38,359 nt of DNA from Candidatus Krumholzibacteriia bacterium (lineage in GTDB: Bacteria; Krumholzibacteriota; Krumholzibacteriia; WVZY01): assembly GCA_036478295.1 (NCBI GenBank), contig JAZGDW010000303.1:1-38359 (forward strand), in the 5' to 3' direction. The position numbers and the translations under genes are program-made. The notes beneath the pieces are model-generated. The model was given only the letters and a program-made list of their open reading frames with translations, ran no database searches and was not told where the DNA came from. The first letter of the stretch is position 1; the number at the start of each line of letters is the position of its first letter. Below are positions 1 through 38,359 of the stretch, in pieces.

Positions 1-771
1 CAATCGAATAGATTCCTCGCGATACTCCTGATTCTGTTTTTCTCGATCACTACCGGTTGCACGAGCGCTCTGCCGTGGGTCAGCGACCGATGGTGGGAAG
101 CGGCGACTATCGAGTCGGTTGTTGAGCTATTTGACAGTGAGCCTGACCCCAACTGGCAGAGGATCTCCGTTGATGACATCGTGGCACTCGGCGACGAACT
201 CAAGGGGAAGCGAGTGCGGTTTCTCTCCAAGATCGGACCCGGCGGTGCACTGGGATTGAGCGATATCTTTGTCGCGCTTGTGGATTCCGTGCATGTGTAT
301 GGGCAGCTGGAGTGGACTGTTTCGCAGAACAAGGGGCCCGACTTCGTACCGAGCAGTGACTTTAAGATCGCGCTCCAAAAGATCACTAAAGCAGAGGTTT
401 ATAGAGACACCATAGACGCCGCGATACCGGGTAGCGGCGACCCCGAATGGGCGCCGATCTCACGAGAGGACCTCGTGGCGTCTGGAGACAAACTAAAGGG
501 GGAGCGAGTTCGATTTTATTTGGGGACGGCAACAGGCGCCGAGCTACGAACAAACGCTCTTGTGATCGAGCACGTTGACTCTGCGTACGCTTATTGTTGG
601 GGGCAGGCAGCTGATGATCTGCCGAGAACAAAGATGAGGATCGGTCTGCGTGATGTCACAAGAGCGGAGATCCATCAGGAGCAGGCCGGCCAGCGAATGT
701 GGAGTCGTCTGGCACCTTTATGGCCGGTGGCGTTGGCAGCCGCAATCTGGGCTGCGTCACAATTCAAGTAG
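1..771 (+). CDS. Predicted lipoprotein with two tandem ~98-aa repeats and a C-terminal hydrophobic anchor (5' end lies just outside the window)
   Basis: Frame 1 is open from base 1 (QSNRFLAILLILFFSITTGC..., a lipobox-like signal), upstream of the track's GTG at 181. Repeats: DPNWQRISVDDIVALGDELKGKRVRF...KAEVY and DPEWAPISREDLVASGDKLKGERVRF...RAEIH. Confidence 0.75.
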   Translation, partial: QSNRFLAILLILFFSITTGCTSALPWVSDRWWEAATIESVVELFDSEPDPNWQRISVDDIVALGDELKGKRVRFLSKIGPGGALGLSDIFVALVDSVHVYGQLEWTVSQNKGPDFVPSSDFKIALQKITKAEVYRDTIDAAIPGSGDPEWAPISREDLVASGDKLKGERVRFYLGTATGAELRTNALVIEHVDSAYAYCWGQAADDLPRTKMRIGLRDVTRAEIHQEQAGQRMWSRLAPLWPVALAAAIWAASQFK

Positions 772-828
772 CTGCACGTCCGCTTGCGGTCTGCGTACAG
801 CAACGGGCAAAGCGTTCATGCATCCAGA

Positions 829-1317
829 CTAGCGTCCCAGGACGTTCACACCGACTCTTCTTCCACCGACGTCCTTCAATTTGACCTCTCTGCAGGCCGC
901 CCAAAGGAACTGCACGGAGTCCGCCGCGCGTATCGCAGCGTCGAGATAACTAAACAGGACAGAGAGACTCGCGCCGCCGGGATAGGCGGGGTCTATTTGT
1001 ATCTGGATATTCTTTCTGTCGACGGGGATGCGGCAGGGCAGCTTCAGGACATGCCAGTTCGAAAGGCTGGGTGTCCGAATGTTGAGACCTGTCGGTGGAA
1101 ACAATCGCATGTCAGGCACGCTCTTGAACGGTCCCGCCTCCTGGTCTGGTTCGAGCCCGGCGACAAAACCGCGGTCGATGCTGCCACCCAGCCCGTCGCT
1201 GAGCAGCTTTGCGTTCATCGTGTAGAACTTGATGGCGCACTTCGCAGGTAGCGACACGAACTCGTCGTCCCCCAAATCCCAGCGACCGTGGCCGCTAAAA
1301 ACAATCACCTTTTGCAT
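829..1317 (-). CDS. Hypothetical protein resembling the 'putative adhesin Stv' domain (GHG...W-x-ACR motifs)
   Basis: Motifs VFSGHG, IKFY, PDMRLFPP and FLWAACR. RBS GAGGAGAAGG lies just before the ATG at 1317. Family assignment is from recalled motif pattern, not a search. Confidence 0.65.
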   Translation of the reverse strand: MQKVIVFSGHGRWDLGDDEFVSLPAKCAIKFYTMNAKLLSDGLGGSIDRGFVAGLEPDQEAGPFKSVPDMRLFPPTGLNIRTPSLSNWHVLKLPCRIPVDRKNIQIQIDPAYPGGASLSVLFSYLDAAIRAADSVQFLWAACREVKLKDVGGRRVGVNVLGR

Positions 1318-1371
1318 GATAACCTTCTCCTCAGTAGTGGGCGTCATCCTGTCTTTCTAGCATGCCCATTT

Positions 1372-1401
1372 AGTATATCGTAGCGCTCCCGCCCCGTTCA
1401 A
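1372..1401 (-). promoter_or_regulatory. Sigma-70 promoter of the Stv-like gene
   Basis: Minus strand TTGAAC-N18-TATACT. Confidence 0.55.
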
Positions 1402-1631
1402 GCGTCACGCGTGTGCGCGTCGAGCACGTGGTTACTGCGAAAAAGTGAATGGTTGTGGGTAAAGGAGTTGTGAACTCGACGCATCATCCGGTGAGGCAAA
1501 AATGATGCAAGCACATCATGATCGCTTCGACGTGGGGAGCCTCCCCGATCCAACACAAACGCGCGCCTGAGTCACGGGCCGATGGCGGCCCTGCAGACGA
1601 GCGCACCACCGCCACCCCCCAGACAAAACAA

Positions 1632-1660
1632 TTGACTTTAGATCGGGCGCGTAATAGCTT
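1632..1660 (+). promoter_or_regulatory. Sigma-70 promoter candidate
   Basis: TTGACT-N17-TAGCTT upstream of the 1713 ORF. Confidence 0.5.
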
Positions 1661-1712
1661 TCAAGTTAATGGCTTGCCGAGACACGCGTGTAGCTAACTG
1701 CGCGGTGCCTCG

Positions 1713-1958
1713 GTGAGATCGAAAGGACGCACCTTGCTGCGGATCATTATCAACATCCTGTTCATCGCGTTTATCTTCCGCGCGCTCAGTCTGCTCTTCG
1801 GCGGGGCGCGCCGCGCGTTGGGGGGCCGTGCTCGTCCGAAACCAGGTCCACCTCCGGAGGCACCGGAAGGGAAGCGCCCGTACTCGGACCTGTCGCCCTA
1901 CGAGATCGAAGACGCCGAGTACGAGGAACTCCGCAAGGGAAATGATTCATCGAAATGA
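1713..1958 (+). CDS. Small membrane protein (N-terminal TM helix, Pro-rich linker, acidic IEDAEYEEL tail)
   Basis: Hydrophobic IIINILFIAFIFRALSLLF and a typical 'EDAEYEE' C-terminal motif. Overlaps the next ATG (ATGA). Start could be the TTG at 1734. Confidence 0.65.
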   Translation: MRSKGRTLLRIIINILFIAFIFRALSLLFGGARRALGGRARPKPGPPPEAPEGKRPYSDLSPYEIEDAEYEELRKGNDSSK

Positions 1959-2287
1959 TCATCCGACAACGTCGAGTCAGAAACTCCTCGAAGTTCGGTT
2001 CGCGCTGGTCGCACGCGTCGAGTAAACGGCGCGAGCACGTGGCTTCACTATACACGACGGCCGCTATTCAGGCTTTCCTCGGTGCGTTCATGCTATTTCT
2101 CGCTTACCAGAGCTATTTGATGATGCGGGAGAAATTCGCCGACCTGGTGTGGTACTTGAAGTATTCCATCCCGTTCTTTGTTCTGCTGATCGCGGTCATC
2201 GTTCTGCGCGCCCTGGTTGGGAATATCCGAAGCGGAATGGCCGTATATCACGACACACGCAGCCCCCCATCCCCCCCGAATTCTTAA
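1955..2287 (+). CDS. Hypothetical membrane protein with 2 TM segments
   Basis: Two hydrophobic segments; translationally coupled to the upstream ORF. Confidence 0.6.
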   Translation: MIIRQRRVRNSSKFGSRWSHASSKRREHVASLYTTAAIQAFLGAFMLFLAYQSYLMMREKFADLVWYLKYSIPFFVLLIAVIVLRALVGNIRSGMAVYHDTRSPPSPPNS

Positions 2288-2301
2288 TCTAACTCCTTTG
2301 A

Positions 2302-2317
2302 TGGCATAGGAGTTGCT
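2302..2317 (+). promoter_or_regulatory. Sigma-54 (-24/-12) promoter of the GGDEF-sugar-TCS operon
   Basis: TGGCATAGGAGTTGCT = GG-N10-GC, close to the TGGCACG-N4-TTGCW consensus. Overlaps the inverted repeat AACTCCT/AGGAGTT (2291-2314). Confidence 0.6.
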
Positions 2318-2388
2318 GCCCACGAAACGTCTCCTGTTGGAGTCCAATGCTTGCGTTATATCACAATATGTTAGCTAAAGTATAACTC

Positions 2389-3447
2389 ATGAGTAAGTTC
2401 CAAACGTATAAGGACTTGTTGTTTTCGACCCTGGCGGAAATAACCAGCCTGATCATCGCCGACAATGACAAGCGGTTGATTTTTCGCAAAGTCCTCGATT
2501 GCTGTCTGACCGTTCTGGACGTGGAACGCATCTACCTGCTTGAAATACAGGGCGACCACGTTATAAGATATTCAAAATCAAAGGATTCTGATCCCCAGGA
2601 GGGTATAAAGATCGAGAGCATGGAGGGATCCCAGGCCATCCGAGACTGGATGGTCCTCGAGGATACAACGTCGTCCTCGTTCGAGCACGGTAGGGAACTG
2701 GCGTTCGACCTGCCCAACCTGGCAGAGCAGTACCTCGACACGGAAGAATCGAAGGGGTTGATCATGTCGGCCCCCCTGGTTGCAAAAAAGTCCATGTTCG
2801 GGTTGCTGGTTGCGATTCACCCCACGGTCGGCGGTCTCTATACGGCTGAGGATGTCAAATTATTCACGGTTCTGGCGAACCAGGCGGCGATCGCGCTCGA
2901 AAACCGCCAATTGTACCAGAAGCTCGAGAAGGAAGCGATAACGGACGGGCTGACATCGGTTTACAACTACCGCTTCTTGATGGACTCGCTTCGCACCGAG
3001 ATCAAGCGAGCCCTGCGCTTCAAGCAGATCTTCTCGTTTGTGATGCTGGATGTCGACAACCTGAAGCAGTACAATGATCGCCTGGGCCACTTGTGGGGAA
3101 GCCAGGCGTTGAAGGAGATTGCGTCGATCATCGTCGACAAGTGTCGCGAGATCGACCTCGTGAGCAAGTACGGCGGCGACGAGTTTGGCATTCTGCTACC
3201 GCAGACCGACGCGCGGGGTGCAGAAGAGGTCACACGCCGGGTTATCAAGGCTGTGGCCGAGCACAAATTCAACGCGGACACGGAGGGATTGTTGACGTGC
3301 AGCGCGGGGGTCGCGATGTTCCCGCGCGACGGCGCAACGGCAAGAGAACTGCTTGCCAGCGCCGATAAAGCGCTCTACCAGGCCAAGCGCATGGGCAAGA
3401 ACACGGTGCTCACGACGCGGGGTGTCGTCAACGAAGTAAAGAAGTAA
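2389..3447 (+). CDS. GAF-GGDEF diguanylate cyclase
   Basis: GAF end LANQAAIALEN, then TDGLT, DVDNLKQYND..GH and an intact GGDEF with RxxD I-site (REID). Confidence 0.93.
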   Translation: MSKFQTYKDLLFSTLAEITSLIIADNDKRLIFRKVLDCCLTVLDVERIYLLEIQGDHVIRYSKSKDSDPQEGIKIESMEGSQAIRDWMVLEDTTSSSFEHGRELAFDLPNLAEQYLDTEESKGLIMSAPLVAKKSMFGLLVAIHPTVGGLYTAEDVKLFTVLANQAAIALENRQLYQKLEKEAITDGLTSVYNYRFLMDSLRTEIKRALRFKQIFSFVMLDVDNLKQYNDRLGHLWGSQALKEIASIIVDKCREIDLVSKYGGDEFGILLPQTDARGAEEVTRRVIKAVAEHKFNADTEGLLTCSAGVAMFPRDGATARELLASADKALYQAKRMGKNTVLTTRGVVNEVKK

Positions 3448-3489
3448 ATCCCGAGAACTCATCTGACATAGGAAACGCTGAGGAGTTCG

Positions 3490-4782
3490 GTGAAACTCAT
3501 CGATCGCATTAACAGCAAGGACGCGCGCCTGTGCGTCATCGGTCTCGGTTACGTAGGCTTGCCGCTTCTGGTCGAGTACGCGAGCGCGGGATTCACCGTG
3601 GTGGGAATCGACGTCGACACCTCCAAGGTGGACAGCGTCAACGCCGGCAGGAGCTACGTCAAGGACGTCGACGCCGGCGCGTTGAGCGCCGTCGTGAAAG
3701 ACGGCACGTTGCGGGCCACCACCGATTTTTCGGTCCTGGCCGACGCCGACACCGTCAACATCTGTGTCCCAACGCCGCTTCGCAAGACACGCGACCCCGA
3801 TATCTCGTATATCGTGGATGCCGTTGAAAAAATTGCGGAGCACCTGCACAAAGGCCAATTGGTGGTGCTGGAGAGTACGACGTATCCTGGCACGACGGAG
3901 GAAGTCATTCTCCCGATCCTGCAGCGTGTCGGGTTGAAGGTGGGAACGGATTTCTTTCTGGCCTTTTCGCCGGAGCGTGTCGATCCCGGCAATCCCGATT
4001 ACAACACCAAGACCATCCCCAAAGTCGTCGGCGGCATCACGCCGGCATGCACGGAGGTTGCATCGGCGCTGTACAAAGCAACGCTGAGCACGACGGTCAC
4101 CGTGGGTTCCGCGAAGGTGGCCGAAACAGTGAAGCTCCTGGAGAACACGTTTCGCAGCGTCAACATCGGACTGGTGAACGAAATGGCGCTGATGTGCGAC
4201 AAGATGGGAATCGACGTGTGGGAAGTCATCGATGCCGCCGCCACCAAGCCGTTTGGATTCATGCCGTTCTTCCCGGGTCCGGGGCTGGGCGGCCATTGCA
4301 TCCCGATCGATCCGTTCTATCTGTCGTGGAAGGCCAGGCTAAGCGGGTTCGAGGCGCGGTTCATCGAGCTGGCCGGACAAATCAACGGGTCGATGCCGGA
4401 ATACGTGGTGTCAAAAATCGCGGAGGCGCTGAACACGCAGAAGAAAAGCGTGAACGGCGCGCGCGTCTTGATCCTCGGTGTCGCGTACAAGGCGGACATC
4501 GATGATATTCGTGAGTCGCCGGCGCTCGACGTGATTCGTCTTCTCAAGCAAAAGGGAGCCGAAGTGGTGTACCACGATCCGGTGGTGGAGGACAATCCCG
4601 AATTGGAGCAAACGCCGCGCGTGGAGCTGACCCGCGAATCGCTGAGCGGGTGCGACTGCGCCGCGATAATTACCGGCCACTCCGGTGTCGACTATGAATT
4701 CGTGGTCGAGCAGATTCCTGCCCTGATAGACACGCGCAACGTACTCAAGGGGCATCGCTCCCCAAAAATCGTCCGGTTATAA
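3490..4782 (+). CDS. Nucleotide-sugar dehydrogenase (UDP-GlcNAc 6-dehydrogenase, WbpA/TviB/WecC family)
   Basis: GLGYVGLP, CVPTP, ESTTYPGTTE, SPERVDPGN, GPGLGGHCIPIDP, DIRESP. Confidence 0.93.
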   Translation: MKLIDRINSKDARLCVIGLGYVGLPLLVEYASAGFTVVGIDVDTSKVDSVNAGRSYVKDVDAGALSAVVKDGTLRATTDFSVLADADTVNICVPTPLRKTRDPDISYIVDAVEKIAEHLHKGQLVVLESTTYPGTTEEVILPILQRVGLKVGTDFFLAFSPERVDPGNPDYNTKTIPKVVGGITPACTEVASALYKATLSTTVTVGSAKVAETVKLLENTFRSVNIGLVNEMALMCDKMGIDVWEVIDAAATKPFGFMPFFPGPGLGGHCIPIDPFYLSWKARLSGFEARFIELAGQINGSMPEYVVSKIAEALNTQKKSVNGARVLILGVAYKADIDDIRESPALDVIRLLKQKGAEVVYHDPVVEDNPELEQTPRVELTRESLSGCDCAAIITGHSGVDYEFVVEQIPALIDTRNVLKGHRSPKIVRL

Positions 4783-4843
4783 CCCGCACCCGGTTGGCCA
4801 GTCGCGGTCACTCGGCCGTGGACCGGGTACAGGAGGTCCGTGG

Positions 4844-5782
4844 ATGTCAACCTATCTGGTAACCGGTGGGGCAGGCTTCATCGGTTCCCATCTTGCCGAG
4901 ACGCTGGTGGCAGACGGTCACGAAGTGCGTGTTCTCGATAATCTCTCGACGGGAAAGCGCGAGAACATGCAGGCCTTTCAAACCGGCATCACCTATATCG
5001 AGGGCGATATCCGCGATGTGGACACCGTGGAGCGGGCGGTGGACGGTGTCGAATACGTGCTGCACCAAGCGGCGCTGGCATCGGTGCCGCGCAGCATCGA
5101 AGACCCCCTGTCCAGCAACCAGGTCAACGTCCTGGGCACACTCAACCTTCTCGAGGCGGCCCGGAAGCACTCTATCAAGAAATTCGTCTACGCGTCTTCG
5201 TCCTCGGTCTACGGGGACAGCGACAGCCTTCCCAAGCGCGAAGACATGGCGCCCAACCCGAAGTCACCCTACGCGGTCGGCAAGCTGACCGCCGAATGGT
5301 ACTGCCGCGTGTACAGCGAACTTCACGATTTGCCTACGGTTAGTCTGCGGTACTTCAATGTCTTCGGCCCGAGGCAGGACCCCGACTCGCAGTACAGTGC
5401 GGTGATTCCACTCTTTGTCACGGCCCTGATGCGCGGACAGCGGCCGACCATCTTCGGGGATGGCGAGCAGTCCAGGGATTTCACCTATATCGACAACGTA
5501 GTCGAGGCAAATCTCCTGTCGGCCCGTTCGCCGGAGCGCGGCGCGATGGTTTTCAACGTGGCGTGCGGCGAGCGGCTCAGTCTCAATGCGCTCTGCACCC
5601 GGCTGCGCAGCATCATCGGTGTCGACCTCGAACCTGATTTTGGACCGCCGCGAGCGGGAGACGTAAAACACTCGCAGGCATCGATCGATGCCATTGTATC
5701 CGCCTTCGGGTACGAAGCCCGGGTGGATTTCGACGAAGGGCTGAAGAAAACCGTTGCCTGGTACCGGGGTGAGGGGGCGTGA
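4844..5782 (+). CDS. SDR NAD-dependent epimerase (WbpP/TviC-like UDP-GlcNAc(A) 4-epimerase)
   Basis: TGGAGFIGSH, HQAALASVPRSIEDP, SSSSVYGD, SPYAVGK (YxxxK), RYFNVFGPRQDP.SQYSAVIP. Confidence 0.9.
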   Translation: MSTYLVTGGAGFIGSHLAETLVADGHEVRVLDNLSTGKRENMQAFQTGITYIEGDIRDVDTVERAVDGVEYVLHQAALASVPRSIEDPLSSNQVNVLGTLNLLEAARKHSIKKFVYASSSSVYGDSDSLPKREDMAPNPKSPYAVGKLTAEWYCRVYSELHDLPTVSLRYFNVFGPRQDPDSQYSAVIPLFVTALMRGQRPTIFGDGEQSRDFTYIDNVVEANLLSARSPERGAMVFNVACGERLSLNALCTRLRSIIGVDLEPDFGPPRAGDVKHSQASIDAIVSAFGYEARVDFDEGLKKTVAWYRGEGA

Positions 5783-7848
5783 GACCCGCGTCGATGAGAT
5801 CGCTGGCCATCCACGTGATCCTGTACGCGGCCGGTTTCGGCGCGCTGGCGAAGGTGCTGCCGTGGGCCGCCTTCGCACCGGTCGCGATTGTGGTCTCGCT
5901 TGTCCATCTCTACCTGACGGAGTGGGCCAAGCGCCGGCGCTATAACGCGGCCGTGGACGAGGCCCGCACCAGCCAGATCGAAGGGTTTCCGAAGCTGCCC
6001 GCCGTCGGCAGCCGAGCGATGGACGAGCTGGTGCTCGAGAGTCTCAAGGAGCTCTCAGCGGAGCTGGAAAAAAAATGCTGCCAGATGGTCGAGAAAAACA
6101 TCCAGCTGCTGAGCCTCAAGGAAATAAGCGCCACCATCATTTCATCGCTCGACGAATCGCGTATCGTCGACTCCGTGCATAGCTTCCTCGGCAGGGGCCT
6201 GGGATTCAAGGAGGTGTTCGTCGGGATTTTTACGCCGGACACGGACCGCATACACATCTACACGCTGCGTGAGGCATTTGCCGGCGAGTCCCTGTACCTC
6301 GAGCGCGTGGTGCCCTTCCAGGACCTCGAGGGGCTCATGCGCAAAGTCGTGGTGACCCGCAGGTCCGTGCTCATCAACGACGCCGGCCTCCACCCGATGG
6401 GGGACGTCAACGGATCCCCCCTGTTCGCCGAGAGTACGATGAGCTCCTACCTCATCGTGCCCATGGCGAAGAGCAAGCTGTCCAAGGAATGCTGGACAAA
6501 GCCCGACTGCCTGCTCAAAAGTCCCTCGAAGAGCGCTCCGGAGAAGCTAGACGAGGAAAACGCCCTGTGCCCGGCCTGTGGCCGGGTGCCGGTGCTGGGC
6601 ATCATGGGGATGACTGACGGTTTCAAGGCGGCGGCCGTCAGCCAGCTCGATCTGCTGGCGGTCGAGGCGCTCGCCGTACAAATAAGCACATTACTCGAGA
6701 ACAGCCAGCTGTACAACGAATTGAAACGATCCGAGGGCTTTCGCGACAACGTCATCAACAGTATGATGAACGGTCTCATTACGGCCGATACGGATGGCAT
6801 AGTTCTGTTGGCCAACCAGGCGGCGGAGCGATTGTCCGGATACACCTCGGAGGAACTGCGGGGCTCCCGAATCGAGTACCTGATTGCCGGCCGCTCGGGG
6901 GCGGACAACAGTCCGGTGGAGCGGACGATCCGCGAGCACAAGAACGCCGTGCAGGAAGAGGCGTGGCTCATAAAGAAAGACGGCCGGAAACTCCCCATCC
7001 TGTTGAATACCTCGCTTCTCGTCGACGAGGACAAACGTGTCCAGGGCGTGCTGGGTATGTTCCTGGATATCACCCGCATCAAACGCATGGAGCAGACCAT
7101 CAGGCAATTGGACAAGCTGGCCGCCCTGGGGCGCTTCTCCTCGAGCATGGCACACGAGATACGCAACCCGCTTGCCGGTATCGTGGCCGGTATCGAGTAT
7201 CTAAAGCGCGCGCGGGCGATCCCCGCCAACCAGAAGGACAATATTTCCTTCATCCTTCGCGAAGTTAATCGGATAGACCGCCTCATCAGCGACATCTTGA
7301 ACGCCGTACGTACAGGCGATCTGGTCTACCAGCCGGTAGAGATGGAGTCACTGATCAAGAGCAGCATCACGGGCATCAAGGATCTGGCGAAGAAAAACAA
7401 GGTGAAGATAATTCTAAAGTCTCCGGGCGACACGCGGCCGGTCATGCTCGACGCCGACCGCATTACCCAGGTGATGATCAACCTGCTGAAAAACGCGGTG
7501 GAGGCGAGCACGCCGGGCGGGGAAGTGCACGTAGAGGTGTCGTTTCCGGGCGAGGAAAGCGATGTTTTGTTTGACGACACCGAAAATTTGGTTATCATAG
7601 TAGTCAAAGACGACGGCGTGGGCTTTTCAGAGGAAGAAAAAAGCGGAATCTTCGAACCGTTTTTTACCACCAAGGACGAGGGCACCGGCCTGGGATTGTA
7701 CGTCAGCCATAGCATCATCGAGCAACACGGTGGTTATATTCTAGTCGACAGCGAAAAGGGTAAAGGGTCGGTTTTTACCGTTTATCTACCACTGGAAAAG
7801 GTTGAACATGGAGAATCCACAAAAGTCAGTCATACTCTTGGTCGATGA
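5779..7848 (+). CDS. Membrane-anchored GAF-PAS sensor histidine kinase (NtrB/AtoS type)
   Basis: Two N-terminal TM segments, GAF, PAS, H-box MAHEIRNPL, N-box NLLKNA, F/G2 FEPFFTTK..GTGLGL. Confidence 0.92.
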   Translation: MRPASMRSLAIHVILYAAGFGALAKVLPWAAFAPVAIVVSLVHLYLTEWAKRRRYNAAVDEARTSQIEGFPKLPAVGSRAMDELVLESLKELSAELEKKCCQMVEKNIQLLSLKEISATIISSLDESRIVDSVHSFLGRGLGFKEVFVGIFTPDTDRIHIYTLREAFAGESLYLERVVPFQDLEGLMRKVVVTRRSVLINDAGLHPMGDVNGSPLFAESTMSSYLIVPMAKSKLSKECWTKPDCLLKSPSKSAPEKLDEENALCPACGRVPVLGIMGMTDGFKAAAVSQLDLLAVEALAVQISTLLENSQLYNELKRSEGFRDNVINSMMNGLITADTDGIVLLANQAAERLSGYTSEELRGSRIEYLIAGRSGADNSPVERTIREHKNAVQEEAWLIKKDGRKLPILLNTSLLVDEDKRVQGVLGMFLDITRIKRMEQTIRQLDKLAALGRFSSSMAHEIRNPLAGIVAGIEYLKRARAIPANQKDNISFILREVNRIDRLISDILNAVRTGDLVYQPVEMESLIKSSITGIKDLAKKNKVKIILKSPGDTRPVMLDADRITQVMINLLKNAVEASTPGGEVHVEVSFPGEESDVLFDDTENLVIIVVKDDGVGFSEEEKSGIFEPFFTTKDEGTGLGLYVSHSIIEQHGGYILVDSEKGKGSVFTVYLPLEKVEHGESTKVSHTLGR

Positions 7849-9235
7849 TCAGGACTCTATCCGGTTCTTCCTGGAAAAGACGTTGGTGCAGGAAGGGTAC
7901 GAGGCGCACACGGCCAGTACCGGCCAGGAGGCGATCGAGCTCACGCAGAAAGTCATCCCGGATCTCATCCTCCTGGACCTCAAGCTGCCGGATATGGACG
8001 GCGTCGAGGTCTTGAAGAAGATCAAGGAGATGTTTCCGGAGATCGGTGTGGTAATGATCACCGCGTTCGGAGACATTGAGGTTGCGGTGGAAGCCATGAA
8101 ACAGGGTGCCTACGACTTCGTGAGCAAGCCCATCAATCTCGAGCAGTTGTTAATGGTCATCAAAAAGGGCTTGGAAAGCAAGCGCCTGCAGCGCGAAGTC
8201 CTTCAGCTCAAGCGGCAGATGGAACTGGGTGAGGGCTTCGAGTATATGGTGGGCGAGAGCGAGTCGATGCAAAAGGTCTACGACGTGGTGAAGCAGGTCG
8301 CCACGAGCGACACGACGACGGTGCTGATCGAGGGTGAGAGCGGTGTCGGCAAGGAAATGGTTGCGCGCCTCATCCACAAGTACAGCACCCGCGGCAACCA
8401 TCCGTTTCTGGACATCAACTGCGCCTCGCTGCCCGAGCAGCTGCTCGAGAGCGAACTATTCGGGCACGAGAGGGGCGCGTTCACAGACGCCAAGACCCAG
8501 AAACAGGGGCTCCTCGAGTTGGCCAATCGCGGGACGCTCTTTCTGGACGAAATCGGCGAGATGAGCTTGACCATCCAGGTCAAACTGCTCCGTGTTCTCG
8601 AGCGCATGGTCTTTCGCAGGGTGGGGGGAACGAGCGATATTCACGTGAGCGTTCGGGTCATCAGCGCCACGAACCGCGAGCTCAAGAAGGAGGTCGCAGA
8701 ACACCGTTTCCGCACGGATTTGTATTACCGCCTCAAGGTCGTGCCTATCGTTGTGCCGCCGCTGCGGGAACGCCGGGCGGATCTCCTCAATTTCGTCAAA
8801 TATTTCATGAACATCTTCAACAAAAAATTCAACAAGAACTTCGACCGGATAGACGACACAGCGCGACAAGCTCTGTTAGAATACGACTGGCCGGGCAACA
8901 TCCGCGAGCTCAAGAACTGCATCGAGCGCGTTGTCCTCCTCGAGAGAGGGCCGGTTCTCAAGTCGGAATACATGCCGTTCGACTCCGACGGCAGGGAAGA
9001 GAGCACGCTGGGGCGCCGGGTCGACCAGATTCTCTCGGAGCCGATTCCGGACGAGGGCGTCGACCTTGAAGCGCTGGTCTGCGAACTGGAGAAAGAAATG
9101 ATCGTGAAGGCGTCCGAGCAGACCGGTTGGAACCAGAGCAGGACGGCGCGCCTGCTGAACCTGAAGCGTGACAAGCTGCGCTACCGGATGAAGGGTTACA
9201 ACATGGGCGAGAAAAAGGAAGTGACGACCAATTGA
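7808..9235 (+). CDS. Sigma-54-dependent response regulator (REC-AAA+-Fis HTH, NtrC/AtoC family)
   Basis: LLVDD...LLDLKLPDMDG receiver, GESGVGKE, ESELFGHERGAFTDA, LFLDEIGE, WPGNIREL and a C-terminal HTH. Confidence 0.94.
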   Translation: MENPQKSVILLVDDQDSIRFFLEKTLVQEGYEAHTASTGQEAIELTQKVIPDLILLDLKLPDMDGVEVLKKIKEMFPEIGVVMITAFGDIEVAVEAMKQGAYDFVSKPINLEQLLMVIKKGLESKRLQREVLQLKRQMELGEGFEYMVGESESMQKVYDVVKQVATSDTTTVLIEGESGVGKEMVARLIHKYSTRGNHPFLDINCASLPEQLLESELFGHERGAFTDAKTQKQGLLELANRGTLFLDEIGEMSLTIQVKLLRVLERMVFRRVGGTSDIHVSVRVISATNRELKKEVAEHRFRTDLYYRLKVVPIVVPPLRERRADLLNFVKYFMNIFNKKFNKNFDRIDDTARQALLEYDWPGNIRELKNCIERVVLLERGPVLKSEYMPFDSDGREESTLGRRVDQILSEPIPDEGVDLEALVCELEKEMIVKASEQTGWNQSRTARLLNLKRDKLRYRMKGYNMGEKKEVTTN

Positions 9236-9729
9236 GATGGGCTGGGTGGCTTCTCATACTGGCCATGACGGGCGTGGGCTGCGGCTATTACAGCACGACT
9301 TCACGGACGGCAAAGGGGATCAAGTCCATCGCGGTTCCTTTCTTTGAGAACAGGACACCGGAACCCAACCTCGAAATCAGCGTCACCGAACGCATCATCG
9401 ACAATCTGCTGGCGGACAACACGCTGCGAGTAGTGGACGAATCGCAGGCCGATGCCCTGCTGGAAGGCACCATTGTCACTTTCCAGAATATCCCGTTCTC
9501 TTTCAACCGCGATCTGAACGCCGAAGAGTACCATGTAACCATCACCGTCGAGGCGACCCTTTTCAGCAGGGCACTGAACGAGCCCATTTGGGACAAGCAG
9601 ATCATCAAGGGTGACGGCAGCTATTTCCTGGACGAGACGGTTAACGGTATCACCTTCGAGGACGCACTCGAAGAGGCGGTCAAAGAGATCACCGAGCGAA
9701 TTCTCAATCTGACCGTGCAGGACTGGTAG
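9232..9729 (+). CDS. lptE: LPS assembly lipoprotein, LptE family
   Basis: Lipobox GVGCGYY, IAVPFFENRT, ADALLEGTI; adjacent to holA and near leuS. Confidence 0.8.
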   Translation: MRWAGWLLILAMTGVGCGYYSTTSRTAKGIKSIAVPFFENRTPEPNLEISVTERIIDNLLADNTLRVVDESQADALLEGTIVTFQNIPFSFNRDLNAEEYHVTITVEATLFSRALNEPIWDKQIIKGDGSYFLDETVNGITFEDALEEAVKEITERILNLTVQDW

Positions 9730-9733
9730 CCAA

Positions 9734-10792
9734 ATGGGCAGGACGCTGCAGCGCTACAAGAAGCTTTTCGAGACCCTCAAGAACACCCCTCCCAAGCGGG
9801 TCTATTTTCTCTACGGTCCCGAAGAATACATCAAGAAGGAATTCGTCACCGAGCTCATGAAGCACGCGCTCGCTGACGGCAACAGGGCTTTCAACCTCGA
9901 TATCCTGCACGGCGACGAGTTCGAACGCGACCGTTTCGAGGACAGCATGAGCTCTTTCCCGCTCTTTACCGAACGCCGCATGGTTATCCTGAAGAAGTTC
10001 GAGGCACTGTCCACCACCACCAAGGATCTGGTCCTGGAGCGCATCGCCGGGGTAGCCGAGTCTCTGGTGCTGGTGGTCGAAGCAGGCAACGACAAGCTGG
10101 ATTCGGCGAGGCTGAAGAAACTCGACAAGATTGCCGCCGGGTTGGGGGTGTCGTTTCGCTTTCAGTTTCTCTCCGAGGAGGAAACAATCGAACGCATCAA
10201 GGGACGCCTCAGGCGTGAAGGACTCACCATCGAGCCGGCCGCGGTGGACCTCCTGTTGACGTCCGTTGGCACCCACTTGATCGACTTGAACAACGAACTC
10301 GATAAGATTGTCCTGAGCTGCGGCGAAGGCAAGACCATCACCCCGCAGCTGGTGGGTGAGGTAGTGGGGAAGTACCGCACGGAGAACATCTTCGCGTTTC
10401 TCGACGAGCTGGGGGGAGACGTGGGGCAAGTGATAGGCAAGGTGAACCGGGTCATCGACGGCGGCGAAGAGCCGGTGTTCATCATGGCGCTGCTCATGCG
10501 GCGTGTGCTGCAGCTCTTGCAGGTCAAGTCGCTCCTGCGTGAACACGGGTCAGGCGTGCGATCCCCGCGCGGTATCGCCGACCACATCGGCGGATACATG
10601 AGCCCCTTCCAGGCAGGGCGGCTGCTCGAACAGGTGGGGCGTTTCGACGCGGAAGCGCTCGCGACCTACCTCGAGAACCTGCGCTGGGCGGACACCAAAA
10701 TGAAGTCGACCGCCCTGCCCGCCCGCAGTCTGATAGAGACCTCTCTGCTCGCCTCCTCGGTCAGGAAAACCCTTGCCCTCTATGCAAATTGA
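9734..10792 (+). CDS. holA: DNA polymerase III delta subunit
   Basis: VYFLYGPEEY, FNLDILHG, PLFTERRMVI, LNNELDK, IFAFLD; lptE-holA synteny. Confidence 0.88.
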   Translation: MGRTLQRYKKLFETLKNTPPKRVYFLYGPEEYIKKEFVTELMKHALADGNRAFNLDILHGDEFERDRFEDSMSSFPLFTERRMVILKKFEALSTTTKDLVLERIAGVAESLVLVVEAGNDKLDSARLKKLDKIAAGLGVSFRFQFLSEEETIERIKGRLRREGLTIEPAAVDLLLTSVGTHLIDLNNELDKIVLSCGEGKTITPQLVGEVVGKYRTENIFAFLDELGGDVGQVIGKVNRVIDGGEEPVFIMALLMRRVLQLLQVKSLLREHGSGVRSPRGIADHIGGYMSPFQAGRLLEQVGRFDAEALATYLENLRWADTKMKSTALPARSLIETSLLASSVRKTLALYAN

Positions 10793-10805
10793 TTATATAA
10801 ATCAA
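10773..10805 (+). promoter_or_regulatory. Promoter candidate with an overlapping palindromic operator upstream of trx-tusA-leuS
   Basis: TTGCCC-N17-TATAAA, overlapped by the near-perfect palindrome TTGATTATATAAATCAA (10789-10805). Confidence 0.45.
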
Positions 10806-10889
10806 CTTGCGGTTGCCGCCGGCACGTGAGCGCGAGGCGGTCGCAACCTGGCCACCTCGAGAACCACTGGTAATGGAGGCCATAATCTC

Positions 10890-11219
10890 ATGTGTGCAGA
10901 CAAGTTAACTCCCTTGTCGGATGACGAATGGGCCGAGAAGGTCGAACGCGCCGACAAGGCGGTGGTCGTGGACTTTTGGGCGCCGTGGTGCGAGCCGTGC
11001 ACACTCGTGGATCCCATTCTGGAGAAACTCGCCGAGAAATATCAGGGCACCGTGGAATTCCTCAAGATGAACATCGACGAGGCCAAAACGGTTCCGAACA
11101 AGTACGCCGTCCGAAGCATTCCCACGATTCTATTCTTCAAGCAGGGCAAGATCGCTAATCAGATTATTGGCGTCGAGTCCGAAGAGGCCATCGAAAAGGC
11201 GATCCAGGAACTTCTTTAG
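10890..11219 (+). CDS. Thioredoxin
   Basis: VVVDFWAPWCEPC, YAVRSIPTILFFKQG. Confidence 0.92.
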   Translation: MCADKLTPLSDDEWAEKVERADKAVVVDFWAPWCEPCTLVDPILEKLAEKYQGTVEFLKMNIDEAKTVPNKYAVRSIPTILFFKQGKIANQIIGVESEEAIEKAIQELL

Positions 11220-11273
11220 CAGTCAACGGTGGTTGAGCGGTTGGACGATCAGCCACCCGGGGGGTGAACGAAC

Positions 11274-11507
11274 GTGAATGACGGCGAGTGGCGCATCAAT
11301 GCCAAGGGGCTCTCGAATCCGGGTCCGCGGCTGATGGTGGAGAACGCGCTGGCGCAGGCAGGCGGGCGGCCGCTGCGGGTGATTGTTTCGGAAGCGGCAG
11401 CGGCAGAGGACCTCAAAGCGTATTTCAAGAAGCTCGGCCGCGTCTACGAAATCGACGAGATCGGTGAGGAATTTCACATTCTGGTCGCGGCGCTCAAAGA
11501 CAGTTAA
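11274..11507 (+). CDS. TusA/SirA-like protein lacking the active-site cysteine
   Basis: INAKGLSNPGP aligns to the TusA D(A/T)xGLxCPxP motif; LRVIVSE..AAEDL and EFHILV fit the TusA fold; 77 aa. Confidence 0.7.
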   Translation: MNDGEWRINAKGLSNPGPRLMVENALAQAGGRPLRVIVSEAAAAEDLKAYFKKLGRVYEIDEIGEEFHILVAALKDS

Positions 11508-11534
11508 CACGCGGGCACCAGTCCGCGGAGTCAT

Positions 11535-14024
11535 ATGAGCCGGTATCCGTACAAAACAATCGAGAAGAAGTGGCAGCAGCGCTGGGCCGAAAACGGCCTC
11601 ATGCACACGGACCTGTCGAACGCGGACAACAAGTACTACTGCCTCATGATGTTCCCGTATCCGTCCGGTGAGCTGCACGTGGGTCACGGGCGCAACTATA
11701 TTATTGGAGACGCGCTGGCCCGGTTGAAGATGATGCAGGGCTGCCGCGTGCTGGCTCCCATGGGGTGGGATGCGTTCGGTCTGCCGGCTGAGAACGCCGC
11801 CCTCAAAGAGGACATCCATCCCGCCGTGTGGACACGGGAGAACATCAAACGCATGAAGGAGCAGTTCTATCGCTGGGGCGTGGTGTACGATTGGCCCCGT
11901 GAGATCGCGTCGTGCGAGCCGGAATACTACCGGTGGACCCAGTGGCTGTTCGTGCAGCTGTACAAACACGGCCTCGCGTACCGCAAGGCGGCTTCGGTGA
12001 ACTGGTGCCCATCGTGCCAGACGGTGCTGGCCAACGAGCAGGTCATCGCCGGCGCGTGTGAGCGCTGCGGCACCGAGATCGTTGAGCGGTTCCTCGAACA
12101 GTGGTTTTTCAAAATAACCGATTTCGCAGATGCACTGCTGGACGACCTCGACACGCTGCAATGGTGGCCCGAGCGCGTGGTGCAGATGCAGCGCAACTGG
12201 ATCGATCGCAGCGAAGGAACCGACGTCGATTTTTTGGTCACAGACAGCGACGGGCGGCTCACTTGTTTTACGACACGGCCTGACACAATCTTTGGCGCCA
12301 CGTTTGTAGTGATCTCACCGGACCATCCGCTGGTGGATGGGCTGATCGGCGGTTCCGAGAGGGAAGCGGAGGTGCGGGCGTTTATCGACAGCGAACGAGC
12401 GCGCAAGCTCTCGGGTGACGCCCGGAACGAGCCGGGCAAGGAAGGCATCTTCACCGGCCGGCATGCCCTCAATCCGCTGAACGGGGAAGAAGTGCCGATC
12501 TATGTCGCTCCGTACGTACTGACGGAATACGGCACCGGGGCCATCATGGCGGTGCCCGGGCATGACCAGCGGGATTTCGAGTTTGCGCAGACCTACGATC
12601 TTCCCATTTCCGAGGTCATCCGGCCGGTGACAGGCAAATCAACCCTGCCGCAAGCCGCATACGAAGGCAAAGGGATCCTGGTCAACAGCGGTCGCTATGA
12701 TGGAATGACCAGCGACGAGGCGTTCGACAAGATCGCCGCCTGGCTCGAGGAGAAATCGCTGGGAAAGCGCACGACAAACTACCGCCTGCGGGACTGGCTG
12801 GTGTCGCGGCAGCGTTACTGGGGGGCTCCGATTCCCATGATCCACTGCGGGGCCTGCGGTACGGTGCCGGTGCCCGAGCGCGATCTGCCGGTGCGTTTGC
12901 CCGACGACGTGGAGTTCCGGCCGCGGGGCGACGGCAAGAGTCCCCTGGCCAGCAGCGCGAAATTCCTGCAGGTGGCGTGTCCCGAGTGCGGTGGCAAGGC
13001 CGAGCGGGATACGGACACGATGGATACCTTTGTCGACTCGAGCTGGTACTACCTGCGCTACGTCAGCCCGAACGACAACGAGCGAGCGTTCACCGCGGAT
13101 ACCGTCGGCAGCTGGCTGCCGGTGGACCAGTATATCGGCGGCGTCGAGCACGCGATACTACACCTGTTGTACGCGCGTTTCGTCACCAAGTTTCTCCACC
13201 GCATCGGCATGGTGCCGTTCAAGGAGCCGTTCGCGCGGCTCTTTACACAGGGCATGATATGCAAGAACGGCGCGAAGATGTCGAAGAGCAAAGGCAACGT
13301 CGTCAGCCCCGACCCGATCATCGACGCCTTCGGCGCGGACTCCATGCGGCTCTATATCCTGTTCGCCGGGCCTCCGGAGCGTGATACCGAGTGGCGGGAC
13401 GACAGTATCGAAGGCTGCAGCCGTTTCATCAATCGCGTATGCCGGCTGTACGATTCGCGAAAAGACTTCGTTAACAAGTCACTTAACATACAGTTCGATC
13501 CCACCGCGCTCGAAGGGGCCGAAAAGGCCCTCCTGCGCAAGACGCACTGGGCCATTCTGAAGGTGCGCAAGGACCTCGAGGATACCTTTCATTTCAACAC
13601 GGCGATCAGCGCCACCATGGAGCTGGCCAACGAGATGAGCGCGTTCGATCCGCACGCCCGGCTCGAGCCAGGGTCTGTGGGCGCGGGCGTATACGCATTC
13701 GCCATGGACGCTCTGGTGCGTCTCCTGGCACCGATGACACCGCATGTATGCGAGGACCTGTGGGAGCGCATGGGACACAAAGAGAGCGTCTTCCGGGCGA
13801 GCATGCCGCAGGCAGACGAAGCACTCACCAGGGCGGAAACCATCACGCTGGTCATTCAGATAAACAGCAAGATCCGGGCGCGTGAAGAGATCCCAGCCGG
13901 CGAGCCCGACGAGAAACTCCGCGAGATCGCGCTGGCCAATCCACGTATCCAGGAACTTTTGGCGGGCAATCCGCCCAAAAAGGTCCTGGTTATCCAGAAC
14001 AAACTCGTCAATGTGATCGTGTAA
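11535..14024 (+). CDS. leuS: Leucine--tRNA ligase
   Basis: MFPYPSGELHVGH (HIGH), MGWDAFGLPAENAA, FTTRPDT, SRQRYWG, GGVEHA, KMSKSKGN. Confidence 0.98.
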   Translation: MSRYPYKTIEKKWQQRWAENGLMHTDLSNADNKYYCLMMFPYPSGELHVGHGRNYIIGDALARLKMMQGCRVLAPMGWDAFGLPAENAALKEDIHPAVWTRENIKRMKEQFYRWGVVYDWPREIASCEPEYYRWTQWLFVQLYKHGLAYRKAASVNWCPSCQTVLANEQVIAGACERCGTEIVERFLEQWFFKITDFADALLDDLDTLQWWPERVVQMQRNWIDRSEGTDVDFLVTDSDGRLTCFTTRPDTIFGATFVVISPDHPLVDGLIGGSEREAEVRAFIDSERARKLSGDARNEPGKEGIFTGRHALNPLNGEEVPIYVAPYVLTEYGTGAIMAVPGHDQRDFEFAQTYDLPISEVIRPVTGKSTLPQAAYEGKGILVNSGRYDGMTSDEAFDKIAAWLEEKSLGKRTTNYRLRDWLVSRQRYWGAPIPMIHCGACGTVPVPERDLPVRLPDDVEFRPRGDGKSPLASSAKFLQVACPECGGKAERDTDTMDTFVDSSWYYLRYVSPNDNERAFTADTVGSWLPVDQYIGGVEHAILHLLYARFVTKFLHRIGMVPFKEPFARLFTQGMICKNGAKMSKSKGNVVSPDPIIDAFGADSMRLYILFAGPPERDTEWRDDSIEGCSRFINRVCRLYDSRKDFVNKSLNIQFDPTALEGAEKALLRKTHWAILKVRKDLEDTFHFNTAISATMELANEMSAFDPHARLEPGSVGAGVYAFAMDALVRLLAPMTPHVCEDLWERMGHKESVFRASMPQADEALTRAETITLVIQINSKIRAREEIPAGEPDEKLREIALANPRIQELLAGNPPKKVLVIQNKLVNVIV

Positions 14025-14068
14025 CCAGCGGGGTTCGATCCGCCTTACGTCGAGTCCTGGGCATGCTA

Positions 14069-14096
14069 GGTTAACATAATATATCTTATGCGACAT
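14069..14096 (-). other. dif (XerC/XerD chromosome dimer resolution) site
   Basis: Minus strand ATGTCGCATAA-GATATA-TTATGTTAACC versus E. coli dif GGTGCGCATAA-TGTATA-TTATGTTAAAT. AT-rich and intergenic between convergent genes. Confidence 0.88.
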
Positions 14097-14258
14097 ATTA
14101 GGCCTGATTCCTGGGCCGCCGCATCCACGATCAACCGCAGGGTACCGGGCGTTTCCCTGCTGCGGGTCCGCGGGCAATTCCGCCCCGTGCCCCGGCTTTT
14201 GCCGCCTTTATTCGAGCGTATGATGGACGAACAGTCGTGTTGCGAGATGCTGCGGTGG

Positions 14259-14642
14259 CTAGATGAGCGGGACTTTTTCGCTGTAGTGACCGAAAAACGG
14301 CATCACCCAGCGTTCCCCGAAAAGCGCCTTGACGAAGCCCATCACGGAGAAAAACAGCGCGCAGACGTAGACGACGGTTTGGAGCAGGATAATAATCAGC
14401 AGGCCGAGAAACGGCAGGCGTCCGACCGTTCGGTCGAGAATGACAATGGCAAGAAAACTGGCACACTCGGCCAGAAAGAGCAGGAATGCCTGGCGGGCGT
14501 GATAGCGGATAAAGCTGCTCTCTTTTCCCTTCCACAGCGCAAAGAAGCAGAAAAAGAAGAGGTAGCCCACGGCCGCGTACCATCGCTCGTGATCCGCGAG
14601 GATGACCTTTTCAGCAGGAATGGATCTATCGGGTTCCGGCAT
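14259..14642 (-). CDS. DUF4870/Tic20-like membrane protein
   Basis: AAVGYL...SFIRYHARQAFLLF, three hydrophobic segments, KALFGERWVMPFFG. Confidence 0.75.
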   Translation of the reverse strand: MPEPDRSIPAEKVILADHERWYAAVGYLFFFCFFALWKGKESSFIRYHARQAFLLFLAECASFLAIVILDRTVGRLPFLGLLIIILLQTVVYVCALFFSVMGFVKALFGERWVMPFFGHYSEKVPLI

Positions 14643-14657
14643 GACTCGCCTGACGCG

Positions 14658-15323
14658 TCACTTGAGAAGGGCCATTTTCACGTCCACACGGCTCTTGAGA
14701 GGCCCGGTCGCGATCTCGGCCACCTTGTCGTAAAAACCGAGTGCCCGCGTAACGTCCCCCGTTTCCTCGTAGAATAGACCGGCGCTGAAGAGGACGTTCG
14801 CGTATCGCACATCCCCCGGGTCCATGGTATCCGCGAGGTCCTCCAGCTCTTCGGCCGCCGCCTGGAACTGCGTCAACCCCTCGTGGCTGTATGCCTTGCC
14901 GATTCTGGCGGCCACGCGAAAAGGCGCCTCTTCACCGGCGCGGCGCAAATAGCGGTCGTACGCGTCGATGGCGTCCTGGTACCTGTAAAGGGCCAGGTAG
15001 CATTCTCCAAGAAAATACATCGAGACCACACCCACCTTATGACTCGAATAACGGTCGGCGATCGTCAAGAACGTCGTACTCGCCGCCCGGTAATTCCGTA
15101 GCATGAATTGGTCCATCGCAAGAGCTTGCTGCTGCTCCGCCTCGGCCGCGGTATTGCGGCGCGCGTTGGCCGTAAACAGAATGATTCCGATCGCCGCCAC
15201 CAGGATTACGACGCCGGAGATGACCTGGGTGAAGTGTTTCTGGATGAAATTGGACGTCTTGAGCGCGATCGTGACCAGGTGATCTTCTTTGAAATCCTTC
15301 TTTCGCAGCCGTTTCTTGGCCAT
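14658..15323 (-). CDS. Membrane-anchored tetratricopeptide repeat protein (YfgM-like)
   Basis: Basic N-terminus KKDFKED, single TM, TPR-like helices (YFLGECY, ARIGKAYSHE, LFSAGLFYEETGD). Confidence 0.8.
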   Translation of the reverse strand: MAKKRLRKKDFKEDHLVTIALKTSNFIQKHFTQVISGVVILVAAIGIILFTANARRNTAAEAEQQQALAMDQFMLRNYRAASTTFLTIADRYSSHKVGVVSMYFLGECYLALYRYQDAIDAYDRYLRRAGEEAPFRVAARIGKAYSHEGLTQFQAAAEELEDLADTMDPGDVRYANVLFSAGLFYEETGDVTRALGFYDKVAEIATGPLKSRVDVKMALLK

Positions 15324-15509
15324 CCCACCTAAACCCCCTAGAGAGTGTGACTTAGAAGTTAGTACTTGAAAATATCACACACCTGCGTCACAGGCAACCT
15401 TTTTGTCCGCGACGTGGAGAAGAAACGCATTGACAGGGGCTCAGTTAGCCCATCACCCTGCACTGGATGTGCACGGTGCGCCAGCGTGCACCCAGACAGC
15501 GAGGCGGAG

Positions 15510-18011
15510 ATGTCCATGGAACCGCTGCATGTCCAGAAGCTCCGGATCCCCGTACTGCTCTTCATGGGCGGGATCGTGCTGCTCACGTTCCCCGGCTCCC
15601 GTGACCTTATTCAGTCGCCGTATTCGGGTATCGAGACTCAAAACCTCGTGGTTCAGAACATCCAGGCTCTCGGTCCGAACGCCGATGCCGGTATCCGCCG
15701 CGGGGACCTCATTGTATCCGTGCAGGGCACGCCCGTTCGAAACCGCAATCACCTGCGCCACCTGATCCGTCCCAACACCGCGTTTGCCCCCCAGGGATAC
15801 ACGTTTGACCGGGACGGACGCACGGTTGCCGTGCAGGTCCGGTACACGCGAATCCCCGCTGCCATCGTCAACCGCCATTTCGCCTCCGTCCTGGTCGGCT
15901 TTACCTTTCTCGTGATGGGATTGCTGGTCTTGCTGCGCCGCGCGGACTCGGTCGGCATCCTCTTTTCGGTAAACTGCGCAATATTCGCATATTTTCTGAG
16001 CGATAAGCCGGTACCCCCGTCGACATTCCTGCAGCTCTCGGGCGAGCTCTTCCACGATCTCGTCATGCTGGGATTTCCCGCGGTGTTCCTGCATTTCTTC
16101 CTCGTTTTTCACGATCGGCCGCACAGTCTCGGCAGGCGCGCGCGTGTGCGCCGCGCCGTGGCCATCTACACCCTGCCGGCTGTCATCTACATCGTGAGCT
16201 CGTTCTTTGCCGTTCGTTCCTTTCTCCTGCTCCCGGCATCGCAGCTGGCAGTCCAGTTCATCATCATTGCCTCAACACTGTACATGGCTGTGTACCTGAT
16301 CACGTCGCTCGTGGTCTTCATACGGAACTACCGTGCCTCGTCGAGAGCCCAAAAGCAGAAGCTGCGCATCGCCATCACCGGGACCACGGTGGGCATCCTG
16401 CCGTTCCTGGGGACGACGGTCTGGCGGCAGATTGCGACCGGGACAAATACACCGCTCGAGTTCGTGTCCGTCCTTTCATTGTCCTTCATTTCGATTTCGT
16501 TCGCGTACACGATCCTCAAACACGGCGCGATCGAGCTGAACATCGTTCTGAGGCGGAGCCTGGGATACGCGTTTCTCGCCGGGATTATCGTGGCCACCTA
16601 CTATGGCGTGGTCGACCTGCTGGGAAATTTCCTCAAACAAGAATTCACGTTGTCATCGGCCATGTCGACGGCGTTCTCGATGGTGACCATCGTTATCCTC
16701 GCCCTCCTCCTCGCACCCGCGAGGAGCATGGTGCTGCGTGTGGTCGACCGCCTGTTTCGGCGCAATGACTATGACTACATGCACGAGGTACTCGAGTTCG
16801 GGCGCCAGCTCTCCAAAAAGTTGAAGAAGACCGAGATTCGCGATCTCTTCTGCGAGCGGGTCACCGCGCTTCTCGACGTATCGTTCTTGGCGTGCTACAC
16901 GCCGAACGGCGAAGATAGCGACTGGCGACTGGACCATGTCTGTGGAGAAGCAGCGTCGGCGCCAGAGCTATTCCCCAGGGGATCGCTCCTGGACCGCTAT
17001 TTCAGCCGCTACAAGAAGCCGCTGATGGTGGAGTACCTGGACTACGACTGGGGACGGCGACACCTCGACCGCACTTCGACGGACTTTCTCAGGTCGAGCC
17101 GGGCGGCCGTGTGCCTGCCGGTGGTCGCCTCCGAGACGATTATCGGAGCCGTGGTCCTGGGCGCCAAGAATTCGGGACGCCTGTACACGCAAACCGATTC
17201 CCTGCTCCTGGAGCGCTTTGCGGCCCAACTCGGTCTAGTCCTGGAAAACGCCGCCCTGCATGAAGCCACCGTCGAACAGGAGCGCCTGAAGAGCGAGGTG
17301 ATGCTCGCCCGTGAAATCCAGCTCAGCTTGCTGCCCAAAGAGTCCCCCCGCCACCCGGCCATCGAGTTCCTGGGCAAGATGACCAGCTCGGAGGAAGTCG
17401 GAGGGGATTATTTCGACTACTTCGCCCTGGGGAGCGATCGCTTCGGTGTCTGTATCGGGGATGTCAACGGACACGGGGTACCCGCGGCCATGCTGATGTC
17501 GTCCATTCAGGCGGTCTTCAAGAATCTCGCCGTCAAGGACAAGATGAACCCTGGCGAGCTGGTGACCGAGCTCAACCGCTACCTGTGCGGCAACGGCAAG
17601 GACGACCAGTTTGCCACGTTTTTCTATGGGACCGTGGACATGGTGGATTCGACCTTCACCTACTCCAACGCCGGTCACTGCCCCGCCCTGCTGCTCAAAC
17701 GGTCCTACGCCGACCGCCTGGGCGAAGGCGGCATGCCCCTGGGCGTCGACGCCGGCCAGACCTACCAGGAGGGCCGAACCCGCATCGAGCCCGGGGATAC
17801 GCTCTGCCTCTATACGGACGGGATCATCGAGCAGACCAACCCGGACGACGAGGAATTTGGGGAAAACGGTCTCATCGAGTTCCTACGGGCGAACAGGAAT
17901 CTTCCACTCTCGCGACTGCAGGAGATGCTTTTTGCCCGAGTTCTTGCCTTTGGCCGTGGCGTCCATCACGACGACGTTACGTGCATAATTGCCCACCATA
18001 AAGCCGCTTAG
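15510..18011 (+). CDS. PDZ + multi-TM + GAF + SpoIIE/RsbU-type PP2C phosphatase
   Basis: PDZ (GP.ADAGIRRGDLIVSVQG), many TM helices, GAF (LGAKNSGRLY), PP2C motifs VGGDYFD, GDVNGHGVPAA, YTDGI, DDVT. Start moved to the ATG at 15510 (or 15516) after GAGGCGGAG. Confidence 0.9.
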   Translation: MSMEPLHVQKLRIPVLLFMGGIVLLTFPGSRDLIQSPYSGIETQNLVVQNIQALGPNADAGIRRGDLIVSVQGTPVRNRNHLRHLIRPNTAFAPQGYTFDRDGRTVAVQVRYTRIPAAIVNRHFASVLVGFTFLVMGLLVLLRRADSVGILFSVNCAIFAYFLSDKPVPPSTFLQLSGELFHDLVMLGFPAVFLHFFLVFHDRPHSLGRRARVRRAVAIYTLPAVIYIVSSFFAVRSFLLLPASQLAVQFIIIASTLYMAVYLITSLVVFIRNYRASSRAQKQKLRIAITGTTVGILPFLGTTVWRQIATGTNTPLEFVSVLSLSFISISFAYTILKHGAIELNIVLRRSLGYAFLAGIIVATYYGVVDLLGNFLKQEFTLSSAMSTAFSMVTIVILALLLAPARSMVLRVVDRLFRRNDYDYMHEVLEFGRQLSKKLKKTEIRDLFCERVTALLDVSFLACYTPNGEDSDWRLDHVCGEAASAPELFPRGSLLDRYFSRYKKPLMVEYLDYDWGRRHLDRTSTDFLRSSRAAVCLPVVASETIIGAVVLGAKNSGRLYTQTDSLLLERFAAQLGLVLENAALHEATVEQERLKSEVMLAREIQLSLLPKESPRHPAIEFLGKMTSSEEVGGDYFDYFALGSDRFGVCIGDVNGHGVPAAMLMSSIQAVFKNLAVKDKMNPGELVTELNRYLCGNGKDDQFATFFYGTVDMVDSTFTYSNAGHCPALLLKRSYADRLGEGGMPLGVDAGQTYQEGRTRIEPGDTLCLYTDGIIEQTNPDDEEFGENGLIEFLRANRNLPLSRLQEMLFARVLAFGRGVHHDDVTCIIAHHKAA

Positions 18012-18028
18012 GCCCTTCTAAGGCAGCG

Positions 18029-18045
18029 CTGGAACGCTTCTTGCG
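18029..18045 (+). promoter_or_regulatory. Sigma-54 promoter candidate
   Basis: CTGGAACGCTTCTTGCG = GG-N10-GC, one mismatch from TGGCACG-N4-TTGC. Confidence 0.55.
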
Positions 18046-18119
18046 CTAGCCATTCGTTGCAATCCACGAAATACACCAAGAGCAGGTAAGTCAAGACCCT
18101 ATCCCAAGGGGGGTACGTC

Positions 18120-18167
18120 ATGCGTAAGATTTGCCTTATCGATCTACTCTGGTGGTTAAGAAGGTGA
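18120..18167 (+). CDS. 15-aa micropeptide MRKICLIDLLWWLRR (leader-peptide-like)
   Basis: AAGGGGGG RBS 6 nt before the ATG; tandem Trp codons; followed by a strong hairpin. Too short for the ORF track. Confidence 0.45.
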   Translation: MRKICLIDLLWWLRR

Positions 18168-18173
18168 GTTATT

Positions 18174-18222
18174 CGGTGTTCCCGCTTGCTCAGCAGGTGA
18201 TTGCGCGCAACCGGGAACACCG
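18174..18222 (+). other. Long RNA hairpin downstream of the micropeptide
   Basis: Perfect 11-bp CGGTGTTCCCG/CGGGAACACCG plus inner TTGC/GCAA; followed by a pyrimidine tract rather than a poly-U run. Confidence 0.6.
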
Positions 18223-18430
18223 CCCTTCTCCCCTCTCAATCGGCCCTCCGGCCGTACTCTACAAGCTCCTACGTTAGGTAACACGTGTAACCTGTTATTC
18301 ATTAATGTATTAAGTGCTAACCACCACATATGGTAGGCTCGGTGGTACGCCTGCCAGAAAACACTTTAGGTAACGGGTTTAATGGTCTGTCACGAGTTCA
18401 CATATGAGGGGCAAAAAGTTCCGATGCGGG

Positions 18431-18460
18431 TTGACAATTTCTGGCTGACCCGTCTATACT
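18431..18460 (+). promoter_or_regulatory. Near-consensus sigma-70 promoter
   Basis: TTGACA-N18-TATACT with no downstream + strand protein gene. Confidence 0.7.
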
Positions 18461-18466
18461 AATGAC

Positions 18467-18601
18467 AACGAGAGCATCCCATTCCATCCCGTGAGCCCTC
18501 TGCTCTCAAGCTAGATTGCTTAAGCGAAGCGGTTGCCGCATGGGCCTCTGACGGGCATTTGCACCACGTTTGGAAGGGGCTTCTGCTCTCGTTACTTTTT
18601 T
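18467..18601 (+). ncRNA. Candidate structured small RNA (~135 nt)
   Basis: Starts at the predicted TSS. AACGAGAGCA pairs with TGCTCTCGTT (18584-18593); inner pairs TTCCA/TGGAA, CGTG/CACG, GCCC/GGGC; two small hairpins; ends in a T6 run. Confidence 0.6.
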
Positions 18602-18632
18602 GCCCCCCCACGGTTCTCTTCCTCGAATAAAG

Positions 18633-18641
18633 TTATCCACA
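18633..18641 (+). promoter_or_regulatory. Single perfect DnaA box
   Basis: TTATCCACA; isolated, function uncertain. Confidence 0.3.
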
Positions 18642-18659
18642 AAAACTCTTGCGGCGCAC

Positions 18660-20048
18660 TTATTGTCCGAGTGCTCGAGCCACCTGTTCGCTAACCTCGC
18701 GTGCGTTGTCGACGCAATCCACGACGGAAACGCCGCCGCGAAAATTGCCGGTCACAAACAAACCGGGCACACGCGACTCGAGTTGCTCGATGGATTCGAT
18801 GATCCTGTTGTGGCCGAGATTGTACTGGGGGATCGCCTTCGGCCATCTCTTGACGACCGTGACATCGGCAGGCCTCTCGATACCCAGCAAATCGCGGAGT
18901 TCTTCTTGTACCACTGCCACTAACTCGTCGTACGAGGCGGTCGCCGCCGCGGGCGATCGCCCACCACCGATGTAGGTGGTCAGCGCCACCCCGTTTGCCG
19001 GCGCACGACCCGGGAACACTGACGAGTTCCATAGCGTACCCAGAATCCCGCGCGCTTCCCTGGCGGGGACCAGGAACCCGAAGCCTCTCAGGTCGACCGC
19101 CGCCGGGTTGGCGTTGTATCCGAAGAACACGACACTGACCGGGGGGTACGTGATGCGCTTCAGCGCGTCATGGATGGGCGGCTCGAAATCCAGGTGCACA
19201 TCGTCGTAGGCGCAGGCAGGTATGGTCAGGACGGCGGCCCGGCACCGGAGTCTTGCCGCGCCGGCGGCGGACTGCAGGTGGAGCAGGAAACCCGAGTCGC
19301 TCCTGTGTACCGCCTTGAGCCGCGTGCCGGTTTCGATCGAGTCGGCGAGCCGCGTCCCCAGTGCATCGACCAACGTCTGCATACCGCCTTTGAACGACAG
19401 CATGCCCTTGCGGGTCTCGGAATCGGCGCCTCGTTTACTCCGTTCCCTCTTCCCCATGATCGCCCCCTTGATGAGACTCCCGAAGCGCTGCTCGAGTTCG
19501 TAGAGTGTGGGAAACGCGGCACGCACACTGAGATCTTCGGGCACGCCCGCGTATACACCGGCGACAAACGGGTCAATGGCGTAGTCGAGCATTTCCTGGC
19601 CGAGGCGGCGCTTGACGAACACGGCGAGCGACTCCTCCGCATCGGGATCGCCGGGGCGCACGAAGGGCTCTTTGAGCACGCGCAGTTTCGCCCGCAACGA
19701 GAAGAGATCTGTTTTTACGGCAGAGACGAGACCGAGCGGCAACTGGCGCAGACGTCCGCCGCGCACGATGTAGCGGCGCCTGGCCCGGGGATCCGCGTAT
19801 TCGAGGGATGCAGAAATGGCGAGGTCGGCCAGCAGCGTTTCGATCGCCGGTGTGGTCTTGAGGACACTGGTCGGTCCGTGCTCGAAGAGAAACTCGTTCA
19901 CCCGCTCGGACCGGATGACGCCGCCCGGCCGGTCGCTCATCTCCAGCACGCGTACACCAATGCCACGGCGCTCGAGGAAATGCGCGATGCAGAGACCGGT
20001 GATCCCGGCCCCGACAATGCCGACCTCGATGCGGGCCGACGGGCTCAT
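18660..20048 (-). CDS. hemG: Protoporphyrinogen/coproporphyrinogen oxidase (HemY-type flavoprotein)
   Basis: GAGITGL, GGVIRS, EHGP, PFVAGVYAG, GFGFLVP, RWPKAIPQY..GH; RBS GGAAGGAG before the ATG at 20048. Confidence 0.92.
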   Translation of the reverse strand: MSPSARIEVGIVGAGITGLCIAHFLERRGIGVRVLEMSDRPGGVIRSERVNEFLFEHGPTSVLKTTPAIETLLADLAISASLEYADPRARRRYIVRGGRLRQLPLGLVSAVKTDLFSLRAKLRVLKEPFVRPGDPDAEESLAVFVKRRLGQEMLDYAIDPFVAGVYAGVPEDLSVRAAFPTLYELEQRFGSLIKGAIMGKRERSKRGADSETRKGMLSFKGGMQTLVDALGTRLADSIETGTRLKAVHRSDSGFLLHLQSAAGAARLRCRAAVLTIPACAYDDVHLDFEPPIHDALKRITYPPVSVVFFGYNANPAAVDLRGFGFLVPAREARGILGTLWNSSVFPGRAPANGVALTTYIGGGRSPAAATASYDELVAVVQEELRDLLGIERPADVTVVKRWPKAIPQYNLGHNRIIESIEQLESRVPGLFVTGNFRGGVSVVDCVDNAREVSEQVARALGQ

Positions 20049-20073
20049 GTGCCGCGTGCTCCTTCCCAGGCCG

Positions 20074-21162
20074 TTAGTAACCCGACACCTGCTCGTCCGG
20101 TAGCAGTTGCGGTTCTTCCTGCTCACACCAGCTGACCAGAGTGTCTACCCAACGCGGATGATCATTGAGACACGGAATCATCTCGAACCGCTCGCCGCCC
20201 GCCGACAAAAAAGTTTCCCTGCCCCTGATCTCGATCTCTTCGAGAGTTTCCAGGCAGTCCGTCACGAATGCCGGACAGATAACTTTCAAATTCTTGACGT
20301 GCGATGCGCCAAGCCGATGTAATTCCTCCATCGTCGCCGGCTTGAGCCAGGGGTCCCGTCCCAGGCGCGACTGAAACGCGACCGAATACCTGCCGGCGGG
20401 GATTCCCGCCCGCTCGACGAAGAGGTCGGTGGTTCGCAAGACCTGGTGGCGATAACAGGTCCTGTGGGCCACGGACGCGTCCTGGCAGCACGAATCCCCC
20501 TGCAGGCAGTGCCCGCCCGTGGGATCGCTCTTTGTCACATGTCGCTCCGGTAGACCGTGGTAACTGAACAACAGGTGATCCATGTCGCCGTTCAAGCGGT
20601 CGCCGGCACTTTCCACCAGTGCGTCCATGTAATCTGGGTCTTGGTAAAACGGTGCGATCACCTCGAGCTTTACGGGCGCGTGCATCTTGTCGATTACCCT
20701 CTTGACTTCGGCGACGGAGCTTTCGTAGCTGGACATGGCATAATGTGGGTAAAGTGGGATCATCCGTATCTGTTCGATGTCGCCCCCGCGCAGGATACGG
20801 GCGATCGCATCAGCAATGGAAGGGTTTCCGTAGCGCATTGCCAGCGCCACCGGCGACGACACCCTCCGCGCTACCATCTCCTGCACGCGCTTGCTCGTGG
20901 CAACGAGCGGTGATCCTTCGCTGCTCCATATGGTGCGGTAGGCGGCTGCGGACCGGGCGGCTCTGAAGGGCAGGATCGTGCAGGTCACGATGAACTTGCG
21001 CAGCGGCCAGGCGACGTCGATTACCCGTCCGTCCATCAGAAACTGGTGGAGATATCGCCTGACATCACGCGGTGTCGGGGCGTCCGGCGAACCGAGGTTC
21101 ACCAGGAGCACACAGCGTTTCGGCCTGGATTCGTCAGATTTAGCCTCGGCCATTTCCATCAT
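20074..21162 (-). CDS. hemH: Ferrochelatase
   Basis: LLVNLGSP, AMRYGNPS, PLYPHYA, FSYHGLP, FQSRLG..PW, FVTDCLETLEEI. Confidence 0.95.
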   Translation of the reverse strand: MMEMAEAKSDESRPKRCVLLVNLGSPDAPTPRDVRRYLHQFLMDGRVIDVAWPLRKFIVTCTILPFRAARSAAAYRTIWSSEGSPLVATSKRVQEMVARRVSSPVALAMRYGNPSIADAIARILRGGDIEQIRMIPLYPHYAMSSYESSVAEVKRVIDKMHAPVKLEVIAPFYQDPDYMDALVESAGDRLNGDMDHLLFSYHGLPERHVTKSDPTGGHCLQGDSCCQDASVAHRTCYRHQVLRTTDLFVERAGIPAGRYSVAFQSRLGRDPWLKPATMEELHRLGASHVKNLKVICPAFVTDCLETLEEIEIRGRETFLSAGGERFEMIPCLNDHPRWVDTLVSWCEQEEPQLLPDEQVSGY

Positions 21163-22559
21163 ACGGTTCGGGAGTAAATCTGCTTCTTGCCGTCATGACC
21201 GTCCTGCAGGTAGCGGTCGAATATCATGGCGATGTTGCGGATGATCAGCCGGCCCTTCTCGTGAACCTGGAGCCGGTCGGGCAACATGGACACCAGGCCG
21301 TCGTCGACGAACTCGCCGAGCCTGGCAAGCGCTCGGGCAAAGTAGTCATCGAAATCAACGGCGTACCTCCGTTCAACTTCCGATTTGACAACACGGCTGT
21401 TACACATTAGCTCGGTAATGACGTAGCGCCGCAGTTGATCGTCGTCGTCCAACCGGCAACCGGAAAAGGCTGGAAGGCCGCCGCTTTGTATATCCGCCTT
21501 GTATTCGTTGATCGTCTTTCGGTTCTGCACGTAGACGTGCCGCAGCTGGCTGATCGAGGACACGCCCATGGCGTAGATCTCCAGTTCGGCATGGGTGCTG
21601 TAACCTTGAAAATTCCGGTGCAGCGTGTGGTCCGCCAATGCGGTCGACAGCTCGTCGCCGGGTTTGGCGAAATGGTCCATGCCGATGTACACGTAACCCG
21701 CGCCGGTCAGGCGATCGATGACCATCTTGAGAATCTTCAACCGGTCACCGGCGTTCGGCAGCGATTCCTCGGGAATAATCTTCTGGTGTTTTTTCAACCA
21801 TGGCACATGCGCGTAATTGAATACGGCCAGCCGATCCGGCGCGATGTCGATGATTTTGTCGATGGTGATTTCATACGAGTCCAGGGTTTGGTACGGCAGG
21901 CCATAAATCAAATCGACGTTGACGGAGTCGAACCCCAGTTCCCTGCTCTTTTCGACCACGGCCCGTGTCAGCGCCTCCGGCTGAACGCGGTTGATCGTTT
22001 CTTGCACCTTGGGGTCGAAATCCTGCACCCCGTAGCTAACGCGAGTGAACCCGGCGTCCCTGATACTCGGCAGGTGATCGTCGGAAAGCCGGCGCGGGTC
22101 TATCTCGACACTGACTTCGGCCCCGGCGGCAAAGTCGAAACGGTCTTGTATAAAGGAGCTGATGTCACGTATTTGCGGCGGGGTGAGATACGTCGGAGTG
22201 CCGCCTCCCCAGTGCATCTGCACCACCTTACGGTCGGGGTGGGTGAGGCCCGCAATGAGATCGATCTCTTTCTTGAGGTGCGCGAGATAGTCTTCGATCT
22301 GGTTGCGGTCATGCGTAATCGTCATGTTGCAGCCGCAGAAATAACAGAGAGATTCGCAAAACGGAAAGTGGAAATAGAGCGAGAGGTCCGGCAGATCCGT
22401 CCCGCGGTTCGAATCCACGATTTCCCGGTGGTACTCTGCTGCGCCAAAATCCTCGCTGAAATGGGGCGCGGTGGGATAGCTCGTGTAGCGCGGCCCCGGG
22501 CGGTCATACTTTTGCAGTAGGTCCAGGTCTACGCTCATGCCGTCTTCGCGAGAGGTCAT
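21159..22559 (-). CDS. hemN: Oxygen-independent coproporphyrinogen III dehydrogenase (radical SAM)
   Basis: GPRYTSYPTA, HFPFCESLCYFCGC, HWGGGTP, IGMDHFA, HRNFQGY; start at 22559 (RBS AAGGAAG) or 22538. Confidence 0.96.
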   Translation of the reverse strand: MTSREDGMSVDLDLLQKYDRPGPRYTSYPTAPHFSEDFGAAEYHREIVDSNRGTDLPDLSLYFHFPFCESLCYFCGCNMTITHDRNQIEDYLAHLKKEIDLIAGLTHPDRKVVQMHWGGGTPTYLTPPQIRDISSFIQDRFDFAAGAEVSVEIDPRRLSDDHLPSIRDAGFTRVSYGVQDFDPKVQETINRVQPEALTRAVVEKSRELGFDSVNVDLIYGLPYQTLDSYEITIDKIIDIAPDRLAVFNYAHVPWLKKHQKIIPEESLPNAGDRLKILKMVIDRLTGAGYVYIGMDHFAKPGDELSTALADHTLHRNFQGYSTHAELEIYAMGVSSISQLRHVYVQNRKTINEYKADIQSGGLPAFSGCRLDDDDQLRRYVITELMCNSRVVKSEVERRYAVDFDDYFARALARLGEFVDDGLVSMLPDRLQVHEKGRLIIRNIAMIFDRYLQDGHDGKKQIYSRTV

Positions 22560-22866
22560 ACACTTCCTTATTTGATTGCTGTACACTACTGAATATTAAT
22601 AGGTTACGCTTATTTTGCATATGTGGCTGTGCTCTAAATTAAACACAAAGGCACCTGGAGTTCAACGCTAATATCGATGGCGGCCGATCAGCCACGTGCT
22701 GTGAATCGGTGGCCCGCTGTCTGACGTGGGGCTGACGGTGGCGCGAACGGCCTGTGCGGTACCAGTGGCGGTGGGTACGTGGTCGAGCGGCAAAGCTCCG
22801 CGGCATCAATTCTGCCGACTCGAAGCGCACTCGGCCACGCGCACTATGATCTTGCTCGAGTAAGAC

Positions 22867-23469
22867 CTAGAAACGATAGCCCAGGGTCAGCTCGAAAGTC
22901 GGCACCACCGACGTCGCATCGCCGGGCGCATTGGAGACAAAAAATGTCGGTATCTGCCCGCGTACGTCGAGCTGCTCCGAGAACCTGTGCCCGATACCGA
23001 AGTTCAGGATGACTCCCGCCGACGTACCGTCGTCAGACTGCATGCTGCCTCCACCGGGCAATGGCGTGCCGAGAGAGGTGTCGGTCGCGCTGCGCTCTTC
23101 CCAGTCTATGGAAAATGCGCCCACACCCGCGCCGACCACGAAATACGGTCCCGGCTTGTCCATCGAATACTGGATAAGGTAATTGGCCAGGGCGGCCACC
23201 ACGAGTACGTCGGTCGTCTCTTCGTACGTGTGAAACTCCACGGTGGTTTCATCGAAGCTGCCCCCAAAAACCACCAGGGAGAGTTCGACGGCATTGATAC
23301 CCAGCGCCCTCGTGTAGTTGAGTTCACCACCGTACGCGATTCCGCCTGTAATATCGGTGCCGATTCCGACACGTAAACCCGCACCATCCACCTGCTGGCC
23401 GTAGGCAGATTGGGTGACCACAAAACCCAGGCAGGCTACCAATAGTCCGAATTGCAACAACCGTTTCAT
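22867..23469 (-). CDS. Outer-membrane beta-barrel protein
   Basis: Signal peptide MKRLLQFGLLVACLGFVVTQSAYG, amphipathic strands, PYFVVGAGVG, C-terminal LGYRF. Confidence 0.8.
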   Translation of the reverse strand: MKRLLQFGLLVACLGFVVTQSAYGQQVDGAGLRVGIGTDITGGIAYGGELNYTRALGINAVELSLVVFGGSFDETTVEFHTYEETTDVLVVAALANYLIQYSMDKPGPYFVVGAGVGAFSIDWEERSATDTSLGTPLPGGGSMQSDDGTSAGVILNFGIGHRFSEQLDVRGQIPTFFVSNAPGDATSVVPTFELTLGYRF

Positions 23470-23686
23470 ACCTTCTCCTCTCCCCCATGGTGAGGGTTGC
23501 CAGGTTATGTTGCAGAACGAAACGCCATCTCGCGAATGGCGGTTAGCATAGAGCACTACAAGAAAAAACCCCGTTTGTCAACCGCCCCGGCTGGCCGCTC
23601 TCTGACCCAGTGTGGCGCGGCCTGTCGTGTCGATCTCCAGAAACGCCGGTGTGATCTGACACAAGACCGGTCCCGCGTCCGCGGAC

Positions 23687-25195
23687 CTACTGGGACGGCA
23701 GCCGGATATCCGCGAGCGTATACACGTGTCCCACCCGGTCGTAGAGAAAAACACGGGAGGTCGCCGTTTCTTCTTCGTACAAACGTTTCGGATCGATGTC
23801 CAGCACGACCTCGATGGAGGGATCCCCGAGGGTCAAGGCGACGGCGGCTCCGTTCCCCAGTGCCCAGAACAAGTCCCTCTCTCCCCCGCCGGCCTGACCT
23901 TTCTCCCGCACGAAATAGATCATATGCACGGTACGGGTGGCGCGCGTGTCGCCGGCCTTCGCCAGTAGATCGTCATGGATGCGTTTCCCGATCGTTGCCC
24001 TGCGGATGACGAAGCTCGCGTCCTCCCACGTTGCCGGGTCGGTCGCCCGCTTGAAGTTCGCCCGCACCATCGAGAACGAGCCCACAAAAACTCCCACGAC
24101 CACTAAGGATGTCACCACCACACGCGCGCGGCGGCCAGACATCATTGCCATACCGAAGAAATCGTTCAGCGCGAGTGCGAACAGATACATGACGCCGAGC
24201 GATGGCACGTAGGTGTGGTAGTAGAATTGGTGACCGCGCAGAAACAGTGTCGGAAACAACGTGACCAACAGAAAGCCGATAGCAAACACGACGGCGCCGA
24301 ATCTACGGCGATTCAGGTGATAGACCACCAGCGCGATCAGCACAGCGTGCGGCCACCTGAACGCGAGTGGGTCGCCGGTAATCAGTCCCGAGACCACCGG
24401 CCATGGGTTGGTCAAGGCGCCTAGATAGGTGACCACGTTCTCGAGGACGTTTTTCTCGTAGGCGAACCCCGCAAAACCCGAATCGGGGACACCCTTGAGG
24501 GCTCTCTGTATCGTGTATACGCCGAAGATCAGCAGGTGGGGCCACAACCAGTACAACGTCTCGCGCACGCGGAAGCGACGGCCGGCAACGCCGAGTAACG
24601 CCACCGCCACCAGCAGAGCACCTGCGGCAAAGGTTTGCTCGAGGCTCAAGACGGCAAACACGTAGGAAGCGGAGGACACGATTTGCATCGCTCCCGAGCG
24701 ATCCTGCAGAGCCCGCAATCCCGCCCAAAAACAGAGCAAGAAGAAGAACCCGCCAGCGAGTTGCTGGATACACGATATCCAGGCAACAGCGTTGAGAAAT
24801 GCCACGTTCATACCGAACAGCGCCGCGGTCACGATGGCCGGCGCCGGCCTCACAGCCAGGCGAAGGACAATGCGGTACACAAGCAGTGTGCTCGCGACAT
24901 GAACAGCGAGAGAGACGAAATGATACATGAACGGTTTCAGACCGAAGACGGCATACATGACCGCGAAGTACACATATTTTGTCAATGGACGATAATGGTG
25001 TTTTGTGAAATCGAATGCCCAACCTGGATCGTTGACGGCGCGCTGAATCAGCATGAAGTCGTCCTGCGCGAAAAAGAGTGTCAACACGGGCAGAAAACAT
25101 ACAGCGGTGAGGACGAGAACTCCACCGGGCATGGCCAGCGAAAACGTCCGCCCGGCGTCGGCCGGTGGTTTCCTTATGGTCTTGGAATGTTTCAT
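23687..25195 (-). CDS. GT-C fold membrane glycosyltransferase (ArnT/PMT/TMTC-like), paralog A
   Basis: QDDF acidic motif after TM1, YRPL, FGL.P..YH.VSL..H, multiple TM helices. Confidence 0.7.
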   Translation of the reverse strand: MKHSKTIRKPPADAGRTFSLAMPGGVLVLTAVCFLPVLTLFFAQDDFMLIQRAVNDPGWAFDFTKHHYRPLTKYVYFAVMYAVFGLKPFMYHFVSLAVHVASTLLVYRIVLRLAVRPAPAIVTAALFGMNVAFLNAVAWISCIQQLAGGFFFLLCFWAGLRALQDRSGAMQIVSSASYVFAVLSLEQTFAAGALLVAVALLGVAGRRFRVRETLYWLWPHLLIFGVYTIQRALKGVPDSGFAGFAYEKNVLENVVTYLGALTNPWPVVSGLITGDPLAFRWPHAVLIALVVYHLNRRRFGAVVFAIGFLLVTLFPTLFLRGHQFYYHTYVPSLGVMYLFALALNDFFGMAMMSGRRARVVVTSLVVVGVFVGSFSMVRANFKRATDPATWEDASFVIRRATIGKRIHDDLLAKAGDTRATRTVHMIYFVREKGQAGGGERDLFWALGNGAAVALTLGDPSIEVVLDIDPKRLYEEETATSRVFLYDRVGHVYTLADIRLPSQ

Positions 25196-25351
25196 CGATC
25201 TCTGAAAGGACGGATGGTATCACAAGGAACGAATGGGCCGCTACCCCGCTCCCCGGCATGACGGGGCTTCACTCTCCCGTTCCATCGACCCCACGTTCCA
25301 TGCTACATTGAACTCTCTCACCCGCTGTGCTGTTTCTAAGCAAGAATACAC

Positions 25352-26251
25352 ATGGCCATCCGCTCGACCAAACATCATGCCAAGCTCCGGACTGCTGTTC
25401 TGACAGGATCCGCACTGGTGGCGTTCGCGGCCAACTCGGTTCTCTGCCGCCTGGCGCTCGGTAGCGCGAGCATCGACGCGGCGAGCTTCTCCACCATCCG
25501 GCTGGTGTCGGGTGCCGTCACATTGTTGCTGCTGGCAACGGTATCGAGGCAAAGAAGCGAATCCCGGTACCGGGGCAGCTGGATATCGGCCGGGATGTTG
25601 TTCCTCTACGCCGTCCCGTTCTCCTTTGCGTACGTCAGCCTGAGCACCGGCACTGGCGCCCTCATACTGTTCGGTGCCGTACAGGTAACCATGATTCTGG
25701 CCGCCCTGGTGTTTGGCGAGCGTCCTCAGCTTCTGGAATGGGTGGGGTTATCGATCGCGCTCATGGGGCTCGTGTACCTGGTGTTCCCCGGACTGCAGGC
25801 GCCATCCCTTGCCGGCTCGGCGCTCATGACGGTCGCCGGCATTTCGTGGGGCGTGTACTCCCTGCGGGGTCGCGGCCACCTGGATCCGGCCGTCGCCACC
25901 ACCAGCAATTTTGTTCGTTCGGTGCCGATGGTGCTTGTCGTCAGCCTCGTTACCCTGCGACACATCCATGTAACGCCCGCGGGTGCGGTACTCGCTGTCC
26001 TTTCGGGATCCCTGGCTTCGGGTATCGGATACGTGGTCTGGTATGCAGCCCTGCGAGGTTTGACGGCGACGCGGGCGGCAACGGTACAGCTTGCCGTGCC
26101 CGCTCTCGCCGCGTTGGGAGGTGTCGTTTTTCTGGCGGAAGAAGTATCGCTCCGCCTGATTCTCTCGGCAATCCTGATACTCAGCGGACTGGGCTTATCC
26201 ATGGCCGGCCGCAAGCGTTCGATCCATCCACCGGTGGCAAAACCGGGGTGA
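25352..26251 (+). CDS. DMT/EamA family transporter
   Basis: AFAANSVLCRLAL, FSFAY.SLSTGTGALILFGAVQ, SGIGYVVWY; about 10 TM helices. Confidence 0.88.
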   Translation: MAIRSTKHHAKLRTAVLTGSALVAFAANSVLCRLALGSASIDAASFSTIRLVSGAVTLLLLATVSRQRSESRYRGSWISAGMLFLYAVPFSFAYVSLSTGTGALILFGAVQVTMILAALVFGERPQLLEWVGLSIALMGLVYLVFPGLQAPSLAGSALMTVAGISWGVYSLRGRGHLDPAVATTSNFVRSVPMVLVVSLVTLRHIHVTPAGAVLAVLSGSLASGIGYVVWYAALRGLTATRAATVQLAVPALAALGGVVFLAEEVSLRLILSAILILSGLGLSMAGRKRSIHPPVAKPG

Positions 26252-26277
26252 GGCGCGACCCGGCCGCGCCGATTGCG

Positions 26278-26916
26278 TTACTTTCCACGTGCCCGATGTG
26301 CCCTCATCTGCGCGATCCGGACCAGCTCGTCCCGGTTGAGCACCCGGAACTCCACACGCCGATTCTTGGCCAGGCCCTGCACCGTCGAATTCGGTGCTGC
26401 CGGTTGGCTCTCTCCGTATCCGACCGGCGCCAACAACCGCCCGCGAATTATCGGACACCTTCGGATCAGGTACTTGCGCACCGCCTTGGCTCGCCTAAAG
26501 GACAGGACCTGGTTAAGTTTTTCCGAACCGCGGCTATCGGCGTGCCCCGATATCTCGACCCGGAGACTCGGCCAGTCCATCAGGAGGCGGCCGACGCCGT
26601 CGAGCACCTGGCGCGACTCCGCGGTCAGCCGTGCCTTTCCGGTGACAAAGTGGATGTTGGTGACCCGAAGGACGCCCGTACCCACGAGCTCCGTCTCCAT
26701 TGCATCCCGCGTCTGGCTCGGCCGGATGGCTGCCGCCTGGAGGCGCTCGGTCCGCGAGCGAAACGGCCACGGCGCGGCCAGGCTGCGCCCGAACTCTCCG
26801 GAGTGGTCTTCCGTATGTTTCCACCCGTGGTAGTGCCGGTCCCCCGCCGTGCCTGGAAGCACGCGGACAAAGAGCAAACCGCCCACCAGGACGAGCACTA
26901 AAATACAGGTCCGCAT
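26278..26916 (-). CDS. OmpA C-terminal (peptidoglycan-binding) domain protein
   Basis: IHFVTGKA, ISGHADSRG, N..LS.RRAKAV, GYGESQP, NRRVEF; signal peptide but no beta-barrel. Confidence 0.85.
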   Translation of the reverse strand: MRTCILVLVLVGGLLFVRVLPGTAGDRHYHGWKHTEDHSGEFGRSLAAPWPFRSRTERLQAAAIRPSQTRDAMETELVGTGVLRVTNIHFVTGKARLTAESRQVLDGVGRLLMDWPSLRVEISGHADSRGSEKLNQVLSFRRAKAVRKYLIRRCPIIRGRLLAPVGYGESQPAAPNSTVQGLAKNRRVEFRVLNRDELVRIAQMRAHRARGK

Positions 26917-27078
26917 GGATATCCCCCCTTTTGGTTCTTGATGCTAAGCGATTATTGAGGCCTAAAGGCTACCAGAGTCGTCGGACCCCTGCAAGCATTT
27001 CTTGGCTTCCGTATGGGCTATTCTCACATCATGGACTTCCAGCCAGAGACCAGCCAATGAATCCAGTCGAAGCCACCG

Positions 27079-27173
27079 CCTTTTGGAAGCCCCCACCCCG
27101 ATGAATAGGACATTTTCATTTGTGGGAGAATAGGACATTTTCAAATGCGGTTTACAACCTTTTGGAAGCCCCC
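27079..27173. mobile_element. Remnant IS end (IS1202/ISNCY-like) between 16-bp direct repeats
   Basis: GAATAGGACATTTTCA occurs twice (27103, 27128) and the segment ends in TTTACA. It is flanked by CCTTTTGGAAGCCCCC at 27079-27094 and 27158-27173. No transposase present. Confidence 0.55.
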
Positions 27174-27202
27174 TTGACGTGCGCGGCACTCTCCGTTACA
27201 CT
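27174..27202 (+). promoter_or_regulatory. Sigma-70 promoter of the lyase gene
   Basis: TTGACG-N17-TACACT. Confidence 0.55.
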
Positions 27203-27386
27203 CTCATCGACATTTCTCACGCGTGGTGTGATCCTGAAGGAGAACACGACCCTTCCCTACTGCTACCGCCTTTGAGTTCCAGTTTCCAGACCCGCCCACT
27301 CGGTACCCATGAGCACCACCATCTTTGAGCGCTTCGGCATACGCTGTCCGAGCGCCGGCTGGTTTTGAGTCTTGGGAGAAATCCGC

Positions 27387-30035
27387 ATGAAACGTGTCCT
27401 TCCGCTAGCATGTGTGCTGTTGTTCACTGGCCTTCTGACGTCAAGAGCTCCCGCCCCGGCCACCGGTCGAGAGCATTCGAAAAATCAGGAGGGCGGCTTC
27501 CCTGCCGCCGTAACGGACTCCCTTTACGACGCCCACCATCCCCGCCTTCTCTTCAATCGAACCGAGCTTCCGGCTCTGCACCAAAAGGTGCGGGACGGCG
27601 GTGCGGACGCCGCCGCTTACGGCTTCATCCGCCACCTGGTGGATTCTGTCTACCCGACCAGGACCGAGCTCGAACTGCTGGACCCCACGTTTGGCATCGA
27701 CTTGCCACTGAAACTGGGGCTCGCCGCCTACCTGGAAACGCCTGTGGACAAGGCAGCTCTCGCTCTTGGCCGCCACATGACGCTCTTTATCGCGGACAAC
27801 TTTGAGCCGGACGACGACGTTTTCTTTTCATCCATCCGCTTGCTGGAGCTGGTTTTTGGTTACGACATGTTTTTTGGTGACGGCCCGCAAGCGGAGAGAA
27901 CGTATATCCGCCGAGAGCTTATCGCGTATATCGATACGATGATGACCGTTTTTAATTATGAACGTTGGCTCCACCCACCCTACGTGAGCAACAAGACCGC
28001 CATGGTCGGGTCCGCGCTTGGACTCGCCGCTATCTGTCTGCAGCACGAGATAAGTCCTGACCGCGTCGACGCCGTGATCGCGCGGGCGGACCGGTTCGTA
28101 GATGCCTGGAGCCTGGCCCATCTGGATCCGCAAGGGGCATACGACGAGGGCGTCATGTATGCCGGATGGAGTATGCGGCACCTCGCCTACTATTTCTGGG
28201 CACGCAAGCGTTATTACGATCACTACGACTATTCTGACCAGCGCGACATTCGAAGCATGGAGAAGTGGATTGCTTACGAAGTGTTGCCGCTGGGCGGGGC
28301 CAGGGTTAATAATATAAACGAAGCAGCCGGCCTCAACTTCCCCCTTTCTCGGCATCATACCTACCTGGACTGGGCACAGCACGAATGGGGCAGCACTCTG
28401 TCTGCCTGGCTCTGGGATCGCCTCGTGGGACCGGTCTATGGATACGAGTGGGGCGAGGATGCGGACAAAACCGCCACGGTGCTCTGGAATGGGAACCTTG
28501 CTCCGCAACAGCCGGACGACCTGCTTGCCAAACACGCTCTGTGGGAACATCGCGGGCTCTACTACTATCGCACAGGCTGGCAGCGGGACGCGAGCTCGGA
28601 TGACATGGTGTTCAGCTTTTACTCCGGCAAGTTTCAAGGCGGCCACGCCCACGAGGACCAGAACAACTTCACGCTCTATGGCTATGGAGAGGCTTTCGCC
28701 GTCGACAACGGTTACACCCGGCCGGCGCGGCAGAGCGAAGCCCATAACATGGTTTTTGTCGACGGAAAGGGCCAACATAACGCAGGGGGCTCGATCGGCA
28801 CGGACGGCAAGATCGTCGAATACCTCTTGAGCGACTTTGCCGATTACGTATTCGGTGACGCAACCGCAGCGTATAACACATACAGCGAGTTCAACGAGAC
28901 GGGGCACCCGTTTCCCGACGATGACTGGTCGTTGGGCTTCGACGGCGGCAACCCCGTGAACTTCGCCCGTCGGCGTGTTCTTGTCGTGCACGGTGAGCCG
29001 ATACCGCCCTATGTCATCATGCTCGACGATATCGAAAAGGACGGAGACACGCATACCTACCAGTGGCGCATGCACACGGTCGAGACCAACACGATAGATG
29101 TGTCACAGAACCCGATCCGCATACTTGGAGAGCGTGGGTTTCTGGATTTACACGTGCTGACCCCTCCCTTCGAGTCGCTGGGCGTAGATCGTATCGATTT
29201 CGATAACCAGAACGAGGACCCGAATACTATTATTCTCTCCCTTTCCCTGGAGGCGATAACCGCACATTTTGCCCTCTTGATGTTGCCGGCGAACGAGTTG
29301 ACCCAGCAACCGAAAGTAACGGGTGAGGATTTCCCCTGGGGACGGGTGCTGCACCTGTCGTGGAGTGCAGGTGCCCATGATCTTTTTCTCGTGAATCGGA
29401 GCGAGGGGAAGGTGGATTATGTGCTCCGGGGCGAGAACGGCACCGGTATTCCCCTCACGACCGACGCGCGTCTCTTGCTGGTTCGGATGAGCGACCGGCG
29501 AATAACAGGCTATCTGTTATCCGGGGGGAGTGAGTTCGATTTTGCGGGTGTTCCGCATGTTCGAGTGATGGACAGCACACTGAACGTCGGTAGATCCGGA
29601 ACGACTTTCGACATCGACGATCCCGATGCAGAGTTTTCCTTTTATGCCCCGGACGGTGGAGCGGTCCGCTATCGGGATAACACCGTCCGCGTCCTGAATG
29701 ACGGCGGATTCATCAAGCCCGACCTCCCGTTGGATGGAACACGACCGCCGCAAGCCACGGGCGCGTTGAACCTCTCGGCGTATCCAAATCCCTTCAACCC
29801 GGCAACCAATCTCCTGGTGGACATCCAGAAACGTGGCCGCGTGACCGTTGCGGTCTTTGACGTTCAGGGCAGGCTGGTGGCAACGGTGTGGAACCGTGTT
29901 CTACCGAAGGGGAGAAATCTTCTCAGGTGGGACGGTACCAATGCGGACGGTCGACCGGTCGCAACGGGGATCTATTTCGTGCGGGCGGCCGGCGCCGGCG
30001 TCGCGCGAACCCTCAAGGTCATCCTGCTCAAGTGA
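27387..30035 (+). CDS. Secreted heparinase II/III-like polysaccharide lyase with a C-terminal FlgD-Ig/T9SS-type sorting domain
   Basis: Signal peptide, HPRLLF, EGVMY, GHAHEDQNNF, SEAHNMVFVDG; C-terminal AYPNPFNP...VFDVQGRLV...WDG...VATGIYFVR. Confidence 0.82.
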   Translation: MKRVLPLACVLLFTGLLTSRAPAPATGREHSKNQEGGFPAAVTDSLYDAHHPRLLFNRTELPALHQKVRDGGADAAAYGFIRHLVDSVYPTRTELELLDPTFGIDLPLKLGLAAYLETPVDKAALALGRHMTLFIADNFEPDDDVFFSSIRLLELVFGYDMFFGDGPQAERTYIRRELIAYIDTMMTVFNYERWLHPPYVSNKTAMVGSALGLAAICLQHEISPDRVDAVIARADRFVDAWSLAHLDPQGAYDEGVMYAGWSMRHLAYYFWARKRYYDHYDYSDQRDIRSMEKWIAYEVLPLGGARVNNINEAAGLNFPLSRHHTYLDWAQHEWGSTLSAWLWDRLVGPVYGYEWGEDADKTATVLWNGNLAPQQPDDLLAKHALWEHRGLYYYRTGWQRDASSDDMVFSFYSGKFQGGHAHEDQNNFTLYGYGEAFAVDNGYTRPARQSEAHNMVFVDGKGQHNAGGSIGTDGKIVEYLLSDFADYVFGDATAAYNTYSEFNETGHPFPDDDWSLGFDGGNPVNFARRRVLVVHGEPIPPYVIMLDDIEKDGDTHTYQWRMHTVETNTIDVSQNPIRILGERGFLDLHVLTPPFESLGVDRIDFDNQNEDPNTIILSLSLEAITAHFALLMLPANELTQQPKVTGEDFPWGRVLHLSWSAGAHDLFLVNRSEGKVDYVLRGENGTGIPLTTDARLLLVRMSDRRITGYLLSGGSEFDFAGVPHVRVMDSTLNVGRSGTTFDIDDPDAEFSFYAPDGGAVRYRDNTVRVLNDGGFIKPDLPLDGTRPPQATGALNLSAYPNPFNPATNLLVDIQKRGRVTVAVFDVQGRLVATVWNRVLPKGRNLLRWDGTNADGRPVATGIYFVRAAGAGVARTLKVILLK

Positions 30036-30167
30036 GTTCCTCTCCGATGTCCCCAACGGTGGATCACAAGAGGCAACTTCGCGGGGACAAGAGGATGGCC
30101 TCCCGAAGGAGGCCATCCCGGTGCTACTACGAACGGTCGGTCGGCACGTGGTACCCTCCGGCCGATC

Positions 30168-30554
30168 CTACGGTTGCACGGGGCACTTGAAGTCGTTACC
30201 GGGGATGCGTTGGACGGCTACATCGCCGGCGCTTTGCGCGGCCAGCACCGCAACCTCTGAAGTCAACAGGTACGGTGAGGTGCTCCACGTCACGGCGTGA
30301 AACGCCCACAGTCCCCCATGGTACCCCGGTGCCCCGGGAGCCACGGCCACCACGGCCACCACGGCCAACTGCCCGGACACGCCGCCCGTGATGCCGTACA
30401 GATTGTCAACTCCTGCTTGCGGAGTCGCCGCCGGTGGAATTACGGTACGAACCACGGTACCGTTATAATAGAGCTCGCCAAAGATCGGTTGCCCCACGGC
30501 GACTGCGGCCGCCAGCGCGAGTAGCGTCGTTCCTAATACAAGCATCCGTTTCAT
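30168..30554 (-). CDS. Small secreted protein (PGxPGY..LW..V.W...LLTSE...CPV domain, DUF7482-like)
   Basis: Signal peptide MKRMLVLGTTLLALAAAVAVG; RBS AAAGGAGA 6 nt before the ATG at 30554; divergent from the ECF sigma. Confidence 0.65.
   Translation of the reverse strand: MKRMLVLGTTLLALAAAVAVGQPIFGELYYNGTVVRTVIPPAATPQAGVDNLYGITGGVSGQLAVVAVVAVAPGAPGYHGGLWAFHAVTWSTSPYLLTSEVAVLAAQSAGDVAVQRIPGNDFKCPVQP
30341..30367. repeat. 9-bp tandem repeat (CCACGGCCA x3), in frame
   Basis: Encodes AVVAVVAV on the minus strand. Confidence 0.7.
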
Positions 30555-30638
30555 GCCCATTCTCCTTTGGGTTGGGTGACAAAAGCTGATATGCTCGGTC
30601 GGTACCGCGTGATGCTGGATCCGACCTTTCGGCAATGA

Positions 30639-30711
30639 ATACGCACGGCCGCCAGTCGTGTGACGCGATTTCTTTCGTTTTTTGGACACAGCGAGTTCTC
30701 GCGATGCGTAT
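30639..30711. promoter_or_regulatory. Divergent pair of ECF-type promoters
   Basis: Plus strand GACACA-N14-TGCGTAT (30685-30711); minus strand GTCACA-N13-TGCGTAT (30664-30639). Confidence 0.5.
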
Positions 30712-30730
30712 ACAACTAAGGAGCTAGAGC

Positions 30731-31333
30731 GTGCCCGGCCCCGAGCATACGGAAGCTATTCAAAGAGCGAGTACCCCGGGTGACACATGGGAGGACCGCG
30801 CCCTGCTCGAGGGCGTGCAACGTCGCGACCCGGACGCCCTGGGACGCTTTTTCGATGTAGCGTTTCCGTACGTGTACAGCGTCGCGTTCAGGTTCATGGG
30901 CAACCACGAGACCGCCGAGGATGTGGCTCAGGACGTGTTCTTAAAAGTCTATAACGCCGCCGACCGCCTCGACGTTACCCGCCATCCCAAGCCGTGGCTG
31001 ACAACGATCACCTACAACGCGTGCCGGGATGCCGCGCGGCGCGTTGGCGCTCGGCCCGAAGATGCGGTTGACGCCACGGCGATCGATGAACGACACGCCA
31101 CGCCGGGGACGCCGGAAGACGTCCTTATGCGCAAGGAACAGGCGCGGCTCATCGAGCGAGCGCTGCGCGATCTCGACGAGGATGCGCGCGCTATCGTCAT
31201 ACTACATAACTACTGCGGCTGTTCACATGAAGAGATCGCCCATATTATTGGTGCGAGCCATGCTGCAGTGCGCAAACGGTACTCCCGCGCACTCCAGAGA
31301 ATGGCTGTGTTTTTAAGAGGATTGGAGAGATGA
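30731..31333 (+). CDS. ECF (sigma-70 group 4) RNA polymerase sigma factor
   Basis: AEDVAQDVFLKVY, WLTTITYNACRD, SHEEIAHIIG...VRKRYSRA; RBS AAGGAG. Confidence 0.92.
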   Translation: MPGPEHTEAIQRASTPGDTWEDRALLEGVQRRDPDALGRFFDVAFPYVYSVAFRFMGNHETAEDVAQDVFLKVYNAADRLDVTRHPKPWLTTITYNACRDAARRVGARPEDAVDATAIDERHATPGTPEDVLMRKEQARLIERALRDLDEDARAIVILHNYCGCSHEEIAHIIGASHAAVRKRYSRALQRMAVFLRGLER

Positions 31334-32139
31334 CGGACCACCCAGGAAAAAGCCCGGACGAGCAAGAGCTCGCGAAGCGGGTTCAGGACCTGCCCGATGT
31401 GGCTTCCGACGATGCCTTTCGTGAGGACCTGCGTTCCAGGTTTGTCCACGGCGGACTCGAAAGCCCCGCGGCAGAGACGGGTACCTACGACCCGGAGGCG
31501 GGACGCCGGTGGTGGCAATGGGCGGTGCCGGTCGTCGGCGTGGCGGCTGCCGCGATCGCGGCCATTATCCTGCTAAACGGCGGCCCCGCAATGCACGTGC
31601 TCGACGTGGCCGATGGCAGCGCCGTACGCATCGACGGAGCCCCGGCGATCCTGCACACGGGGCAAGTGCTGCGCGCCGGCGCCGAGATTGAGGTGCCGGA
31701 GGGCGAACGGGTGGATCTTGTCGCCCGGGGGGTGGTGCTCTACGAGGTGACCGGGGGGACGCGTATGACCCTCCCTGCAACGCCGGGCCGGTGGTTCAAT
31801 CGTACCGTGGTGTGCAGTGTGTTTGTTGGTGAGCTTCGCCTGAAGACCGGCGTACGTTTTGCGGGCAGCGAACTGCGGGTGTACACACCCGACGGGATCG
31901 TCGAAGTGACGGGCACGCTGCTTTCCATTCAATGCGACGCTGAGGGAACCTGCGTCTGCGTGCTGGAAGGCACGGCCCGCGTCGGCGTCAACGATGACGA
32001 CCTCGAACCGGTAACACCCGGGAACCGAAAGATCATGCTGCGAGACGGGACGGTGAAAATCATTCCGGTAAAACCGATGCATCGCGACGGCGTTCTCGAG
32101 TTCAACGAGCGCGTCGGCAACCGGCTCGGCGATCGATGA
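31330..32139 (+). CDS. Membrane anti-sigma factor with a periplasmic FecR-like domain
   Basis: Coupled to the sigma gene (ATGA); N-terminal AFREDLR, single TM, VYTPDGIVEVTGT...VCVLEG. Confidence 0.8.
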   Translation: MTDHPGKSPDEQELAKRVQDLPDVASDDAFREDLRSRFVHGGLESPAAETGTYDPEAGRRWWQWAVPVVGVAAAAIAAIILLNGGPAMHVLDVADGSAVRIDGAPAILHTGQVLRAGAEIEVPEGERVDLVARGVVLYEVTGGTRMTLPATPGRWFNRTVVCSVFVGELRLKTGVRFAGSELRVYTPDGIVEVTGTLLSIQCDAEGTCVCVLEGTARVGVNDDDLEPVTPGNRKIMLRDGTVKIIPVKPMHRDGVLEFNERVGNRLGDR

Positions 32140-32175
32140 CCGAGCCCCCCTCCGGCTCGTTCCTTTCCAGGGTAC

Positions 32176-33684
32176 CTACTCCGCCTGACGGGCCCGCATT
32201 TCCTCGATAGTGTAACAATGGCCACGGTAGTCGAAGAAAAAAACCGCTGAGCGCACAGGATATTCCGGAAGGCTTTCCTTGTCGGCATGAAACTGCACTT
32301 TTAGTTTTGGAGCCGAGAAAAACAGTTTGAAGGCGTCTCCGTCACTCACGGCGGCAATGACGTTCTGCACGTACCAGCTCGTATCCCCTGGGTACACCAT
32401 AACCAGGTTGCCATCCTTGTAGATGTCCGCCTTGTTGCGCATCAGATCGTCGTAGGCGTTCCTGGCGATGCTCGCACGCCGAAACACCACGTTCCTCGGC
32501 AATTTCCTGTCGAGTCCTATGGTGTTGGTCTCGTTGATCCGAACTTTCGTATAGGAGATGATTGCCAGCATGACGACGATCGTCGCCACGGAAACACGCA
32601 CAAACCGGGGTCCGGCCCGAGACACAACCGAATACAGATCCTCGATTACCGGTGCTACCAGATACAGCATGCCGAACGCCGGCACATAGTTGTGAGTGAA
32701 CGCCTTGTGTCCTTGTAGAAAGAGAACGGGAAGAAGGGCCATGATATAGAATGAAAGACCGAGAATCACAACGTTTCTCCGTCCACGCGCGATGTTGTAA
32801 ATGATGATCAGCAGGATGAGAAAATGAACCGCTGTAACTCCCGTAGAATACGTCGCGAACCTGAAGGGCATCTCGATCGATACATTAAACATCCATTCCA
32901 GGTACGTAAGAATGTTTGACAGCACATTCCAGCCGATCGCAAAGTCGTATGGGCCCGCCTTCGGAATACCTCGCCGAAAGAATATAAATAGCAGATAAAC
33001 CACCATAATTGCCAAAAGCGGCCACGTAGGTTTCAACGCCCGCCCGATGCGTTCTTTGAACGGTTGGGCTTTACCCCGCAGAAAGAAAAAGAGCCCCAGA
33101 AACAGCGGCACAGCAAACGTTTGCTCCATAGCTGACAGGGCAAGTACGTAGGCCACTGTCGCGGCCACTGTGAAAAACAGCCGCCTCCGTCCCTGTGCGC
33201 GCACGGCAAGATGGAGCGTAATCAATGCCAGCAGCTCCGATAAGAGCTGCTGTATGCATGAGACCCAAGAGATAACGTTCAGAAAGCCAACGTGCAGGGC
33301 GAACACCAGGGTCACGATGAGCGCAGGCACCTGACTGATTTTTAGCCGCCTGAGCAAGAAATAGATCAACACGCAGTTCATGAAATGCAGAAGCAGAGAA
33401 ACGATATGATACGGCAGTGGATTGAGCCCGAACAGTGGGTACATCAGTCGAAAGTAGAGGTACTTGGTAAGCGGTCGAAACTGCCCCGGCGCGGTCCCGA
33501 ACGTAATCGCCATCGATGATTTGAGCGAAAAGTTCGCCTCGTACATGAGGCCGAAATCATCCTGGGCAAAAAAATAACCCGTCGTAGGCAGGAAGCAAAT
33601 CACTATGAGGGCCGCTATACCGGCGAGCATCAGGGCGATAGACAGATTGCTGAGAGGCGTTTGTTTTGTGGTTTCGTTTGCCAT
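32176..33684 (-). CDS. GT-C fold membrane glycosyltransferase, paralog B
   Basis: FFAQDDF, FRPLTKY, SCIQQL and EQTFA are shared with 23687..25195. Confidence 0.7.
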   Translation of the reverse strand: MANETTKQTPLSNLSIALMLAGIAALIVICFLPTTGYFFAQDDFGLMYEANFSLKSSMAITFGTAPGQFRPLTKYLYFRLMYPLFGLNPLPYHIVSLLLHFMNCVLIYFLLRRLKISQVPALIVTLVFALHVGFLNVISWVSCIQQLLSELLALITLHLAVRAQGRRRLFFTVAATVAYVLALSAMEQTFAVPLFLGLFFFLRGKAQPFKERIGRALKPTWPLLAIMVVYLLFIFFRRGIPKAGPYDFAIGWNVLSNILTYLEWMFNVSIEMPFRFATYSTGVTAVHFLILLIIIYNIARGRRNVVILGLSFYIMALLPVLFLQGHKAFTHNYVPAFGMLYLVAPVIEDLYSVVSRAGPRFVRVSVATIVVMLAIISYTKVRINETNTIGLDRKLPRNVVFRRASIARNAYDDLMRNKADIYKDGNLVMVYPGDTSWYVQNVIAAVSDGDAFKLFFSAPKLKVQFHADKESLPEYPVRSAVFFFDYRGHCYTIEEMRARQAE

Positions 33685-33903
33685 GTTGGGAGACGCGGTT
33701 CCGCGACCCGGCTGCGTCGTGTCTGGTGGATCCCCTTTGTTCGACTCCGGGTCTAAACGCGCTCGCAGTGGCCGATGTTACCCAAGAACCATCGGCACAG
33801 TCCAGAGCTGATTTCATGAGGAAAAGCGCCGACCGACTGGAACACACAGGCGCTCGATATTCATGGCGCCCCCGAGACAAAAATCGTGCGAACATTCGTG
33901 GGG

Positions 33904-33932
33904 TTGACAAACTCTTTTGTATCGCTTACAGT
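33904..33932 (+). promoter_or_regulatory. Sigma-70 promoter of the LysM gene
   Basis: TTGACA-N17-TACAGT. Confidence 0.55.
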
Positions 33933-34047
33933 TACAAGCTAGAGATCCCGCAGTTTTCGATCGGCCGACTCACCGCCGCCTCGGACCAACGAGGCGTTGC
34001 CCGTCAGTGGATACCCGGCCACAATCGGAAAGTAAGGAAGAGACCAC

Positions 34048-34719
34048 GTGAGCCCACCACAGAAGAGAAGGAAACACTCGACCTACTACGAGAGCCTGCC
34101 CGTTCCTCTCAAGGAACGCTTGCGCGTTCCGAAAGGCTTGCCCCCATGGCTTAAGAAGCTACAGAAGAGGCGCGTCGGTTCTGCCAAGCTTGACCGGATA
34201 CTGGAAGGCATTTTTGACCAGGAACTCGAGCGTATCGAAGCCGAAGTGGTCAAGGACCTCGAGCAGGCCATCAAGAAGGCCGAGACCAAGTGTCTCGAGA
34301 GGCCGATTCAGCATGTAAATGAACTCTTGGAAGGGGCCCAAAAGCTTGACGCTCTACCCGGCGGGTTCCGTCCTCTAGCCCAGGCCGCCATTGAGACGGC
34401 TAAAATGATTCTTTATAAAATGGAGACCGACGCGGAGAGCAAATTTCGTGCGCACCCCAGCTCAGAAAACTACAAAGAGGTGTGGCGTGCAATAAAATAC
34501 GCGGATGTTTTGGGTGTCGATGATGCGCCCACCCCACCGCTTCCTTATTACCTCAGACGCAGTTACATAATCCGGGGCGGCGATACGTTATCAAAACTGG
34601 CGGAGAGGTACTACGGAAAAGCCAACCTGTGGGACTACATTTACGAAGACAAGCGTAACGACCACGTTGTAGGACACCCAGACCGGATTTATCCCGGCAC
34701 GCGGATTTTCCTTCCCTAA
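34048..34719 (+). CDS. Protein with a helical N-terminus and a C-terminal LysM domain
   Basis: YIIRGGDTLSKLAERYYG...W..IY...PDRIYPGTRIFLP; no signal peptide. Confidence 0.8.
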   Translation: MSPPQKRRKHSTYYESLPVPLKERLRVPKGLPPWLKKLQKRRVGSAKLDRILEGIFDQELERIEAEVVKDLEQAIKKAETKCLERPIQHVNELLEGAQKLDALPGGFRPLAQAAIETAKMILYKMETDAESKFRAHPSSENYKEVWRAIKYADVLGVDDAPTPPLPYYLRRSYIIRGGDTLSKLAERYYGKANLWDYIYEDKRNDHVVGHPDRIYPGTRIFLP

Positions 34720-34939
34720 TTGCACTAGAACCCCGAAGGGGTCTATTTCGCCTCGGGAAAGTTTGGGCTCCTGTCCCCCCATCCTCTCGATAGACGGGCC
34801 CTGTCAATTCGCGTCTCGCAGGGCCGTCACCCTCGGGAGATGTGTCAATCGTCTACCCAGCTTTTGTAGCTTGAAATCATCCTGCGTGCACTACTTGAAC
34901 TTCTGAATGCGGTGATTACTCCTATCCACCATGTAGACA

Positions 34940-35278
34940 TTGCCGCTGCTGGAAAACCTATCATCAGCCCGGGGGATGTTGGAAATGGGCGCCGGTGACA
35001 TCCGATCGCGGTTGTCTGAAGCAGCATCAACGGCCCTTGCTCCTGTGACACCTGATTACTTTCCAGAGGAGCTCCGCCAGGATTTTGAATGGATTATGCA
35101 GAAGCTAACGAAGCACAAACCTGTGCGTGCGATCATTAGCAACAAACTAATTTTGGGCTCAATAGAAATGTCCACGCGTGCCATAAAGAATAAGACCGGT
35201 GTCAAAATCGCGCATCGGCTCGTGTCTTTGACGGAACGCCTCAAGCAGATCGTGGACGAAGCGAACGCAGACCTATGA
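34940..35278 (+). CDS. Hypothetical protein (start uncertain, possibly 5'-degraded)
   Basis: Protein-like helical sequence GDIRSRL...FPEELRQDFEWIMQKLT; TTG start with no clear RBS, preceded by an in-frame ATG TAG. Confidence 0.5.
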   Translation: MPLLENLSSARGMLEMGAGDIRSRLSEAASTALAPVTPDYFPEELRQDFEWIMQKLTKHKPVRAIISNKLILGSIEMSTRAIKNKTGVKIAHRLVSLTERLKQIVDEANADL

Positions 35279-35319
35279 CCGAAACGTGAAGGATTGACAG
35301 TTAAAGATGGAGAGTGCCG

Positions 35320-36000
35320 CTATTGATAGAGCGCCTTGACTTGGCCCCAGGTGGTTGGCTCGACCGGATCTTCCCAAGAGCGGGTTTTCAACTTGCCCTC
35401 AATATAAACCTTCCCCCGCTTTCTCAAGAGCGGGGGCATCTCTTCGACGCGGATGTTGTCAAAAAACGCGTCCCCTGGAACTCCGTGTGCTCCATCCCAG
35501 TCTTCGAACATCACGCGAATTGTGGTGTTGCTGGGAAGGAAGTCGAGGAATCCGAACGCAATAGCGTATGTATGCCAGGCCCCATCGTCTATAAGCTCGA
35601 CCGTCGCGCCACTGGACAGAATCGTGCCGGCTAACCAGCGTCCCATTGTCACATGCTCGTCTTGGGACCACCCCGCAAATCCTCCGAGGTTTCCAGGGAC
35701 GCTGCCTACCATCGGAAGACCAAGGTAGTCGAAGTGGAGAACGTAAATCTCACCTCGGATTACTCGAAACTCGTAGCTAAAAATATCTCCAAACCCGGTG
35801 AGCTCTCGAAACGCCACAACTTGGTTCGACGGGTCGAGGGGGTCTAACACAATTACGCCACTGTGCGCTCCCCCATATTTCCCGATCCATTGCGAGAGAT
35901 CCGATTCGAAATCCTCACTGAAAAGGACCCTCTGGGCGTTTATGACGAGCGGTCCCAGAAGGATCGTCAGGATGGCACCAATCAGCGTCTTGAAAAGCAT
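35320..36000 (-). CDS. Secreted beta-sandwich/carbohydrate-binding-like protein with a VEPTTWGQVKALY C-terminal tail and an inserted SSB-like segment
   Basis: RBS GGAGGAGG before the ATG at 36000, signal peptide, LFSEDFES...W and FFDNIRV ends; extended -10 TGGTATAAT at 36053-36061. Confidence 0.75.
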   Translation of the reverse strand: MLFKTLIGAILTILLGPLVINAQRVLFSEDFESDLSQWIGKYGGAHSGVIVLDPLDPSNQVVAFRELTGFGDIFSYEFRVIRGEIYVLHFDYLGLPMVGSVPGNLGGFAGWSQDEHVTMGRWLAGTILSSGATVELIDDGAWHTYAIAFGFLDFLPSNTTIRVMFEDWDGAHGVPGDAFFDNIRVEEMPPLLRKRGKVYIEGKLKTRSWEDPVEPTTWGQVKALYQ

Positions 36001-36106
36001 CTGCTGCCTCCTCCAGGAACTCGACATCATGGTACCTCGGGGACTTGGAGAGATTATACCACAAAACGTGCTGCACACCCCTGAAAGAAACGTAAATGGG
36101 TCTGGG

Positions 36107-36136
36107 GGCGTCCCCAAAGGGATTTGGACCCCTGTT
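36107..36136 (-). pseudogene. Decayed 3' fragment of tRNA-Glu (old att scar)
   Basis: GGCGTCCCCAAAGGGATTTGGACCCCTGTT versus the reverse complement of canonical bacterial tRNA-Glu, GGCGTCCCCTAGGGGATTCGAACCCCTGTT (4 mismatches in 30). Confidence 0.55.
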
Positions 36137-36285
36137 CTCTGTGCGGAATGAAAAACCGTTCAACGGACTCACGAACACGCAGAAGGGATGTGCACCCGAG
36201 ACGAAATTGCACGAATTTTTGTGGCCGCCATCGCAGCATAATTCCAATTTCCGGTCTAGTACGCTCGGGGACGCCGTTAGCGGAG

Positions 36286-37077
36286 CTACGACGCGAGGTC
36301 CTTTCGCCGAAACGCCGCTGCGGCAGTGGCCACGAGCGCGCCCGTTAGCCCCAAGAGAAGCACTACGTAACCCATTACAATTCCGTCCCCGAACGGCCCT
36401 GTCTTCGCGTAATAGTAGAACAGCGACAGTTTGACCCAGGGCTCGATGGATTGGGAAAGTGGCGCCAGGGTATACAGAAAATAGGACCCAACGAGCAAGG
36501 CCACGGAAGCCGTCGCCGCATGTCGCGTCCGGCCTGCCACGGAAGAGCCAACCAGAGCCACCGCTCCAAATACGAGTGCAATCGGAACGGCGTTGAACGT
36601 CGCCCATACCAGGCGGCCGATACTGGCGTCTGCACCCGTTGTCCGGACGGCCGCAGCGAGCCCAACGCTTATCAACCCGCACATCAATGTCAGTGCGACA
36701 GCGCTCGCGGCAAACTTTTCGAGAAGAACGCGCCCGCGCCGAACAGGGTTCGCCATCAAAAGGTCCATGGTTCGGCGCTCCTCTTCACCGACGATGGCGG
36801 CTGCGCCGTGCAGGATTACGAAGACGGACAGGAATATCGGCAGCCACGAGTCGAACAGCTTCAGGCGAAGAAACCCCTCGAGTGCGTTTGTCCCCGTCTG
36901 GTCGCCGATAAGTCTCTGAACGACACCGGGCAACATTTCGATCACGTCATGGAGATTGTCCTGAAAAGACGGAAATACGAGTACGATGGATCCGGCGAGG
37001 ACGGCCGTGCCCACTCCCCAACCGAGGATCTGCCCACGCATGTCTCGAATGCTTTTGAGAAACACGCTCGTCAGCAT
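36286..37077 (-). CDS. ABC-2 type transporter permease
   Basis: GEEERRTMDLLMANPVRR.RVLLEK, about 6 TM helices, FRRKDL C-terminus. Confidence 0.88.
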   Translation of the reverse strand: MLTSVFLKSIRDMRGQILGWGVGTAVLAGSIVLVFPSFQDNLHDVIEMLPGVVQRLIGDQTGTNALEGFLRLKLFDSWLPIFLSVFVILHGAAAIVGEEERRTMDLLMANPVRRGRVLLEKFAASAVALTLMCGLISVGLAAAVRTTGADASIGRLVWATFNAVPIALVFGAVALVGSSVAGRTRHAATASVALLVGSYFLYTLAPLSQSIEPWVKLSLFYYYAKTGPFGDGIVMGYVVLLLGLTGALVATAAAAFRRKDLAS

Positions 37078-37973
37078 TTGTCGTCATCTCCATATAGCGC
37101 GAGGAAAGTGTCCTCCAGGCTGGGTTCGTGGCTGACAAGATCGACAACATTGAAACGGGCAAGCGCCTTGATGACTGAATCAACGGAGCCCTGAACGGTG
37201 CACTGAAGACGACGGTCATTCAGGACCAAGTCACGGACGGGCAGGTTGGTGAAGCTGTCCGCCGGTGGCGGCGTCTCAAACGTGACCTCGATCTTTCGAG
37301 CCGCCTTGGCCTTGATCGCGGATACGTCCTCGACCGCTATCAATCGGCCCTCCCGAATAATGGCAACCCGATCGCACACCCGCTCGACTTCGGGCAAGAC
37401 ATGGGACGAAAAGAAAACCGTCTTTCCGTCGTCGCGGACTTCTTCGAGCATCCGGTAAAACTCCTGCTGCACGAGCGGGTCGAGTCCGGTCGTCGGCTCA
37501 TCGAGAATGAGCAATTCGGGCCGGTTCATCAACGCCTGGATCAAGCCGATCTTTTGTTTGTTACCGTGGGACAGCTCACTAATCCGCCGCCCGAGATCGC
37601 TGCCCAGCCGCTCGGCCAGCGCTGCCACGATCGTCTGGTCGACACCGCCGCGAAGCGCCCCAAAGTACTGCAGCAGCTGACTGCCGGTGAGGTCGTTGTA
37701 CATCGCAAACTCACCGGGCAGGTAGCCGATTCGCTTACGAATGGCTACGGTTTGCTGCTGGGCGTCCATCCCGAACACCGAGGCGCTGCCGCTGGACGGG
37801 CGGATCAAGTCGAGCAGGATCCGGATCGTCGTTGTCTTTCCCGCGCCGTTCGGTCCGAGAAACCCAAATATCTCGCCGGGCTTGATGTCGAGATTGAGAT
37901 CCGAAACACCCCGCGCTCGACCGTAGTATTTGGTCAGTCGCTCTGTTGACACTGTCGTGTCACTCATGATCAT
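37071..37973 (-). CDS. ABC transporter ATP-binding protein (drug-exporter type)
   Basis: Walker A GPNGAGKTT, signature LSHGNKQK, Walker B LILDEPT, SSH. Confidence 0.93.
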   Translation of the reverse strand: MIMSDTTVSTERLTKYYGRARGVSDLNLDIKPGEIFGFLGPNGAGKTTTIRILLDLIRPSSGSASVFGMDAQQQTVAIRKRIGYLPGEFAMYNDLTGSQLLQYFGALRGGVDQTIVAALAERLGSDLGRRISELSHGNKQKIGLIQALMNRPELLILDEPTTGLDPLVQQEFYRMLEEVRDDGKTVFFSSHVLPEVERVCDRVAIIREGRLIAVEDVSAIKAKAARKIEVTFETPPPADSFTNLPVRDLVLNDRRLQCTVQGSVDSVIKALARFNVVDLVSHEPSLEDTFLALYGDDDKC

Positions 37974-38234
37974 GATCAACTCACGTTTCTGACTAGGCCG
38001 CAAAATGAATTGCGAGGCCAAATGGGTGGACGCGCCGGTTCCCTAAGTGCCCGGGTCGGCTCGGCGCGGCCTCGATCTGTAAAGGGGTTGGAACATCTTA
38101 ATCTTATGAGATCTACCGACGAACAGAAGTTTTTGCTCAAAATGCTCTCCACGAACCTCACCAAAAACGGCGTATTGTTCGAGCAACGACCTAGGTGTCA
38201 ATTCTATCATGGGTGGACATAAGAAGTTATGAAG

Positions 38235-38283
38235 TGGTGCCCCCGACACGACTCGAACGTGCGACACGCGGTTTAGGAAACCG
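38235..38283 (-). pseudogene. 3' half of tRNA-Arg(CCT), likely an attachment-site duplicate
   Basis: Minus strand CGGTTTCCTAAACCGCGTGTCGCACGTTCGAGTCGTGTCGGGGGCACCA: anticodon loop CCT, T arm and CCA present; D arm and 5' acceptor strand absent. Confidence 0.82.
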
Positions 38284-38359
38284 AGTGAAGATGAAACGCC
38301 AAATGACTGATGTGAATGTAATTGCAGAAGCAGCTGTCGTCTACAAAGTTTTCCCACCG

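Follow-up and report, generated by a model that had tools for sequence, protein, structure and literature searches.

A structured small RNA, apparently uncatalogued, encoded beside a membrane phosphatase gene and a micropeptide gene in Krumholzibacteriia

In type I toxin-antitoxin systems such as tisB/IstR and timP/TimR, as at the locus described here, an sRNA gene adjoins the gene of a short hydrophobic peptide; in the present case, however, complementarity is not conserved, the peptide persists without the RNA, and inheritance is vertical and single-copy. Small SRP RNA (RF00169) has a similar size, a rod shape and paired ends, but its helix 8 is without a match in our RNA. 6S RNA (RF00013) is also a stand-alone rod with paired ends and a strong sigma70 promoter, and the closing-stem motif of the phylum's 6S finds a tentative resemblance in f1, f2 and partly f5 (f1 to f9 denote families, and g20 and g39 genera, of the class Krumholzibacteriia, with G000 being the source genome). 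It differs in being about 180 nt long according to PMC11077062, against 120-145 nt here, and in its open-promoter bubble, our RNA having only short internal rod loops and a branched conserved head; our RNA also lacks an RF00013 match and coexists with canonical 6S in the same genomes. That same paper describes Ms1/CoRP as lineage-specific structured RNAs that bind RNA polymerase (PMC11077062), a precedent for phylum-restricted structured RNAs acting via a protein, with the differences that no sequence or model match connects them to our RNA and that protein binding by the latter is putative. On the peptide side, MgrB is reported (PMC2789325, PMC8404706) to be a small membrane feedback peptide tied to PhoQ; this combination of a small membrane peptide with a membrane signalling enzyme may serve as a model, by analogy, for the peptide-phosphatase pair of our locus, where the peptide is 15-22 aa long, has no Pfam/NCBIfam match and has a PP2C phosphatase as its putative partner.

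The window, meaning the whole stretch of 38,359 nt that we analysed (contig JAZGDW010000303.1), carries a cassette in the order phosphatase gene, sigma54-type site, peptide ORF, hairpin and small RNA, with the following features.

15366-18011, + strand: gene for a PDZ - multi-pass membrane - GAF - SpoIIE (PP2C-type) phosphatase (Pfam PDZ_2, GAF_2 and SpoIIE; nine hydrophobic segments)
18030-18044, + strand: sigma54-type -24/-12 site, GG-N10-GC (10/12 consensus positions)
18106-18167, + strand: G-rich ribosome-binding site and 15-codon ORF MRKICLIDLLWWLRR (ORF 18120-18167), with a conserved core
18174-18222, + strand: GC-rich hairpin ending the peptide transcript (inverted repeat I1)
18431-18460, + strand: sigma70-type promoter of the small RNA, TTGACA-18-TATACT (11/12 consensus positions)
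18467-18601, + strand: small RNA with closing stem P1, interrupted rod, three-way head and U-run
18467-18476/18584-18593, + strand: closing stem P1, 10 bp (inverted-repeat search, I5)
18490-18493/18565-18568, + strand: rod element CGUG/CACG (covariation model)
18501-18505/18553-18557, + strand: rod helix P5 (covariation model)
18506-18508/18549-18551, + strand: rod helix P6 (covariation model)
18509-18548, + strand: conserved three-way head (homologue alignment and covariation)
18523-18531, + strand: head stretch AGCGAAGCG (sequence conserved in homologues)
18535-18537/18542,18544-18545, + strand: small bulged head hairpin with a GCNY loop (covariation)
18596-18601, + strand: T run of six T (sequence)
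18660-20126, - strand: convergent hemY/hemG-type oxidase gene, a neighbour in this genus only and outside the cassette

The small RNA, at 18431-18601 with its promoter, is a real gene and apparently an uncatalogued one, and the evidence supports its being a transcription unit of its own, structured, about 135 nt long and outside Rfam. The promoter, the 10-bp stem joining the two ends and the terminal T run, which the first-pass annotation had read from the sequence, are all in place as listed. Promoter-like sites in 3 kb number 2 against 0.8 expected, and across the 58 whole-genome loci of the small RNA the TTGAC box is kept in 58 and the -10 box in 56, with the promoter 35-40 nt ahead of the closing stem in 31/31 homologues. 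For the 135-nt strand the predicted folding energy is -51.3 kcal/mol (z = -2.66; equalled by 3 of 200 shuffles), median folding z per family runs from -2.2 to -2.8 over the same 58 loci, and length is 127-138 nt in f1/f2 and about 117-148 nt in f5/f6. Conservation beyond chance expectation holds for the promoter, the closing stem, the rod and the core. The Rfam 15 covariance models gave no match at gathering score in the window, only three chance matches around the locus when relaxed to E 10, and no credible match on the small RNA at six homologue loci, which supports the earlier proposal that the RNA is new. ARAGORN called no tRNA or tmRNA in the window, which removes both as candidates, and the 6S, SRP, tmRNA and RNase P RNAs of the source genome all lie on other contigs. 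SRP RNA was likewise rejected, there being no helix-8 match and the genome having its own copy elsewhere; the absence of helix 8, of a tRNA cloverleaf and of typical 6S length had been anticipated and agrees with these searches and with the f1/f2 lengths. A hammerhead ribozyme has a catalytic core of invariant bases, and it was discarded on look-alike CUGAN and GAA elements whose positions vary among homologues, and on the lack of an Rfam match. Two further sequence features of the window are not evident in homologues: an AT-rich spacer at 18271-18330, which contains an 18-bp near-palindrome, and an inverted repeat of 10 bp (18408-18417/18597-18606) that brackets promoter and small RNA.

Evaluating the fold across homologues revealed a rod of 39 pairs with 91.9% of cells paired and two-sided changes at 11 pairs (31 f1/f2 sequences); 0 of 500 shuffles scored as high and slid controls reached 35-50% paired, in a kind of test that sequence kinship inflates. 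The check by covariation therefore bears out the interrupted helix into which the closing stem had been thought to continue. Closed by UCA/UGA, the head contains a 2-bp GC/GC hairpin with a variable loop. Its top covarying pair closes the 18535-18545 hairpin and is kept in 78/78 distinct homologues (61 C-G, 16 U-A, 1 U-G), the U-A change being essentially one clade-level event. As for the two capping hairpins originally drawn, both sequences are present, but the GCGG-TTG-CCGC cap is disfavoured against the 18535-18545 hairpin, the latter model collecting 25 two-sided cells versus 12 for the original hairpins in 67 sequences. RNAalifold run unconstrained on the 31 sequences preferred a different inner hairpin, and on a four-family MAFFT alignment it collapsed to 3 pairs; the head fold is accordingly presented as a working model. 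Rod sequence turns over between families while head sequence is retained, though not invariantly, with an f2 sub-clade and family f8 altering the 18523-18531 stretch. A conformational switch had also been suggested, in which the 5' GAGAGCA would pair with a second TGCTCTC and expose a C-rich, anti-SD-like loop. The second copy does exist at 18501-18507, but the switched form lies 10.7 kcal/mol above the MFE and both of its parts occur together in 33 of 78 homologues; the supposed loop (18477-18490) is the paired 5' strand of the rod, with its sequence in 2 of 78 distinct homologues. Both the switch and the C-rich stretch are conserved no more than chance.

The distribution of the RNA was followed with an intergenic-region BLAST, where matches in 32 of 41 related genomes fell into two separate blocks, and with covariance models built from 31 homologues (R1) and from the head (R2). 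Of the 151 genomes of the class, R1 found a single copy in 59, within four families (f1 11/12, f2 20/23, f5 16/35, f6 11/12) and none in f3, f4, f7, f8 or f9, and R2 found 61 of 151 (f5 26/33, f6 10/10, and one weak partial match among 60 in f3). Diverged rods with the same promoter at the same location were seen in f9 (E 0.14) and in three of five fetched f8 loci. An exact 22-base pattern occurred in 31 stretches of 185,579 species genomes, 15 of them titled Krumholzibacteriia or Latescibacterota, 12 unclassified and 4 bearing other labels, and R1 judged six named-genome loci of this pattern to be three true and three chance. Among 106 pattern matches in metagenomes were 29 full-length copies, two cut at the 5' end and three weak ones, while the two pattern matches on viral contigs came to none by R1. 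The RNA is vertically inherited, single-copy and syntenic, rather than patchy or mobile.

Upstream of the small RNA, a phosphatase homologue is found at 30 of 32 f1/f2 loci, the contigs of the remaining two being cut short, and at 27/27 f5/f6 loci. Residues 177-641 of the phosphatase (membrane and GAF) match, at E 6e-11 and far below cut-off, the sensor part of PrsK, the kinase of the PEP-CTERM system. A search pattern that itself demanded GG and GC called the GG-N10-GC site at 55 of 56 loci, and the source genome has rpoN and 18 GAFTGA-like motifs. The peptide (15-22 aa, core DLLWWLR) was recovered by profile search in 125 of 151 genomes, 60/60 in f3, and its gene is single-copy in all but one genome, with one copy in G000. 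Because 52 distinct DNA versions of the seven-residue core encode only 6 protein versions, the peptide is under protein-level selection; three long forms of it had no match in Pfam or NCBIfam. A Trp attenuator, suggested by the WW codons, was rejected: conservation at the protein level extends over the entire core, W is replaced by F in one homologue, and no downstream gene is retained. The hairpin after the peptide keeps its stem in f1/f2 and takes a U-tailed terminator form in f5/f6. In all 11 f6 loci read by eye (L202-L207, L210, L211, L220, L225, L227), a 5-codon mini-ORF follows the peptide stop and precedes the terminator; it has a purine-rich ribosome-binding site of its own, an unconserved sequence and a stop that abuts the terminator stem, and a similar one of 4-5 codons is seen in 3 of 7 f7 loci (L258, L262, L264). 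In f3 (L234-L244), reading by eye shows GG-N10-GC followed by TCAAG/TAAAG-N15-GCCGAT upstream of the peptide, an arrangement that resembles a sigma28-type promoter, so a switch of sigma factor may have taken place for the peptide in that family.

The first-pass annotation had further proposed that the RNA possibly acts with the upstream micropeptide, a claim that holds for linkage but not for start-region pairing. The peptide gene lies upstream of the small RNA in 58/58 loci, and in genus g20 (2 fetched loci) the two are inverted together relative to the phosphatase. Peptide and phosphatase also occur with no RNA behind them, at 11 f3 loci, at 7/7 fetched f7 loci and in genus g39 of f8, and the peptide-RNA linkage may therefore be old synteny only. 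Pairing was assessed by a duplex scan, including accessibility, of all 68 cognate RNA/peptide-mRNA pairs, which gave no common site and weak energies once accessibility was counted. In G000 the peptide's own start region ranks 1219 of 2914 for pairing with the RNA, with no enrichment against 2913 other, crudely called start regions, and the median percentile of the cognate start region is 0.66 in f1, 0.16 in f2, 0.46 in f5 and 0.87 in f6.

These results bear directly on the idea of an antitoxin, or dedicated antisense repressor of the peptide in the manner of type I toxin-antitoxin systems. Its appeal lies in a short hydrophobic peptide with an inducible promoter and a constitutive RNA adjoining it at every one of those loci, and in the 10-14-bp duplex that is possible over the start region in f2. 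The percentiles in f1, f5 and f6 and the rank in G000 speak against it, as do the single-copy, syntenic state of the RNA and its absence by R1 from viral contigs, and because entire families (f3, f7) and part of f8 have the peptide but not the RNA, we hold such a role to be very unlikely.

Base pairing with more distant partners has somewhat better prospects, although we still regard it as doubtful. Here an Hfq-independent sRNA would use the unpaired AGCGAAGCG or the head GCCUC as seeds on one or more conserved distant mRNAs, in keeping with the unpaired conserved stretches of the head, one of them anti-SD-like, with the RNA's own promoter and U-run, and with an f2 head whose potential pairing spans the SD and start codon of the peptide (the low f2 median above). 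However, no target stood out among the crudely called start regions of G000, the seeds change in sub-clades with no accompanying partner change seen, a complement in RNase P RNA exists in 1 of 6 genomes, and the repeats in which the complement is also present are abundant in f1 only; RNase P RNA and the REP-like repeat were both dropped as targets on these grounds. The repeat itself is about 100 nt, dispersed over many contigs of G000 (55 matches, none near the locus), and contains the same 10-mer as the small-RNA head, with many copies in several f1 genomes and 0-3 elsewhere. Mimicry of 23S rRNA helix 30/31 was rejected with 22% and 98% of shuffles as good at two loci, and mimicry of a tRNA D-arm/anticodon with the best alignment to 40 own tRNAs equalled by 52% of shuffles. 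An Hfq-dependent sRNA is not tenable with Hfq (PF17209) in 0 of 101 genomes searched (control rings in 5/14). A decoy of the CsrB/RsmY type fails likewise, since CsrA was found in 0 of 14 f1/f2 genomes and not in G000, and no GGA is conserved. csrA is present in 38/38 f3 and 9/9 f6 genomes, against those 0/14. For a Y RNA, the partner Ro60 (TROVE, PF05731) was not found in G000, which is 91% complete and was the sole genome searched.

On the downstream side, the convergent oxidase gene belongs to an ordinary hemN-hemH-hemY operon (18660-22586, - strand), and its end lies 58 nt from the T run in the window. That proximity is what favours the proposal that the RNA is a 3' structure or an antisense regulator of the hem transcript, yet hemY follows the small RNA in only 2 of 32 loci and the promoter is conserved on the small RNA's own strand. 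In f5/f6 the place is taken instead by a convergent tRNA-Arg(CCT) gene, which in f5 sits behind a bidirectional terminator; at the loci L202-L228, L245-L247 and L267 this gene lies downstream of the RNA or the peptide, in f1/f2 varied genes replace it, and the tRNA list of G000 is without tRNA-Arg(CCT). A small RNA accompanying tRNA-Arg in f3, f4 and f7 was sought at six tRNA loci of five genomes and gave neither an R2 match nor a promoter. Synteny thus refutes a general hem role, both as action on the convergent transcript and as a mere hemG 3' structure, and to the hem reading as a whole we assign almost no weight. Nor is the small RNA a cis leader, because no same-strand gene is kept downstream.

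Of expression there is a weak hint. In one metatranscriptome run the stretch is present at a low proportion, and the three contigs from it, which derive from relatives, cover the small RNA, the peptide ORF and the end of the phosphatase gene; the contig over 18483-18602 has 6 other letters, adapter at both ends and a depth of 3.5. Because these contigs reveal neither strand nor ends and the library may contain DNA, they hint at expression only weakly, and parts of the stretch left uncovered in this run prove nothing.

Taken with the comparisons above, the best reading, which we hold with about even confidence, is a protein-bound structured RNA with a conserved three-way head. Protein-bound RNAs usually combine a rod whose sequence turns over with a compact head that is kept, and we prefer this reading because the rod covaries with changing sequence while the head keeps its sequence. 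The small RNA (120-145 nt, stand-alone) would be transcribed constitutively by sigma70, and its 5' and 3' ends would close a long irregular rod that presents the small, sequence-conserved head. It would then act via a protein bound to it, as an RNP or a decoy, rather than by antisense pairing. The RNA is co-inherited with, and probably tunes, a module made up of the membrane PP2C phosphatase and the predicted sigma54-driven membrane micropeptide, and by analogy with MgrB the micropeptide may regulate the adjacent phosphatase by feedback.

A more specific version of the protein-bound reading, which we consider unlikely, is that the RNA is a 6S paralogue which became shorter, with its closing stem retained and its bubble lost, and which binds RNA polymerase, either as core enzyme or as sigma70 or sigma54 holoenzyme. 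The outer rod of f2 matches the phylum 6S closing-stem profile in register at p<=0.05 (5' strand 17/19, 3' strand 15/19), fewer f1 rods do so at that threshold (6/12 and 3/12), and f5 matches in 18/21 with a 1-nt gap, this gapped comparison covering the 5' strand only. The 6S gene also lies 21-70 kb from the cassette in the nine genomes with both on one contig (G008, G015, G038, G043, G044, G048, G054, G059 and G073). Set against this, the profile has no match in f6 (0/11), f8 (0/3) or ungapped f5 (0/16), related sequences do not give independent matches, and five other look-alikes had been considered before this idea was picked. The 6S covariance model gives f2-type rods 9-14 bits (E 0.03-0.5) versus 15.8 bits for an unrelated hairpin, an HMM test was not significant, R1 does not find 6S, and the small RNA is too short and without a central bubble in genomes where canonical 6S is present. 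Canonical 6S was found in 33 of 41 genomes with Rfam and in 5/5 f6 genomes with the phylum model; the Rfam model fails in 5 of 6 f6 genomes where the phylum model detects 6S. Whatever its ancestry, the small RNA is not a member of the 6S family.

Our literature search on a Krumholzibacteriia/Latescibacter small RNA, the peptide and the core sequences returned no description, most subscription papers and supplementary motif catalogues being outside its scope, and the lineage literature found on small RNA concerns CsrA, with other titles being ecological or genomic. Both the RNA family and the phosphatase-micropeptide-RNA cassette are therefore apparently undescribed. For a phylum with Hfq in 0/101 genomes, these observations add a covariation-supported RNA family and a near-universal gene for a 15-22-aa peptide, each of them invisible to standard annotation. 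Since its length makes the RNA accessible to in vitro probing and pull-downs, the use of small RNAs where Hfq is missing, and the question whether 6S has given rise to paralogues with new partners, become testable here. As a long shot, the RNA could descend from a 6S duplicate in which the closing stem persisted and a new head replaced the promoter mimic, its present partner being sigma54 RNA polymerase or a regulator in the phosphatase pathway; phosphatase, sigma54-driven micropeptide and decoy RNA would then make up an undescribed, phylum-wide, Hfq-free feedback circuit of peptide plus RNA. More broadly, an RNA kept across several families beside the same peptide and phosphatase points to an undescribed signalling module in these bacteria.
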